Made by a program: the position numbers and the translations under genes | Shown here: positions 1-64,000 of the stretch, piece after piece | How positions within the stretch are numbered: position 1 is the first letter of the stretch | How the letters are laid out: each line of letters starts with the position of its first letter | Assembly (NCBI GenBank): GCA_950097015.1 | Contig: CATNEN010000024.1 | Location: forward strand, 4,526,001-4,590,000 | Length of the DNA: 64,000 nucleotides | Source: Macrostomum hystrix | Taxonomy: Eukaryota > Animalia > Platyhelminthes | Reading direction: 5' to 3' | The notes under the pieces: model-generated | What the model saw: only the letters and a program-made list of their open reading frames with translations | Told to the model about the DNA's origin: nothing | Databases searched by the model: none

Positions 1-1500
1 CTGTCTCCTCTCCTTCCTCCCCTGCCTCCTCTCCTTCCTCCCCTGCCTCCTCTCCTTCCTCCCCTGTCTCCTCTCCTTCCTCCCCTGTCTCCTCTCCTTC
101 CTCTCCTGCCTCCTCTCCTTCCTCCCTGCCTCCTCTCCTTCCTCCTCGCCTCCTCTCCTTCCTCCCCTGTCTCCTCTCCTTCCTCCCCTGTCTCCTCTCC
201 TTCCTCCCCTGTCTCCTCTCCTTCCTCCCCTGCCTCCTCTCCTTCCTCCCCTGCCTCCTCTCCTTCCTTCCCTGCCTCCTCTCCTTCCTCCCCTGTCTCC
301 TCTCATTCCTCCCCTGCCTCCTCTCCTTCCTTCCCTGCCTCCTCTCCTTCCTCCCCTGTCTCCTCTCATTCCTCTCCTGCCTCCTCTCCTTCCTCCCCGG
401 TCTCCTCTCCTTCCTCCCCTGCCTCCTCTCCTTCCTCCCCTGCCTCCTCTCCTTCCTCCCCTGCCTCCTCTCCTTCCTTCCCTGCCTCCTCTCCTTCCTC
501 CCCTGTCTCCTCTCCTTCCTCCCCTGTCTCCTCTCCTTCCTCCCCTGTCTCCTCTCCTTCCTCCCCTGCCTCCTCTCCTTCTTCCCCTGTCTCCTCTCCT
601 TCCTCCCCTGTCTCCTCTCCTTCCTTCCCTGTCTCCTCTCCTTCCTCCCCTGTCTCCTCTCCTTCCTCCCCTGCATGCCTCCTCTCATTCTTCCCCTGTC
701 TCCTCTCCTTCTGCCCTGTCTCCTCTCTTTCTCCCCTGTCTCCTCTCCTTTCTACCATGTCTCCTCTCTTTTCTACCATGTCTCCTCTCTTCCTCCCCTG
801 TCTCCTCTCCTTCCTCCCCTGCCTCCTCTTCTTCCTCCCCTGCCTCCTCTCCTTCCTCCCCAGCCTCCTCTCCTTCCTCCCTGCCTCCTCTCCTTCCTCC
901 CCTGTCTCCTCTCCTTCCTCCCCTGTCTCCTCTCCTTCCTCCCCTGTCTCCTCTCCTTCCTCCCCTGCCTCCTCTCCTTCCTCCCCTGCCTCCTCTCCTT
1001 CCTCCCCTGTCTCCTCTCCTTCCTCCCCTGTCTCCTCTCCTTCCTCTCCTGCCTCCTCTCCTTCCTCCCTGCCTCCTCTCCTTCCTCCTCGCCTCCTCTC
1101 CTTCCTCCCCTGTCTCCTCTCCTTCCTCCCCTGTCTCCTCTCCTTCCTCCCCTGTCTCCTCTCCTTCCTCCCCTGTCTCCTCTCCTTCCTCCCCTGTCTC
1201 CTCTCCTTCCTCCCCTGTCTCCTCTCCTTCCTCCCCTGTCTCCTCTCCTTCCTTCCCTGTCTCCTCTCCTTCCTCCCCTGTCTCCTCTCCTTCCTCCCCT
1301 GTCTCCTCTCCTTCTGCCCTGTCTCCTCTCTTTCTCCCCTGTCTCCTCTCCTTTCTACCATGTCTCCTCTCTTTTCTACCATGTCTCCTCTCTTTCTCCC
1401 CTGTCTCCTCTCCTTTCTCCCCTGTCTTCTCTCATTCCTCCCCTGTCTTCACTCCTTTCTCCCATGTCCCTTCTCCATCCTTCCCGTCTGCTCTCCTTCC
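1..1500. repeat. 21-bp pyrimidine-rich minisatellite (CTGTCTCCTCTCCTTCCTCCC)n, truncated by window edge
   Basis: Direct tandem periodicity; the ORFs here repeat every 7 aa (RRQGRKE / LPCLLSF). Confidence 0.97.
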
Positions 1501-1803
1501 TCCCTTCCCCCATTATTTTCTCCCTCTCTCCCCTCCTCCCCACATTAACCCAGCAGATGAATGGAATAGGGGCATTACAAGCTGCGTGTACTAAAATATT
1601 GTACAGTCTAGTCAGTGTACATCCAGTCAAATTTCTTACTACCGCAAACTCATAATTTCTTTGTTCAAAGGATGAGAATGGGAAGAGTAAAGCGAGGACT
1701 AGAGCACAGCCGAATCTTATTAGACCTTAGCAACGCATCACATAGAGAAATATACGATTTCTATTGTTAAAAAAAAAAGAAATTAAACAGTAGTTTTGTA
1801 AGT

Positions 1804-4682
1804 ATGAACTCGCTAATCCTTCGGCTTCTGTTGCTGATGTTAATTGGTGAGTCTTATTGCTATTTCTTTAGAATTTTCTCAGCAACTGATTTCGATCAGT
1901 TGAACTTAAAGCATTGCGAACTTAATCTGCCCACACCCGACCCGTTCGACCGTGCAGTCGTGTGCCCGATGTACGGCAAAGGGGTGCCGCGGACAAAGGG
2001 CGCAGGAAACCGCGGCAGCGGAAACAACCGGAACAGCGGTCGCTACGGCTCAAGCGGAAGCAGCGGCTACTCGTCACTGCCCATGCTCATTCGCAGCAGA
2101 TTCTCGTGAGTGAGAAGGAGTGGGTGAGAAGGAGTGGGTGAGAAGGAGTGGGTGAGAAGGAGTGGGTGAGAAGGAGTGGGTGAGAAGGAGTGGGTGAGAA
2201 GGAGTGGGTGAGAAGGAGTGGGTGAGAAGGAGTGGGTGAGAAGGAGTGGGTGAGAAGGAGTGGGTGAGATGGAGTGGGTGAGAAGGAGTGGATGAGAAGG
2301 AGCGGGTGAGAAGGAGTGGGTGAGAAGGAGTGAGTGAGAAGGAGTGGGTGAGAAGGAGTGGGTGAGAAGGGGTGGGTGAGAAGGAGCGGGTGAGAAGGAG
2401 CGGGTGAGAAGGAGTGGATGAGAAGGAGCGGGTGAGAAGGAGTGGGTGAGAAGGAGTGAGTGAGAAGGAGTGGGTGAGAAGGAGTGGGTGAGAATGAGCG
2501 GGTGAGAAGGAGTGAGTGAGAAGGAGTGGATGAGAAGGAGCGGGTGAGAAGGAGTGGGTGAGAAGGAGTGAGTGAGAAGGAGTGGGTGAGAAGGAGTGGG
2601 TGAGAAGGAGTGGGTGAGAAGGAGTGGGTGAGAAGGAGTGGGTGAGAAGGAGTGGGTGAGAAGGAGCGGGTGAGAAGGAGCGGGTGAGAAGGAGTGGATG
2701 AGAAGGAGCGGGTGAGAAGGAGTGGGTGAGAAGGAGTGAGTGAGAAGGAGTGGGTGAGAAGGAGTGGGTGAGAAGGAGTGGGTGAGAAGGAGTGGGTGAG
2801 AAGGAGTGAGTGAGAATGCCCAGCTAACTATCCAGTGAACCTGTAATATCCGAACAGGTTCCTAGCCAAGTTCACAGCCTATAGGCTAGGCATCATCCTA
2901 GTGTCCCGTGACTGGCGCATTGCTCATCCAGACTACAGCGACAGCATGACCCTGTGCTACAGCGTGCGCCACAGCCTGCCGGACTGGCTGCAGGAGTCGG
3001 CACTGCAGCCCTGGCTGTATCGGAACCGGACCGTGCTGGGCTTGCACATCTGCCCGTTGGACTCGCAGCCGGATAAAGTATACTGCTGCGGCTTCAAGGA
3101 CGGACAGGAGTGCTGCACCTTCTGGGATGAGTGAGGCTGCTTTCACTGCGGACTCGCTTGACGAAGTAGAGAGGGTTATACGCGTTATGCGGGAACTGGT
3201 AATGAGAGAGCGGGTAGTGGGAGAGCGGGTAGTGTGAGAGCGGGATGGAATTAATGGGATTATGTGTACCAATTAGTCAGAAATGACAACACTGCAGGCA
3301 TTACTCGATCACTTCTTCACCCACACAGCTTCAGCCGCCTGTCATCAGTGGTGGTTGGCGGCATTCTGGCGGTCACGTCGAGTTTCCTGTTCGCCGCCTG
3401 GCTCTACCGGTGGTCGCTTAAACAACTGCGCTGGAATTTGTGAGGCTGACTGTTTGTAGATTGGAGAAGTGAAAGGTAGGGGAGATGAAAGGTAGGGGAC
3501 GGTGTGAGATGGTAGGGGAAGGTGTGAGATGGTAGGGGAAGATGTGAGATGGTAGGGGAAGGTGTGAGATGGTAGGGGACGGTGTGAGATGGTAGGGGAA
3601 GGTGTGAGATGGTAGGGGACGGTGTGAGATTGTAGGGGAAGGTGTGAGATGGTAGGGGAAGGTGTGAGATGGTAGGGGAAGGTGTGAGAGAGTAGGGCAA
3701 GATATGAGAGGGTAGGGGAAGATGTGAGATGGTGTAGGGGAAGGTGTGAGAGGGTAGGGGAAGATATGAGAGGGTAGGGGAAGATGTGAGATGGTGTATG
3801 GGAAGGTGTGAGAGGGTAGGGCAAGATATGAGAGGGTAGGGGAAGACATGAGAGTCTAGGGGAAGTAGGGGAAGATGTGAGAGGGTAGGGCAAGATATGA
3901 GAGGGTAGGGGAAGACATGAGAGTCTAGGGGAAGATGTGAGAGGGTAGGGGAAGATATGAGAGGGCAGGGGAAGATATGGGAATGTAGGGTAAGATGTGA
4001 GATGGTAGGGGAAGATAGGAGAGGGTAGGGGAAGATGTGAGATGGTGTATGGGAAGGTGTGAGAGGGTAGGGCAAGATGTGAGATGGTAGGAGAAGGTGC
4101 GAGAGGGTAGGGTAAGATGTGAGATGGTAGGAGAAGGTGCGAGAGGGTAGGGTAAGATGTGAGATGGTAGGAGAAGGTGTGAGAGGGTAGGGCAATATGT
4201 GAGAGGGTAGGAGAAGGTGTGAGAGGGTAGGGCAATATGTGAGAGGGTAGGAGAAGGTGTGAGAGGGTAGGGCAATATGTGAGAGGGTAGGAGAAGGTGT
4301 GAGAGGGTAGGGCAATATGTGAGAGGGTAGGAGAAGGTGTGAGAGGGTAGGGCAAGATGTGAGATGGTACGAGTAGGAAAAGGCGTGAGAGGGTAGTGGA
4401 ATTATTGAGAGGGTTTGGAAAGATGGCCCACTGCGAAATTAATAAAAGTTTTTCAGCTGCGAGTAATTTTGCCACCTTCCTCCAATTATCAGCCATTACA
4501 GTCACGCATCGCAGAGCCAAGCCGACTTACTCGGAGCTGATATTTCCATTGACGAAGTGGCTCGTTGGCCGCAGACTGAATCATCGCGGCAGCATCAGCC
4601 ACAGTCAAGGAAGATTGGAGCCAGACGGTTGCGGCACGCGTCGCAGTATCGACCGGCGATTGGTGGCGCGCGGGGACATTGA
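1804..4682 (+). CDS. Shisa-like/CX-domain single-pass membrane protein, copy 1 (~279 aa, 5 exons)
   Basis: Exons 1804-1846, 1883-2105, 2858-3130, 3329-3439, 4493-4682, all GT-AG, phases 1,2,2,2. Signal peptide MNSLILRLLLLMLI; Gly/Ser/Arg-rich segment; six-Cys domain C..C..CC..CC (LCYS...ICP...YCCG...ECC); TM VVVGGILAVTSSFLFAAWLY. The last-exon acceptor is uncertain (4457 would give an immediate stop). Confidence 0.8.
2106..2815. repeat. 14-bp minisatellite (GTGAGAAGGAGTGG)n filling intron 2 of Shisa-like copy 1
   Basis: About 50 tandem units starting exactly at the GT donor. Confidence 0.97.
3470..4395. repeat. 20-bp minisatellite (GGTGTGAGATGGTAGGGGAA)n in intron 4 of copy 1
   Basis: Tandem periodicity; ORFs repeat every 20 aa (3 units). 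Confidence 0.95.
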
Positions 4683-4729
4683 TTGAAATCGGAAAATTGG
4701 GACTCATGGAACGGGCGATCCACTGGAAC

Positions 4730-5020
4730 TTGGGACTGATGGAATGACTGGAGAACTGATGGGATGACTGGAGAACTGATGGAATGACTGCAGAACTGAT
4801 GGAATGACTGCAGAACTGATGGAATGACTGCAGAACTGATGGAATGACTGCAGAACTGATGGAATGACTGCAGAACTGATGGAATGACTGCAGAACTGAT
4901 GGAATGACTGCAGAACTGATGGGATGACTGCAGAACTGATGGAATGACTGCAGAACTGATGGGATCATTGGAACTGATGGGATGATTGGAACTGATGGGA
5001 TCATTGGAACTGATGGGATG
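4730..5020. repeat. 20-bp minisatellite (TGGAATGACTGCAGAACTGA)n
   Basis: Tandem periodicity just 3' of the copy 1 stop codon. Confidence 0.95.
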
Positions 5021-5548
5021 GGCGATGTATTGGTAAGCTGGGACAATCTGTAATCTATAAATTCCTGTGCATGAAAATACGAGCAATATTATTTTGTCTA
5101 CAAAGTTTTTTCCTAATCCTTAATTTAAAGACAAGAAGAATATACCTAGTGTTAAGAACAGTCTTGTTAGATTGCTTAACTATTAAGAGGGCTGCATTTT
5201 TTTGGCCTGGCAGTTCTGAAATAGGAACACAAAGCTGCAATCTATAAATAATCCCTGCCGATTGGGACAAAAACGGTCATAATCCCTAGTTTTACAATCC
5301 TGGAATTTTTCATCTACGATGTACAACGCCACCGTCAAGATTCGTGTACTTTAGCCTCCAACAACTCTGGACCTGGTTTGCAGTTGAGATGGTTGTCATG
5401 CCAACCTAGCAACCCCGCGCTTGCCCTGTCCACCCCCTTCAGCCACTGACTTTGAGCATGAGCTGAGCCTTTGCGGCATTGAAATACAATAGCAAAGTTA
5501 GCGCAACTTTGGCAGCCAAGTTGGAAGTAAACTGCGACTTAAGTGAGC

Positions 5549-7562
5549 ATGAGTACTGCCACAGTCAGCTTGCGATGCAGCATCTTCGTCTGGGGTGCTG
5601 CAGGTAAGCTCTCAGATGGAACTTTACCTGTCTCATACCTAATCTCATCCCTCACTTACCTGTCTCATACCCAATCTCATCCCTCACTTACCTGTCTCAT
5701 ACCCAATCTCATCCCTCACTTACCTGTCTCATACCCAATCTCATCCCTCACTTACCTGTCTCACACCCAATCTCATCCCTCACTTACCTGTCTCATACCC
5801 AATCTCATCCCTCACTTACCTGTCTCATACCTAATCTCATCCCTCACTTACCTGTCTCATACCCAATCTCATCCCTCACTTGCCTGTCGCATACTCAATC
5901 TCATCCCTCACTCAACTGTCTCACACCCGATCTCATCCTTCATCTAAACCTGTCTCATACTTAGTATCATTTTTCTCCTACACGTCTGATAACTTAATTG
6001 CTATAATTTTAACCCGTCCCATTCTCAACCAGTCCTCCTATTGAGCAGTGCAAAGGTTGCTATGGCAAAAGGCAGTAGTCGCGGAGGTCGGTCCGGCTCA
6101 ACCAGGAGCGCTAGCTACAACACTCTGCCCCAGTTTGTTAGAAATCGATTCTCGTAAGAAAATATTGATAATTAACAATTCTAATTCTATAGAACTGCCA
6201 GCTAAACTTTAAATTTTCGATACATATCGGCTATCGATAGTCAAAACGCAAATCGTTGATACAAATTTTTTTCGACCTCCCTAGTAACCAGGTAAGTCGC
6301 CTATCCTACAGCCGCGGCATATTCTACGCCAGCTGGTCGTGGCGCAGTCGGCATTCTGACTATTCCGACAGCGTCGCCCTCTGCTTCAACGTGGCTGACA
6401 GTGTTTTATTGGCTGACAATGGCAACAGCTCCGCCATGCTGCCCTGGTTGTACAGAAATCGCACAGTCTATGGCCTGTTCGTCTGCCCGACTGACCCGGC
6501 CAGGCCGGACACAGTCTACTGCTGCGGCGACTCAGAGGCGCAGACATGCTGCACCTTCTGGGAGGAGTGAGTTGTTGACTGATTGTAGGCTGACTGAGAA
6601 ATCCTCCAGCAAAGACTATCCATCAATTCTCCCCTTCAATTCTCCCCTTCAATTCTCCCCTTCAATTCTCCTCTTCTATTCTCCTCTTTTTAATCTCCCC
6701 CTTCTCACTTTCCCCTTCCCTCTCTCCCATTCCCGCACCAAAGCCATACCCAAACCTCTCCGCCTTTTCACACTCAGCGGTTCTCGCGTCGCCGGGGCAA
6801 TATTTGGCTGCGTCTGCGGAGTTGCGTCCTTCGTTGCTGGCGCTCTCCGACTGTACCAGGGCAGCCTGAATGTACGCTGCAGCAGCCAGAGGTCGGTCTC
6901 GTTTCTTATCTGCCTTTAAAAGTACTTTTATCGGGGGGGTGGGTGGCAGAGCGGCTAAACGCGTTTGTGCCTTTATTGGAGGCTTATCATGCAATTTACG
7001 CCCTTGAGGACCAACCTCCAAGGTACACTGCCTGACGATGAGAAAGTCAGGTCAGATGTACACACCTGTGTGAGCGTGTGCCTGCGTACAGTATCTGAGT
7101 GCGTGTGTGCTCAGGAGTCAGCGAAATGGGTAGAATTGCCTCCTCGCTGGCTGCGGATCTAGTGTCACCAAATGATGTGCCATTGCCTGCAGCCCTCCTG
7201 CAAATATTAATATTACTATTAAGTACTTTTATCTTTTGTGCATGAGTGTTTAATAAACAGGCAATGAGGTATATTTCTGTTAGCACTATTTAATAAACAG
7301 CCGCGTACAGGACAATCCACAAGCTGACAATGATCGTCAATCTGTTTCGCAAGTGCCAACCGCAACAGCAGCTGATGGTGTACCAGTCGAAGCAGCAGCA
7401 GCAGCAGCGGATTTCACTGCTGATAGTCCCAAACCGGAGCTTCCGCCCAGATACGATATCGTCCTCGAGGAGCTGTGGAATGAGCAGCAGCTCGATAATC
7501 CACCGCATCCACAGTCGCCACCGCCGACATACTCGATGGCTGAGCTCAACAGGGATCGGTGA
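5549..7562 (+). CDS. Shisa-like/CX-domain single-pass membrane protein, copy 2 (~277 aa, 5 exons) with PPxY motifs
   Basis: Exons 5549-5603, 6033-6153, 6285-6566, 6778-6891, 7301-7562; phases 1,2,2,2 as in copy 1. Signal peptide, KGSSRGGRSG low-complexity segment, six-Cys domain (LCFN...VCP...YCCG...TCC), TM VAGAIFGCVCGVASFVAGAL, tail with PPRY and PPTY. Confidence 0.88.
5620..5960. repeat. 32-bp minisatellite (TCTCATACCCAATCTCATCCCTCACTTACCTG)n in intron 1 of copy 2
   Basis: Tandem periodicity; seven exact ACTTACCTG motifs. Confidence 0.95.
6933..7220 (+). mobile_element. tRNA-derived SINE, copy A, in intron 4 of copy 2
   Basis: G-rich start with A-box TGGCAGAGCGG, family body (...GAGAAAGTCAGG.CAGATGTACACACC...), ATT-rich tail, exact 13-bp target-site duplication AAGTACTTTTATC at 6920-6932 and 7221-7233. 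The B-box region is deleted relative to copy B. Confidence 0.85.
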
Positions 7563-7789
7563 AGAGGCAGAAGGCTCTGCCGTAAACTTAACCTCGGCGA
7601 AGAAGGAAATGATGGGGAATGAGGGAGGCTGGGGAAGGGGCAATTAAGGTCGAATTCTGCAGTGACCTTTGGGTTCGACCTTGGTGGGGAAGGCCATATA
7701 TAGTTCAGGGGTCGAAAAACTCCGGCCCGCGGGCCAGATGCGGCCCTCGAAGCTCCCAAACCCAGACCGTTACCCCTTCCGACACCTTT

Positions 7790-8515
7790 AGTATCCTGTC
7801 TCATCTCTCTCATCTGGAGAGTCTCTCCACCCCTCCCATGTCTCATCTTTCCCCTGTCTCATCTCTCCCGTGTCTCATCTCTCCCGTATCTCATCTCTCC
7901 CCTGTCTCATCTCTCCCGTGTCTCATCTCTCCCCTGTCTCATCTCTCCCGTGTTTCATCTCTCCCGTGTCTCATCACTCCCCCTGTCTCATCTCTCCTGT
8001 GTCTCATCTCTCTCATCTGAAGAGTCTCTCCATCCCTCCCGTGTCTCATCTCTTCCGTGTCTCATCTCTCCCGTGTCTCATCTCTTCCGTGTCTCATCTC
8101 TCCCGTGTCTCATCTCTCCCGTGTCTCATCTCTCCCGTATCTCATCTCTCCCGTGTCTCATCTCTCCCGTGTCTCATCTCTCCCGTATCTCATCTCTCCC
8201 GTGTCTCATCTCTCCCGTATCTCATCTCTCCCGTGTCTCATCTCTCCCGTGTCTCATCTGTCCCGTGTCTCATCTCTTCCGTGTCTCATCTCTCCCGTGT
8301 CTCATCTGTCCCGTGTCTCATCTCTTCCGTGTCTCATCTCTCCCGTGTCTCATCTCTCCCGTGTCTCATCTCTCCCGTGTCTCATCTCTCCCGTATCTCA
8401 TCTCTCCCGTGTCTCATCTCTCCTGTGTCTCATCTCTCCCGTGTCTCATCTCTCCCCTGTCTCATCTCTCCCCTGTCTCATCTCTCCCCTGTCTCATCTC
8501 TCCCCTTTCTCATCT
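7790..8515. repeat. 16-bp minisatellite (TCTCATCTCTCCCGTG)n
   Basis: Tandem periodicity; same unit family as the arrays at 29320-30770 and 48415-49565. Confidence 0.96.
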
Positions 8516-8708
8516 CTGGGAATGAAGAATGAGGACGAGAGAGAGATACCAGTCTATGGTGCCCTGCACATTCAACTTGCGATTCGCAATAAAATCATCA
8601 TGCTCACGAGTACATTCCATAAAAAATTCACTTTAAGATTAAACTTTTACAAAAATATAAAGCAATGCAAAACCGTTTTTTATTCGGTTTGAATAAGTCC
8701 TTTTTGAT

Positions 8709-10095
8709 ATTATTATTATTATGATTATTATTATTATTATTATTATTGAGGTGCGCACGCCAATTGGGTGCTGATTATATTGTTTATTTTATGTTTAAGG
8801 CTGAACAATTCGATTTAAAAAAAAGAATGCGATAGGAAAACAGTAGCATGCATAATATTAGTTTTATGTGAAAAAAATATTTGAAATAAAAAGAAATTTT
8901 TGAAATGAACAAAGGCATTAAAACAAAAAGTTAAATATTGAAATTTAAAGAGAAAATAATTAAAACTGACTGAAATCACTTCGCACTCGAAAGAAGAATA
9001 ACTATATTGTGTTTTTGCATTCTAACTATGGGCCGATCAGGGCAGTGGCTTTTTATCTAGCTTTAAGTTTGCTTTCTATGAAGTCCACAAAACTTTCTGT
9101 TAATTCTGTGCTTTCCTGTGTCATTAAATACACAATTTTGTCATCCTAGCTGTTAGGCTTTCGAAATTTCGAACAGTGACTGCCACTTTCTCTATGAATT
9201 TATTTCTAATAAATTAAAACTATATTTCTAATTATTGGAACATAAACGGACCAAATCGCATCTAAAGAGAATATGAGTTTCGTTCTCTACCTCGACTCTA
9301 CATTTTGGGCATGTTCTGTTTTCATAGGCGATTTTCGGTCTTACAGTGCGCAATGTCTCACAGGCCAGTTTGTGGTTTCCTAGACGAAATCGGGACATTG
9401 TGCGCCTTTGTTCTGGGTTAGAGATTATTGTTAGGTACTTTTCTCGGGCGAAATCTTTCTTAAACGTGTAATAGAAGTGGCTGAGCTTGGCTGATTTTTT
9501 CATCCTCTGAGTCCAGTGCCTTCGAAACTCTGCTCTGACTCAAAGTTCTCTCTGTGCGTTTTGATGGACTTTGTTTTTCTAGTCTGTTGACAATCCCGCA
9601 TTGCTTCGCTATTCATTTTTCCCCCAATGCCAACATCGCTGTATTCTGTATCTGCCAGCAATTTTGCGATGATGGAGTCTGGTCGGCTCCGAACTGAGGA
9701 CCAGTATTGAAGGCTTCTTTTTTGAATACTAATATAATAGTGGTAGTCTTCCTAATTCGGACCGAGCACCATTGCTGTCAGTGTTTGGACTAACTTGCAG
9801 AATCGACTTGCAGATTCTAGAATTAATTCTCTCTATAAGGTTCCGATCCCAGGTACCCAGTTTCCAGGAGACAAAAGCTCCCCAGGCCTCTGATGCATAG
9901 AGAACTATGCTTTCAATCATCTTATATACTAAAAATGAAATGGTTGGTAGTTGTGCTAAACAAGATGAGCTGTTTGTGTTTTACTCTCTGAAATCCCGCC
10001 AACTTTCTCAGAAGCATTATTGGATATCCCACCTTTTTTACCTAGTTCTATGGCATGAGTATCGATTGTTCCCTTCACTTTCATGTGAAACCCAA
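8709..10095 (-). mobile_element. 5'-truncated, frameshifted non-LTR retrotransposon (RTE-X/L2-CR1-like) 3' end
   Basis: On the minus strand, in order: RT motif KYLGFH (~10095), thumb-region IVLYASEAWG...RICKSILQV...ARSELGRLPL (9729-9920), C-terminal FRLGNHKL...CPKC...ENETHILFRC zinc knuckle (9228-9503), then an (AAT)n tail at 8709-8748. Stops and frameshifts lie between the blocks. Confidence 0.85.
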
Positions 10096-10114
10096 GATAT
10101 TTACGATTCTTGAA

Positions 10115-10440
10115 CCAGCCATATCTTCTACGATTCCAGCCATATCTGTTACGATTCCAGCCATATCTTTTACTATTCCAGCCATATCTTTTACGATTCC
10201 AGCCATATCTTTTACGATTCCAGCCATATCTTTTACTATTCCAGCCATATCTTCTACGATTCCAGCCATATCTTCTACTATTCCAGCCATATCTTTTACT
10301 ATTCCAGCTATATCTTATACGATTCCAGCCATATCTTCTACTATTCCATCCATATCTTTTACTATTCTAGCTATATCTTCTACGATTCCAGCCATATCTT
10401 CTACGATTCCAGCCATATCTTCTACGATTCCAGCCATATA
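10115..10440. repeat. 21-bp minisatellite (ATTCCAGCCATATCTTTTACG)n abutting the 5' end of the LINE fragment
   Basis: Tandem periodicity (IPAISFT repeat ORF). Confidence 0.95.
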
Positions 10441-10930
10441 TTCTTTGATTCTAGCCTCTGCTTCTAAGATTCTAGCACATTTTTACAGGTAAAATATTGA
10501 CTGATTCTATGAAGGTAGCTAATCACATAAAATGCACTCGTCCAAGTAGAATAACTTTGCAAGTACTTCGGGTGCTATGGAAACAGGTTATGCGATTTTA
10601 CTGTACAGCTAGCTTGTGCAAGCTGATAGAGAGGAGTGCATGAGAGACAATTCTGGTCTGGTTGGGGAGGAATGAGAATGTACTCATTCAGGTAGAGAAG
10701 TGCATTGATACTCAGTCGTTATGGCAACAAATGTCACTATTGTGTGTGCTCCCTATCTACTAGACATTGGTTAGTAGCTGAGTAAGCGAACAATGGAAAG
10801 CAGGTGCTTCGTTGGGGTTTAAAGGTACTTCAGAAGAATGAATAAAAGAGAGAACAGTTTTGCCTAGCGAGAAATCTGCAGAAAATGCTTGCTTACAATC
10901 ATCGATTTTTGCTTCGATTAAACGGAAACT

Positions 10931-13900
10931 ATGTTTCGTCTGTTAGTACTCATGATTGCACTTGCTTTGGGTAAGTTTATCTTTCTTGACAACATTTTCT
11001 ACAGCGAACACGACAAAATGATATGATGTTTCATGGCTAAAGATGAGTAGCTAGCTATGATAAGAGGCTGTGAGATGGGTTGCTAGTTATGATAAGCAGG
11101 CTGTGAGGTGGGTTGCTAGCTATGATAAGCAGGCTGTGAGGTGAGTTGCTAGTTATGATAAGCAGGCTGTGAGGTGGGTTGCTAGCTATGATAAGCAGGC
11201 TGTGAGATGGGTTGCTAGTTATGATAAGCAGGCTGTGAGGTGGGTTGCTTGTTATGATAAGCAGGCTGTGAGGTGAGTTGCTAGTTATGATAAGCAGGCT
11301 GTGAGGTGGGTTGCTAGCTATGATAAGCAGGCTGTGAGATGGGTTGCTAGTTATGATAAGCAGGCTGTGAGGTGGGTTGCTTGTTATGATAAGCAGGCTG
11401 TGAGGTGGGTTGCTAGTTATGATAAGCAGGCTGTGAGGTGGGTTGCTAGTTATGATAAGCAGGCTGTGAGATGGGTTGCTAGTTATGATAAGAAGGCTGT
11501 GAGATGGGTTGCTTGTTATGATAAGAGGCTGTGAGGTGGGTTGCTTGTTATGATAAGCAGGCTGTGAGGTGAGTTGCTAGTTATGATAAGCAGGCTGTGA
11601 GGTGGGTTGCTAGCTATGATAAGCAGGCTGTGAGATGGGTTGCTAGTTATGATAAGCAGGCTGTGAGGTGGGTTGCTTGTTATGATAAGCAGGCTGTGAG
11701 GTGGGTTGCTAGTTATGATAAGCAGGCTGTGAGGTGGGTTGCTAGTTATGATAAGCAGGCTGTGAGATGGGTTGCTAGTTATGATAAGAAGGCTGTGAGA
11801 TGGGTTGCTTGTTATGATAAGAGGCTGTGAGATGAGTAGCTAGCTATGATAAGAGGCTGTGAGATGGGTTGCTTGTTATGATAAGCAGGCTGTGAGGTAG
11901 GTTGCTAGCTATGATAAGAAGGCTGTGAGATGGGTTGCTAGTTATGATAAGAGGCTGTGAGGTGGGTTGCTAGTTATGATAAGCAGGCTGTGAGATGGGT
12001 TGCTAGTTATGATAAGCAGGCTGTGAGGTGGGTTGCTTGTTATGATTAGAGGCTGTGAGATGGGTTGCTAGCTATGATAAGCAGGCTGTGAGGTGGGTTG
12101 CTTGTTATGATAAGAGGCTGTGAGATGGGTTGCTAGCTATGATAAGCAGGCTGTGAGGTGGGTTGCTAGCTATGATAAGCAGGCTGTGAGGTGGGTTGCT
12201 TGTTATGATAAGAGGCTGTGAGGTGGGTTGCTAGTTATGATAAGAGGCTGTGAGATGGGTTGCTAGCTATGATAAGCAGGCTGTGAGATGGGTTGCTCGT
12301 TATGATAAGAGGCTGTGAGGTGGGTTGCTAGCTATGATAAGCAGGCTGTGAGATGGGTTGCTAGCTATGATAAGCAGGCTGTGAGATGGGTTGCTAGCTA
12401 TGATAAGCAGGCTGTGAGATGGGTTGCTAGTTATGATAAGAGGCTGTGAGATGGGTTGCTAGCTATGATAAGCAGGCTGTGAGATGAGTAGCTAGCTATG
12501 ATAAGCAGGCTGTGAGATGGGTTGCTTGTTATGATAAGCAGGCTGTGAGATGGGTTGCTAGCTATGATAAGCAGGCTGTGAAGTGGGTTGCTAGCTATGA
12601 TAAGCAGGCTGTGAGATGGGTTGCTAGCTATGATAAGCAGGCTGTGAGATGGGTTGCTTGTTATGATAAGAGGCTGTGAAGTGGGTTGCTAGCTATGATA
12701 AGCAGGCTGTGAGATGATTTGCTAGCTATGATAAGCAGGCTGTGAGGTGGGTTGCTAGTTATGATAAGCAGGCTGTGAGATGGGTTGCTAGCTATGATAA
12801 GCAGGCTGTGAAGTGGGTTGCTAGCTATGATAAGCAGGCTGTGAGATGGGTTGCTTGTTATGATAAGAGGCTGTGAAGTGGGTTGCTAGCTATGATAAGC
12901 AGGCTGTGAGATGGGTTGCTTGTTATGATAAGCAGGCTATGAGATGAGTTGCTTGTTATGATAAGAGGCTGTGAGATGGGTTGCTTGTTATGATAAGAGG
13001 CTGTGAGATGGGTTGCTAGCTATGAGAAGCAGGCTGTGAGATGGGTTGCTAGCTATGATAAGCAGGCTGTGAGATGGGTTGCTTGTTACGATAAGCAGGC
13101 TGTGAGGTGGGTTGCTTGTTATGATAAGCAGGCTGTGAGATGGGTTGCTAGCTATGATAAGAAGGCTGTGAGATGGGTTGCTAGTTATGATAAGAGGCTG
13201 TGAGGTGGGTTGCTAGCTATGATAAGCAGGCTGTGAGATGGCTTGCTAGCTATGATAAGCAGGCTGTGAGATGGGTTGCTAGTTATGATAAGCAGGCTGT
13301 GAGATGGGTTGCTTGTTACGATAAGCAGGCTGTGAGGTGGGTTGCTTGTTATGATAAGCAGGCTGTGAGATGGGTTGCTAGCTATGATAAGAAGGCTGTG
13401 AGATGGGTTGCTAGTTATGATAAGAGGCTGTGAGGTGGGTTGCTAGCTATGATAAGCAGGCTGTGAGATGGCTTGCTAGCTATGATAAGCAGGCTGTGAG
13501 ATGGGTTGCTAGTTATGATAAGCAGGCTGTGAGATGGGTTGCTAGCTATGATAAGCAGGCTGTGAGGTTGGTTGCTTGTTATGATAAGCAGGCTGTGAGA
13601 TGGGTTGCTTGTTATGATAAGCAGGCAGTGAGATGGGTTGCTAGCTATGATAAGCAGGCTGTGAGATGGGTTGCTAGCTATGATAAGCAGGCTGTGAGAT
13701 GGGTTGCTAGCTATGATAAGCAGGCTGTGAGATGGGTTGCTTGTTATGATAAGCAGGCTGTGAGGTGGGTTGCTAGCTATGATAAGAAGGCTGTGAGATG
13801 GGTTGCTAGTTATGATAAGAGGCTGTGAGGTGGGTTGCTTGTTATGATAAGAAGGCTGTGAGATGGGTTGCTAGTTATGATTAGCAGGCTGTGAGGTGGG

Positions 13901-16900
13901 TTGCTAGCTATGATAAGCAGGCTGTGAGATGGGTTGCTAGCTATGATAAGAGGCTGTGGGATGGGTTGCTAGTTATGATAAGAGGCTGTGAGGTGGGTTG
14001 CTAGTTATGATAAGAGGCTGTGAGGTGGGTTGCTAGCTATGATAAGCAGGCTGTGAGGTTGGTTGCTTGTTATGATAAGCAGGCAGTGAGATGGGTTGCT
14101 AGCTATGATAAGCAGGCTGTGAGATGGGTTGCTAGTTATGATAAGAAGGCTGTGAGATGGGTTGCTTGTTATGATAAGAAGGCTGTGAGATGGGTTGCTT
14201 GTTATGATAAGCAGGCTGTGAGGTGGGTTGCTTGTTATGATAAGCAGGCTGTGAGGTGGGTTGCTAGCTATGATAAGAAGGCTGTGAGATGGGTTGCTAG
14301 TTATGATAAGAGGCTGTGAGGTGGGTTGCTAGTTATGATAAGAAGGCTGTGAGATGGGTTGCTAGTTATGATAAGCAGGCTGTGAGGTGGGTTGCTAGCT
14401 ATGATAAGCAGGCTGTGAGATGGGTTGCTAGCTATGATAAGAGGCTGTGGGATGGGTTGCTAGTTATGATAAGAGGCTGTGAGGTGGGTTGCTAGTTATG
14501 ATAAGCAGGCTGTGAGATGGGTTGCTAGTTATGATAAGCAGGCTGTGAGGTGGGTTGCTTGTTATGATAAGCAGGCTGTGAGATGGGTTGCTAGCTATGA
14601 TAAGCAGGCTGTGAGATGGGTTGCTAGCTATGATTAGAAGGCTGTGAGATGGGTTGCTAGTTATGATAAGAGGCTGTGAGGTGGGTTGCTAGCTATGATA
14701 AGCAGGCTGTGAGATGGGTTGCTAGCTATGATAAGCAGGCTGTGAGGTGGGTTGCTTGTTATGATAAGCAGGCTGTGAGATGGGTTGCTAGTTTTGATAA
14801 GAGGCTGTGAGGTGGGTTGCTAAGGAGGGTAAGAAAATGCACATCGCTCAGAAGACACTGAATTGAAGTGATTCGCTGTTTGTTGTGCAGCCGGCCTGTG
14901 CTCAGGAGCCGTTCGCTCCAGCAGCAGCAGCAGGAGCAGCTCCTACAGTCGCTCCAGCCGCTCCTACAGCGGCTCCTACCGCAGCGGGTCGAGTCGCTAC
15001 GGATCCTCGAGAGGCACTGGCTATGGCTCGCTGTCACTGCTCGTTAGCAGTCGATTCTCGTGAGACCAAATGTTCAAACTACCCTACTATGAGTAGCACA
15101 ATCAAAATATTTAAATCTCAAAAATGCTAATTGACTACGAAGTCTTTACCGTTTTTTCCTGAGGGAGCGATGGAGCTTGTAGCCCATTGGTTGGAGCTTC
15201 GGTGCAACTGAGATGTCGAGAGTTTGAATCCCAGCCTAGGGGAAACAGTTTATTAAATAAATATATCAGTGCTCAATAAGTACTACTGTGATTAGTAGAC
15301 TGACACAACCAGATTTTTAATTATTTTTAGCTACCGAGTCAACCGTCTGTCATACAGTCGCGGCATATTCTTCGCTACCTGGTCTTGGCGCAGCCGGCAC
15401 TCGGAATACTCCGACAGCTCAGCCATCTGCTTCAACGTGGTGGACAGCCTGCCGGCTGAGTACAACAGCTCAGTTGTGCAGCCATGGCTGTACAAGAGTC
15501 AACAGGTCTACGGACTCTTCGTCTGTCCCATCGACCAGGCGCGCCCTGATCGCATCTACTGCTGCGGCACCGAGGAGGCACAGAGTTGTTGCAGCTTCCT
15601 TGAGGAGTGAGCGGAAACAGCGCCAGGGTGTCAGGGAGCAGTCAGTAGGGTGTCAGGGAGCAGTCAGTAGTGTCAGGGAGCAGTCAGCAGGGTGTCAGGG
15701 AGCAGTCAGTAGTGTCAGGGAGCAGTCAGCAGGGTGTCAGGGAGCAGTCAGTAGAGTGTCAGGGAGCAGTCAGCAGGGTGTCAGGGAGCAGTCAGTAGAG
15801 TGTCAGGGAGCAGTCAGCAGGGTGTCAGGGAGCAGCCAGTAGGGTGTCAGGGTGCAGTCAGCAGGGTGTCAGGGGGCAGTCAGTAGAGTGTCAGGGAGCA
15901 GTCAGTAGAGTGTCAGGGTGTAGTCAGCAGGGTGTCAGGGAGCAGTCAGTAGGGTGTCACGGAGCAGACCAGCAGGGTTTCAGGGAGCAGTCAGTAGGGT
16001 GTCAGGGAGCAGTCAGTTGGGTGGTTTCTGGATTTTCTGTAGCAATCTGAGAAACAAGTAACATGCTAATTGTTATTCGTGCAAGAAGCCTTTCTACTTC
16101 GCAAAGCTCCATTGTTCCACTTTCGTTCTACTCGATTTCTAGTAGCGGCAAAGTGGTTGGCCTGTTTGTCGGACTCAGCATAGGACTGTTAGTGAGCGCT
16201 TTCATCGCATTCCACGTTCGGCGCTTCTACATCAGGCGGCAAAAGCTGGCGCGCAGGTGAGGGAAAATTTAGAGACGGCGAGAAAGGGAATGACAGACGG
16301 CGAGGAAGAGAATGAGAGACGGCGAGAAAGGTAATGGGAGACGGCGAGGAAGAGAATGAGAGACGGCGAGGAAGGGAATGACAGACGGCGAGGAAGAGAA
16401 TGACCGACGGTGAGTAAGGGAATGGGAGACGGCGAGAAAGGTAATGGGAGACGGCGAGGAAGAGAATGAGAGACGGCGAGGAAGGGAATGACAGACGGCG
16501 AGGAAGAGAATGACCGACGGTGAGTAAGGGAATGGGAGACGGCGAGAAAGGTAATGGGAGACGGCGAGGAAGGGAATGGGAGACGGCATGGGTGAGACGC
16601 TTAGGGATCTAATGAATGATTTCCATAGTTCTAAATTCGACCATCAAATACTGCAGTCGGCAGCAGGCCAGCAATGCAGTGATTGTCGCCCACATCGTTC
16701 CGGCGACAGCGGACGAGAGTTCGATCGCAACTGTCGTCTCATCATCGTTGACTCCAGGCCAGTCAGCGGCATCCGGTGGCGCCGAGTCGATGAGCAACAA
16801 GCCGTCGGAGCATCTGGGCGAATTCGATTACGCATTCGGGCAGCAGCAGCTGCCGCCTTTGCCGGCCTACCAGGAGTTGGTAACGCAGCCGGCCGAGCTG

Positions 16901-16966
16901 CCGCCGGCCTACTGGGAAGTCAACAGCCGTGGTCAGCCCGGGCAGATGCCGACCGTGCATCACTGA
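10931..16966 (+). CDS. Shisa-like/CX-domain single-pass membrane protein, copy 3 (~302 aa, 5 exons) with PY motifs
   Basis: Exons 10931-10970, 14891-15059, 15331-15606, 16143-16256, 16657-16966; phases 1,2,2,2. Signal peptide MFRLLVLMIALALAGLCSG, Ser/Arg/Tyr-rich segment, six-Cys domain (ICFN...VCP...YCCG...SCC), TM VVGLFVGLSIGLLVSAFIAF, tail with LPAY and PPAY. Confidence 0.9.
11040..14822. repeat. 3.8-kb 32/33-bp minisatellite (GCTGTGAGATGGGTTGCTAGCTATGATAAGCAG)n forming almost all of intron 1 of copy 3
   Basis: About 115 units with a few recurring variants; 11-aa periodic ORFs. Confidence 0.98.
15173..15240 (+). mobile_element. tRNA-like SINE head or tRNA pseudogene
   Basis: A-box-like TAGCCCATTGG and B-box-like GTTTGAATCCC at tRNA spacing; no convincing full cloverleaf. 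Confidence 0.45.
15625..16015. repeat. ~22-bp minisatellite (GGGTGTCAGGGAGCAGTCAGTA)n in intron 3 of copy 3
   Basis: Tandem periodicity. Confidence 0.93.
16270..16590. repeat. ~21-bp purine-rich minisatellite (GAGACGGCGAGGAAGAGAATG)n in intron 4 of copy 3
   Basis: Tandem periodicity. Confidence 0.92.
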
Positions 16967-17024
16967 ATAACTCAACATATTAATAGTTTGAATGCGTGTT
17001 TTGCGTGGACGAACCGTAAAGCTC

Positions 17025-17700
17025 TAGGAATCGAAAAAACAGCAATTAGTATCGGAGATACTGTTTTAGGAATCGGAGATACAGCTCTAGGAATCGGAGA
17101 AACAGCTCAAGGAATCGGAGAAACAGCTCTAGGAATCGGAGATATAGCTCAAGGAATCGGAGAAATAGCTCTAGAAATCGGAAAAACAGCTCTAGGAATC
17201 GGAGAAAAAGCTCTAGAAATCGGAAAAACAGCTCTAGGAATCGGAGAAAAAGCTCTAGGAACCAGAGAAACAGCTCTAGGAACCAGAGAAACAGCTCTAG
17301 GAACCGGAGATACTGTTTTAGGAATCGAAGAAACATCTCTAGGAATCGGAGATACAGCTATAATAATCGGAGATACTGCTCTTGGAATCGGAGAAACAGC
17401 TCTAGGAATCGGAGATACAGCTATAGTAATCGGAGATACTGCTCTTGGAATCGGAGAAACAGCTCTAGGAATCGGAAATACAGCTATAGTAATCGGAGAT
17501 ACTGCTCTTGGAATCGGAGAAACAGCTCTAGGAATCGGAAATACAGCTCAAAGAATCGGAGATACAGCTCTAGGAATCGGAGAAACAGCTCTAGGAACCG
17601 GAGAAACAGCTCTAGGAATCGGAGATATAGCTCAAGGAATCGGAGCAACAGCTCTAGCTGCAGGAATGACATACTGAAAGGAATCGAAGATGCAACTAGG
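17025..17700. repeat. 21-bp minisatellite (GGAATCGGAGAAACAGCTCTA)n
   Basis: Tandem periodicity (GIGETAL repeat ORF) 3' of copy 3. Confidence 0.95.
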
Positions 17701-18029
17701 AATCTAATGATTAGAGATGAAGGAATCGGAGATGCAGGAATCGAAGCGCGGATATACTGCTAGGTGCCTGCGATGAAGCTGGGAAGCGGAGTTACATGTA
17801 TAGGATAGGATACGTATTTCTATAGTAGATCAATGCAGCCATTTACCTTTTCTTGAATTGATTAACGCCACAAGTGAACTGTGTCTTAGGGTTTTCTGAG
17901 TTAATTTTGTACTTCTTACAGCCTAAAGTTTTAGTCAATGCCTGCATATTCTGTTTATTTTTATTCACATATAGAAGCGGTTAAATTAGTCCATTCGATA
18001 AATAAAATTTCTTGCCTTCTATATAAAAA

Positions 18030-18095
18030 GTTTTTTGTGATGCTGGGAATCGAACCCCGACCTACAATTTGGGAGTCGGACGATCATTTTAGTTA
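18030..18095 (-). mobile_element. degenerate tRNA-like element (Gly-CCC-like SINE head or pseudogene)
   Basis: Minus strand GACTCCCAAATTGTAGGTCGGGGTTCGATTCCC: anticodon-loop-like segment plus a B-box; the 5' half is degenerate. Confidence 0.4.
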
Positions 18096-18688
18096 TCTAG
18101 TTTTTGAAGGTAACACAAAAAATCTTTTGAACTACTGCCAAGGTGCTAAAAGTTCAAACCTCAATGGCTTATCGTCTAGTTGACGAAGCAATTCAATTCT
18201 AGTCAATTCTCATGAGTTCGTCTCGCTTACAGATCCGAGATTGAAAGTAACAAGGCGTTGAACAATGATCAAATGCATTCAGCGCTTTCTAAGAATACGC
18301 GAAACGCGTATAGGAAATAGAAGGGCACAGGCTTTATGGACCGAATAGAAAATAGCTTTTTGGAAGATTTATTTAGGTTAAGTTTTTTATGAATGATTTT
18401 TGCAATGCGTTTAGTCTGCATGATTAGTTTTGTCAGCGCCTGAGATAACTCACAATTCACATAGGAAACACAACAAAAGCGCACTGAAAGAAAACACATT
18501 TTAAACTACTTCTAGTTTTAAGCAAGTGTGAGCAAATAGATCTGTTTGCATAGATTTTTTACAGCATGGGCAATTGACAAGCGCGATTTGAGGCGCGGAG
18601 CTGCAAAGTCATTGCCCGATAGTCTAAGAGAAGTTAAAACAGCTAACAGAAGGATGGCACACTGGAGCTTATAAAATATGTTAAAATT

Positions 18689-21600
18689 CTATTTCATATT
18701 GGCCAGTTCAAGCAAGGACATTCGGCCGTCAAGCAGCTGGTCTGCGGTGCGGACTCGCTTCAACTGCGGCTCAGAGGAGGGCACAGTGACGTCATTCTTG
18801 CCGGAGTCGACAGGCCGGCGCCTACGCTCCGGTTGGTCACCGGGCAGCAGGTGGCGATCCTCGCTGTAGGCCGGCAGACGACGCTCGGTTGACGAGGCCG
18901 CAGCGGAGCTGAGAAATCGAGACAGCACTAAGCCACGCCCCGAAACGGCCACGGGAGCCAGGCCGCCGCCGCACATTGGATCGGAGCGGACAGAAGCGGC
19001 TCCGACCAAGACGCCGCCGCTGGATGACGAGATCGTGGAATCGGCCCGCCGCTTGGCCATTACGGACCGCATGCGCGACTTCAGGCTGCTACCTTCAATG
19101 CGGCTAACAGCGCTTGCTGACGAAGTCGACGGCGGTGGCGGAGGGAGCTGGCTTGGTTGTGGAGCCGGCTGAGCGGGAAGGCCGAACAGCTCCGCTAGAA
19201 GGTCTAGCTCGTCAACGTTGGCCCCACTAGGACCCGGTGCATCCTCAACTATGTCGGCTGGCAGCGAAGAGGCAGGATCTACCAGCGGGTGTTCATCGAG
19301 GACAGGCGGCGTGGGCGGAGCGGCGGCCAAAGCTACGGCGGAGCTGCGCCCAGATCCGTCGCAGGTGAAGCTGCTAGATGGCTCTGTACGGTAGCCCAGG
19401 TTTTCAACTGCCGGACACTCCCGCTCAAACAAAATGGCGGTCAGCTGGCCGGAGCGAAAGATTGGCGACGCGGCCAAGTCGTGACAGGCCAGGCCAGGCG
19501 AGACAGCGTCGGAGCCACCGGACTCCTGACTTGGGCCGATGCGCATCCAGCGGGCATCTTTATTATTGGAGGAAGAAAGTAAAACGGAAGCGGGATGGGA
19601 AAATTAAAAGGCGATGCTTGAGTGTCTGTCAGAAGTGACTGATTGTATTAGAAGCACCTATATTAGAGACTTGCAACTGAGAATAAAATTATCAGATGAA
19701 AAATGTCTAAAATGCTTACACGGAAGGTAGAAATAGAGAGATAAGATACTTGCTTCGATAGCAGTTAAAATTTAGGTGAGGCGGCTGGCTATGTTGCAAA
19801 CTTCTTCGATCTCAAAAAACTTTTTTATATGCTAGATGTACAAGCAAGAACGCAGACAATTTACCTGTGCGCCGGCAGATGCAGATTCAAATTCAATTCC
19901 AATTGAATTCGGCTCGTAGCCGAAAGTGACTCCGCGATGGCCAGCACTTTCGGGCTTTGACTGGAAGCGCTTCGCCTCCATTGTGCCACTTTTTTATGCG
20001 CGATTTTAGTGCAATTATTTAAATAGGCGCCGATTCGATCAAAGAAAGAATGCAATATAGCCGCAAAGCCGGTCTCTTACTGCGAAGACTCGTGATTTTT
20101 CTAGCAATTTAAAAATCGTAGGCTAAGAACAGCCATACGAGTTGCAATTTGTGATCTTTTTTTGCCGTAAAGATCGGTTTCTTTAAGCTACAAGAATTTA
20201 GCAATAAATTTTTTTCTTTTAGCCGTAAAGAGGTCTGTTACGCAGTCTATTTTTTTACTTTGACTTAAGAAACTAAGGACTTTGCTATCCTAAATGCAAT
20301 GAATAAAGATTTTTATAACTCTAATCAGTTCATAAATTCATTAGCCCTAAAGACAGGTTTTAGTCCTAAAGAATTCATCTATGATCACGTAAAAATCGTT
20401 ATCTAAGCTGCAAGGACTCTATGAATGTTTTAGCCGTAAAGAGGTCGGTTTCTTACTTTTGAAGACTTTTAGCTCTAGTCGCAATTCTACAATGCCCTTA
20501 GAAAAGTGTTATTTTTACGTGAAACTTCCATCGTAAAAATAACACCTGATTGTCAATGTAGATTGCTATACATCAGAACTCTCTAACCTGTTTAGTAAGA
20601 CAGCTCGCATGCATCGATGCAGAAATCGAAAGAATTATGCTACGCATGAAAGGAATTCTGGTTTCGATTCGAAACTGGGATTTTAAAGCGAGACTAGATT
20701 CATAAACAGGACAGGAATTTCTATAGGGCTATGGATCGAGCTAAGTACTTTAGCATTAGAATTAGCTTAGATACATAAAGGAGCTGAATCAAATATATAA
20801 TATCACAAATGAAAAAGGTGGGAGGGGTAAAATAGAGAGACTAGATAAGCAAAAATGCCCATTATTGTGAAAGACAACACAGATAGAAATTGGCATTCAC
20901 ACTCCCCTAGAAAAACTTACTGTCTCGGCTGAATAGCCAAATAACATAATAAAATTGATTGTCAGGACGGGCCACTCGTTGAAGGGCCGCCGTGGGCATC
21001 AGAGAGAGGCCGTCGTGAGTGCGCAGGCTCTTCAGCGGCGTAGAGCCGTTTAGGCCGTCGCGGGCCTCTAGGAAGACGGCATCAGATAGGGGCTGGCGAC
21101 CATCTTGGGATCTGGAATGGCATGACGATAATAAAGTCAGGGCAGATGCACACACACCCGTGTGAGTGTGTGCTCTGGAGTCTGCGGAATGAGCAGAATT
21201 GCTTCTCGCTGTCTGAGGGTCTACCGTTACCAGTACCAGTGCTTATAATAATAATAACTGCAGTAGGACTAGGCAATGGCACATCATTTGGTGACGCTAG
21301 ACCCGCAGCCAGCGAGGAGGCAATTTTGCGCATTTCGCTTTGCTGACTACAGAGCACACACACACACAGGCAGACAGATACTGTAGGCAGGCACACGCTT
21401 ACACAGGTGTGTACATCTGCCCTGACTTTCTCATAGTCAGGCAGTGTGCACTCTCACTGTGCCTTGGAGTTTGACCCTAGAGCACAAGCCACCAAGCCTC
21501 CTCTCTGCGGCTGCGCCCCAAATTAATGTGATCTCGCGGAATCGAGTCAGGGATCTTGGTGCGAGAGGCAAACGCGTTAACCACTCTGCTACTCACCCCC

Positions 21601-22662
21601 GTGCCAGTGCTATATGGCAAAAAATACTTATACGAGTATACGTCAATTCACTCACTTCTCCCAGCGCAGCAGTACGCGCTGCTGTGGCGCTCGGCAATAA
21701 TGACAGGGCAGAAGAAAGACCCGCTTTGCCGGATCGTACAGATCGAAGTCTGGCGCCGGATCGCTTAAACGCAGAACGGTCGTCTTTTGCCTGCAGAAAT
21801 GACACGATAACATAGTAACAGGTTATGTTGTGAATTCGACAATTGAATATAATGCTAATTTTATCAGGCATCTAAAAACTCACCGACTGATGTGCTGCTT
21901 GAAGCACACGGTGCAAACCTGACGCAGAGTGTAAACAGACTGGAAGCGTTTAGCTAAACGTTTGTCCGATTTTAGAAGCCGGTGCAGCGTATCATAGAGA
22001 TCGTCGCGCGTATCTGACACGCTTAATGAGAGCGGCTTGGCCACAGCTCGATCTAGGACTTGCAGCTCCTTTAGTACCAGGCGCTGCACGTCGGCCAGCA
22101 TTTCTAGATTGCGAAAGCGACGCACTGGAGTGGATCGGCTACTATAGGTTTGCATCGGCTGCAGAGATGATCTGACCAGTCGCAGCGCTTTGGCGTAGGC
22201 TCGACAGCAGGCTGCTAGGGGACCTCCGGATAAGCTTCCAGAGACAACTGCTCGCTGAACTGGTCCGCAGAGTACAGCAGCTAATGCGGCAGTGGCAACA
22301 GGGCCAGCGCTATCTGGCTTAGTTAGGGTGTGAACAAAGACTTCGTCTGGCTCAATTGGCAGATGACTATCGCTACTGGATGAAGCGGTGCTGTTATCTG
22401 GGACATCGAAATCGCAAGAAATTTGCCGAGGCGATGCACTAGGACAAGCAGACAGCGGACTAGTTGGTATGTCGGTATAAGGCCGAGCCAGACAGGGTGT
22501 GGGCAGCTCAGACACCATAGGATAAAGGCATTGAGCATTCTGACACACTGGCATAGCGCGCATCCAGCCACACTGTGCTAGGCGGACTTCGCTTCCACAC
22601 AGTGGGCACACAGATGGGCATGGCTGCTGCACCTGGCTGGCATCCTCCGCACTGGTGCCCAT
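18689..22662 (-). CDS. USPL1: USPL1 (SUMO isopeptidase family, peptidase C98) homologue, apparently catalytically inactive (~657 aa, 4 coding exons)
   Basis: Exons 22662-21884, 21790-21656, 21111-20921, 19557-18689; GT-AG, phases 2,2,1, one open frame. The N-terminal CPLC...CQNAQCLYP matches the USPL1 N-terminal Cys motif. The USP-fold segments VCTVC, RQKTTVLRLSDPAPDF...PCHYCRAPQQRVLLRWEK, DGL...YYVIWL and GQLTAILFERE are collinear with human USPL1 as recalled. Confidence 0.85.
20060..20470 (+). pseudogene. cluster of five degenerate spliced-leader (SL)-like sequences, antisense in USPL1 intron 3
   Basis: GCCG(T/C)AAAG..GGT(C/T)TCTTACT..GAAGACT-like copies start at ~20060, 20164, 20222, 20344 and 20433. 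Bases 20070-20091 (CGGTCTCTTACTGCGAAGACTC) match the M. lignano SL as I recall it. The SL 3' end ATG|GT and a clean Sm site are absent. Confidence 0.55.
21130..21232 (+). mobile_element. SINE copy C (3' part, internally deleted), tail-to-tail with copy B
   Basis: AAAGTCAGGGCAGATGCACACACACCCGTGTGAGTGTGTGCTCTGGAGTC...AGAATTGCTTCTCGCTG aligns with copy A at 7045-7160. Confidence 0.75.
21244..21600 (-). mobile_element. full-length tRNA-derived SINE, copy B, in USPL1 intron 2
   Basis: Minus strand: GGGGGTGAG start, A-box TAGCAGAGTGG, B-box-like GACTCGATTCC, family body, (TTA)n tail; 11-bp target-site duplication GT(A/G)CCAGTGCT at 21233-21243 and 21601-21611. Confidence 0.88.
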
Positions 22663-23094
22663 GGCTCTGTGGGATTTTGTTAGGTTTTTGTGATAAATTG
22701 GTGCAGAATAAAATAAACACAACTGATATCTTAATTCTTGTAATAGCTTTAACATTGCTACAAAATATTAATAGATAGATATCTAAGTAATTAGATAGAC
22801 TGATGCATTTCATACCAAAGCTTTAAATAATTTAACTGTACTAACAAGAAAGATAAGGCAGTGCTCATTCAGAAATCTATGCATATTAATTTTAATATAG
22901 GATTTAGACAAAAATTGTTCCCCAAAAATATTTTAACACTTAGTTTGTCTTTTAAAATTGGCACAAAATGGTTGATTTTGAGTTGTGCACCAGCTGCAAA
23001 AAATAATTTAAATGACTAATTATGCCTTACAAGGCCTAATATCTGCACTAACAAGTCATTACAGGAATAAAGATAAATAAAAATTATATGAATA

Positions 23095-23220
23095 GGGCTA
23101 TAGGCAATGGCACATAATTTGGTAACAACAGACCCTAACCAACAAGGAAGCAATTCTATGTGAGTTTGCTGACTCTTCAGCACACACGTAGGCACACACT
23201 CACACATATAAGTTCTGTCA
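23095..23220 (-). mobile_element. SINE copy D (diverged 3' fragment)
   Basis: AGGCAATGGCACATAATTTGGT...GCAATTCT...GCTGACTC...GCACACAC aligns with the 3' end of copy B. Confidence 0.65.
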
Positions 23221-26200
23221 AATGTCAAATAATGTCAAAATAAGCTAACAAGCCCTCTGCAGCTAACTCCACAAACTAATGTAGCTTTGTGACAGAACTA
23301 AGCTTTTGGAACTTGGTACAAGAGGCAAACATATTAGACCACTGTCAATCAACCCACAAAAATATTCATTTCTGATATTTTTCAAAACTTGCACATTATA
23401 AAATATATTATATGCCTTGGCACTATTATGTAAAAATGCTATTAAAAAATATGCAGTAGCTAGAGACTCAGAAATTTACAATTATCAATAAGCAACAAAT
23501 AAAAAAATTACTTCTTGATAAACTGTAAACTATATAGCTACACTATATGGAATATGCCATAAAATGAGAAGAAAAAGGACAAAGAAAAATGTCCAAAGTC
23601 AAGGTATCCAATGTATATAAGAACTACTTCTGGGCCAAATCAAGCCTATAATATCAATGTATGCCAAAACACTAAAACACAAAGTGCACAAAATGCCATA
23701 TATACAGAATGCATTTTCCCATCATTTTCCACATTTAAGAGATATTAGCTCTATAACAATATAGGCCCTATACTAAATATATAGATATTTCTACATCAAA
23801 AAATGTTAACAAGTTTCTTTGGAAACAGATTAGAAAACATATAATCATCGAACTGGTTTTCTCTACTTCATATCAAAGATAATTGGAAAATGTATTATTG
23901 ACAGCAATTTAAAATAAGATCAGTTTACAAAACAAAAAAACAATTAAAACAAATTTGTTGTTAACAATAAAATAAAATAAAATTTAACTATTTTCCTTTT
24001 TAATTATAGTCTCTTTACTTTTAAGCAGTTTAGTACTTATACAAATAAAACGTTCAGAATAAAGCTAAATTTAATCAATACTACATAGTTATGCTCAATG
24101 TTAATACTTGTAGTTACCATAAATATAAAAAATTGTAAGGAAAGTTTATACATTGCATTTTTGGATTACATGCAGATTGGAATAAGTATGCCCTTTTTAG
24201 GAACATTTGTATACTAAAACATATCTTAAGGGGCAAAATGTATGCAGGAATCTTCCCACATATTGACACATGACTTCTTGAGTATGGTACATAGTCAATA
24301 ATGCAAAGAAATATATTTTAATGATAGTTAAATTTAAGAGAAATCATACAAGCTAAAGCTCCTTTACGAATTACCATATTACAAAAACCTTTACAAAAAT
24401 ATTTTTGTAATTATATGAACAAGTATTAGAGATTCACACAAATATTTACTTTGTTTAATGCATTTATTATTAATCAGGTATTTACAGAAATATAAACTCG
24501 TAAACAACTATCTTTATATAATATTGCTTTCTAGCTATTGTAAACGCATTACTAGCTTTGCTGACAAGCAAAAAAATATCATTAAGCCTGTTTAGCAGGC
24601 TAAACAAGTAGTATACTATACAATATAAATATAGTGTTGTAATTATTCATACCTATTTTGAGAGTCAGTTAAGTAGGACATGAACATATAACTCTTAAAT
24701 GTGCGCTTTTGTGTGCCTTTTTTTAACGGAAATGTGATTTACGTTTAATAGACAATAGGGATTAGTGATTAGTGACAAAACATTAGAAATGTTTTTGCGG
24801 CATAATAACATGTTTGAACTAGTAAATACAGAATCATCAAACTAAAATTTTTGACAAAACTGTATTTTTTAGTTTTTTATATTAGATCTCTACATATTTA
24901 AAAACGACTGTATATAGCAACTTTTTAGTATATTCTACCAATCTTGAGTATTCGACAATGTTTGTTTTGTTTTAATAAGGCTATGCGGGATTTTTTTCCA
25001 AATTGAGAAATAATAAGAGGTGCATGGTTACACCATGGCCTTCTAGAGTTTAGACAAGGGTTAGATTTTTTCGGTTAGGAAAACAATTATCAGTATTACT
25101 TAATCTTTTTTACTTTAGGTGTTGCAAGATGATCTTTTAGATAAATAAAAGATCTTATTGTAGATTGCACATGAAATAATACAAGGAAAAACTGAAGAGA
25201 TAGCAAAATGAGTTGAAGTAAGATGGGAGAATGAAGTGAAACTGTTGAGAAAGAGTTCAAGGCAATAATAAACTTTTGAACTATTGGAGGCAGCGCAAAA
25301 ACTCAAACTTTGGCCTCATGACAGTTGTCCTCTCTGTACTAATTGTCTGTGATATATCTTGCAAGAGTTTCTATTTAATTGTCTTACGCCAATAAGTTTA
25401 ATTAACTTGTTTTGCAGTATCGACATCAACCCATTTTACTGCTGAGCAGTGGTCGCCCTCTGTGCCATGTTGTTCTCCGTCAGTCAGTGAGTAAACAAAG
25501 GCGGGCTTGATTATTTATTGCCTCGCCGAACAATTAGGTATCAGTTTGTTATCTCTGCTTTTCTCTCAGCTTTCTGTCAATATTTGCTATACTTAGCTCG
25601 ACACGAGCTATCGAAATTTTATTGTAAACTATGCCAGTTCTGCTTTGGATTCCAAAATTTTCACATCTTTTTTTTAAAGCATATCCAGATAGTATTGTAA
25701 ATACGAGTGTATGTTTATCCTAAAGGCACAAATTTTTATAGCAGTCATTTTCCTTTTTTCTGAGATCAGGAAAACATACTGACATTAAGTAGGTTTCAAT
25801 TAAAACTTAATATTATATTTCAATTGGTTTTTAAAATAGTAGAAGGATTTAATTTGTTTTCCATTTTTTACTCACGTAAAACATAAAAAGCTGACTCAAA
25901 GTAAACCGTTAACAAATTTTATATGATATTATGATATGATATATTAATATAAGAGTGAAAAACTGATTAAAAGTGTCGATCGTTGGACTTAAAAAATGTC
26001 AACTGGACAACTGGATACCTAGCTCCAATTCTAAGTACAGTGATGCGCGCACCGGGTATGTGTCATTCGATAACTTAGCTTATTGATGAAAGCACGGGAC
26101 ACACAGATGTAAGCAATGAAAGCTGGCCGGAGTAAAGGCTAAAAAACGAGAAAAAAACAGACTGGAGCTCTAGAGCTCCTAGAGCGTAGAGCTCTAGAGC

Positions 26201-26271
26201 GAATTCTAGGATTATTTTAACATACTCGCTATATGCTACTCTCAGTAGATTTAAGCTTACGCTCAGCTGGA

Positions 26272-29200
26272 TCAGTGACAGTTCTGACACTTCGGGTGGC
26301 AGAGCTGTTTGTTAATTCGGCACCGACAGCCGGCAGATGTGTCGCCTTTGCCACCGGGACCCCAGCGGCGGCCTCGAGTAGCCCAGCAGATCTCAGTCTG
26401 GCACATTGAGCACATCAGCCAGTCGCAGCCCTCCTTCTTCTGTAGGAACACGCGGCAGTTGGGGCAGTTCATCGCTTCGCCTGACTGCACCATTTTCTGT
26501 GCGAAGATGGTGACCAAGAAATCGAAAGTCTTATTCACTTTTTAACTTTAAAGCTGCTATTCACGATGATTTAGCCTAAATCCAGCCTTACCACATCCGC
26601 CCTAGCTAAACACATCCGCCCCTAGCTACCCATATCCGCCCCTAGCTACCCGAATCCGCCCCTAGCTAACCACATCCGCCCTAGCTAAACACATCCGCCC
26701 CTAGCTACCCAAATCCGCCCTAGCTAACCACATCCGCCCCTAGCTACCCATATCCACCCCTAGCTACCCGAATCCGCCCCTAGCTAACCACATCCGCCCT
26801 AGCTAAACACATCCGCCCCGAGCTACCCATATCCGCTCCCTAGCTACCCGAATCCGCCCCTAGCTAACCACATCCGCCCTAGCTAAACACATCCGCCACT
26901 AGCTACCCAAATCCGCCCCTAGCTAACCACATCCGCCCCTAGCTACCCGAATCCGCCCCTAGCTACCCATATCCGCCCCTAGCTACCCAAATCCACAAAG
27001 CTACCCACATCCGCCCCTAGCTACCCAAATCCGCAAAGCTACCCACATCCGCCCCTAGCTACCCAAATCCGCCCCCTGAGGACTCGCCTCCAGCTTGGCC
27101 AGGGTGAGCTCGGCGGCCTTGTTATTCTGAGCGTCGCGCCTCAGCTGGTCCTGAAACAGGCGACAGCTGACGCCATTGTGGGAGGCGCGGCAGGTCACGC
27201 AGTTGTGCTCGCCGCAGCACTGGCAGAAGAAGCTGTTGACCTCTTCGGCTAGCTCAACGAAGGCCTCGCAATCGGGCGCCACACAGTGGAATGTGTTGGG
27301 AATGACTGCCTCGGCCTGGCGAAGGCCCAGACGCTGCAGACGGTCCAGCTCCGTGGATGATAGAAGCTTGGCGGCCTCGGCCTCCGTCACCGTCTGCTGG
27401 CACTGATCGTGCGGGCATCGGACAGGCAGGGTGTCGGCGTGCAGCAGGTGCTGCCGAAGGCACTCCGCGCACACCTCGTGGCCGCACTCGCGTAGCTGGA
27501 CGCCGCCGTCGCAGCCAGTCTTCACAGACACCTCAGTGATGCAGATTGGACACTGGAAATCTTGCCTAGCAGGGATTAGGGCACAGCTAGCTAAGGCCAG
27601 GTGCTCCCAGAGGTTGCGGCCACGCTGACGCTCGAGCTAGATTAGCGGTTTAGTTAGAGAAAACAACTCGGTAGAGTAGGGCCTGATTTGGTTGCTATGG
27701 TTACCGTCTTATCAGCATGCTGTTCAATTTCAATAAAATAAGATTAGGTTAAGCAAGAATTTTATAACTCTGGTTGGAACAGATGGTCACTCAGTTTATG
27801 AGCTTATTGTCTTGTGCATGCCATATCACTGAGCATGATATGTTCAGTGTTTGAAAGTCAACTTGAAGTGTTCACCAGTTGATTGTTGGTATACTAATTA
27901 ATTGATGAACCATTTAGTGAAGAACAATTGATTGGTGAACAATTGATTGATGAACCATTGAACTGATTGGTGAACAATTGATTGGTGAACAATTGATTGG
28001 TGAACAATTGATTAGTGAACAATTGAATTGATTGGTGAACAATTGATAGGTGAACAATTGATTAGTGAACAATTGAATTGATTGGTGAACAATTGATTGG
28101 TGAACAATTGATTGGTGAACAATTGATTGGTGAACAATTGATTGGTGAACAATTGATTGGTGAACAATTGATTGGTGAACAGTTGATTGGTGAACAATTG
28201 ATTGATGAACAATTGATTGGTAAACAATTGATAGATGAACAATTGATTGATGAACAATTGATTGGTGAACAATTGATTGGTGAACAATTGATTGGTGAAC
28301 AATTGATTGGTGAACAATTGATTGGTGAACAATTGAATTGATTGGTGAACAATTGATTGGTGAACAATTGAATTGATTGGTGAACAATTTAATTGATTGG
28401 TGAACAATTTAACTGATTGGTGAACAATTTATTGGTGAACAATTTATTGGTGAACAATTGGTGAAGAATTGATTAATAATCGATTCTCTGACAGTAGTTG
28501 AGGCTTTTTATTAGTTAAGAATTGTGTGAATCAGATTTGCTTGAAAACAAAGCAAGTGACATAAACAACTGTAGTATTCAAGGCTTAATTAATGACTCAA
28601 TGTCATTCATTCTTTTTATAGCAAAAGTGAACAAAAGTTAGATAAATATATATTTATATATACTATATAATCTTTCGCACAACTTATCAAATAACAAAAT
28701 GGCGCATATAATTAATGAAAGGCAACAATAGCACAAAGCACTTAATTTCATTTTCAAAAGAAAACTCGAAAATAACTGACTAATTTGCAGCAAAAAAACA
28801 AAAATAATTCCAGTGAAAACATTCTAGAGTATTATTATATCAATGGTAACCGGACCGCAAAAATTTGGGAAATTTGGGACATACTACTAATAAGTAGCCA
28901 TAGAGTATTACACGCTAGTTATGTATTTTGTTTTATTTAACTAGATATATGCATAGAAATTAAGCTGCAGGCATAATTATTAGATAATGATTGCTTAAAC
29001 ATCAAACGCGATGACTATTTTTTAAAACCAGAAAGTTTTTAAAAATAGTTTTCTTATTATAAACTAACTTAAGAAAGCTCAGCAGTAGGAAATATGTGGC
29101 GCAAATTTAATAGCTAAATAACATACAGGAAGATACATACAACTTTGTATAAGTGATAAAAGTATAATAAATGTATATTCTTATTTAACAATGCAACAAT

Positions 29201-32200
29201 AGATAATAAATTTCTGGCAGACAAAACAATTCAGGATGGGACTAACGAACCAATAAGCCATTCAATTGTAAATTTATATGCTCCATTGGCGAATCAATCC
29301 AAGATATACAGATTGATACAGATACAGTGCAGAGATGAGACACGCGAGAGATGAGACAGTGCAGAGATGAGACAGTGCAGAGATGAGACAGTGCAGAGAT
29401 GAGACACAGGAGAGATGAGACAGTGCAGAGATGAGACAGTGCAGATATGAGACAGTGCAGAGATGAGACAGTGCAGAGATGAGACAGTGCAGAGATGAGA
29501 CAGTGCAGAGATGAGACAGTGCAGAGATGAGACAGTGCAGAGATGAGACACAGGAGAGATGAGACAGTGCAGAGATGAGACAGTGCAGAGATGAGACAGT
29601 GCAGAGATGAGACAGTGCAGAGATGAGACAGGGGAGTCATGAGACAGGGGAGATGAGACAGGGGAGATGAGACAGGGGAGATGAGACAGGGGAGAGATGA
29701 GACACGGGAGGGATGAGACACGGGAGAGATGAGACACGGAAGAGATGAGACACGGGAGAGATGAGACAGGGGAGTCATGAGACAGGGGAGATGAGACAGG
29801 GGAGATGAGCCAGGGGAGAGATGAGACACGGGAGAGATAAGACAATGGAGAGATGAGACACATGAGAGATGAGACAGGGGAGAGATGAGACACGGAAGAG
29901 ATGAGACACGGGAGAGATGAGACAAGGGAGAGATGAGACACATGAGAGATGAGACACGGGAGAGATGAGACAAGGGAGAGATAAGACAGGGGAGAGATGA
30001 GACAATGGAGAGATGAGACACAGGAGAGATGAGACAGTGCAGAGATGAGACAGTGCAGAGATGAGACAGTGCAGAGATGAGACAGTGCAGAGATGAGACA
30101 GTGCAGAGATGAGACAGTGCAGAGATGAGACACAGGAGAGATGAGACAGTGCAGAGATGAGACAGTGCAGAGATGAGACAGTGCAGAGATGAGACAGTGC
30201 AGAGATGAGACAGGGGAGTCATGAGACAGGGGAGATGAGACAGGGGAGATGAGACAGGGGAGATGAGACAGGGGAGAGATGAGACACGGGAGGGATGAGA
30301 CACGGGAGAGATGAGACACGGGAGAGATGAGACACGGGAGAGATGAGACAGGGGAGTCATGAGACAGGGGAGATGAGACAGGGGAGATGAGCCAGGGGAG
30401 AGATGAGACACGGGAGAGATAAGACAATGGAGAGATGAGACACATGAGAGATGAGACAGGGGAGAGATGAGACACGGAAGAGATGAGACACGGGAGAGAT
30501 GAGACAAGGGAGAGATGAGACACATGAGAGATGAGACACGGGAGAGATGAGACAAGGGAGAGATAAGACAGGGGAGAGATGAGACAATGGAGAGATGAGA
30601 CAGGAGAGATGAGACAAGGGAGAGATGAGACAGGGGAGAGATGAGACAAGGGAGAGATAAGACTGGGGAGAGATGAGACAATGGAGAGATGAGACAGGAG
30701 AGATGAGACAAGGCAGAGATGAGACAGGGGAGAGATGAGACACGGGACAGATGAGACACTGGAGTCACTCCCAATCTCAAAGCCTAGGTAACAAACAGTA
30801 AATCTTTAACATACATTTAGAAGCCCACATTAAAGTTGAAAAATCATTCGAATTCAAATATCAATCCATCTGAGTTTAAGGCTTTATCTCATAACTCATA
30901 ATCTCATAAAGTATTGAAATAATAATAACATTTAGTCTGACGAGATCAGTCTAACAATTAAAAAGCTCTAAGCTTTTGTACTTTAGCAAGCTTAGCAACA
31001 TCAGCAGAGAATTTACTCTTACTTTGACACAAAAAACGCCAATTTTGAGGCACTGAATAATATGGGGGCAATTTTCGCAGAAAAGTCCACGACAAGAAAA
31101 ATATATGGACACTTTTCAGAGATTTTTTCACGTTGCTCGACAAACTTATAAAAGGTGCACAAAATTTAGGATAAGTGCGCTTTTAGAAGCCACAAAAACA
31201 ACACGAGTTGCAACATTAAATGTGCTTATTGTATATTTTTGAGAATCTGTACTACTTTTCACACGCTACTATTCTAATGATGCAAAAGTGAGCTGGTGAG
31301 TGTAGGGAATGAAGAGAATGAGCTGGGGAGTGTAGGGAATGAAGAGAATGAGCTGGGGAGTGTAGGGAATGAAGAGAATGAGCTGGGGAGTGTAGGGAAT
31401 GAAGAGAATGAGCTGGGGAGTGTAGGGAATGAAGAGAATGAGCTGGGGAGTGTAGGGAATGAAGAGAATGAGCTGGGGAGTGTAGGGAATGAAGAGAATG
31501 AGCTGGGGAGTGTAGGGAATGAAGGGAATGAGCTGGGGAGTGTAGGGAATTAAGGGAATGTGTAGGGAATGAAGGGAATGAGCTTTGGAGTGTAGGGGAT
31601 GAATGAAAATTAGTTGGGGCGTGCAGTGTGTTGACTTATTTTGATTTAGCTGCAGTGTGCACGGCCTGGTGTGTAGGGAATGAAAGGAATGAGCAAAAGT
31701 GAACTGAAAATGCAATTAATCTGTATTTAACAATGAAGTTATCTTTAGTGAAGTATAATACAATAAAAAGTAAAGCTGTCAAGCACGGAATCACTTTCTA
31801 TCCAGGAGATTCTGCCAGCGCTCCTGGTCTCTTTTGTTGCGAATGGCCATGGATCTAGCTCGGAGGGCGCCCATCGCTCTATCAAAGAATATGTCCTCAT
31901 GACTAGCATTGTCAAGCTTCGGTTCGGCCGTATCAGCCTTCTTATCAGCTGAATCTTCAACAGCCGCCTCGTCGTAACAGTAAGGATCCTCCATATCGTT
32001 ATAGACGTCTTCAACATCATCAGCTGTAGGAACCATCGACGGAACAATTTGAATAGGCTTCCAAGCTGGCGGAGGCAGCGAAGAAGGCGGCGATGCCGCT
32101 GATGGACGCTGCAAGGTTGGCGGAGGCAGCGAAGAAGGCGGCGATGCCGCTGATGGACGCTGCAAGGTTGGCGGAGGCAGCAAAGAAGGCGGCGATGCCG

Positions 32201-35200
32201 CTGATGGACGCTGCAAGGTTGGCGGAGGCAGCGAAGAAGGCGGCGATGCCGCTGATGGACGCTGCAAGGTTGGCGGAGGCAGCGAAGAAGGCGGCGATGC
32301 CGCTGGTGGACGCTGCAAAGTTGGCGGAGGCGGACGTGGCGGCTTTGAAAGACTCAACGCTGAGAGCATTGTGGCAGATGGTTTCGGCGGCACAGGCGGC
32401 TTTGGAGTGGACTGTTGCAGATTCGAGTTTTGCGGTAAATCATTTGGGATTTGCCTCGGCATACTCTGAGGTTGCAATGCTGGATTTGCATTTCGCTTCG
32501 GCGAATTCCGAAGACTTGCTTGTTGTGATTGCAGATTCCGTGGTGGTAATGGCGGATTCGGATTTTGCATCGGCAGATTCTGCGGCGGTAATTGTAGATT
32601 TGCGTTTCGCAATGGCAGGTTCCGTGGCGGTAATGGTGGATTTGCGTTTTGCGATGGCAGATTCCGTGGTGGTAATGGTGGATTTGCGTTTTGCGATGGC
32701 AGATTCCGTGGTGGTAATGGTGGATTTGCGTTTTGCGATGGCAGATTTTGCGGCGGTAATGGTAGATTTGCGTTCTGCGATGGCAGATTTTGCGGCGGTA
32801 ATGGTAGATTTGCGTTCTGCGATGGCAGATTTTGCGGCGGCAATGATTTCTTTAATATTTTCGACAAAAACGGCAGCTTAAAGCACGAATGAGGCTTAGT
32901 TTTCAGTGGCGGATCCAATGGTGGTACAGGCGGAAGCGGCATTTTAGATCTAGCACTGCTGCGGCCGATGCCGTTGTTGGTTGCTGTGGCTGTTGCCGCG
33001 GCAGCAACTCGTTGCTAAAAGAAGAGCATGTTTATAGCATTGCATTGTATCAGCAATAGCAGCGGCTCGGGCCTAGGTGGCACGTCTGCATAAAATTTTG
33101 ATATCAAGATTGATCAAATGTTTTCGAAAATAATTGAAGTGCATAAAAAATAATAGAACAAACTGATTTTCTCAGCAACTTGTTGATTTTATTGACAAAT
33201 AGAGCTAGGAAAAAGCTGAATTGTTTTATTGAACTGATAAATAATTTCAAAATTGGGTGCTTTGCTATTGAATTGTTGCGAATATAAATCATTATAGAAG
33301 AAATACTAGTGCTCAATATACTGGCATGCGCTAATCTAGTCAAACCAACACTATATCAACACTATATCTTCCTGAAATTCACGGGGACGAGGGAGACAGG
33401 ATTTGATGGCGGCAAAAATGAATTAACAGATAATAAACTTCATGCATTTCTAGGCAAAACTGATGTTCAACAACTATAAATCAGCAGTATTAGAAATGTT
33501 GACAAAAGCAGCAAAAAGCAAAATATTTAAACAAGACTGTACAATAACAAGTTTCTTTTTTGATCTTTCTAAATACCAACTTATCACACACCACCTTTCA
33601 TTCTTAATTTCTCCAGAATAAGAATGAGACCGAAATTAGTTTCATGATTCTCCAGAAATTCTTAAAACTTCTCTTACTGTTTAAATTTATAATCATGATC
33701 TATAATCATTTATAATTTCTGTAGGGATCATCAGTTCAAGGATTATTAAATTTGAGGATCGGAAACTGAAAGTGATTTTTCATTTTCAAAATCAGTAAGT
33801 TAGTGATAGTTCAATATGGGGATCATGAAGTTAGTGATTGTTCAATTTGGGGATCATGAAGTTAGTGATTGTTCAATTTGGGGATCATGAAGTTAGTGAT
33901 TGTTCAATTTGGGGATCATGAAGTTAGTGATTGTTCAATATGGGGATCATGAAGTTAGTGATTGTTCAATATGTGGATCATGAAGTTAGTGATTGCTAAA
34001 TATGGGGATCATGTAGTTAGTGGTTGCTAAATATGGGGATTATGAAGTTAGTGAGTGTTCAAAAAGGGGATCATGAAGTTGTGATTGTTAAAGTTGGGAA
34101 TTGTAAAACATTTCAGGGAATAAAGTTTGCACTTTTGCAGAAGTACGGAGATGCACTTAAAATTGCATATACTAAAAGTTTCCGCAAGAACAAAGGCATG
34201 AATCACGCGATGCTCACCTCTTCAAGGAATTCTTTTTCCAATCGTTCCTGCCTGGCGACAGCATCGGCAATCGGCGCCACGGGCCGATAGCCCGGGGGCG
34301 GCTCAGCGGAGCACATCTCGCAGCCGAGCCTTGTGGGCTCATTCAAAAAGGTGCAGACGGAGCAGACCCAGCCGGCTGGCGGCGCCGACTCAGGCAGCGA
34401 AGTTGGCAACTGCCGCTGCCACCGATGCTGAAGTGTTTTATTCGAGTTCTATAAAATATTTCTGACATTGTTGCTAGCCAGATAAACGAAGAGACAGCAG
34501 CCAGATCATTTAGAAATTCAATCGTTAAGACAAGACAGACATCGGCACACATCCTAGATCCTTCAATCCGTCCGTCATCGGATCCTTCAAGGCATCAGCA
34601 ATTGGCACACCTCCCAGATCCTTCAAGGCATCAGCAATCGACACACCTCCCAGATCCTTCAAGGGACACACCTCCCAGATCCTTCAAGGGACACACCTCC
34701 CAGATCCTTCAAGCGACACACCTCCCAGATCCTTCAAGGGACACACCTCCCAGATCCTTCAAGCGACACACCTCCCAGATCCTTCAAGGGACACACCTCC
34801 CAGATTCTTCAAGCGACACACCTCCCAGATCCTTCAAGGGAAACACCTCCCAGATCCTTCAATAAAATAGTTCTAAACAAGAAGACCCACCGGTTGGCTA
34901 TTCTGCCATGCGCACGGACCAGCAACCAGCTGCCAGTCGTCATATGAGTTCATTTCGTCAACTCCGCCCGTTGCCGAATTATTCCGCTGCAGGTGCAGTC
35001 TTCCGAGTTGACCGCGCGCTGCCTCCTTGAGTCGTCGCAGTTCGTCAGGCGGCGGTCGCCAGTCGGTGAAGGAGCGCACATATACTCTAATAGGCAGCGG
35101 CGATGGTGCAGCAGCCAGTGGGGTATCGTCTGGCGGAGCCTCCTGGCCAACTATGCAAGTCTGCAAATGTGTCGGTATATCGAATCGCAGCAGTAATTCG

Positions 35201-35460
35201 CGCTTCAGATCTGCCACGGTGACAGTCGGATTGCTGTCCGGCATGACCAGGTGAATCGGCTGGCAGGCTCGCGAGCATTTGGTCTGCAGCACCACGCTGA
35301 TTAGACGCAAGGGCTCAATAGGGGACGACAAAGAGTCGGGATCGACTCCGACACTCCGACCGACACCCGAGCAGAGCTGCTCAGCCAGGCGCTTGGCTTC
35401 CTGTTCGTTGCCTGTTAGCATGGCAGTCCGAAGATGATTAACCAACTGCCGAGTGTCCAT
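26272..35460 (-). CDS. RBCK1: HOIL-1L/RBCK1 RBR E3 ubiquitin ligase (LUBAC subunit), core isoform ~517 aa
   Basis: Exons 35460-34891 (LTM-like helices + UBL), 34427-34218 ([23 protein letters not shown]), 27636-27088 (RING1 + IBR), 26496-26272 (RING2 KKEGCDW with catalytic Cys and the diagnostic [15 protein letters not shown]...CHPKCQNCH end). All junctions are phase 0; the last intron is GC-AG. Confidence 0.93.
26590..27075. repeat. ~21-bp minisatellite (ATCCGCCCCTAGCTACCCAT)n in the last RBCK1 intron
   Basis: Tandem periodicity starting right after the GC donor. Confidence 0.94.
27890..28470. repeat. 15-bp minisatellite (AATTGATTGGTGAAC)n
   Basis: Tandem periodicity; 5-aa periodic ORFs. 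Confidence 0.95.
29320..30770. repeat. 16-bp minisatellite (GAGATGAGACA[GTGCA/CGGGA])n with a ~580-bp higher-order duplication
   Basis: Tandem periodicity; the block of unit variants recurs after ~580 bp. Confidence 0.96.
31295..31690. repeat. 30-bp minisatellite (GTGTAGGGAATGAAGAGAATGAGCTGGGGA)n
   Basis: Tandem periodicity ([10 protein letters not shown]). Confidence 0.95.
31791..33014 (-). CDS. large proline-rich optional exon of RBCK1 (407 codons), in frame after the NZF exon
   Basis: The acceptor TTCTTTTAG|CAACGA at 33014 is phase 0, matching the NZF exon donor at 34218. The frame is open to TGA 31791. It encodes 39-bp ([13 protein letters not shown]) and 51-bp ([17 protein letters not shown]) repeats, PxxP motifs and an acidic [11 protein letters not shown] segment. 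Confidence 0.65.
   Translation of the reverse strand, partial: QRVAAAATATATNNGIGRSSARSKMPLPPVPPLDPPLKTKPHSCFKLPFLSKILKKSLPPQNLPSQNANLPLPPQNLPSQNANLPLPPQNLPSQNANPPLPPRNLPSQNANPPLPPRNLPSQNANPPLPPRNLPLRNANLQLPPQNLPMQNPNPPLPPRNLQSQQASLRNSPKRNANPALQPQSMPRQIPNDLPQNSNLQQSTPKPPVPPKPSATMLSALSLSKPPRPPPPTLQRPPAASPPSSLPPPTLQRPSAASPPSSLPPPTLQRPSAASPPSLLPPPTLQRPSAASPPSSLPPPTLQRPSAASPPSSLPPPAWKPIQIVPSMVPTADDVEDVYNDMEDPYCYDEAAVEDSADKKADTAEPKLDNASHEDIFFDRAMGALRARSMAIRNKRDQERWQNLLDRK
33825..34080. repeat. ~31-bp minisatellite (GGGGATCATGAAGTTAGTGATTGTTCAATTT)n
   Basis: Tandem periodicity in RBCK1 intron 2. Confidence 0.92.
34590..34860. repeat. ~26-bp minisatellite (GACACACCTCCCAGATCCTTCAAG)n in RBCK1 intron 1
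   Basis: Tandem periodicity. Confidence 0.92.
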
Positions 35461-36019
35461 GGACACGGTCTAGTACTGCAAGTATTGCAGAAGATTAATT
35501 GGCTTACAACAGATCCTAAAAGCTTTCTAAAACATTTAATGATCTATTTCCATCCTTTCTATACATAGCTGGACAATGCCCTAGTTGATCAGGCAGAAGC
35601 TACACGAGTCGTGCATTTTAGCTTTGCTTTAGAATATCAGGTTGTATTAGCTAGACCTTAATCTTATTTGAGCATGCCTAGGGCATACTGAGGTGAATGG
35701 TCCATCATTGGTGTAGCATTAAGCCAAAAAGGACACTTTAGTTTAATAACTGCTAGGGCCATATTTTCTTGCTAAGTGAGTGAAAAGTTTTAATGACCTT
35801 TAAGTGCTGCAAATATTGAGCCTTGCAGCTATACTTGTCTTATTGACAATTAGTTGCTTCTTAAAGCAGAAATTGTTGTTCATGAGCTAAGTATACCAAG
35901 AGTCCAAGACAAATAATAGAATCAGTTTTATAGTAAGATTGTGTATAAACACAGGGAGCATATCTCATTTAAGTCTAAAGATGTTCATAGACCAGGATTA
36001 ATGAAAAATGATTTATTTC

Positions 36020-36345
36020 AGAAAGGCTGTAGGCAATAGCATATCATTTGTTGAGACTAGACCTGCAGCCACAAAGGAGGCAAACCTGCTCACTTTGGTG
36101 ACTCCTGAGCAGACACACATACTGTATGGCATAAGTAGGTATAAACTCACAGGTATGTATATCTGCCCTGACTTTCTTATTGATAGGCAGTGTACACTCT
36201 CACTGTGCCTTGGAGGTTGGTCCTCAAGAGTTGTAAATTGCACAAAAAGCCCCCCAGGGCTTCTTTCCACAGCTGTGTCCCAATTTAATGTGGCCTATGG
36301 CCTCATTGCAGAATGGAATTCTGGTTCTTTAGTATTGGATGGACC
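36020..36345 (-). mobile_element. SINE copy E (diverged, near full length)
   Basis: AGGCAATAGCATATCATTTG...ATCTGCCCTGACTTTCTT...GGCAGTGTACACTCTCACTGTGCCTTGGAGGTTGGTCCTCAAG...CCCAATTTAATGTG is collinear with copy B. Confidence 0.8.
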
Positions 36346-36974
36346 ATGATGAATAAAACAAAATATATGTTAATTTATAATATTGTAATTTACCTCCTCT
36401 TTTTTATTTACCAGACACTTTGCTTAATCATATAGACATTAAGTTTCAATTCATTTTAAAACATAAGAGTTAAACATCCATAACTGTTGAGTTATAATGT
36501 TTATAACTACTATATGTACATACTTAAAACACTGGGTAAATGGCTGCTGGGCACATAAGCTCTACAAATACAATATCTAAACCCAACATTTTTGGCAATA
36601 ATTTCATCACACAACAAGAAAAAATATTGTAATTGTTTACATTGACTTAGTCTACCTTACTCAACCCTATTTATATACTGTCTATGCCAACTTTCACCAA
36701 ATAAACTGGTCCTGACGATGCCTTAGGAAAATGCAAAACATGTAGAAAATAAAATAAAATAAAAGCATGCTCCTCCTTAGTTTTATCTTTCCTTGTTTAA
36801 ATGTTGTATTTAAACATCAAATACTTTCTTATAATAAATCAAATTTTAAGAAAAAAAAGTATTTTAATAATAGTTTTATATAGATAACATCTTATATTAC
36901 TCTACAAGTAGGCCAGATCAGCTTGAGGTCCAAATGGTTTGGGCTGAAAGAGGTTTGCCCAAAAATGATTAAAC

Positions 36975-37055
36975 TGGCTACCACAGAATCAAGCTCAGGG
37001 ACTTTGCAGCACTATGCTAGAGACAAGCAAATAAAAATGCTCTGCCACTCAAGCT
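36975..37055 (-). mobile_element. SINE head fragment (copy G)
   Basis: Minus strand GAGTGGCAGAGC...AAGTCCCTGAGCTTGATTC resembles the heads of copies B and F. Confidence 0.45.
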
Positions 37056-37299
37056 TCCTTGACACCAATACTAGTAAGCAAATACATTAACAGGAACCAA
37101 GGAGAATAATCTGAATAGGTATAGCAAATAGAAATCTTAGTTAGAGATTCATGTAATATAGGCTAGACCTAGATGGCAATCCCCCACAGATTAAATTATA
37201 GTTTAATTCAATTTGATTTAATGATGACAATTTGAAAAACTTCTTTATAGTAAAAATATAAACAATGAATAACAACCAACAAGCCACTCAGACGTCATA

Positions 37300-37385
37300 G
37301 TAGTACGCTACTACCACGAATCGAACCCCCGGTGGCCCGCTCGGCGCTCTTCAAGTCGTCATTCCGACGCTCCAACTTAGCACAT
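37300..37385 (-). other. tRNA-like Pol III element of uncertain nature
   Basis: B-box GGTTCGATTC preceded by a GC-rich arm and followed by a TAGTAG-CGTA-CTACTA hairpin; no complete cloverleaf seen. Confidence 0.3.
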
Positions 37386-38830
37386 GTGAACAATCCCATA
37401 TAAAACATTTATTTAAATGCAATATAATAGCTCGCATAACTTGTACGCTTTGTACAATTCAGTCTTCCAGCTCCAAAAAATGAAACCAGTTGACCATAGA
37501 AATAGTCGACAATCAATATTTTCAGCTTTACAATGAGCACATTACATTAACAGCCGCGCAGTGAACCTCATTTGCTTAGTGTTTTCTTCGAAAAAAAGTT
37601 AATTAATTAAATGCACTTTTTTGCAACTTAACAAATTAACTTAACACCATATTTTTATATGGTGTGAATGCTTGCTTGCCTATTAACTCAAAGCGATAAT
37701 AGTTACTATCAATTATTTAATTTCTTTCTCTCATATTTGTTCCTGTTTCATAATAGAATATTAGTCTTTAAACTATTTTTTTACGTCATGTAGTAAGCAA
37801 ATAAATAGGACAGTTGTTTTCTAGTGTTTTTTCTCTAATTTCGTTTTCGTCTTTCGTTTTTTTGCTTCTGATGGTGTCCTGACTCTGTATGCGTAGCTGG
37901 GTTCTTCCATAATGTGCAAAAATAATGTTTTTCATTTTCTAGAATAATTTTCTAACTTTTTATAGGCTTTTTGTAAGGCTTTTAATAATAAAAAAACGAT
38001 TTTGTAGAAAAGTGTATTGCCATAGCTTTTGGTATGATTAACAACGATTAATTGTTTATATTTTGGTAACATTTTAGTGAAAATTAGTTTCAGTGCAAAA
38101 AATGAGTGTGCATAAATTGTGCCAGTGATACGATCTTCACGCGTTTTTCGAAAGAATATAGTATAACTAATAATTTACAGGCGGTAACTATGCGAGCCGT
38201 AAAAAACGGAATGCGCATGATGATCCTGGCAGAAAAGCATGGAGATGAAAATTATCTCACATGTAGAGTCTCGCAAAACAATGTCTAACGGAGCTCCTTG
38301 TAGCAGAAGGAGCTAGATACTACTAGTTGTCCTTGAACTAAATAGTTTCACCTTTGGTGCTGATTTAGTTTTTATGCTTGCATTTCCTTCAACCAAGAAA
38401 CGTTTTACAAGTTATATATAAAGCAGCTCGATCAATACCCGACAGCATTGCGCCTATTCATGCACGTAAAAAAATTGTCCACCCACATGCCCATCTTTCT
38501 TACAATCACAATTAGTCTTCTACTCGAAGCATTACCGTTTAGCGCTTGCATGCATTACAATGTTGCAGTTGAGTTGCAAAATTATACAATTAGAGCGTAT
38601 TTTTTCATATAAAAGTGCATGGCATATGTATGCGGCGTATCGTTAATTGTCTCAGTGTGCGCAATTAACTTTAATAAGTTCTACTACGAACAGCATGCAT
38701 CATGTGACATTAAAAATCAGGTGCGTGTTTTAAATCGGATAGCAGCGGCAAAGTACTAGATTGACCAGATCGAAAGAACCCATTATACGTGCGCAGCGTG
38801 GAGATAAAAGTACACACACACTGACCTCGG

Positions 38831-41800
38831 TCATAGAGTGGTCACTTTCTGCTTCTCCTCTGGAGCCGCCCCGTTGCGCTGACCCTCATCTAGAGCCAGC
38901 GGTGCCGACACTGCCGCCACGCCCTCCGCCATTCGGGCGAGACTATTCACAATGCTATAGTGTCGGTTCTGCTTCTCCCGTCGTTTGTCAATAAAGGCCA
39001 ATGCCCAACTCTTGATCTTGTGCGAAACCAGATAGAGCAGAATAGGAGCTGGAGTGAGCAACGCGGTTGCTAGTGACGCTATGGTTGCTAGGTCACCGAC
39101 GGCGCCCGGACAGGCGTAGCGCAGCGCCGGCAGGGCTAACAAGCAGGCGCAGCACGCTGTCTCGGCGGCCATGGCTTTGCGGCGCGGCTTGCCGAGGCGG
39201 GCTAGAAAGCCGGCGCCACCACCGAGGCAGAAGCCGCAGCCGATGAAGCAGAGGACGCAGCCGAGCACGGATGCGTCCAGGTGGTCGATAGCGTAGTGGT
39301 TGATGTAGATACCCAGGGTGGCCATAAGGATGGCGGCCAGCAGGAGCAGCGGCCGGCCCACCCAGTTGAGCAGGGCCTGAGCCCAGGCGTTGCGACACGT
39401 AGCCAGCAGGGCGCCAAGGCTTTGAGAGGCGCTTAGCGGCAGAAGCCACATTACGATTTGGTGGTAGCGCACGTCGAATTTAAAATAGCAAGTGAACACC
39501 ACAATCCACGCTGGGGATAGGCCTGCGGGTTGCACAGCAAGTATATAAGATTCGTACAAAACTGCTTGGCGAACTGTTGAGGGGATAAAACTTGCATGGT
39601 AATTTAGTATAATAGTAGATCTCTGCAAGGCTACTTATTTCATCTAGTAGTATAGAATGCGTCGGTCTAGTAGTTTAAAGTGCATTGGTTTTATTTAGTT
39701 TTTTACAACAGATAATAAAAAGGACAGTATTTCCGCAATTAATTGTGACTGACCTATAAGAACTAGAAAGCCAGCATTCAATAAAATGTACTGGTGCCTC
39801 AATTGGCGACAGTCAACGATCGCAGCTGTAGCGATTAAATCACCAAATCTCATTTGAAAGACAGTTTGTTCTCATTTATTTTCTGCTATCCCTTCGAAGA
39901 TCTCTTAAATTAAATGGCGATTTTTCGAAAGGGTGCCTTTCAAAAGTTTATTGTTTTCGAAATGAATGTGAATTGTTTACGTGAAGTCATTATAATGTAT
40001 TCCAATGTGTCCTCAATTCTAAGCCGAGACCTGCATGTTTTGTGTCTGCAGCTTGTCGTAATTCTTCATGGATGCGAACTAGTCAGACAAGTATAGGCCC
40101 AACGGTCAGTCAGCACTTGGTATAAATGTAATGAGGCTTGAAAATAGACGCCGACTCGATCGTAATTTGTGTCTCGCAGCGTTTCTACTCTGCGCGCTCT
40201 ATTAATAAAAATCGGCGAAAGTACACCGCTCCACTCGGCAAGCTTCTAGCGGGATTCGGAGTTTAAAAAGTTTTTTTCTCTACTCAAAAGCTATATCTAG
40301 TATCAGACTATTGCTGTCTCCAATTTCCTCATCAAATTGTGCCATCTCGGCCCCCTCTAAATGTGTATTTATAATATTTCTGTCCGATTGCAATAGGCAT
40401 CTTCCAGACGATCTATCTGTTAACGTGCGATCTGCTACTGCCTATCCATGCCAGCTATCCTTAAAAGTTCCATTCCGGCATATATGCGCACTGGCCTATT
40501 TCTACTAACTAAAAAAAACTTCTCCATCTCAAAATAGGAGATACCGAGCAGGGCTGCTTCTCGCGGGTGCCATTAATTATGCCGGATCCCGGGCTATAGT
40601 CGCCGACTCGCCGATCCCCAGCGATGGTCGCCGGTCGCCAAGGGTCCAGGAGTGAGCCAGTCCTGCATTTCATCGCTGGACCACAATTTCGCCCGCTGTC
40701 CAACCCCCCCAGCAACCGAGCCTAAACCCATTGGAGAGGCTGCGAAAGGATCCCTAACTCAATTTCTCCCTCAAATTTCGGCTTCTTTTTGACCCCTCGT
40801 ATCTATAGCCGTGTCATGACAATGCAGAAAGAAAACATTTTTTTCTGGTCACAGGAGAGTAGTATTTTCATTTTTAAGAATTGACTGCGTCTCTTTTGCC
40901 TGCCAAATATGTTTTGTGCTCATTCTTGTTTCCTCAATGCTTTGATCATTTTATTATTGACTTCTTGACAAAAACTCTCATGGTAAGACTGGAAGACCTT
41001 TTTCTGCGAGGCCTGTGAGCTTTCTGCAGCCCATACCAGTTCTTCTTTCTTACCACCCAACCCCAAGCCGCTCACTGATTGGTTCCCTTCGACCGACGCC
41101 ACTCTCTGTTATCTACACCCCACGCCGATCAATAATTGATGCCCTACCCAAAGCCGCTGTCTCTGATTGGTTCAATCAGACTCTACTACATACCACGCCA
41201 CTCAATAACTGATGCTCGCAATAATTAAAGCCACTATGATTGGTTTACACCAACCCAAATAACACTTTGAAGTTGACTCACAACCCCAATCCGTCTTTGA
41301 TCGCTATCTGGGACAGCAATGACTCACACAGGTTCAATAGGCAGTTCATGATGGACACGGCAGCGGAGAAGTTTCTATCGCCGGACATAAGGAACACAGT
41401 AAGGTGGGCCATGCCTCCGCCTGGCATAGCGGCTGTGGCAACAAGACCAAAACCGATCTCGGGCCGTAGGCGAAACAAGTAGAACAAGCCAAATGCAACC
41501 TGGAGTGAGGATTCGAAAAAGTTGTGAGTAACGCGAAGATAAAAATGTTCATCAATGCACCAGTAATATGTTAAAATCCTTGATCCTTGAAAGAGTTAAA
41601 ATCCTTGATCATTCAGTAAGATGTTAACATCCTTGATCCTTCAGTAAGCTGCTAAAATCCTTGATCCTTCAGTAAGCTGTTAAAATCCTTGATCCTTCAG
41701 TAAGCTGTTAAAATCCTTGATCCTTCAGTAAGCTGTTAAAATCCGTGATCCTTCAGTAAGCTGCTAAAATCCTTGATCCTTCAGTAAGCTGTTAACATCC

Positions 41801-44800
41801 TTGATCCTTCAGTAAGCTGTTAACATCCTTGATCCTTCAGTAAGCTGTTAATATCCATGATCATTCAGTAAGCTGCTAAAGTCCTTAATCCTTCAGTAAG
41901 CTGTTTACATCCTTGTTCATTCAGTTAGCTGCTAAAGTCCTTGATCATTCAGTAAGCTGTTAACATCCATGATCATTCAGTAAGCTGTTTACATCCTTGA
42001 TCATTCAGTAAGCTGTTTACATCCTTGATCATTCAGTAAGCTGCTAACATCCTAGATCATTCAGTAAGCTGCTAACATCCTAGATCATTCAGTAAGCTGC
42101 TAAAGTCCTTGATCATTCAGTAAGCTTTATCAGTAAGCTGCTAAAAGTTCTTGTCTCCATTTTTGTTGTGCGTATGGGCTGCAACATAAAATTCAGTCAA
42201 CCATTACCCAATTTCGCGGCAACTATCTTACTCACTGATAGCCTACATAGCTCCGTAGAAATTCTATATAAAAAAACGTTTTATGGTTACAGAAACTGAA
42301 TAACTTCTTGGCCCCTGACTCTATAGAACTATCGGAATGGAAAGCACTTTATAGGTTCAATAGAGTTCAATGACCCCCCGATTCTCAAAGCAAACGAGCT
42401 AGTCTATTGTGTCTCTTGAACTACGAGCGTAGTAGTTTTAATGCTTCCCATATTAGTACATTGCATTAGTACATTAAGAAGTTCATCCCTGAACATCAGC
42501 AATTACCTATGTCTAACTTGAAAATTCAGCTTGCTTTTTGCTTTTAGCTTTTACCATCACAAAAATAAGGAACTTTTCTTGCAGAAGAATTTCACCAATA
42601 CAATACATTCATTACATAACGACTAACTCAAAGATAGCAAAAATTAGGATCACGATCCTCCATTCCAGGAACATTCAGGATCACGATCCTCCATTCCAGG
42701 AACATTCGGGATCACGATCCTCCATTCCAGGAACATTCGGGATCACGATCCTCCATTCCAGGAACATTCAGGATCACGATCCTCCATTCCAGGAACATTC
42801 AGGATCACGATCCTCCATTCCAGGAACATTCGGGATCACGATCCTCGATTCCAGGAACATTCATGATCACGATCCTCCATTCCAGGAACATTCGGGATCA
42901 CGATCCTCCATTCCAGGAACATTCGGGATCACGATCCTCCATTCCAGGAACATTCAGGATCACGATCCTCCATTCCAGGAACATTCGGGATCACGATCCT
43001 CGATTCCAGGAACATTCATGATCACGATCCTCCATTCCAGGAACATTCGGGATCACGATCCTCCATTCCAGGAACATTCGGGATCACGATCCTCCATTCC
43101 AGGAACATTCATGATCACGATCCTCCATTCCAGGAACATTCGCGTTCACGATCCTCCATTCCAGGAACATTCGGGATCACGATCCTCCATTCCAGGAACA
43201 TTCAGGATCACGATCCTCCATTCCAGGAACATTCGGGATCACGATCCTCCATTCCAGGAACATTCAGGATCACGATCCTCCATTCCAGGAACATTCAGGA
43301 TCACGATCCTCCATTCCAGGAACATTCAGGATCACGATCCTCCATTCCAGGAACAATCGGGATCACGATCCTCCATTCCAGGAACATTCGGGTTCACGAT
43401 CCTCCGTTCCAGGAACATTCAGGATCACGATCCTCCATTCCAGGAACATTCAGGATCACGATCCTCCATTCCAGGAACATTCAGGATCACGATCCTCCAT
43501 TCCAGGAACATTCAGGATCACGATCCTCCATTCCAGGAACATTCAGGATCTCGATCCTACATCTCAGAATTGCGTAGATTCGCGAAGAACTCTTGCAAGG
43601 CTTGCAACTCTTCTAAAACTTGTTGAAACTGAAACCAAAGTGGTATCTACTCACAACTGTACCCAAGACTGGCAAAGCTTTTCCTAATTTTATTAATTAT
43701 ATTTCACACTATTCGGTACGCACTGTCGCCTTTTTGAAATTCTGTCCCCTCAAGCAAGCAAGTCTTCGGGCCAAACGGTTCAGTGCTCCGCTGACACAAG
43801 TCCCTGTCCTTATCCCTGCCCCCCCTGGGACTTATTGCTCAGCTGCGCCAACTAATTGGACTGGGCAACCGGGTGGCCTGTGACTTGTTGCTGTGCTGAA
43901 ATGGAAAGCTTTCACTTGAGGTGTTTCTCTCCATCATTCCACCAGCGTTTCCCATCAGCCACCTGCTGATTGAAGCGCTCACTTTTTTAAGCCGAGTCTA
44001 ATCCGGAACAGATTGGATCAGCTGCGTGCTGATTGGCTGTCGCGGATTCAAGCGAAATCTGGCTGTGCCCGTTTGAGGGACATGTTTGCTACTGAGAAGC
44101 GACTTCTGAGAAACACGCACACAACCTCCCGCTGCATTATCCGATGAAGAGGAATAATTTAATAAACTAGGGAAATAATGACTTCCTGATTTGTGGGCCT
44201 ACACGGGAAGGCTATTGTGGTGATCACTAGTTCATTTTTACGACACTTTTATGCCACCCAACGGCTATGGGAGAGAAAAAATGATTTGGCCATTACAAAA
44301 TTACGTCTATTCAAGGGCTTTGATGGTTCTAGGATACAGTACAGTGTACCTTTTCTAGTGCCTGGAAACTCGTGAGGTTGCCCTACTCCTGTTTTGTTTT
44401 AATTTCCAGCCTCGAGCGCGCCACTCACAGATTTAGGTTTAAATCGAGTTCAGTTCAAGGCGAAATTCGGCAATGAAAGATCCCAATTTGGGGATGTGTT
44501 GTTGGGTTGAGGATGGCGACGACTATGTCAAGTCCAAATATGGGTCCTGGTATGAGAGATCTGGATCAGGGATGAAAGGGGAAGAGAATTAGGGTCGGGG
44601 AATTCTGGGATCTGGCTCAGGGCATTCGGGAATTGGGTTCAATCCCTTGATCTTCCAGGAGATCTTGATCAGGGATGGGAGATCTCTGATTCCTGATCCC
44701 TGGGAGATCAGGGGATTCGGAGATATAGGTCGGGAGATTCGGGGATCTGGATTCGGGAGATTCGGGGATCTGGGTTGAGAGATTGGGGGATCTGTGTTGG

Positions 44801-46303
44801 GAGATTCGGATCTCCGGGTAAGGAGATTCGGGAATCCGGGTTGGGAAGTCGGGGATCTGGGTCGGGAGATTCGGGAATCTGGGTCGGGAGATTCGGGGAT
44901 CTGGGTCGGGAGATTCGGGGATCTGGGTCGGGAGATTCGGGGATCTGGGTCAGGAGATTCGGGGATCCGGGTCAGGAGATTCGAATCCTTCCACTTCCTT
45001 CCCAATCCTTCCACTGCCTTCCCAATCCTTCCACTTCCGGAATCCGGGTCGGGAAATCGGGGATCTGGGTCAGGAGATTCGGGGATCTGGGTCGGGAGAT
45101 TCGGTAATCCGGGTCGGGAAATCGGGGATCTGGGTCGGGAGATTCGGGGATCTGGGTCAGGAGATTCGGGGATCCGGGTCAGGAGATTCGAATCCTTCCA
45201 CTTCCTTCCCAATCCTTCCACTGCCTTCCCAATCCTTCCACTTCCGGAATCCGGGTCGGGAAATCGGGGATCTGGGTCGGGAGATTCGGGGATCTGGGTC
45301 GGGAGATTCGGGAATCCGGGTCGGGAAATCGGGGATCCGGGTCGGGAGATTCGGGGATCTGGGTCAGGAGATTCGGGAATCCGGGTCGGGAAATCGGGGA
45401 TCTGGGTCGGGAGATTCGGGGATCTGGGTCAGGAGATTCGGTGATCTGGGTCGGGAGATTCGGGGATCTGGGTCAGGAGATTCGGTGATCTGGGTCGGGA
45501 GATTCGGGGATCTGGGTCAGGAGATTCGGTGATCTTGGTCGGGAGATTCGGGGATCTGGGTCAGGAGATTCGGGGATCCGGTTCAGGAGATTCGGGGATC
45601 CGGGTCAGAAGATTCGGGGATCCGGGTCAGGAGATTCGGGGATCCGGGTCCGTGCACTCACAGGCGGCATGATCGCGTGCTGTCCGACCAGGCAGATGAG
45701 CAGTCCCAGTGGCCTGCGGAAGTGCGGCCCCAGCTGCGCGCAGTCGGTGACGCAGCCCATGCAGAGGGCCAGGATGCAAGCTACGAAGCCCACGCAGTAC
45801 TCGAATACACGATCGATGAGGCGCCACTTCCGCCTTGTACCCACAGGCAGCTCAGCCTCAGCCAGTGTCGGCCAATCGCCGTCCTTCGACGCCGACATCG
45901 TGGCGTTTCTCGCCGTCAACCGGAAGCTCAGCGTTGCTCGACCGACATTGTTGGCCTCAACCGCCAGGTGAACCGGAAACGGATAGGCAAAATCTCGCGC
46001 GCTGGCGGTACTTCCGGCTCCAGCTCCGGCTCCGGCTCCGGCTCCGCCGATTGTGGCGATGTGCCAGCTGCTGGTGTGCACCGTTGCTATGACAACTAGA
46101 CCCAATCGCGCATAGTCGGAACAGCAGCTGCAGTTGAGGCTTAATTGACGGCTGCTGCCAACAGTCAGGTCGATGACGAACGACGGCCTTACTGAAAGCA
46201 GGCATGTTCGCTGCTGAGCTGCTGTCACTGCTGCTGCTGTTGCTGCTATACAATGGAAGAGCAGCAGCAATAATAGCAGAGACAGAAGTGCCAACGGTGG
46301 CAT
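38831..46303 (-). CDS. SLC10 family bile acid:sodium symporter, P3/SLC10A3-A5-like with a long extracellular N-terminus (~501 aa, 3 exons)
   Basis: Exons 46303-45662, 41499-41328, 39522-38831; phases 0,1. Signal peptide, ~150-aa ectodomain, then the SBF motifs MGCVTD...RRPLGLLICLVGQHAIMP, PGGGMA...GDRNFS, MAAET, and several TM segments. Confidence 0.9.
41570..42150. repeat. ~28-bp minisatellite (ATCCTTGATCCTTCAGTAAGCTGTTAA)n in SLC10 intron 1
   Basis: Tandem periodicity. Confidence 0.94.
42645..43560. repeat. 31-bp minisatellite (GGATCACGATCCTCCATTCCAGGAACATTCA)n
   Basis: Tandem periodicity; the ORF repeats every 31 aa. Confidence 0.96.
44690..45650. repeat. ~22-bp minisatellite (GGGAGATTCGGGGATCTGGGTC)n with a duplicated internal spacer block
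   Basis: Tandem units start ~10 nt after the SLC10 exon 1 donor; the GAATCCTTCCACTTCC... block occurs twice (~44985 and ~45190). Confidence 0.94.
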
Positions 46304-46434
46304 GACAGATAGCCCTGAAGGCTTTGCCGAGGTTCTCGGACTGCGGGTCGGGGATTGCACAATTGGAAATGTTTGTCATCACTCGGACTAAATCTAAAAA
46401 ATAGTATTTTCGGTTTGGGTAGTTGATGGCCGGA

Positions 46435-46740
46435 GTGATTGGAGTTTGTCTGAGGTGACTGGAGAGGGTCTGAGTTGACTGGAGAGGGTCTGAGGTGACT
46501 GGAGAGGGTCTGAGGTGATTGGAGTTTGTCTGAGGTGACTGGAGAGGGTCTGAGGTGATTGGAGTTTGTCTGAGGTGACTGGAGAGGGTCTGAGGTGACT
46601 GGAGAGGGTCTGAGGTGACTGGAGAGGGTCTGAGGTGACTGGAGAGGGTCTGAGTTGACTGGAGAGGGTCTGAGGTGACTGGAGAGGGTCTGAGGTGACT
46701 GGAGAGGGTCTGAGGTGACTGGAGAGGGTCTGACGTGATT
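46435..46740. repeat. 20-bp minisatellite (GGAGAGGGTCTGAGGTGACT)n
   Basis: Tandem periodicity upstream of the SLC10 ATG. Confidence 0.95.
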
Positions 46741-47384
46741 TATTCTAACCCAAAGGTCTGAGATGGTTCTAGGTTTTGTATTGCAAAAACCTTTTTGTAT
46801 GTTTTCCTTTAAAATAAATCTTGTTAATAGGATTTTTCAGGAAGTGAGCCTCCGAAAAGGAGTTTGATCGAAGGCGGTGTAAAATTTGCAAACGCCCTGC
46901 CCTACTGAGAGTTTCAGCTCGCTCAGTTCAGCAATGGTCCTCTATTCGCTGCTCGTATTACAAGACCAGAGTGTATGCGGCAGCGGTGACAGCCACTCGA
47001 GCCACTCAATCAATAAGTGCCGTCCTCTTCTCAGACACCTGTTCTGTGAGCTGGCTTGAGAAGACCCCCCCGTCCCGCTGTTGCATTCTCTGCTGCAGTT
47101 GAACGCAAAGTCGGGCGGCGAAGCCTCTCTGCCCCCCTCGCCTGCCTGTCTGTGCGGCCGATTCCCAATTTAGTGGCTTTCAAGGAGCTGTTTAAGATCT
47201 TGGAGTGTGGCGCGCATGGTTTCAATTGCTAGTTTTACCATGCGGAGTTGTGAAATATCGCCCTGTAAGATTTCGCGCGTTTACCAGGCTTTGACTTTTG
47301 CTTGTAGCTTTTTTATTTCTCCTTTTTAAAGCCTTTCGAGCTGCTAGGTTTAGTTGGCATTGGGAGTCTAGTTCAGGGGTGTCA

Positions 47385-47885
47385 GGTTTTACAGTGGGGT
47401 GTCAGGTGAAGTAGCAGGTGTCAGGTTTTGCAGTGGGGTGTCAGGTGTAGTAGCGGGTGTCAGTTCGGAAGTGGGGTGTCAGGTTTTGAAGTGGTGTTTC
47501 AGGTGTAATAGCGGGTGTCAGGTTTTACCGTGGGGTGTAAGGTTTTGCAGTGGAGTGTCTGGTGTAGTAGCGGGTGTCACTTTTGGAAGTGGGATGTCAG
47601 ATTTTGAAGTAGTGTGTCAGGTTTTGGAGTGGTGTGTCAGGTGTAATAGCGGGTGTCTGGTTTTGCATAGGGGTGCCAGGTTTTGCATAGGGGTGTCAGG
47701 TTTCGCAGTGGGGTGTCAGGTTTTGGAGTGGTGTGTCAGGTGTAATAGCGGGTGTCTGGTTTTGCATAGGGGTGCCAGGTTTTGCATAGGGGTGCCAGGT
47801 TTTGCATAGGGGTGTCAGGTTTCGCAGTGGGGTGTCAGGTTTTGCAGTGGGTGTCAGGTGTAGTAGCGGGTGTCAGGTTTTGGTA
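47385..47885. repeat. irregular ~20-bp minisatellite (GGGTGTCAGGTTTTGCAGTG)n
   Basis: Degenerate tandem periodicity; shares a GGGTGTCAGG core with the array at 15625-16015. Confidence 0.85.
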
Positions 47886-48414
47886 GTTCAGGTTACATTG
47901 AATTTATCCGTTTGAGCATTAAGTGTGAATTCTTGAATTGATCGTGAGTGGCAATTAGGCTACAATGCTTGAAAGCAATGCCGCTTACCAATGTCTTTTG
48001 CAGACTACATGGGCAGTATTGTTCCTGGCTTATTGATTTTTATCCTTGATGTTGTCTGTGTCGCGCCTGGATTCACCTGGACAGATCGAATCTGGGCGGA
48101 GCCTGTCTTTGTTTGTCCTCTGCCTTTTTAGACAATGAAGAAGCGGCTCCCTCACAACAAGAGCTCAAATAGTCAAGAAGGTCATTCTATTAGCAATTTG
48201 TCTGCTTGAGCAGTTGAGCAGGGTTGAGAGCCAGTGCTTGAGTCAGAGCGTTTTTTCGATTTTTTGTGCTCAACCCACTTCAAATCATTCCATGCGCCCG
48301 TCCGCCTTCGCTGATTGGTCAGATTTTGGCATATAGAGTGTATAGACATGCATGTACTTGCTTATTTGAGCTTTTGACATAAAATATAGCTGCAACAAAC
48401 AATATTGAAAGCTG

Positions 48415-49565
48415 GGAGACATGAGAAACGGGACAGATGAGACACGAGACAGATGAGACACGGGGAGATGAGACACGGGAGAGATGAGACACGAGAGAGA
48501 TGAGACACGGGGGAGATGAGACATGGGAGAGATGAGACACGAGAGAGATGAGACACGAAACAGATGAGACACGGGGAGATGAGACACGGGAGAGATGAGA
48601 CACGAGAGAGATGAGACACGGGGGAGATGAGACACGAGAGAGATGAGGCACGGGAGAGATGAGACACGAGAGAGAGAGATGAGACACGGGGGAGATGAGA
48701 CACGAGGGAGATGAGACACGGGTGATATAAGACACGGGGGAGATGAGACACGAGAGAGATGAGACACGAGAGAGATGAGACACGAGAGAGATGAGACACG
48801 AGAGAGAGAGATGAGACATGGGGGAGATGAGACACGAGAGAGATGAGGCACGGGACAGATAAGACACGAGAGAGATGAGACACGGGGGAAATGAGACACG
48901 AGAGAGATGAGACACGGGAGAGATGAGACACGGGAGAGATGAGACACGAGAGAGATGAGACACGGGGGAGATGAGACACGAGGGAGATGAGGCACGGGAG
49001 AGATGAGACACGAGAGAGAGAGATGAGACACGGGGGAGATGAGACACGAGGGAGATGAGGCACGGGAGAGATGAGACACGAGAGAGAGAGATGAGACACG
49101 GGGGAGATGAGACACGAGAGAGATGAGACACGGGAGAGATGAGACACGAGAGAGATGAGACACGAGACAGATGAGACACGAGAGAGATGAGGCACGGGAG
49201 AGATGAGACACGAGAGAGATGAGACACGAGACAGATGAGACACGGGAGAGATGAGACACGAGAGAGATGAGACACGAGACAGATGAGACACGAGAGAGAT
49301 GAGACACGAGACAGATGAGACACGGGAGAGATGAGACACGGGAGAGATGAGACACGGGAGAGATGAGACACGGGAGAGATGAGAAACGAGAGAGATGAGA
49401 CACGGGGGAGATGAGACACGAGAGAAAGAGAGATGAGACACGGGGGAGATAAGACACGAGAGAAAGAGAGATGAGACACGAGAGAAAGAGAGATGAGACA
49501 CGAGAGAAAGAGAGATGAGACACGAGAGAGATGAGACACGAGAGAGAGAGTGATGAGACACGGTA
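48415..49565. repeat. 16-18-bp minisatellite (GAGATGAGACACGGGA)n
   Basis: Tandem periodicity; same family as 7790-8515 (opposite orientation) and 29320-30770. Confidence 0.96.
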
Positions 49566-50184
49566 TAGATGAGTCAGGGATACTTGTAATTGGCGAGGAA
49601 AAGTGAAAGACTCCGAGTTGATGGAAAACTGTTGAATAAGTCTAATTTAAAACACAGTTTCATCACACAACTCCGCATTGTAATATCAATGTACTGTATA
49701 TTTCTGTCAGTGCTCAGGAGTGCATTAGGTCAAGCCTCAATAGCAAGACCATATCCGGCTTCAGAGCACAGCTCAAACTCGTCCTCTTTTGGACTAAAAA
49801 ACCACAAATTTAAGAACTCAAAGATCAACCGGCCAGGAGTGTACCATACAGTCATTTCTTTGCTTGCACGTGTTGTTACACCGCTTGCAAACTCGGTAGA
49901 CTTGTGTGGCAGATCACCCACCCCACTCACCTCTCTCTCTTACTCACTGCAATCCCAATTTCAGCTTTTCTAGAGAGCGTTGCACGCAAATAAAATAATA
50001 AAAGCTGAATCGAACTCCGCATATGCAGTATTTGTTCTTTGGTATATTTTCGAGAGGACTCCTAATCTGACTACTCAATTTTAAGGATGAGTAGTATAAA
50101 AATCACGTTTCTGGTCTTATTTCTCCATTCGAGATTTAAAACTTTTCATTTTAATCCATCATCTATTAACTACATCGATACAGT

Positions 50185-50745
50185 CTCCATGATGTCTATC
50201 CCATCTTGTCACTCTGACACCTATCCCATCTACTCTCTCTGATGTCTATCCCATCTAGTCTCTCTGACATCTATCCCATCAAGTCTCTCTGACATCTATC
50301 CCATCTAGTCTCTCTGACATCTATCCCATCTAGTCTCTCTGACATCTATCCCATCAAGTCTCTCTGACATCTATCCCATCTAGTCTCTCTGACATCTATC
50401 CCATCAAGTCTCTCTGACATCTATCCCATCTAGTCTCTCTGACATCTATCCCATCTAGTCTCTCTGACATCTATCCCATCAAGTCTCTCTGACATCTATC
50501 CCATCTAGTCTCTCTGACATCTATCCCATCAAGTCTCTCTGACATCTATCCCATCTAGTCTCTCTGACATCTATCCCATCTAGTCTCTCTGACATCTATC
50601 CCATCTAGACTCTCTGACATCTATCCCATCTAGACTCTCTGACATCTATCCCATCTAGTCTCTCTGACATCTTCCCATCTAGTCTCTCTGACATCTATCC
50701 CATCTAGTCTCTCTGACATCTATCCCATCTAGTCTCTCTGAGATC
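50185..50745. repeat. 25-bp minisatellite (CTATCCCATCTAGTCTCTCTGACAT)n
   Basis: Tandem periodicity. Confidence 0.95.
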
Positions 50746-51174
50746 TCTGCTAGATGTGATCCCATGCCACTGACACGTGGCTAAATGAGCTATTTATTTG
50801 CTATCAGATTGTAGGGCAGGTGCTGTGAAAATGAAAACGAGACTAACCCAACATTAGCTAACTGAACAAATAAGTAGCATTTTATCATGAAATCAATCGA
50901 TTTTCGATTCAAAGTTTCAAAGTAAATTTAATGTTTAAAATGAAGAGCCAATTTTCAAGTGAGTTTGCGACACGCCGGTTAACATTTTGAGGTCTTGGGA
51001 AAAGTTTTGCATAGTCTCATATTACCGTTTGATTAGGTAAGGCTGGTTATACGTCTTAAACTGGAGAAAATTTAAAATACTTTTTTGTCCGCGTTTCATA
51101 AAACTAAAACTCCGAGTACGAGCGTATTACATCTAAACTGAGCCTTTACTGCTGTGATTCAATGATTAAGATTG

Positions 51175-52905
51175 GGGAAGAGAGTCATTGTCACGAAGAG
51201 TCATTGTCACGAAGAGTCATTGTCACGAAGATTCATTGTCACGAAGATTCATTGTCACGAAGAGTCATTGTCACGAAGATTCATTGTCACGAAGATTCAT
51301 TGTCACGAAGAGTCATTGTCACGAAGAGTCATTGTCACGAAGAGTCATTGTCATGAAGAGTCATTGTCACGAAGAGTCATTGTCACGAAGATTCATTGTC
51401 ACGAAGATTCATTGTCACGAAGAGTCATTGTCACGAAGAGTCATTGTCACGAAGATTCATTGTCACGAAGATTCATTGTCACGAAGAGTCATTGTCATGA
51501 AGAGTCATTGCCATGAAGAGTCATTGTCACGAAGATTCATTGTCACGAAGAGTCATTGTCACGAAGATTCATTGTCACGAAGATTCATTGTCACGAAGAT
51601 TCATTGTCACGAAGAGTCATTGTCACGAAGAGTCATTGTCACGAAGAGTCATTGTCATGAAGAGTCATTGTCACGAAGAGTCATTGTCACGAAGATTCAT
51701 TGTCACGAAGATTCATTGTCACGAAGAGTCATTGTCACGAAGATTCATTGTCACGAAGATTCATTGTCACGAAGATTCATTGTCACGAAGAGTCATTGTC
51801 ACGAAGAGTCATTGTCACGAAGAGTCATTGTCATGAAGAGTCATTGTCATGAAGATTCGTTGTCATGAAGAGTCATTGTCACGAAGAGTCATTGTCATGA
51901 AGAGTCATTGCTATGAAGAGTCATTGTCATGAAGAGTCATTGTCACGAAGATTCATTGTCACGAAGAGTCATTGTCACGAAGATTCATTGTCACGAAGAT
52001 TCATTGTCACGAAGAGTCATTGTCATGAAGAGTCATTGTCATGAAGAGTCATTGTCATGAAGAGTCATTGTCACGAAGAGTCATTGTCATGAAGAGTCAT
52101 TGTCATGAAGAGTCATTGCCACGAAGAGTCATTGTCATGAAGAGTCATTGTCATGAAGAGTCATTGTCACGAAGAGTCATTGTCATGAAGAGTCATTGTC
52201 ATGAAGAGTCATTGTCATGAAGAGTCATTGTCACGAAGAGTCATTGTCATGAAGAGTCATTGTCACGAAGATTCATTGTCACGAAGATTCATTGTCACGA
52301 AGAGTCATTGTCATGAAGAGTCATTGTCATGAAGAGTCATTGTCATGAAGAGTCATTGTCACGAAGAGTCATTGTCATGAAGAGTCATTGTCATGAAGAG
52401 TCATTGCCACGAAGATTCATTGTCATGAAGAGTCATTGTCATGAAGAGTCATTGTCATGAAGAGTCATTGTCATGAAGAGTCATTGTCATGAAGAGTCAT
52501 TGTCACGAAGAGTCATTGTCATGAAGAGTCATTGTCACGAAGATTCATTGTCACGAAGATTCATTGTCACGAAGAGTCATTGTCATGAAGAGTCGTTGTC
52601 ATGAAGAGTCATTGCCATGAAGAGTCATTGTCACGAAGAGTCATTGTCATGAAGAGTCATTGCCATGAAGAGTCATTGTCACGAAGAGTCATTGTCATGA
52701 AGAGTCATTGTCATGAAGATTCATTGTCATGAAGAGTCATTGTCATGAAGAGTCATTGTCATGAAGAGTCATTGTCATGAAGAGTCATTGTCATGAAGAG
52801 TCATTGTCATGAAGAGTCATTGTCATGAAGAGTCATTGTCATGAAGAGTCATTGTCATGAAGAGTCATTATCATGAAGAGTCATTGCTATGAAGAGTCAT
52901 TGTCC
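51175..52905. repeat. 16-bp minisatellite (GTCACGAAGAGTCATT)n, 1.7 kb
   Basis: More than 100 tandem units downstream of hunchback. Confidence 0.97.
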
Positions 52906-53223
52906 CCAGAAAGGTGAGAATATGTAGATAAGAAGTTACTGGGCAGGTCAGAAAACGTAGATAAGAGGTTTCTATCAAAGGTGAAAATGCTTACAAAGGA
53001 AAAGAATTATACCTGTAAGAGATGACTGGACAGAGGTAAGATGTATAGTGACTGGAGAGAGTATGACTCAAGAAAAGATTTATTGTCACGAAAAGAGTCA
53101 TTATCTAAAAAATATTCATCGTCATGAAGAATGTCCTTGTCACTTTTTTCCAACAGGTAATTTATACTCTAATATATAAAATCATGCTCAATTAATTTTT
53201 TGCTTAAAATCAAGGCACTTAAA

Positions 53224-56200
53224 TCAGTGATGCGCGGCCCTGTACAAGTGCATGTTGAAGCCGACCTCGCTGAATGCCTGGAAGCCGCACCCGCTGCATC
53301 GGAACGGATTTCCGGGCGAGTGATAGCCCAGGTGCATGACGCACATGACCAGGTCGCTGAATCCAATGCCACAGTGCCGACATTCCAGTGGTCCGCCTGG
53401 TGACAATGGCTCACGCTTCAACGGCGACGGCTGCGGCGGCGGAACAAAGAAGCCGCTAAATGGTGGCAGCTGCTGCATTGAAGCAACTGCAGCCGCCGCA
53501 GCGGCCGCCGCCATCGCCATGGTTACTGGCGTTGGCGCTGATGGCGTCGTCTGGTTCGGCACAGGAGCAACCATCGACAACGAACGAGTAACTGTCGCCG
53601 CCTGACGGACTGTCGTCGTGGACGTCGCTCGTCTTTGACGTCCAGCTTTGCCTCCGCCAGTGCCGCCAGTGTTGCCTCCGCCGCTGCTGCTGCTAGCTTC
53701 GCCGCAATGTCCGAAGCGTCTCGTGTGCAGGTGCAGGTTATGCACAAATTTGGTGGTGAAGCCGCAGTCCAGGCAGCGATTCGCACGGCTGCTGGAGTGG
53801 CTGCGCAGGTGCGAATTCAGCATCGACCGGTTGATGCAAGCGTAGTCGCAGTGCGGGCATTTGTAAGGCCTGGAGCCGGAGTGATTGGCCGTATGGTACT
53901 TCATGTGGTGCTTGTACTCGGTCACGAACGGGCATTGCGAGCAGCGCAGCACCCGGCCGGGCCTCATGTGCTGCACTCGGTGGCGCCAGAACTCCTCCTG
54001 GGATTAGACAGTTCGAGCGGGAGAGCTTTGGAAAAGAGCTGACTCAAACTGGGATTGATCAATTAAACAGGTGAGAATATGTAGATAAGTGCTAAGGATT
54101 GGAACAGGTGAGAATATTTAGTTAAACGATAAGGATTGGAACAGGTGAGAATATGTAGATAAGAGGTTACTAGAACAGGTAAGAATAGGAAAAAAAGTGA
54201 CAGGAACGGGTGAGAATACGTGGATAAGAAGTGACAGGAACAGGTGAGAATACGTAGATACGAAGTGGCTGGAACAGGTGAGAATACGTAGATTAGAAGT
54301 GACTGGAACAGGTGAGAATACGCAGATACGAAGTGACTGGAACAGGTGAGAATACGTAGATTAGAAGTGACTGGAACAATTAAGAATACGTAGATAAGAA
54401 GTGACTGGAAGAGGTGAGAATACGTAGATTAGAAGTGACAGGAACAGGTGAGAATACGTAGATAAGAAGTGACAGGAACAGGTGAGAAAAGGCATATATT
54501 GAAGTGAATATCGGTCGGAAAGCATAGGTAAGAAAGTGTCGCTAAAAATTGTATTAAATCTGGAAGCAAATACGCGCATCTCTGGAGAAAACTGCTTAAG
54601 TAGAAAAAGTTCATTTTTTCATTCAGAATAGAACGAGTGTTTGGCCATCTACTGCAAGCTAGAATACACCCTGATAAGTAGCCACTTCTGGCCTCCTTTT
54701 GTTCCCCGGCAGCAACAAAAAAGAGGAATTGTATAATTTGAAGTGTTTGCGCAACTAAAAAGGGTTTGAATGCGAGTGCCCACCACCACACAGCCGTCCG
54801 CTGGCTGTTCGAGCACCTCTGATTGACAAGTCGTCCGGTTGCTGCCGCTTGGCGAAAAAATGATGCCATCTCACACCTCTAATTTTTTCTCGCACTGCCC
54901 CTTGAATGCCCATTCCCCCCCCCCTTGTGCTTCATCCTTCTCCCGCGCATCTTCCAACATTCCCAACTCACACGGCCGGTGAGTAGCGAATGTAAACACA
55001 GCATTAGGTCTCAGTTTGAGCATACTCCAAACTGGCTTTTGCCCGCCCCGATTCCGTTTTTTCGCCGTGGGAACTGGCACCAGCTGGTCGCTCTGGTAAC
55101 ACATTTTTAGCATTAATATTTTTTCAGCAAAGTAAAAGAAGAGCAGAAGAAGTGGGAGAGAGGAATGGAGGCGGAGAAGTTTCTTAGATTTTTTTCTCAT
55201 TGAGCAAATCAGAAATGTTTTAATACTCTTTATTAGGGATTGAGCGGCCGAACGGTTGCACCAAGGTCCCTGAACTCGATTCCTCGGCGAGGCCACGTTC
55301 ATTTGGGACGCAGCCGCGGAGGCAAGGGGGCTTGGCATTTCATGCCCTTGAGGGCCCAGCTTCAAAGGCGCAGTGAGATTGTACACTGCCTAACAATGAA
55401 AAAGTCAGGGCAGCTGGTTTCAGGAGGTCAGCGGAAATGCAGAATTGCCTATTTTATAGGATTCACCCTAATTATGACATCCCATCATAAACTATCTCCT
55501 TACTTTGCTCTGCAGTATAGTGCAACAGATTTTGCATCTGAGTTGATTTGCACTGGGTCCGCCGCCGACGCCGCCGCCGCCGCCGCTGCCATCGACTCCG
55601 CCTGCGTCGCCGCTGACGCTGTCGTGACTATTCAACATTGTTTTATTTTGTCAATTAAGTATTTTTTATTCAAATAAGCTACCTTGATATTGCGGACAAT
55701 TTAAGCTCATCAGTGTTTCACCAGTGTTGCTTTATATAGCCAGTTTTTCTCTCATCTTCTCAGCGTTCAACCAAAGGTGGGAACTATTTGCTATTGCACA
55801 ACACTTCTGCTGCTGCCGAAGTAGCATTGGAAGGAGGGAGGGGGAGAGAGAGAAGGGGTAAGTCGGGGGCAGAACTGGGAAGAATTGTTTTGAGCCAACA
55901 GAGCCTGGTAATTCAATGCTGGTAGATTAGTTTGTGTTACGAGTTGGAATGAAAATATACAGTTTTCTACTGAGTTGAGATTCTGTAGAGGATTAACTAG
56001 ATTATGAAGATTCAGGTCATTGTTGACAGTCAGGGCAGTTCAGTCAGGACATTGTGGACAGTCAGGACATTGCTGACAGTCAGGACATTGCTGACAGTCA
56101 GGACATTGCTGACAGTCTGGACATTGCTGACAGTCAGGACATTGCTGACAGTCTGGACATTGCTGACAGTCAGGACATTGCTGACAGTCCGGGAAACGAG

Positions 56201-56562
56201 TTACGAGTCAGTAAAACTATTTTTAGGACTACAAAAACTGCAACTAGAATTCCATAACTGTTAAGTCGAACTGTCGAAAAATGTCTTGCGTTATGAACAT
56301 ACATTGCTACTTGCGAATGGGCAGTAGGCAGATTAGAAAATTTGTTTTACGTGTAAAGTTACAGTTCGAGAATCATAAGAAAATAGAAACTTTCGAGTTT
56401 GTTCTTGCATCAGAATGAGAGTACGTAGGTGCGTGAAAGCAACAAACTGACTCGAAAATGTAAATTATATTTTCCTAAAAGTAGGAAAAAGTATGCTCTA
56501 AACTGTCTCGGTTAATTCAGTTCACCCAGCAACAACAAAGACGAATAATAATGTGTGTGAGT

Positions 56563-56605
<43 letters not shown>

Positions 56606-57643
56606 TGTGTGTGTGTGTGTTGAGGCGGCAACAAAGGCCTTCCAAACACTGTTATCAAAACTGACTCCGCTCGCGACATCAAAGAAAACAATGCGCCAGC
56701 CGGTGTGTCCCAATTTCTCTTGCTCAAAGATTTGAGCACACGCCGGTTTGTAAGTAGGCGGAGAGATCGGACCCCCGTCCGGCGGCTTTGGGTTTGGGCT
56801 GGGCTATGGGCCACGTGACAAATAAATTAGCCAAGCCGACACCCGCTAGACAGCTCAGGTGATTGATGACGCAGGTTTATTAAAAAGCTGAAATTTCGCC
56901 GCCGATAAAGGGGCCGGAGCTGTCGCTGGCCTCCGCTCCGCAACCGTCCAGATGTGTCTCACCTCCATATATTTCTCCCATTTTCCTCTCTCTCCCTCAA
57001 AGCCGCGACGCGGCGGCTTCCTTCTTCATTTCCCCTCGGGCCCACGCCTCAGTGAGATCAGGCCGTCTTGTTTCTCTATACTCTCTCAAGCAATTTTGCC
57101 GGCTGACGGGCGGGGGGACACACACCAGGGCGGGCCGGTGTTGCGGCCGGCGAACAACAACCTGACAACTCGAGCGGGCATCGCTGACGATGATGTCTTC
57201 TCCTGGCTTTACACTCGGCCAGTCGGCCTAGCAACTAAACTCGAGAGAACTCATTGCCCAGACCGAGGCAGGGAGAGAGAAAGTGAGGGGAGGAGACGAG
57301 ACAGGGGACTAGCGGCAACAGCAGCAGCCACCCCTGATACGACTGGCTTTTTTCGAGGACCCAAAAAGCCATCCTCTGCGGCCTCCCGCTGTCCCGGCAA
57401 CCCCCGACCCACCTGTCACCCAGGTCCTCGCCCATCTCCCCCGCTGTAATTCGATTATCCACCGTTGCTCCTGTCTGACGTCTCTCTCTCTGCCTTTCTG
57501 ATTCTTCCCGGGCCCACTCCAGTCCTGAGGGCTTCGTCAGCTCACCGAACTCGCTCCGATCCCCAAATCCGCTCAACCCCTTACCCCGGTGATTCGCCTT
57601 ACCTTAGCGACATCGCATCATGTTCAGCCTGCCGATGCCGCAT
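53224..57643 (-). CDS. hb: hunchback C2H2 zinc-finger transcription factor (six fingers, ~312 aa)
   Basis: Exons 57643-57603 (start uncertain), 55627-55504, 53997-53224; phases 2,0. Four DNA-binding fingers (CKICC..EEFWRHRVQH; CSQCPFVTEYKHHMKYH; CPHCDYACINRSMLNSHLRSH; CLDCGFTTKF..LHTRRFGH) and two C-terminal fingers (CRHCGIGF..MHLGYH; FRCSGC..HLYRAAH), all typical of hunchback. Confidence 0.9.
54065..54490. repeat. ~34-bp minisatellite (GAACAGGTGAGAATACGTAGATAAGAAGTGACTG)n in the last hunchback intron
   Basis: Tandem periodicity near the 3' splice site; on the sense strand each unit carries CTCACCTG. Confidence 0.92.
55236..55413 (+). mobile_element. SINE copy F (5' half) in a hunchback intron
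   Basis: GCACCAAGGTCCCTGAACTCGATTCC (B-box-like)...TTTGGGACGCAGCCGC...CCTTGAGG...CAGTGAGATTGTACACTGCCTAACAATGAAAAAGTCAGGGCAG is collinear with copy B. Confidence 0.75.
56030..56190. repeat. 18-bp minisatellite (GACAGTCAGGACATTGCT)n
   Basis: Tandem periodicity. Confidence 0.92.
56553..56620. repeat. (GT)n microsatellite
   Basis: Dinucleotide run with GTGA interruptions. Confidence 0.95.
56810..56910. promoter_or_regulatory. candidate intronic enhancer of hunchback
   Basis: Within ~100 bp of non-repetitive intron: CACGTG, AATAAATTA, CAGGTG, TGATTGAT, TTTATTAA and GATAAG motifs. Motif presence only. Confidence 0.3.
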
Positions 57644-57779
57644 CGCGGGCTGAGCAGCTCATCACTATGCAAGCAGTGTCCGGGGGGCACTGACTTAGGT
57701 CTGACCGTTGAGCAGGCTTTGGCTGCCCGGTTGTGTCTGGGCCATCTGCACAGCAAATCTCTGGGGTTTTGGGATAAGA

Positions 57780-58320
57780 GCGTATGAGTAGAAATTCAGG
57801 GAGTTTTGAGTAGGAATTCAGGGAAAGTGTGCGGAGGAATTCAGAGAGTTTTTAGTAGAAATTCAGGGAAGGTGTGAGTAAGAACTCAGCGAAGGTGTGA
57901 GTAGGAACTCAGGGAAGGTGTGAGTAGGAATTCAGGGAAGGTGTGAGTAAGAACTCAGCGAAGGTGTGAGTAGGAATTCAGGGAAGGTGTGAGTAGGAAT
58001 TCAGGGAAGGTGTGAGTAAGAACTCAGCGAAGGTGTGAGTAGAAATTCAGGGAAGGTGTGAGTAAGAACTCAGCGAAGGTGTGAGTAGGAATTCAGGGAA
58101 GATGTGAGTTAGAATTCAGAGAGTTTTGAGTAGAAATTCAGGGACTTTTTAGTAGAAATTCAGGGAAGGTGTGAGTAGGAATTCAGGGAGTTGTGAGTAG
58201 AAATTCGGGGAGTTTTAAGCAGAAAATGAAGGAAGTTTTAGTAGAAATTCAGTGTGTGAGTAGAAGTTCAGGGAGTGTGTGAGTAGAAGTTCAGGGAGTG
58301 CGTGAGTAGAAGTTCAGTCG
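57780..58320. repeat. ~23-bp minisatellite (GAGTAGGAATTCAGGGAAGGTGT)n
   Basis: Tandem periodicity in a hunchback leader intron. Confidence 0.92.
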
Positions 58321-58475
58321 AGGATGTTAGGAGCCTCAGATAGCGAGTAATTTTTACCACAAAGAATCAGTTTCAAAGTTCAGTAAAGAATAATGTGGAT
58401 AGTTTCTATCCATTGTGAGAAATGCAGAATTACACGAAGCGAATTGATTGGCAGAGGGAGTGAGACAGTGCTCAC

Positions 58476-58851
58476 CGGGACGGTATGGCATGGATGACCA
58501 TTGCTGCGACTGCGGTATCCATGGCCAGTTTCTGTCTCCAGGGAGTGCCAGTCGAGTAGGACAGGTGGTTGCGGGCCGGACATGAATAATGCAGCCGCAG
58601 AACCGATTGCCGGGCAAGTCAATGGGGATGCGTGAGAGACCGGGTGGAATCCTCCGGTGGGATTTCCCCCTAAAGGAAGTAGAAACAAGAGGGGAGAAAA
58701 GTAGAAATCCCATGCCCCAAAATCGTTCCTCTTCATTCCCTGCATATATTGCCGATTAAGTTCGCGATCAGGCCACATTCTATCTATCTATCTATCTATC
58801 TATTTATCTATCTATTTATTTATCTATCTATCTATTTATCTATCTATTTAT

Positions 58852-58921
<70 letters not shown>

Positions 58922-58922
58922 G

Positions 58923-58957
<35 letters not shown>

Positions 58958-59700
58958 GTCTATCTATCTATCTGTCTATCTATCTATCTATCTATCTATC
59001 TGTCTAAATATATGCCACATGTCTAGCTGAAATCTAATCGCCAGCATTCAGATAAAAAGTCCAAATGAGCTCGCACACAGGTCTATCCTTTATCCAAGTT
59101 TCACTCTCTTCATTCAGAATTTTCACTATAAAAATCTATTCCCTCGATTCAGTCTCCCAAAAATTTCTACTGCAGCGTAATTTCTCTTTCAATCCACTCT
59201 CTTTCCCAAATGCCTCTCTATCCCAACTCTCTCTCTCTCTCCTCAGGTTCTTCTACCATAGTAGAAGCAGCAGCAGCAACAAAAACCCACTGCTGCTGCT
59301 CACCTTGGGCCCTTTTTCTCTCTCTTTTTTCTACCAGCGGGATGAAATTGGGGAAAATTTTGGTGTAGCTCCGCCGGTGGCGGGGCGGAGGGAGGGAATT
59401 TGGCTGCTCAGAAACCCCAGGAGAGAGTTTTTGCCCGTGTGCCACGGAACTTTCGTCCGATTCTCTCTTCCACTCTCTCTCTCTCTCTACTTTCTCTTCA
59501 AACTGCTCGCCCAGGTCTTCGAGCTAGTCCTTCATCAATATACGTCAGATCCACTGGATGGCCGCTGCACCTCTCTCTCTCCCTGTTCCTCATTCTCTCG
59601 CAGCACAAGGTGGAGTCCGCTCCTGCCTCTCTCTCTCTCGATGAGGTTGCAGCTAAAATTCAGTACCATAGATGGGACTCGGAGATGGGGCAGAGCGAAG
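58476..59700 (-). other. putative upstream (leader) exons of hunchback: 58669-58476 and an exon ending at 59304
   Basis: Acceptor CTTCCTTTAG|GGGG at 58669; donors CCG|GTGAGC at 58476 and AAG|GTGAGC at 59304; same strand as hb and separated by repeat-filled introns like those in the other genes. Confidence 0.5.
58780..59005. repeat. (TATC)n microsatellite
   Basis: Tetranucleotide run. Confidence 0.96.
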
Positions 59701-59934
59701 CCGACGCTCCAAGTCCCCCCTTCAATTTCAAAATCAATAATTAACCAATCACTCTGGCAGTCAGTTCCAATCAGTCGAACTGGGAAAGGACAGTCAAGGT
59801 TGTGCCACCTTGGCAAACCTTTCTCAAATGAGATCAGCCAGAAAAATTTTCCCATGTTTTTCTTGTTTTTATGCTGTTTCTATACTGAGTAATGATTGGG
59901 AACAGTCCACTTTGGCATGAGTTTTGGGGTAATC

Positions 59935-62075
59935 CTACAATAGAATTGCCATGGAACAGGGCACTCCTACAATAGAATTACCGTAGAACAGGGCACTCCT
60001 ACAATAGAATTACCATAGAACAGGGTACTCCTACAATAGAATTACCATAGAACAGGGCACTCCTACAATAGAATTACCATAGAACAGGGCACTCCTACAA
60101 TAGAGTTACCATAGAACATGGCACTCCTGCAATAGAATTACCATAGAGCAGGGCACTCCTACAATAGAGTTACCATAGAACAGGGCACTCCTACAATAGA
60201 ATTACCATAGAACAGGGCACTCCTACAATAGAATTACCGTAGAACAGGGCACTCCTACAATAGAGTTACCATAGAACAGGGCACTCCTACAATAGAATTA
60301 CCATAGAACAGGGCACTCCTACAATAGAATTACCGTAGAACAGGGCACTCCTACAATAGAGTTACCATAGAACAGGGCACTCCTACAATAGAACTACCAT
60401 AGAACAGGGCACTCCTACAATAGAACTACCATAGAACAGGGCACTCCTACAATAGAACTACCATAGAACACGGCACTCCTGCAATAGAATTACCATAGAG
60501 CAGGGCACTCCTACAATAGAATAACCATAGAGCAGGGCACTCCTACAATAGAGTTACCATAGAACAGGGCACTCCTACAATAGAATTACCATAGAACAGG
60601 GCACTCCTACAATAGAACTACCATAGAACACGGCACTCCTGCAATAGAATTACCATAGAGCAGGGCACTCCTACAATAGAGTTACCATAGAACAGGGCAC
60701 TCCTACAATAGAATTACCGTAGAACAGGGCACTCCTACAATAGAGTTACCATAGAACAGGGCACTCCTACAATAGAACTACCATAGAACAGGGCACTCCT
60801 ACAATAGAACTACCATAGAACACGGCACTCCTGCAATAGAATTACCATAGAACAGGGCACTCCTACAATAGAGTTACCATAGAGCAGGGCACTCCTACAA
60901 TAGAATTACCATAGAGCAGGGCACTCCTACAATAGAGTTACCATAGAACAGGGCACTCCTACAATAGAATTACCATAGAACAGGGCACTCCTACAATAGA
61001 ATTACCGTAGAACAGGGCACTCCTACAATAGAATTACCATAGAACAGGGCACTCCTGCAATAGAATTACCATAGAGCAGGGCACTCCTACAATAGAATTA
61101 CCATAGAACAGGGCACTCCTACAATAGAATTACCGTAGAACAGGGCACTCCTACAATAGAATTACCATAGAACAGGGCACTCCTGCAATAGAATTACCAT
61201 AGAGCAGGGCACTCCTACAATAGAGTTACCATAGAACAGGGCACTCCTACAATAGAATTACCATAGAACAGGGCACTCCTGCAATAGAGTTACCATAGAA
61301 CAGGGCACTCCTGCAATAGAATTACCATAGAACAGGGCACTCCTACAATAGAGTTACCATAGAACAGGGCACTCCTGCAATAGAATTACCATAGAGCAGG
61401 GCACTCCTACAATAGAGTTACCATAGAACAGGGCACTCCTGCAATAGAATTACCATAGAAAAGGGCACTCGTAAAATAGAGTTACCATAGAAAAGGGCAC
61501 TCCTACAATAGAGTTACCATAGAAAAGGGCACTCGTAAAATAGAGTTACCATAGAAAAGGGCACTCCTGCAATAGAGTTACCATAGAACAGGGCACTCCT
61601 GCAATAGAATTACCATAGAGCAGGGCACTCCTACAATAGAGTTACCATAGAACAGGGCACTCCTGCAATAGAATTACCATAGAAAAGGGCACTCGTAAAA
61701 TAGAGTTACCATAGAAAAGGGCACTCGTAAAATAGAGTTACCATAGAAAAGGGCACTCGTAAAATAGAGTTACCATAGAAAAGGGCACTCCTACAATAGA
61801 GTTACCATAGAAAAGGGCACTCGTAAAATAGAGTTACCATAGAAAAGGGCACTCGTAAAATAGAGTTACCATAGAAAAGGGCACTCCTACAATAGAGTTA
61901 CCATAGAAAAGGGCACCCCTACAATAGAGTTACCATAGAAAAGGGCACTCGTAAAATAGAGTTACCATAGAAAAGGGCACTCGTAAAATAGAGTTACCAT
62001 AGAAAAGGGCACTCCTACAATAGAGTTACCATAGAAAAGGGCACCCCTACAATAGAGTTACCATAGAAAAGGGCA
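59935..62075. repeat. 32-bp minisatellite (GGGCACTCCTACAATAGAATTACCATAGAACA)n, 2.1 kb
   Basis: About 66 units; variants change progressively from left to right. Confidence 0.97.
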
Positions 62076-62515
62076 CTCCTCCCTATGAGAGGGCACATTG
62101 TTGGCGTATATCCATTCAGTCATAAATTTTCCTGTGACAATCGAGTGAGAGGCAGATTTCCACGCTCTGCCAGTTGCACCTTCTCCCTGCAAGTTTGCCA
62201 GGAGGAAATTCCCACGCTTCTACTCCCACATCCCAGGACATATTATCCCGATTCAAATTCGCCTGAGCCACAAGGTCCTACTTAGTATTTATGACATCTG
62301 TTACACATCTAGCCGTAGCTTCAGCACCGCAGCAGCAGCAGCAGCAGCAGCAGCAACGGCATCTCATTTTTCATGCAGACCTAAGCCAAGCTAACCGAAT
62401 CTTTCGTGCATATTGCCAGCTCCATCGGTGTCCATGTGAAGAGCTGAACAGTTGAAAAATAACGAGTTACTCTTTAATATGGTGACTAAGTGTTGTAAAG
62501 CCTAGGTTTAACTAA

Positions 62516-62778
62516 CTAAAATACAAGAGGGTATGGGAGCAGGATCAACTGCAGTAGACCGATCATTCGTTCGTTCGAGAAAATTGCTAATTTATCCCCG
62601 CTTTTGCGAACTCCTGGATATGCTGCTGACTCAGGCGAAATAGGAATCTTGCCTGCGTTACGGAGGACTGATCGAAAATCTGGGATGCAGACGGCTTTGG
62701 AGGGGATTGGACAAAACCACACACCAACATGATCTGCGGCATTCCTACTGAAGATGTCGGGCAGAAGAGAACTGTTAT
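62516..62778 (-). CDS. probable terminal exon of a gene extending beyond the window; hydrophobic C-terminus (possible GPI signal)
   Basis: Acceptor TTTTTACAG|AT at 62778 (phase 1); open frame DNSSLLPDIF...VWFCPIPSKAVCIPDF...RKSGDKLAIFSNERMIGLLQLILLPYPLVF*; upstream intron filled with a minisatellite. Family not recognised. Confidence 0.45.
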
Positions 62779-62824
62779 CTGTAAAAATTTACTCGTTGAC
62801 TCGTTCAATATTCTAATTAGCCAC

Positions 62825-63520
62825 AAATCAACCAGGGAGTGACATTCTAATGATCCATCATCAATTAACCAGGGAGTGACATTCTAATGATCCATCATCA
62901 ATCAACCAGGGAGTGACATTCTAATGATCCATCATCAATCAACCAGGGAGTGACATTCTAATGATCCATCATCAATCAACCAGGGAGTGACATTCTAATG
63001 ATCCATCATCAATCAACCAGGGAGTGACATTCTAATGATCCATCATCAATCAACCAGGGAGTGACATTCTAATGATCCATCATCAATCAACCAGGGAGTG
63101 ACATTCTAATGATCCATCATCAATCAACCAGGGAGTGACATTCTAATGATCCATCATCAATCAACCAGGGAGTGACATTCTAATGATCCATCATCAATCA
63201 ACCAGGGAGTGACATTCTAATGATCCATCATCAATCAACCAGGGAGTGACATTCTAATGATCCATCATCAATCAACCAGGTAGTGACATTCTAATGATCC
63301 ATCATCAATCAACCAGGTAGTGACATTCTAATGATCCATCATCAATCAACCAGGGAGTGACATTCTAATGATCCATCTATCAACCAGGGAGTGAGATTCT
63401 AATGATCCATCAATCAACCAGGGAGTGACATTCTAATGATCCATCAATCAAACAGGAAGTGACATTCTCGAGAATGAAAGTATGACTAACAATCAACCTG
63501 GGAGTGACATTCTTGAGAGT
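62825..63520. repeat. 37-bp minisatellite (CAACCAGGGAGTGACATTCTAATGATCCATCATCAAT)n
   Basis: Tandem periodicity with no unique spacers. Confidence 0.96.
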
Positions 63521-64000
63521 GAGTGAAATTGTGATTTATCAAGTAACCAGGGAGCGACATTCTTTGGTGTGAAAATAAACATTGAACGGCCAGTTGTTCT
63601 GATGCAACTCAGAAATCTTTCTTTGCTAGGCAAAATTATTCTGAAACTTTTTCGTTAAAGAAACAAGGTTATTATATGATTTATTATTATCAAAAGCAAT
63701 AACAAGACAAAAACAAAACAATGAGGTGAATGTGTCGAAGAAGTGCTTTTTAGTTTCTATTATAAAAAAACAAAAAACAAAATACGTTTTTCCAAATTTC
63801 AGTATACGCTCATTATTTTAACAAGACGGTAGAGCATCATAGAGAATAATTACTATTGTAAAACAATTTTTCTAATTTTTTTCAAGTAAAGTAGATGATT
63901 ATATTCATTGGTAACGTATTCTAACTGTAATTATACTGGGCATGTATGGTATACTAATTTGAAACTAGTTTATTTTCTTAATTTCAAACAGTAGCTCTAA

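Follow-up and report, generated by a model that had tools for sequence, protein, structure and literature searches.

Introduction

USP39/Sad1, of the tri-snRNP, and PAN2/USP52 are pseudo-deubiquitinases of the ubiquitin-specific protease (USP) family. Known pseudo-deubiquitinase domains act as binding or scaffold modules, with known cases in RNA-processing machines. The pseudo-deubiquitinases of the USP family have been reviewed (PMC10919355, section 4). Human USPL1 (MEROPS C98, PF15499; PDB 7zju, 7zjv and 7p99) is a SUMO isopeptidase with an essential function that is independent of catalysis (PMC10919355), and its non-catalytic role lies in Cajal bodies and snRNA transcription (PMC10919355, PMC3937775). 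Its catalytic triad consists of Cys236, His456 and Asp472, and it contacts the C-terminal tail of SUMO through His421, Tyr451 and Phe457, with Arg324 and Phe335 as contacts in the thumb (PMC8983731). In humans, USPL1 is essential, but its loss is rescued by a mutant that is catalytically dead. No pseudo-enzyme form of the USPL1 branch was found in the literature that we searched.

Here we describe a minus-strand gene in a 64,000-nucleotide stretch of Macrostomum hystrix DNA (hereafter referred to as the window). We consider it rather probable that this expressed, spliced-leader (SL) trans-spliced gene encodes a very divergent USPL1 (MEROPS C98) pseudo-enzyme, which would have a non-catalytic role. 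Like human USPL1, the Macrostomum protein has a compact spacing before the His box and a domain flanked by an N-terminal region on one side and by a long tail, probably disordered, on the other, and its zinc CxxC pairs and His-box strand align with those of the human protein. Unlike human USPL1, it has Gly/Pro, Tyr (or Gln) and Gly in place of Cys236, His456 and Asp472, Glu and Arg in place of the SUMO-tail contacts His421 and Tyr451, and no detectable DUF4650, and it is shorter by about 40% than the human protein, which has about 1,090 aa. Like USP39/Sad1 and PAN2/USP52, it features a USP-type domain that is under selection after catalytic loss; unlike the known USP pseudo-enzymes, it would belong to the SUMO-specific branch, and all three triad residues are gone, in two paralogue lines. 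A triad that was removed by evolution from a gene kept in two paralogue lines under purifying selection amounts to a natural experiment, and the Macrostomum case indicates that the role of USPL1 that is conserved can be the non-catalytic one. Macrostomum, which makes SL RNA in large amounts, can be manipulated by RNAi and transgenesis.

Results

A trans-spliced gene with an open frame of 657 codons

An uninterrupted four-exon frame of about 657 aa had been proposed for this locus in an earlier note, and this proposal is borne out: the minus-strand segments 22662-21884, 21790-21656, 21111-20921 and 19557-18689 join into 1974 nt that translate openly (657 codons and a stop), and all three introns of the M. 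hystrix frame (22662..18689) have GT..AG borders. Exon 1 (21884..22662) encodes residues 1–259 plus 2 nt and comprises the N-terminal Cys motif, a linker, the degenerate Cys-box, a helical thumb-like part and the first CxxC. Exon 2 (21656..21790; residues 260–304) carries the second zinc CxxC, and exon 3 (20921..21111; residues 305–368) has the degenerate His-box FYYVIW at its end. Exon 4 (18689..19557; residues 369–657 and the stop) contains the last USP-like strands (RWMRIGP..., QLTAILFERE), followed by a low-complexity tail. The RNA contigs contained the joints 21883|21789 (exon 1-2) and 21656|21111 (exon 2-3), which confirm the splicing of introns 1 and 2, and their coverage of exon 4 reached ~18383 or beyond. 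The claim of an intact ORF stands for the genomic frame, which is open, but not for the exon 3-4 splice that it requires, which found no support among the RNA contig joints (see below).

The start codon is preceded by a 4-nt 5′ UTR (AGCC) and a trans-splice acceptor (together 22663..22668, minus strand; AG at 22668-22667). The orthologous Logan transcript L003 starts with ATTGCATG, the 3′-terminal sequence of the spliced leader published for Macrostomum (PMC8629364), and continues with AGCCATGG, where the window reads ..CACAG|AGCCATGG. In addition, the contigs of three runs had 23 non-genomic letters ahead of 22667. The SL 3′ end on L003 and these non-genomic letters imply that the gene undergoes SL trans-splicing. 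Rfam and ARAGORN scans of 18300-23000 found nothing relevant. The locus is a real, expressed gene.

Purifying selection acts on the whole frame

M. lignano has these four exons too, with the same phases and junction codon, in a frame of 638 aa, and the UniProt model P0008 from this species joins exons 3 and 4 at the same junction. Between species, the exon 3-4 splice has kept its donor, acceptor, phase and junction codon, and the donor of intron 3, ACA|GTAAGT, is kept in three. The orthologue P0001 is 73–78% identical to the protein of the window. A dN/dS comparison, which the earlier note had proposed, gave 0.17 for the whole frame (bootstrap 0.12–0.22) at a dS of ~1.3–1.5, and 0.18–0.20 for exon 4 (bootstrap of the 0.20 estimate, 0.12–0.30); the upper bootstrap value of 0.22 for the whole frame indicates purifying selection rather than neutrality. 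Two alignments, A2 and A4, in which MAFFT misplaced exon 4 pieces, were left out of the inference. Short motifs in the exon 4 tail are also conserved in M. lignano. These results show that purifying selection acts on the whole frame, exon 4 included.

The absence of the catalytic residues and the retention of an intron with a premature stop (both described below) would be expected of a decaying pseudogene whose frame is open by chance. That reading is vanishingly improbable and already contradicted by the 657 open codons, by the dN/dS of 0.17 at this dS, by the splice sites kept in two to three species, by the spliced and SL trans-spliced RNA, and by a second, equally ‘dead’ paralogue, of which M. 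lignano maintains several copies.

Similarity to the USPL1 family

Peptidase_C98 (PF15499) was the sole protease family of Pfam matched by the Macrostomum proteins. P0001 scored 29.4 bits (E 8e-7) and was the sole orthologue above the Pfam cut-off of 27; P0003 (21.1 bits), P0008 (20–21.7) and the paralogue B protein P0005 (17.7–18.1) all scored below it, and the M. lignano orthologues spanned 20–21.7 bits. The matches were restricted to profile positions ~69–202, the zinc-finger middle, with the Cys-box and C-terminal parts unmatched. The M. hystrix exon pieces, scanned singly, gave no PF15499 or PDB match and only weak zinc-ribbon matches in Pfam. When residues 180–374 of P0001 were searched against the PDB, human USPL1 (7zju, 7p99) was the top match, a weak one, in which both CxxC pairs and the His box were in register. 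A family profile searched against the PDB did not find USPL1 at E up to 10, and the similarity to human USPL1 was not significant by HMMER. When 1.84 billion proteins were searched exhaustively with HMMER, Macrostomum relatives alone were returned; canonical USPL1, and with it an intact paralogue, would fall below the threshold of this search. As for structure, the low-confidence Atlas model of P0005 matched USP folds only (TM ~0.5), USPL1 clusters included, and two AlphaFold2 runs on shallow alignments had a pLDDT of 35–36, too low to support the claim of the earlier note that the fold is kept. Language-model neighbours were mostly generic UCH/USP clusters. DUF4650 (PF15509), the C-terminal domain of vertebrate USPL1, gave no match at E up to 10, either to exon 4 or to full-length P0008.

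The generic UCH/USP neighbours, the low Pfam scores confined to the profile middle, the PDB profile searches that missed USPL1 and the undetected DUF4650 in the tail would fit a degenerate USP-fold pseudo-enzyme that arose from another ubiquitin-specific protease and matches PF15499 only through shared zinc-ribbon fingers. We nevertheless regard this origin as quite unlikely, because PF00443 and PF13423 were unmatched by any family member even at E up to 10, whereas PF15499 was matched by four proteins from two paralogue groups, and USPL1 was the best sequence match in the PDB. Moreover, the short distance between the ‘DGL’ turn and the His box, 35 residues (Gly324–Tyr359) versus 31 in human USPL1 (Gly425–His456), would fit a palm that lacks the two blocking loops of ubiquitin-specific USPs. 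The sequence comparisons support placing the protein in a divergent family of the USP fold that matches, among the protease families of Pfam, that of USPL1 alone, and they lend moderate support to kinship with USPL1 itself.

Zinc-binding residues are conserved and the catalytic triad is not placeable

The N-terminal Cys-rich motif (22516..22620, minus strand; residues 15–49) retains C19, C22, C31, C40 and C45 in both paralogue groups. The earlier note had ascribed this motif to USPL1; it is indeed present and conserved within Macrostomum, and the motif, CPxC ... CxxxQC[IL]YP, may be shared with human USPL1. An Atlas search with residues 1–66 returned nothing. The claim that all four zinc-binding CxxC residues are kept was confirmed. 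The first pair, C250 and C253 (21904..21915, minus strand), aligns with human C361/C364 through P0001, the second, C289 and C292 (21694-21705, minus strand, within exon 2), likewise aligns with a human CxxC pair, and all four residues are invariant in the family. The human zinc-cysteine strings and NNHFITW, as they stand in the alignment, agree with the earlier note; the comparisons with the human Cys-box and WLECDD strings, guided by the residue numbering, are putative.

The degenerate Cys-box (22273..22326, minus strand; residues 113–130, LTKPDSAGPVATAALAAV) contains no Cys, and the position of Cys236 is occupied by Gly/Pro. In low-confidence models, the predicted first helix begins at these residues, Gly120/Pro121, and none of the PF15499 matches extends to the Cys-box part. 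In the degenerate His-box FYYVIW (20937-20954, minus strand; residues 358–363), the position of His456 corresponds to Tyr359, or to Gln357 with the gap placed by HMMER. The degenerate Asp-box WMRIGP (19532..19549, minus strand; residues 372–377) has Gly376 at the position of Asp472, which was placed by counting, human Asp472 being 16 residues past His456. In the family alignment, the only conserved cysteines are residues 19, 22, 31, 40, 45, 132, 250, 253, 289 and 292. The domain lacks any conserved His, and neither the Asp position nor its surroundings hold a conserved acidic residue. The triad loss proposed earlier, with a Cys-box devoid of Cys, no conserved His in the domain and Gly at the Asp position, thus holds at the sequence level, where no catalytic Cys, His or Asp is placeable in the domain.

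Cys132, the sole conserved non-zinc cysteine of the domain, could in principle make the protein a protease that is still active through other residues. This is extremely improbable, given that a conserved His in the domain and a conserved acidic residue near the Asp position are both lacking and that Cys132 sits 12 residues on, within or behind the first helix, away from the helix start. A second paralogue in M. lignano is just as dead, so the triad was lost long ago. The USPL1-family match, the lack of a placeable triad and the purifying selection, taken together, make a maintained pseudo-enzyme the best reading, in agreement with the earlier proposal that a homologous domain had been kept after its triad residues disappeared.

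The accompanying proposal that this domain is a SUMO-binding module found no support: in the one, weak alignment that covers them, Glu320 and Arg350 stand opposite His421 and Tyr451, which contact the SUMO tail in human USPL1. Human Phe457, another such contact, aligns to Phe358 or Tyr360. As human USPL1 has an essential role that does not depend on catalysis, the protein probably serves, by analogy, as a non-catalytic scaffold or adaptor in the nucleus, and the exon 4 tail has two basic stretches, KRVR and RRRR, that fit a nuclear protein. The suggested link of pseudo-USPL1 to the demand for SL snRNA is conjecture.

Intron 3 is mostly retained in RNA contigs

Intron 3 (19558..20920, minus strand; 1363 nt) was mostly retained in the RNA contigs, which were unbroken from 21111 to 19865 in runs X4 and X5 and to 20233 in X7. 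The exon 3-4 joint 20921|19557 was absent among the joints listed for three transcriptome-like runs; RNA contigs lose rare variants, and a minor exon 3-4 spliced form could thus go unrepresented. Read-through of exon 3 into intron 3 produces SRD-SKFF-stop, terminating after four intron codons. Within intron 3, an alternative intron (19558..19864, minus strand; 307 nt; donor CACAG|GTAAAT) was spliced in about half of the depth (30 for the joint 19557|19865 versus 35 for the unspliced contig). A frame check showed that the 19865|19557 splice enters exon 4 outside the conserved frame, with stops that close this frame just upstream and out-of-frame AUGs ahead of Met373. An operon-type or SL-trans-spliced start of exon 4 was also considered and rejected, as out-of-frame AUGs or stops precede the conserved frame in every arrangement.

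Database proteins derived from transcripts of the orthologue of the M. hystrix gene all end at the read-through stop of intron 3. Word searches for full-length orthologues found truncated models only, and full-length UniProt models were found by cluster look-up; exact look-ups of the exon 4 product found no record. In the transcript-based annotation of M. lignano, the locus is divided, with one protein for exons 1-3 and another, P0006, for exon 4. In paralogue B (P0005, 602 aa), the protein is contiguous over the position of intron 3.

These observations raise the question of whether the locus mainly or only makes two products, a 372-aa read-through protein with the Cys motif, thumb, zinc fingers and a truncated palm, and a 285-aa protein starting at Met373 and encoded by a transcript of its own, such that the 657-aa protein would be a conceptual join or the gene would be splitting. 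Contigs of three runs that stay unspliced past 20921, with 20921|19557 not among the joints listed, the interruption of the X7 contigs inside intron 3 (20188/20233), the termination of P0001, P0002, P0003 and P0007 in intron 3 in each case, and the annotation of the M. lignano exon 4 ORF as a gene of its own all speak for two products. We take this to be an unlikely explanation, if one that deserves weight, because the start of exon 4 (RWMRxGP ... ILFERE) resembles the last USP strands and is conserved in the contiguous paralogue B, and because the exon 3-4 donor, acceptor, phase and junction codon are conserved across species. Furthermore, the splice that was observed, 19865|19557, leaves the conserved frame closed upstream, with out-of-frame AUGs before Met373, and the loss of a rare spliced form from contigs could account for the missing joint.

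If the locus encodes a pseudo-enzyme of 657 aa, the full protein would come only from the minority of transcripts with intron 3 removed, and the dominant RNA, in which most of intron 3 is kept, would either yield the 372-aa product or undergo detention or decay, which would make intron 3 a regulated step. Detained or regulated retained introns are a general concept, and here too one specific intron stays, with a premature stop, in an otherwise fully spliced, SL-capped RNA. In comparison with detained introns generally, intron 3 of M. hystrix is a candidate for regulation only, and it additionally bears a conserved antisense array of SL 5′ copies.

An antisense array of spliced-leader copies in intron 3

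The array of SL 5′-end copies (20055..20470, plus strand) lies within intron 3, antisense to the gene. The best copy is found at 20058-20091, and 22 of 22 letters agree with the SL core at 20070; the SL consensus used for matching was taken from PMC5173321. The array is present in both species, and a 44-nt block is conserved in the M. lignano intron. We know of no precedent for an intron with a conserved antisense array of SL 5′ copies.

Because the SL copies in intron 3 are antisense, the retained-intron transcript displays many sites complementary to SL RNA. Intron 3 might be a sensor in which SL pairing sets splicing, and hence the level of pseudo-USPL1, with feedback on SL RNA transcription, a scheme that we judge highly unlikely. 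Under such a scheme, pairing of SL RNA or the SL snRNP with the retained intron or, alternatively, the 5′-splice-site-like GUAAGAG created by the complement would decide whether intron 3 is removed, and this removal would set the amount of full-length pseudo-USPL1. If the protein promotes transcription of SL or snRNA genes, as human USPL1 does for snRNAs, a feedback loop would connect the SL RNA supply with its own transcription factor. The conserved retained intron with its anti-SL repeats is a possible regulatory link that is directly testable.

The USPL1-like gene and its relatives

On the minus strand, exons at 22662-21884, 21790-21656, 21111-20921 and 19557-18689 join into one frame of 1974 nt (657 codons plus stop), across introns that begin with GTGAGT, GTGAGT and GTAAGT, respectively, and all end in AG. 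The four-exon frame of about 657 aa described in the earlier note is thus present, and all the motifs quoted there were located: a pseudo-Cys-box (aa 113-130), two CxxC pairs (aa 250/253 and 289/292), the degenerate His-box FYYVIW (aa 358-363) and WMRIGP (aa 372-377). The observation is genuine and beyond chance.

A word search with exon 1 returned three proteins: P0001, a Logan transcript product from another Macrostomum species (73% identity to exon 1 by BLAST; 78% across the aligned exons 1-3), and P0002 and P0003, both from M. lignano and with 68% identity to the query. The orthologous M. lignano locus (L001, NIVC01000837.1) has four exons as well, with identical phases and AAT again as junction codon; its open frame is 638 codons long. 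An RBR/IBR-type E3 ligase gene lies upstream on the same strand (27055-27531 and 31791-32942, minus) and likewise upstream in M. lignano (L001:1-3926), so that the pair is syntenic. An exhaustive HMMER family-profile search of 1.84 billion representative proteins retrieved P0001 and P0004 only, the latter belonging to a second M. lignano paralogue (B; 31% identical). In full length this paralogue is P0005 (602 aa), for which three or more nearly identical proteins are annotated, each on another contig; introns interrupt it where window introns 1 and 3 fall, and the annotation makes it a single contiguous protein. Two M. lignano models leave out parts of the domain: P0011 has no exon 2, and hence no second CxxC pair, and P0004 is missing the N-terminus as well as 69 aa of exon 1 that include the first CxxC. 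Such alternatives could be genuine isoforms or artefacts of annotation.

Probable kinship with USPL1

Pfam Peptidase_C98 (PF15499) was the sole protease family matched by any family member. P0001 scored 29.4 bits (E 8e-7) against a cut-off of 27 bits, P0003 21.1, the M. lignano model P0008 20-21.7 and P0005 17.7-18.1 bits, with matches confined to profile positions about 69-202 of 272, where the zinc fingers and the end of the thumb lie. Neither PF00443 nor PF13423, the generic USP families, matched any member in Pfam, even at E up to 10. When P0001:180-374 was compared with the PDB by phmmer, human USPL1 (7zju, 7p99) ranked top, at E 0.7-1 only, with both CxxC pairs and the His-box in register; PDB searches with family profiles found no USPL1, and single window exons gave no match in Pfam or PDB scans. 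A low-confidence ESM Atlas model of P0005 matched USP-fold clusters only (TM about 0.5, residues about 100-430), two of them USPL1 clusters, and the language-model neighbours of both paralogues were USP/UCH clusters. AlphaFold2, run twice on shallow alignments of the family, reached pLDDT values of 36 and 35. The gene very likely encodes a predicted USP-fold domain and, given that fold, its descent from the USPL1 lineage is probable.

Loss of the catalytic triad

The triad of human USPL1 is Cys236-His456-Asp472, with Cys236 opening helix alpha-1 and His456 and Asp472 on strands beta-9 and beta-10 (PMC8983731). The orthologues have no Cys in aa 113-131, which lead up to and open the first predicted helix. 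Apart from the zinc ligands, the domain has a single conserved Cys, Cys132, which is wrongly placed for catalysis; the Cys residues common to the window and M. lignano A and B are 19, 22, 31, 40, 45, 132, 250, 253, 289 and 292. At the His-box, where human ...QYRANNHFITWILDADG faces window ...RVARPDNQFYYVIWLFSRD, His456 falls on Tyr359 when aligned on Trp and on Gln357 with a two-residue HMMER gap; under either alignment neither the window nor M. lignano has a His there, and paralogue B has Asp or Cys. The only His conserved across the whole protein in these three sequences is His604, in the tail. The counterpart of Asp472, 16 residues past His456, is Gly376 (Ser in paralogue B), and no acidic residue near this position is conserved in the family alignment. 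We take human Asp472 to lie four residues past the second Trp. Since Cys, His and Asp all lack counterparts and the domain has no conserved His, the loss of the whole triad claimed earlier is solid at the sequence level. The loss is older than the A/B duplication and older than the divergence of the two species (dS about 1.3-1.5), and a predicted pseudo-enzyme is the best reading of the gene.

The earlier proposal of a SUMO-binding module fared less well: in a weak P0001-USPL1 alignment, Glu320 and Arg350 stand where human USPL1 has its SUMO-tail contacts His421 and Tyr451, respectively, which does not support a retained SUMO groove, and a SUMO-binding role is conjecture. For USPL1 itself, an essential catalysis-independent role, Cajal-body location and interaction with little-elongation-complex components are documented (PMC10919355, PMC3937775, PMC4281951). 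In the literature searched, nothing tied USPL1 to flatworms or described a natural pseudo-USPL1; a tie of this gene to SL demand is likewise conjecture.

Purifying selection

Against M. lignano, all 608 aligned codons gave dN 0.245, dS 1.46 and dN/dS 0.17 (bootstrap 95% 0.12-0.22). The ratio was 0.17 for the domain (aa 100-420), 0.18 for the tail (aa 421-657) and 0.20 for exon 4 alone (0.12-0.30); exons 1-3 against the third species gave 0.13. The low ratio in exon 4 marks it as coding in the modelled frame. Its blocks DELDLLxELFG, RSVMAKRRADS, VLSRFLSSAA, RRLPAYSEDRHLL, EPQLKRVRTA and SLLELA are kept in M. lignano and shared only in part by paralogue B.

Expression and retention of intron 3

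Contigs from three runs of one study (X4, X5, X7) differed from the window at few or no positions and clearly derive from RNA. Introns 1 (93 nt) and 2 (544 nt) were spliced out, and the contig 5' ends carried 23 non-genomic letters. The orthologous Logan transcript L003 opens with ATTGCATG, which is how the published spliced leader ends, and continues with AGCCATGG; in the window, AGCCATGG follows CACAG, so that the mRNA is SL trans-spliced four bases 5' of the start codon.

Contigs ran continuously from exon 3 past 20920, reaching 19865 in two runs (X4, X5) and 20233 in the third (X7). The sole joint into exon 4 used a donor at 19865/19864 (CACAG/GTAAAT) and the exon 4 acceptor, removing a 307-nt intron (19558-19864, minus) in about half of the depth (about 30 versus 35 unspliced); this splice leaves stop codons just ahead of the conserved exon 4 frame. 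Across the same splice, a 77-aa upstream ORF from 19981 overlaps Met373 out of frame. Transcript-derived models of three species read into intron 3 alike, with P0001, P0002 and P0003 terminating four to seven codons inside it, and the transcript-based NCBI annotation of M. lignano makes the exon 4 ORF a separate gene, P0006. As exon 3 reads into intron 3, the dominant RNA may encode a 372-aa protein, which would lack the last domain strands and the tail, or be a form held back or degraded.

The 'intact ORF' of the earlier note therefore stands as 657 open codons but needs an exon 3-4 splice (20921/19557) that was not among the joints listed for contigs of the three runs; it may exist at a low level, because contigs drop rare variants. 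Three findings nonetheless speak for production of the 657-aa protein: selection on exon 4, conservation of donor, acceptor and phase, and contiguity of paralogue B at the same position. By cluster look-up, the UniProt M. lignano models P0008 and P0011 have the same exon 3-4 join.

An array complementary to SL RNA in intron 3

Intron 3 contains about 5 copies of the spliced-leader RNA 5' end (GCCGTAAAG plus CGGTCTCTTACTG...), antisense to the gene (20055-20470, plus). The best, at 20070 (+), is 22/22 identical to the SL core and preceded by GCCGCAAAG, the published SL consensus 5' end with one change (PMC5173321). The 44-nt block around this copy is the only intron portion alignable with M. 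lignano (86% identity), whose intron has 23 exact GCCGTAAAG units, mostly about 45 nt apart and also antisense (L001:12526-14012, minus). The rest of L001, the paralogue B locus L002 and the remainder of the 64-kb window are free of GCCGTAAAG units. As the copies are antisense in both species, the retained intron bears a conserved SL-RNA-complementary array, on which a role of intron 3 as an SL-RNA sensor could speculatively be based.

Other sequences in the window

A repeat in intron 2 (21283-21596) is covered by RNA to a depth of as much as about 10,000, versus about 50 for the gene, and many contigs stemming from other copies attach to it at differing positions. By eye, the minus strand of the repeat resembles a tRNA, but ARAGORN and Rfam gave no match. 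Long tandem repeats at 13430-14319, 16988-17677 and 27914-31715 create spurious open frames on both strands, with units such as VRWVASYDKQA, ALGIGETA and a 12-residue unit.

Follow-up and report, generated by a model that had tools for sequence, protein, structure and literature searches.

The host gene and its third intron

The window, which is the whole 64,000-nt stretch of the Macrostomum hystrix genome that was analyzed, carries a protein-coding gene on its minus strand and, antisense to this gene, an array of sequences derived from the spliced leader (SL) exon. To place the coding exons, we used exon-by-exon alignment of L038, a spliced transcript contig from a third Macrostomum species (Logan run SRR28338165), which put the coding parts of exons 1–3 at 22662-21884, 21790-21656, and 21111-20921. 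Next on the minus strand are an interval of 1363 nt with a predicted donor and acceptor (19558-20920), and a conserved last coding exon (18689-19557) that is open in both M. hystrix and M. lignano. The last exon shows ∼64% amino-acid identity and a dN/dS of about 0.2 between the two species, and a homologue (P0004) is found in a more distant one. Since the sequence at 19557-18689 is in frame with exon 3 when joined to it, in M. hystrix as in M. lignano, the interval at 20920-19558 behaves as intron 3, and the array is located within it, between exon 3 and the conserved in-frame last exon.

The protein encoded by L038 (P0001), which is 74% identical to exon 1, matched the Pfam family PF15499 (Peptidase_C98) with 29.4 bits, above the cut-off of 27, while the M. 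lignano protein P0003 scored 21.1 bits and remained under it. When the M. hystrix window exons were scanned against Pfam singly (not joined), no PF15499 match was obtained. A six-frame search of the whole genome for PF15499 was also blank, but the controls were blank as well, and this search is uninformative. Judged by the orthologue P0001, which passes the PF15499 cut-off, the host gene is USPL1-like. Human USPL1 has a role in Pol II snRNA transcription (PMC3937775). A previous reading of the window, made from the letters of the sequence only (hereafter, the sequence-only reading), had described the SL-like copies as antisense to a USPL1 gene, and both the exon alignment and the match of P0001 to PF15499 bear this out.

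The copies had also been assigned to an intron. This is supported by the in-frame junction to the last exon, with the caveat that L038, P0002, and P0003 all end past exon 3. The L038 transcript reads through the exon 3 donor to a conserved stop codon (window 20909-20907), and the M. lignano gene models P0002 and P0003 end at the same conserved stop just past exon 3. Because of this read-through, and because the M. lignano models end there, a short, intron-retaining form of the host gene probably exists, and the interval containing the array may also be retained, or be 3′ UTR, in the short isoform.

The SL-derived array in two species

About 20–30% of Macrostomum genes are processed via SL trans-splicing. 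The published leader is 35 nt long in M. lignano (PMC8629364), 45 nt in M. cliftonense, and 43 nt in M. hystrix (supplement of PMC10468722), and the 22-mer at window positions 20070-20091 is contained exactly in all three (PMC8629364; PMC10468722). The window contains this 22-mer a single time, against an expectation of 0 from shuffled sequence. The SL-like copies that had been proposed are real, and so is the match of 22 consecutive bases of the first copy to the published SL.

Six copies of the SL exon are present on the plus strand at 20060-20485, with starts at 20060 (the head), 20164, 20222, 20344, 20386, and 20433. Units were called by semi-global alignment to the 45-nt SL exon and compared with 500 shuffles per unit, and for each of the six units, only 0–1 of the 500 shuffles reached the unit's score. 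All five copies listed in the sequence-only reading were recovered, and the sixth, at 20386, had been missed. The 10-mer at the start of the SL exon has exact occurrences at 20164, 20222, and 20433, and a further one at 20344 that differs by a single base. Its count across the whole window is not above chance, but its clustering stands out. In the entire M. hystrix genome searched (220,453,370 bases in 42 contigs), pairs of this 10-mer 30–91 nt apart are found at this locus only, and there is no second copy of the 711-nt array region. The array locus is thus unique in the 220-Mb genome. A repeat or transposon family was considered, and is ruled out because the 711-nt region is single-copy. The setting is AT-rich, as had been noticed, with a GC content of 0.32–0.37 in the array region compared with 0.52–0.67 in the adjoining exons.

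The head block (20055-20098, plus strand) comprises 32 SL-like nucleotides at 20060-20091, together with conserved flanks of 5 bases before them (ATATA) and 7 bases after them (GTGATTT). When aligned to a verified SL RNA gene, a check that the sequence-only reading had suggested, the head matched the exon of the type A gene (described below) at 30 of 32 positions, including 22/22 in the core. It follows bases 1–32 of the leader and then departs abruptly, with GTGATTTTT in place of the canonical exon end and GTAAG; the departure at this base had been described correctly.

The remainder of the plus-strand array is less regular. Between the head and unit 2 is a spacer or a fully decayed unit (20108-20163), which ends in seven T and, in the shuffle control, resembled the SL exon no better than chance. 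As a separate observation, 18 nt of this stretch (20110-20127) are similar to 20390-20407 (repeat family D5). Unit 2 (20164-20221; 0/500 shuffles) starts with the first 10 nt of the SL exon followed by CGGTTTCT, a variant that is also found in M. lignano units. Unit 3 (20222-20280; 0/500 shuffles) matches the SL exon start at 20 of 21 positions, is decayed thereafter, and has a positional counterpart 3′ of the head in M. lignano. It is followed by a decayed stretch, possibly once a unit, that was not significant against the SL exon (20281-20343), then by unit 4 (20344-20385), whose 42 nt are degenerate over the entire SL exon (0/500 shuffles), and unit 5 (20386-20432), whose 47 nt retain the CTGC.A.GACTC part of the leader (1/500 shuffles). 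The tail, unit 6 (20433-20485), has 28 of 31 aligned SL bases (1–31) with two insertions, and its 5′ part agrees with the last M. lignano array unit at 20 of 23 positions. Overall, the units match 31–35 of the 45 SL bases, with gaps, their AUG end is missing, and their spacings range irregularly from 42 to 122 nt. Tandem Repeats Finder reported no array at the M. hystrix locus, and for this reason we describe the array there as decayed and irregular.

Just past the tail unit, a perfect 14-bp inverted repeat forms a hairpin (20506-20545; fold z -2.3). The outer stem can be aligned in M. lignano, but a control intron stretch aligns equally well, making this weak evidence of conservation. A microRNA was rejected for the hairpin, given the short stem and an Rfam E-value of 0.23.

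To compare arrays, we used two species, M. hystrix and M. lignano, the latter with two paralogous loci (L036 and L037) that represent two copies of the orthologous USPL1-like gene in assembly GCA_002269645.1; L038, from the third species, and L044 are Logan contigs that end before the relevant part of the intron, and the contigs of the third and a fourth species do not reach the array. Conservation in other Macrostomum species had been named as a check on the array, and both M. lignano loci were found to contain a head and array in the same intron and in the same antisense orientation as in M. hystrix. The M. lignano heads have the break after base 32 and the flanks seen in M. hystrix, and are followed, in order, by some decayed units, a homogeneous 45-nt array, a final unit, and a hairpin-forming stretch. 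The tandem arrays are minisatellites of 26.6 and 44.6 copies, with 92% identity, and their period of 45 nt is exactly the length of the leader exon. Of the first 24 bases of the M. lignano unit, 20 match the leader, and over the full 45 bases the number is 31. Every unit junction contains GGTAAG, which is a relic of the SL gene donor. Moreover, units of both species have CGGTTTCT in common at a position where canonical genes have CGGTCTCT, and we therefore consider them descendants of one ancestral array, rather than of separate insertions. On these sequence comparisons, the array predates the split between M. hystrix and M. lignano, and was built from the 45-nt SL exon.

Two coding explanations were also tried and rejected. 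In M. lignano, the 45-nt units yield open frames on the host-sense strand, but these are repeatedly interrupted. M. hystrix has no open frame here, and a word search that used the longest ORF of the array had no hits. An alternative host-strand coding exon starting from a CAG in the anti-SL head runs into stops within 3–13 codons and is not conserved.

Comparison with the SL RNA genes of the genome

With one mismatch allowed, the head 22-mer has 153 occurrences in the M. hystrix genome, and these fall into three groups. Type A SL genes, which carry the published leader, are located in an 11.6-kb rDNA-U1 repeat, adjoining a U1 gene. Type B SL genes, of which there are roughly 100 copies on contig 39, share a 927-bp repeat with 5S rRNA. 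They agree with the published leader in the 22-nt core only, and differ from it at the exon start and in the 13 nt of the exon end. The third group, the dispersed copies, mostly consists of the full leader fused to other sequence, as expected of retroposed trans-spliced RNAs; at the array locus, the leader is instead broken at base 32 and tandemly repeated.

The type A SL RNA folds into three hairpins, in which the leader is paired with the GTAAG donor (-34.7 kcal/mol, z -4.3). This fold is absent at the heads, which fold no better than shuffles (z -0.24 in M. hystrix and -0.5 in M. lignano), and a stem pairing leader and donor was not found at the head. A covariance model (R1) built from the type A and type B SL RNA genes scored 135 and 80 bits for the real genes and 13–19 bits for the heads of both species. 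The bases after head base 32 are GT in M. hystrix and TT in M. lignano, and so a splice donor is not conserved at this position; no splice donor was found in the M. hystrix units. The terminal AUG is said to close all known flatworm SLs (supplement of PMC10468722), and a complete 45-nt leader exon with this ending is present neither in the head (bases 1–32) nor in the units.

Upstream elements were also compared. A PSE-like motif, AC[GT]AAAA, located at about -75, is common to the U1, U2, U6, and type B SL genes, and is absent upstream of the heads. However, the canonical type A gene likewise lacks the motif, and for that reason this test is not decisive. No shared proximal sequence element was found at 19990-20050, where the sequence-only reading had suggested looking for one, and upstream of the head M. 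hystrix and M. lignano show no sequence conservation. Downstream, 3′ of the head in both species, there is a U-rich tract that resembles the canonical Sm site, although its alignment is ambiguous. Rfam searches of the window at the gathering threshold, and of 19600-20900 at E-values up to 10, returned nothing relevant, but this result is uninformative because the canonical Macrostomum SL gene, used as a control, was also missed. Taken together, these sequence features show that the locus is not a cluster of working SL RNA genes.

Constraint on the head and its interpretation

The head block (20055-20098) is identical at 38 of 44 positions, without gaps, to its counterparts in L036 (14012-13969) and L037 (14870-14827). 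This exceeds the nucleotide identity of the exons, which is 64–76% between M. hystrix and M. lignano. The host-gene dS between these species is 1.36–1.61, and 57–62% of four-fold sites differ, which is near saturation. Upstream of the head, no similarity between species could be aligned (the score equaled the shuffle mean), and the onset of conservation is sharp, falling 5 nt before SL +1. Downstream, weak alignments between species were obtained for the decayed units, but also for a control stretch taken from this intron, so that saturation of the intron is incomplete; the head alone is clearly set apart. Units of the M. lignano arrays differ from one another by 0.5% per site at positions 10–24 and by 6.9% per site at positions 25–45, which fits constraint on the SL-like half, although these counts do not represent independent events. 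Throughout, the best-kept piece is the type-A-specific exon start. Single units are not strongly constrained, since several of those in M. hystrix are badly decayed, and the M. lignano counterpart of unit 2 is decayed as well. The comparisons give good support to the view that this is an old, orthologously retained array derived from the SL exon, whose head has been selectively maintained and which is not an SL RNA gene.

The part that survives in M. hystrix and M. lignano alike is the 5′ module of the type A gene, namely its first base and the next 20–32 nt. We tentatively favor the possibility, which is based on analogy, that such SL-gene 5′ modules act as promoter or binding modules in an alternatively retained intron. 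The module would be read at the DNA level by the machinery that transcribes SL RNA genes, either as an intragenic promoter or as a binding element, and the head, perhaps together with the units, would seed the binding of factors, or the synthesis of short antisense transcripts that lack a donor, within the intron. Host output, meaning the short form that ends after exon 3 or the long form with the last exon, would then be coupled to the activity of this machinery, which is presumably served by the host protein. That factors bind, that antisense transcripts arise, and that the host gene is affected are what we infer here. Recognition by the machinery is favored because the 5′ module is kept, because conservation starts so sharply, and because the type A gene has no upstream motif; the absence of the PSE-like motif from that gene fits a reliance on internal elements. 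The link between the array and the function of USPL1 is a post hoc coincidence.

Of the alternatives, a neutral origin survives best, although we consider it somewhat unlikely. The array could be the functionless relic of an old SL minisatellite or a former SL gene cluster that has persisted through unequal crossing-over, with the similarity of the head kept by occasional conversion from the many canonical SL genes, or by chance. Consistent with this, copy numbers diverge, from ∼6 decayed units in M. hystrix to 27 and 45 in the M. lignano loci, Tandem Repeats Finder is blank in M. hystrix, and many SL fragments are dispersed through the M. hystrix genome. The 22/22 match of the M. hystrix head core to the canonical gene is also what conversion would yield. 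However, in M. lignano the core of the head departs from the SL at 3 of its 22 positions, so that no recent conversion has occurred there, and both species have the base-32 junction, the conserved flanks, and CGGTTTCT, which are missing from canonical genes. Conversion may account for the M. hystrix core, but not for the shared break, the flanks, or the core differences in M. lignano, and an identity of 38/44 at a dS of about 1.5 is far from the neutral expectation. The suggestion in the sequence-only reading of a decayed SL gene cluster was right as to derivation from the SL, but is too weak a description of an array that is orthologous at this dS and has a head more conserved than the exons. 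If the locus did prove neutral, it would provide a clean case of an exon-length minisatellite that originated in an SL gene and can be dated through its orthology.

An autoregulatory sensor was also considered, in which the SL 5′ modules, or the anti-SL strand, in the alternatively retained intron would set the amounts of long and truncated USPL1-like protein that are made. Its input would be how active the machinery for SL and snRNA transcription is, or how abundant SL RNA is. We regard this as unlikely. If it were true, an RNA that acts in trans-splicing and a factor needed to synthesize it would be linked in a feedback loop.

It is improbable, in our view, that the head or units work by base pairing, when carried on the host pre-mRNA or the short mRNA, with SL RNA or SL-capped mRNAs, and the consequences that such pairing might have, sensing of SL abundance or an influence on intron 3 splicing, are improbable to the same degree. 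In the predicted duplex between head and SL, 30 of 32 pairs could form in M. hystrix, compared with 28 of 32 for the M. lignano head. Of six lineage-specific changes, three produce G-U wobbles in the duplex, a proportion that is not significant, and the interval, at least its start, is present in read-through transcripts. The M. lignano units, however, match the SL in runs of 9+4+3+4 over the first 24 nt, with four mismatches that include no wobble, and pairing by the large array in this species would thus be poor. In addition, it is the 9-mer at the very 5′ end that is conserved best, and pairing gives no reason for that piece to be favored.

A trans-acting product is a decidedly poor prospect. 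This would be a donor-less, SL-derived Sm-class RNA, similar to SmY, whose plus-strand transcription would start from the head and whose role would lie in assembly or recycling of the SL snRNP. A U-rich tract like the Sm sites in SL RNAs of the M. hystrix genome (AUUUUU..AGCA) comes after the head in M. hystrix as well as in M. lignano, and after this tract come a small hairpin and then a T-run ∼100 nt from the start. But the predicted folds do not exceed those of shuffled sequence (the z values given above), the 3′ part is poorly conserved with an ambiguous alignment, there is neither a PSE nor a conserved upstream promoter, the covariance model scores are marginal, and the array would be left unexplained. 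Finally, a functional variant SL RNA gene with its own donor and a shorter leader ending in GAAGACTC, as envisaged in the sequence-only reading from the GT after head base 32 in M. hystrix, is scarcely credible, given that this GT is TT in M. lignano, that the donor stem, the three-hairpin fold, and a terminal AUG (cf. supplement of PMC10468722) are all absent, and that the model score is 16 bits (13–19 for the heads of both species) compared with 80–135 for real genes.

Control of SL RNA supply is not addressed in the flatworm literature surveyed, and the array offers a concrete handle on it, with SL 5′ modules situated inside the homologue of a Cajal-body snRNA transcription factor. Because M. 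lignano is amenable to transgenesis, the locus is testable.

The array can be compared with several known systems. It resembles the canonical Macrostomum type A SL RNA genes in the first 32 nt of the head (30/32), in the first ∼20 nt of the units, in orientation, and in the start base, and differs from them in lacking the AUG exon end, the GTAAG donor paired in stem-loop I, and stem-loop II, with a correspondingly poor model score; it is also a single, unique locus, whereas the type A genes are located in a multi-kb repeat. The SL pseudogenes and tandem clusters of parasitic flatworms (PMC12582326) share with it a donor that is not conserved and, as in M. lignano, tandem arrangement with concerted evolution. 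Those clusters, however, consist of whole SL RNA genes spaced up to kilobases apart (PMC12582326), in contrast to the bare 45-nt exon described here, which forms an array that is antisense within a protein-coding gene, is kept across species, and has a constrained head. Retroposed relict SLs, seen in this genome as retro-copies and in LTRs, are likewise leader DNA outside SL genes, but they contain the full 45-nt leader and an mRNA body, while the head of the array breaks at base 32 and its units are arranged head to tail with their own common 3′ part. Tandem relict SLs are known in dinoflagellates. The SmY RNAs of nematodes are SL-related and donor-less, with a hairpin, U-tract, hairpin layout that is possible at our locus as well, although no sequence or model match to them was found and the structure lacks statistical support; SmY RNAs are not known from flatworms.

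Returning to the promoter or binding-module reading that we favor, the closest parallel is again from nematodes, where Hannon and co-workers are said to have found in 1990 that the 22-nt leader of the SL RNA gene is itself an intragenic promoter element. No such element is known from flatworms, and an intragenic SL promoter in this group is an analogy drawn from the nematode case. If the analogy holds, it would explain both the sole retention of the 5′ module in the array and the type A gene's lack of a PSE-like motif.

A stop codon past exon 3 of the USPL1-like gene, and coding-looking repeats

For the USPL1-like gene, the sequence around the exon-3 donor was compared in three Macrostomum species: M. 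hystrix (window 20909-20923), the orthologous M. lignano locus (L036, 11920-11946), and a spliced transcript contig from a third species (L038, 1124-1137). An in-frame stop lies 4-9 codons past the donor in all three, and in L038, the sole transcript contig at hand, the donor is read through. This suggests that the USPL1-like gene has a conserved truncated isoform. Elsewhere in the window, the listing of open reading frames contained two long, coding-looking tandem repeats, one of an 11-residue type at 14020-14640 on the + strand, and one of the GIGETALGIGDTA type at 16988-17677, in the interval 16988-17680.

Upstream elements of snRNA genes and of the intronic array

The U1, U2 and U6 genes of the M. 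hystrix assembly (loci L045-L062) have in common an upstream motif, AC[GT]AAAA followed by 3-4 bases, at about -75, while a TATA box at about -30 is confined to U6. This motif is a candidate proximal sequence element (PSE) of this flatworm. It was not found within 490 nt of the rDNA-linked type-A spliced-leader (SL) gene. At the intronic array, a TATA-like box forming a perfect palindrome (window 20016-20027) is located 33-44 nt 5' of the first SL-like copy. In M. lignano, the palindromic box is not at the corresponding position, and a different AT-rich box is present at -29 to -19.

Dispersed leader copies and a second SL RNA gene type

At L003, L009 and L029 (and L025), a leader copy lies directly 3' of a reverse-complemented tRNA-like sequence and is followed by unrelated sequence, an arrangement that may represent a leader-associated, SINE-like family. 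Loci L005, L030, L039 and L040 form a repeated family, with conserved sequence on both sides of a full 45-nt leader.

The publications consulted describe one leader for Macrostomum. On contig 39 of the M. hystrix assembly (about 12,667,000-12,750,000; L033, 12667000-12670000), a 927-bp tandem repeat of ∼100 copies houses a second SL RNA gene type together with a 5S rRNA gene. In this second type the GTAAG donor is intact, and position -74 carries a PSE-like motif. Its 22-nt core is identical to that of the published leader, but its exon start and its last 13 nt are different.

What the first reader, a model, noticed from the sequence alone, without database searches (positions are those of the whole stretch)
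31791..33014. HOIL-1L carries a 407-codon proline-rich, tyrosine-motif exon between NZF and RING1
Seen: the exon is in frame after NZF, yet NZF also joins RING1 directly in frame (..EFLEE|[13 protein letters not shown]..). It encodes PxxP motifs ([17 protein letters not shown]), two internal coding repeats and acidic [11 protein letters not shown]. It ends [16 protein letters not shown], which resembles the helix preceding RING1. Two outcomes are possible: (a) a terminal exon giving LTM-UBL-NZF plus an adaptor tail with no RBR, or (b) splicing AA|GTGATT (31795) to an internal phase-2 acceptor at 27586, giving ...LLDRNCALIP...RING1, a ~900-aa ligase. Known: vertebrate HOIL-1L has only a short linker here; PxxP binds SH3 and acidic YxDV-like motifs bind SH2. 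Inference: LUBAC wired to tyrosine-kinase or SH3 signalling in flatworms.
Basis: partly seen in the sequence, partly recalled or inferred. Interest (0 to 1): 0.7.

Follow-up and report, generated by a model that had tools for sequence, protein, structure and literature searches.

The report
Flatworm HOIL-1L alternative last exon
In the flatworm Macrostomum hystrix, one copy of the ubiquitin-ligase gene HOIL-1L (RBCK1) is spliced, in the RNA runs examined, into extra sequence inside its large intron. The predicted proteins keep the ubiquitin-binding front half but lack the ligase half, and one carries a 407-residue proline-rich tail found nowhere else.

Summary
A 407-codon open frame (33014-31794, stop 31793-31791, minus strand) sits in the 6.6-kb intron between the NZF and RING1 exons of an RBCK1/HOIL-1L gene. 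It is in frame with the NZF exon.

Assembled RNA from four runs shows the predicted junction 34218->33014 in three runs. One contig carries spliced leader, exon 1, NZF exon and 255 nt of the new exon. Contigs run unbroken through the stop and the proposed donor at 31795.

A second acceptor at 33371, also seen in three of four runs, puts a stop six codons after NZF and is followed by two AATAAA signals. Both forms encode HOIL-1L without its RBR ligase, like mammalian RBCK2.

The tail is an orphan. It has no Pfam, PDB, word-search or exhaustive-search relatives, no second genomic copy, and is absent from the paralogue on contig C38. Two fifths of it is in-frame minisatellite.

Weak signs of coding constraint exist. 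SH3/SH2 docking remains motif-level speculation.

The scan had not found this before on other DNA.

The parts
34891..35476 (-). Exon 1 of the RBCK1/HOIL-1L paralogue. It is trans-spliced to the Macrostomum spliced leader at 35476/35475, the start ATG is at 35460-35458, and it encodes LTM-UBL (190 codons, ends in phase 0).
   Evidence: Contigs in all four runs cover 34891-35476 with a 24-nt 5' loose end. That end equals the 3' part of the M. lignano SL printed in PMC8629364. Frame. Weak match to human HOIL-1L LTM-UBL 5y3t, E 0.043, query residues 9-113.
34218..34427 (-). Exon 2: NZF zinc finger plus the stretch that follows it, 70 codons, ending ..EFLEE in phase 0. Its donor is shared by all downstream acceptors.
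   Evidence: Joint 34427<->34891 in four of four runs. Pfam Zn_ribbon_RanBP 3.6e-7. HOIL-1L NZF structures 8im5 and 3b08, E 4e-9 to 5e-9.
33015..33371 (-). Extension used when the upstream alternative acceptor (AG at 33373-33372) is chosen. It reads EDIVLI then TAG (33353-33351). AATAAA lies at 33230-33225 and 33192-33187.
   Evidence: Joint 34218->33371 in X2, X3 and X4. Translation. Poly(A) signals read. Contigs 33231-33370, 33062-33213, 32987-33130 and 32760-33119 are colinear with the genome.
31791..33014 (-). The finding: 407-codon tail exon plus stop (TGA 31793-31791), in frame with NZF.
   Evidence: Translation. Joint 34218->33014 in X1 (a 1075-nt contig holding SL, exon 1, exon 2 and 255 nt of this exon), X2 and X3. 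Contigs cover the whole exon with breaks only inside the tandem arrays. Stop-free P about 1e-4.
32516..32845 (-). 42-bp (14-residue) tandem array, about 8 units of [16 protein letters not shown]. It holds four PPLPPR motifs (PxxPxR).
   Evidence: TRF. Units and motif positions. Variable columns 2/5/10 by codon position. 69% identical to a non-genic minisatellite on contig C28.
32067..32331 (-). 51-bp (17-residue) tandem array, 5 units of [17 protein letters not shown], 98% alike, so a recent expansion.
   Evidence: TRF. Units printed.
31800..31901 (-). Predicted 34-residue C-terminal alpha-helix ([34 protein letters not shown]). The acidic Tyr cluster (YNDM, Y345, Y347) lies just upstream at about 32003-31970.
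   Evidence: AlphaFold2 single-sequence model of the last 101 residues: helix 66-99 with pLDDT about 91, the rest at 56-63 with no secondary structure. Tyr positions.
30735..31790 (-). Transcribed sequence after the stop. It is an unspliced 3' UTR of at least 1 kb that runs into the 30-bp and 16-bp minisatellites. The 3' end was not found.
   Evidence: Contigs 31497-32096, 31594-32096, 31616-32096, 30801-31327 (runs 66 nt over the stretch end) and 30927-31328. No AATAAA/ATTAAA before 29111/28937.
27088..27636 (-). RING1-IBR exon of the canonical ligase form (183 codons, phase 0 at both ends). The donor is inferred as GC-AG (GAG|GCGAGT).
   Evidence: 8eaz E 8e-23, Pfam IBR 1.7e-7. Boundaries inferred from the sequence and the human alignment. 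No RNA was laid here.
26272..26496 (-). RING2 exon with the catalytic Cys motif (GCDW) and the HOIL-1L-specific C-terminus ..CHPKCQNCH*.
   Evidence: 8bvl E 1.3e-35 over residues 12-88, alignment. Sequence.

Best explanation
The 407-codon ORF is an alternative last exon of one of two HOIL-1L/RBCK1 paralogues of Macrostomum hystrix.

Shown:
- The NZF exon donor (34218) is spliced to either of two acceptors inside the 6.6-kb, minisatellite-filled intron that precedes RING1.
- Acceptor 33014 continues the frame for 407 codons. The predicted protein is 667 residues: LTM-UBL-NZF plus a proline-rich tail.
- Acceptor 33371 gives a stop after six codons, for a predicted 266 residues.
- Neither form reaches the RBR exons in the assembled RNA of the laid stretch.

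Inferred:
- Both products keep the parts that in mammals tether HOIL-1L to HOIP and SHARPIN (LTM, UBL) and read linear ubiquitin (NZF), and lose the ester-forming RBR ligase.
- They should therefore act like mammalian RBCK2 or engineered RBR-deleted HOIL-1L, as a scaffold or reader without HOIL-1L's own catalysis.
- The tail is a young, lineage-restricted, mostly disordered extension built partly from intronic minisatellites and ending in one long helix.
- Its PPLPPR repeats and YNDM site could recruit SH3 or SH2 partners, but that is only a motif-level guess.
For: -: joints 34427<->34891 (4/4 runs), 34218->33014 (X1, X2, X3) and 34218->33371 (X2, X3, X4), all GT..AG on the minus strand.
- one X1 contig holds SL, exon 1, exon 2 and 255 nt of the tail exon. 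Introns 33372-34217 and 34428-34890 have zero depth apart from a repeat.
- contigs cross the stop and 31795 unbroken in all four runs.
- k-mer depth of the unique 3' part of the exon (8.3-15.6) is on a par with exons 1-2 (10.4-12.3).
- frames and stops.
- 207 unique codons stop-free, P about 1e-4.
- among the 42-nt units, 10 of 17 variable columns are third codon positions (binomial P 0.027), with pairwise synonymous 60 against non-synonymous 53.
- AATAAA twice after the 33371 acceptor.
- domain identities.
- PMC8534859: the HOIL-1L N-terminal region binds HOIP and SHARPIN, and loss of HOIL-1L E3 activity raises LUBAC output.
- RBCK2 as an inhibitory splice variant: Tatematsu et al. 2008, seen only as a title in the reference list of PMC8245127.
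Against: - No protein-level evidence that the tail is made.
- Contigs are unstranded assemblies that drop rare variants, and they cannot show 3' ends.
- The tail form has no canonical poly(A) signal for about 2.7 kb, so its transcripts may be long, unstable or further processed outside the laid stretch.
- In X4 the tail-coding junction was not assembled at all. In X1 the other junction was not.
- GC3 of the tail is 0.46 against 0.69 in the conserved exons, and codon usage does not prefer its frame.
- No relative was found anywhere.
- Two of the three variants between runs are non-synonymous.
- The RBR exons are intact and highly conserved, so a ligase-bearing product must also be made in some way that I could not see.
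Confidence: 0.62

Rival explanations
1. Real transcripts, but no selected tail. A strong cryptic acceptor in a minisatellite-laden intron captures splicing. The useful, or merely tolerated, outcome is truncation or down-regulation of the ligase form. The 407-residue ORF would be a young, neutral by-product, and the short 33371 form with its own AATAAA would be the designed RBR-less mRNA.
For: - The tail is an orphan and is absent from the C38 paralogue.
- 42-bp unit is 69% like a non-genic minisatellite.
- The 51-bp array is 98% uniform, so very recent.
- GC3 is low and there is no codon-usage frame signal.
- The 33371 form has canonical poly(A) signals and the tail form has none nearby.
- In X4 only the 33371 junction was assembled.
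Against: - 207 unique codons are open exactly in the frame set by NZF (P about 1e-4).
- Both arrays have periods divisible by 3, whereas only about a quarter of the other arrays in the window do.
- Third-position excess of variation among the repeat units.
- The predicted C-terminal helix is confident.
Confidence: 0.24
2. Reader's option (b). The exon is internal, spliced from AA|GTGATT at 31795 to an acceptor at 27586, giving a ligase of roughly 900 residues with a proline-rich insert.
For: Both sites exist and are phase-compatible. The RBR is intact.
Against: In all four runs one contig crosses 31795 without a branch, joint or loose end and continues at least 140-300 nt. Further contigs lie down to 30735. 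The acceptor at 27586 would delete 17 conserved residues that align with human HOIL-1L ahead of RING1.
Confidence: 0.04
3. A separate gene nested in the intron on the same strand. It would have its own start (ATG 32942), be trans-spliced at 33014, and not be part of HOIL-1L.
For: An ATG lies 24 codons into the ORF. SL trans-splicing and operons are common in the genus (PMC8629364; PMC10468722). In X3 the tail contig depth (15.6) slightly exceeds exon 1 (12.3).
Against: The only SL-bearing loose end in the stretch is at 35476. The 33014 acceptor is seen joined in cis to exon 2 in three runs, once in a contig that reaches the SL.
Confidence: 0.04
4. Split expression. The locus behaves as two cistrons. 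The upstream mRNA ends in the tail exon. The RBR half is released from the same long primary transcript by SL trans-splicing at the 27636 acceptor, and the SL's terminal ATG supplies an in-frame start (ATG|CTC GAG..).
For: - Transcription continues at least 1 kb past the stop into the repeats.
- The RING1 exon starts in phase 0.
- The SL ends in ATG.
- 15% of M. lignano genes are estimated to lie in operons with repeat-rich spacers (PMC8629364).
Against: Pure inference. The RBR exons were outside the one stretch I could lay. The paralogue has the ordinary fused structure with an intron of about 200 nt. The direct join is in frame and homologous to the human protein.
Confidence: 0.06

Closest known systems
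RBCK2, the mammalian RBCK1 splice variant lacking the RING-IBR half (Tatematsu et al. 2008 J Biol Chem 283:11575, seen only as a reference title in PMC8245127)
   Same: It arises by alternative splicing of the same gene family. By the reference title it is a splice variant that inhibits RBCK1. That it keeps the N-terminal half and lacks the RING-IBR half is from my own knowledge.
   Different: The flatworm forms arise from two acceptors inside the NZF-RING1 intron. One adds a 407-residue orphan proline-rich tail that has no counterpart in RBCK2. The events are independent, not homologous. Inhibition was not tested.
Engineered or disease-type HOIL-1L without ligase activity (reviewed in PMC8534859)
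   Same: LTM-UBL-NZF is retained and the RBR is missing. In mammals this leaves LUBAC assembled and raises its linear-chain output towards substrates.
   Different: Here the form is a natural, abundant transcript isoform. Whether M. hystrix assembles a LUBAC with this paralogue is not known. LDD-type HOIP relatives exist, but a HOIP UBA was not detected.
SHARPIN and stand-alone LTM-UBL-NZF genes of the same genome (earlier notes s1-286227, s1-270710; loci on C3, C10 and C41)
   Same: The same LTM-UBL-NZF architecture without an RBR.
   Different: Those are separate genes. Here the architecture is produced by splicing of an RBR-bearing gene, and it carries a tail.
Alternative last exons / intronic polyadenylation isoforms, and exonisation of intronic repeats
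   Same: A cryptic 3' splice site in a long intron, followed by termination, truncates the protein. The new coding sequence is drawn from intronic repeat DNA.
   Different: The repeat source is minisatellite arrays with 3n periods rather than transposons. The poly(A) site of the long form is unidentified.
Class II SH3 ligands of the PxxPxR type (for example Sos1 PPVPPR, own knowledge)
   Same: Four PPLPPR and one PPVPPK match PxxPx[RK].
   Different: This is a motif match only, inside a low-complexity repeat. No partner, no conservation, no binding data.

Membership tests
HOIL-1L / RBCK1 | N-terminal LTM helices plus UBL | tested here: inconclusive
   Pfam finds nothing. The best PDB match is human HOIL-1L LTM-UBL 5y3t at E 0.043 over residues 9-113. 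The C38 paralogue matches at 35% identity.
HOIL-1L / RBCK1 | Npl4-type zinc finger (NZF) | tested here: met
   PF00641 3.6e-7. Top PDB matches are HOIL-1L NZF 8im5 and 3b08, E 4e-9 to 5e-9.
HOIL-1L / RBCK1 | RING1-IBR-RING2 with catalytic Cys and the HOIL-1L-specific C-terminal zinc cluster | tested here: met
   8eaz E 8e-23 for RING1-IBR. 8bvl E 1.3e-35 for RING2, with GCDW and ..GCRCR..CHP.CQNCH aligned. This holds for the gene, not for the isoforms that end in or before the tail exon.
RBCK2-like RBR-less splice isoform | An mRNA from the RBCK1 gene that keeps UBL and NZF and stops before RING1 | tested here: met
   Junctions 34218->33014 and 34218->33371 in RNA contigs. Stops at 31791 and 33351. 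No onward joint.
RBCK2-like RBR-less splice isoform | Binds and inhibits, or otherwise modulates, the full-length ligase or LUBAC | not testable with these tools
   Needs co-immunoprecipitation and ubiquitination assays.
   No joint or loose end at 31795. Contigs cross it in four of four runs. Rare variants cannot be excluded from contigs.
SH3-ligand / SH2-docking adaptor tail | PxxPx[RK] or [RK]xxPxxP cores, and YxxM / YxN phosphotyrosine sites | tested here: met
   Five PxxPx[RK], no [RK]xxPxxP. Y338 in YNDM, plus Y345 and Y347. Motif presence only.
SH3-ligand / SH2-docking adaptor tail | Demonstrated binding or phosphorylation, or conservation of the motifs in orthologues | not testable with these tools
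   No orthologue sequences are reachable. No relatives.

The most novel reading that the evidence does not exclude
A coding exon born largely from intronic minisatellites has become the main C-terminus of a HOIL-1L paralogue and works as a multivalent SH3/SH2 docking platform. That would couple a linear-ubiquitin reader (LTM-UBL-NZF) to tyrosine-kinase or adaptor signalling. The ligase half of the same locus would be made separately or only rarely.
Probability: 0.12. Interest if true: 0.65.

Novelty: new variant of a known kind. Interest (0 to 1): 0.33.

Why it matters
This would be a natural case in which a HOIL-1L gene chiefly expresses ligase-less forms. That is the state which in mice boosts LUBAC output. 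The animal also has stand-alone LTM-UBL-NZF genes and an expanded set of HOIP-type LDD genes. It could serve as a comparative handle on what the HOIL-1L RBR is for.

It is also a clean example of minisatellite DNA being recruited into an expressed open reading frame.

The scope is narrow: one paralogue, one species, no evidence of tail function. It adds to rather than changes what is known about RBCK1 isoforms.

Tried and rejected
- **Relatives of the tail.** All of these were blank: Pfam, the word-index search with the whole exon (8000 low-complexity candidates scored, none significant), the exhaustive search of 1.84 billion representatives with the last 101 residues, PDB sequences (only chance-level rows), ESM Atlas features, and the organism's own genome at E<=10.
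- **Tail end copied from the RING1-preceding helix.** Rejected. The alignments are no better than shuffles.
- **Antisense ORF 32093-32881 on the plus strand (262 aa).** A by-product of the same tandem arrays. The junctions are CT..AC on the plus strand, so the RNA is minus-strand.
- **Second copy of the exon.** The only other DNA match (C28) is a non-genic minisatellite with open frames on both strands.
- **Word-index search with the RING1-IBR exon.** I hoped to reach transcript-derived protein fragments and then their contigs. Nothing came back in the permitted length range, so the NZF->RING1 junction could not be checked that way.
- **SL-donated ATG as the start of exon 1.** Rejected. It is followed by TAC TAG.
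- **A small intron between 33231 and 33119.** Rejected. There are no splice dinucleotides, and one X2 contig is colinear across it.
- **Joined (spliced) protein models.** These were neither searched nor folded. Every search was made exon by exon by reference.

Full report
**What is there**

On the minus strand, window 33014-31794 is an uninterrupted 407-codon frame closed by TGA at 31793-31791. It starts immediately after a pyrimidine-rich acceptor (..CTCTTCTTTTAG|CAACG).

Two fifths of the exon is tandem DNA:
- A 42-bp array, 32516-32845, 7.9 copies, 87% matches.
- A 51-bp array, 32067-32331, 5.2 copies, 98% matches.

The remaining 207 codons are unique. They are stop-free in this frame with P about 1e-4 under shuffling, while the other two frames carry 3 and 20 stops.

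**The host gene**

The genome has 220 Mb in 42 contigs.

The gene is an RBCK1/HOIL-1L:
- Exon 1 matches human HOIL-1L LTM-UBL weakly (5y3t, E 0.043).
- Exon 2 is the NZF (8im5/3b08, E 4e-9; PF00641).
- The RING1-IBR exon matches 8eaz at 8e-23.
- The RING2 exon matches 8bvl at 1.3e-35, with the catalytic GCDW and the HOIL-1L C-terminal zinc cluster intact.

Exon 1 and exon 2 both end in phase 0, and both the tail exon and the RING1 exon start in phase 0. From sequence and the human alignment I infer that the RING1-IBR exon ends at 27088 with a GC-AG intron and that RING2 begins at 26496. This gives a canonical protein of about 517 residues.

**RNA evidence**

One search found four runs of one 2020 study that hold 86-93% of the exon's words. 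Their kind is not on record, but laid on 30801-35600 they behave as RNA. Introns are skipped, and the 5' end of exon 1 carries 24 foreign letters. Those letters equal the 3' part of the 35-nt M. lignano spliced leader printed in PMC8629364.

Joints seen, all GT..AG on the minus strand:

| Joint | X1 | X2 | X3 | X4 |
|---|---|---|---|---|
| 34891<->34427 | yes | yes | yes | yes |
| 34218->33014 | yes | yes | yes | no |
| 34218->33371 | no | yes | yes | yes |

- In X1 a single 1075-nt contig runs SL, exon 1, exon 2 and 255 nt of the tail exon.
- The tail exon is covered throughout, with contig breaks only inside the two arrays.
- In every run a contig crosses the stop and the proposed donor at 31795 without a branch. 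These contigs reach 31497-31654.
- Further contigs lie at 30801-31328, and one runs off the stretch end.
- No contig other than the SL one has a part that lies elsewhere.
- The depth of the unique 3' part of the exon (8.3-15.6) is similar to exons 1-2 (10.4-12.3).
- In X1 and X4 the exon-2 contig passes into one acceptor with no branch.

Within the limits of contigs, which drop rare variants and cannot show 3' ends, the exon is joined to HOIL-1L, is not spliced onward, and together with the 33371 form accounts for most of what is assembled from this gene's 5' half.

**The second acceptor**

Splicing to 33371 reads EDIVLI and then TAG at 33353-33351. Two AATAAA signals follow, at 33230-33225 and 33192-33187, and depth falls after them. 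This looks like a compact intronic-polyadenylation mRNA for LTM-UBL-NZF plus six residues.

The tail form, by contrast, has no AATAAA or ATTAAA before 29111/28937. Its 3' end is unknown.

**Origin of the tail**

- It has no relatives: Pfam, the word search, the exhaustive search with the last 101 residues, PDB, the Atlas and the organism's own genome were all blank.
- The only other DNA match is a non-genic minisatellite on C28, 69% identical to the 42-bp array.
- A second HOIL-1L paralogue on C38 is 60% identical in RING1-IBR. It has the homologous NZF|RING1 junction with an intron of only about 200 nt, itself a 23-bp minisatellite, and no extra exon.
- The window is packed with minisatellites. 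Each intron of this gene is largely one array.

So the exon is derived, lineage-restricted and partly built from such arrays.

**Is it coding?**

For:
- The open frame (P about 1e-4).
- Both arrays have 3n periods, against about a quarter of the other arrays in the window.
- Among the first seven 42-nt units, 10 of 17 variable columns are third codon positions (P 0.027). Synonymous codon differences are as frequent as non-synonymous ones (60 against 53).
- AlphaFold2 without an alignment predicts a confident 34-residue terminal helix (pLDDT about 91). The preceding residues have no secondary structure and pLDDT of 56-63.

Against:
- GC3 is 0.46 against 0.69 in the conserved exons.
- There is no codon-usage preference for the frame.
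- Of the three variants between runs, two are non-synonymous.

I read this as a young exon that has probably been translated for some time. Its function is unproven.

**Mechanism**

Shown: two RBR-less transcript forms exist.

Inferred from mammalian work (PMC8534859): the N-terminal region binds HOIP and SHARPIN, and loss of HOIL-1L E3 activity raises LUBAC output. The title of Tatematsu et al. 2008 (in the reference list of PMC8245127) names RBCK2 as an inhibitory splice variant. By analogy, these products would be ligase-less scaffold or reader forms.

The genome does encode HOIP-type LDD domains: nine hits, seven of them in tandem on C11. A HOIP UBA was not detected, but that search rang nowhere, including its controls, so it is uninformative.

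The tail carries four PPLPPR and one PPVPPK (PxxPx[RK]) and a YNDM site. SH3 or SH2 docking is possible but rests on motifs alone.

**What remains open**

The RBR exons are intact and must be translated somehow. I could not see how, because the single reads call could not span to 27636 within the 6000-letter limit, and the word-index search with the RING1 exon found nothing usable.

The options are:
- A minor canonical junction.
- Stage- or tissue-specific skipping of both acceptors.
- More speculatively, SL trans-splicing at 27636, with the SL's ATG in frame.

Joined spliced proteins were never searched or folded. All searches were made exon by exon by reference. 

**Verdict**

This is a new variant of a known kind: an RBR-less RBCK1 isoform, here with an orphan, minisatellite-derived tail. 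Interest is modest.

Noticed in passing
window 35458-35476 (minus strand): Exon 1 is SL trans-spliced. The SL's terminal ATG is followed in the exon by TAC TAG, a two-codon upstream ORF, and the real start ATG lies at 35460.
   Followed up: yes
window 26591-27075, 27896-28460, 29331-30758, 31289-31581, 33797-34098, 34581-34862; L015 (C38 paralogue) 2056-2220, 2772-2936, 3528-3728, 3977-4499: Nearly every intron of this gene and of its paralogue consists largely of one minisatellite array, a different unit in each. The whole 64-kb window holds about 35 such arrays.
   Followed up: partly
window 27082-27090: The RING1-IBR exon seems to end with a GC-AG intron (GAG|GCGAGT). A GT donor in the right phase is not available there. 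This is inferred from the human alignment, with no RNA checked.
   Followed up: partly
G000:C11:5374527-5397348 and C39:12492561-12496643 (L016, L017): There are nine matches to the HOIP linear-chain determining domain PF18091. Seven lie in tandem within 23 kb on C11, in long open frames of 569-1242 aa. This suggests an expanded HOIP-like family.
   Followed up: no
G000:C3:9301881-9304820; C10:395023-395882; C41:282098-282958: UBL plus NZF matches occur with no RING1-IBR match nearby, consistent with stand-alone LTM-UBL-NZF genes noted earlier by the scan. C10 and C41 give identical scores, so they may be a recent duplicate or an uncollapsed haplotype.
   Followed up: partly
window 33041-33370 versus 32760-33014, runs X1 and X4: The four runs differ in which acceptor was assembled (X1 only 33014, X4 only 33371). 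They also differ at several SNPs (31959, 32405, 32824, 34260). The choice may depend on stage, tissue or genotype.
   Followed up: no
window 32093-32881 (plus strand): A 262-aa antisense ORF runs across the same tandem arrays. It shows how these repeats keep several frames open by themselves.
   Followed up: yes
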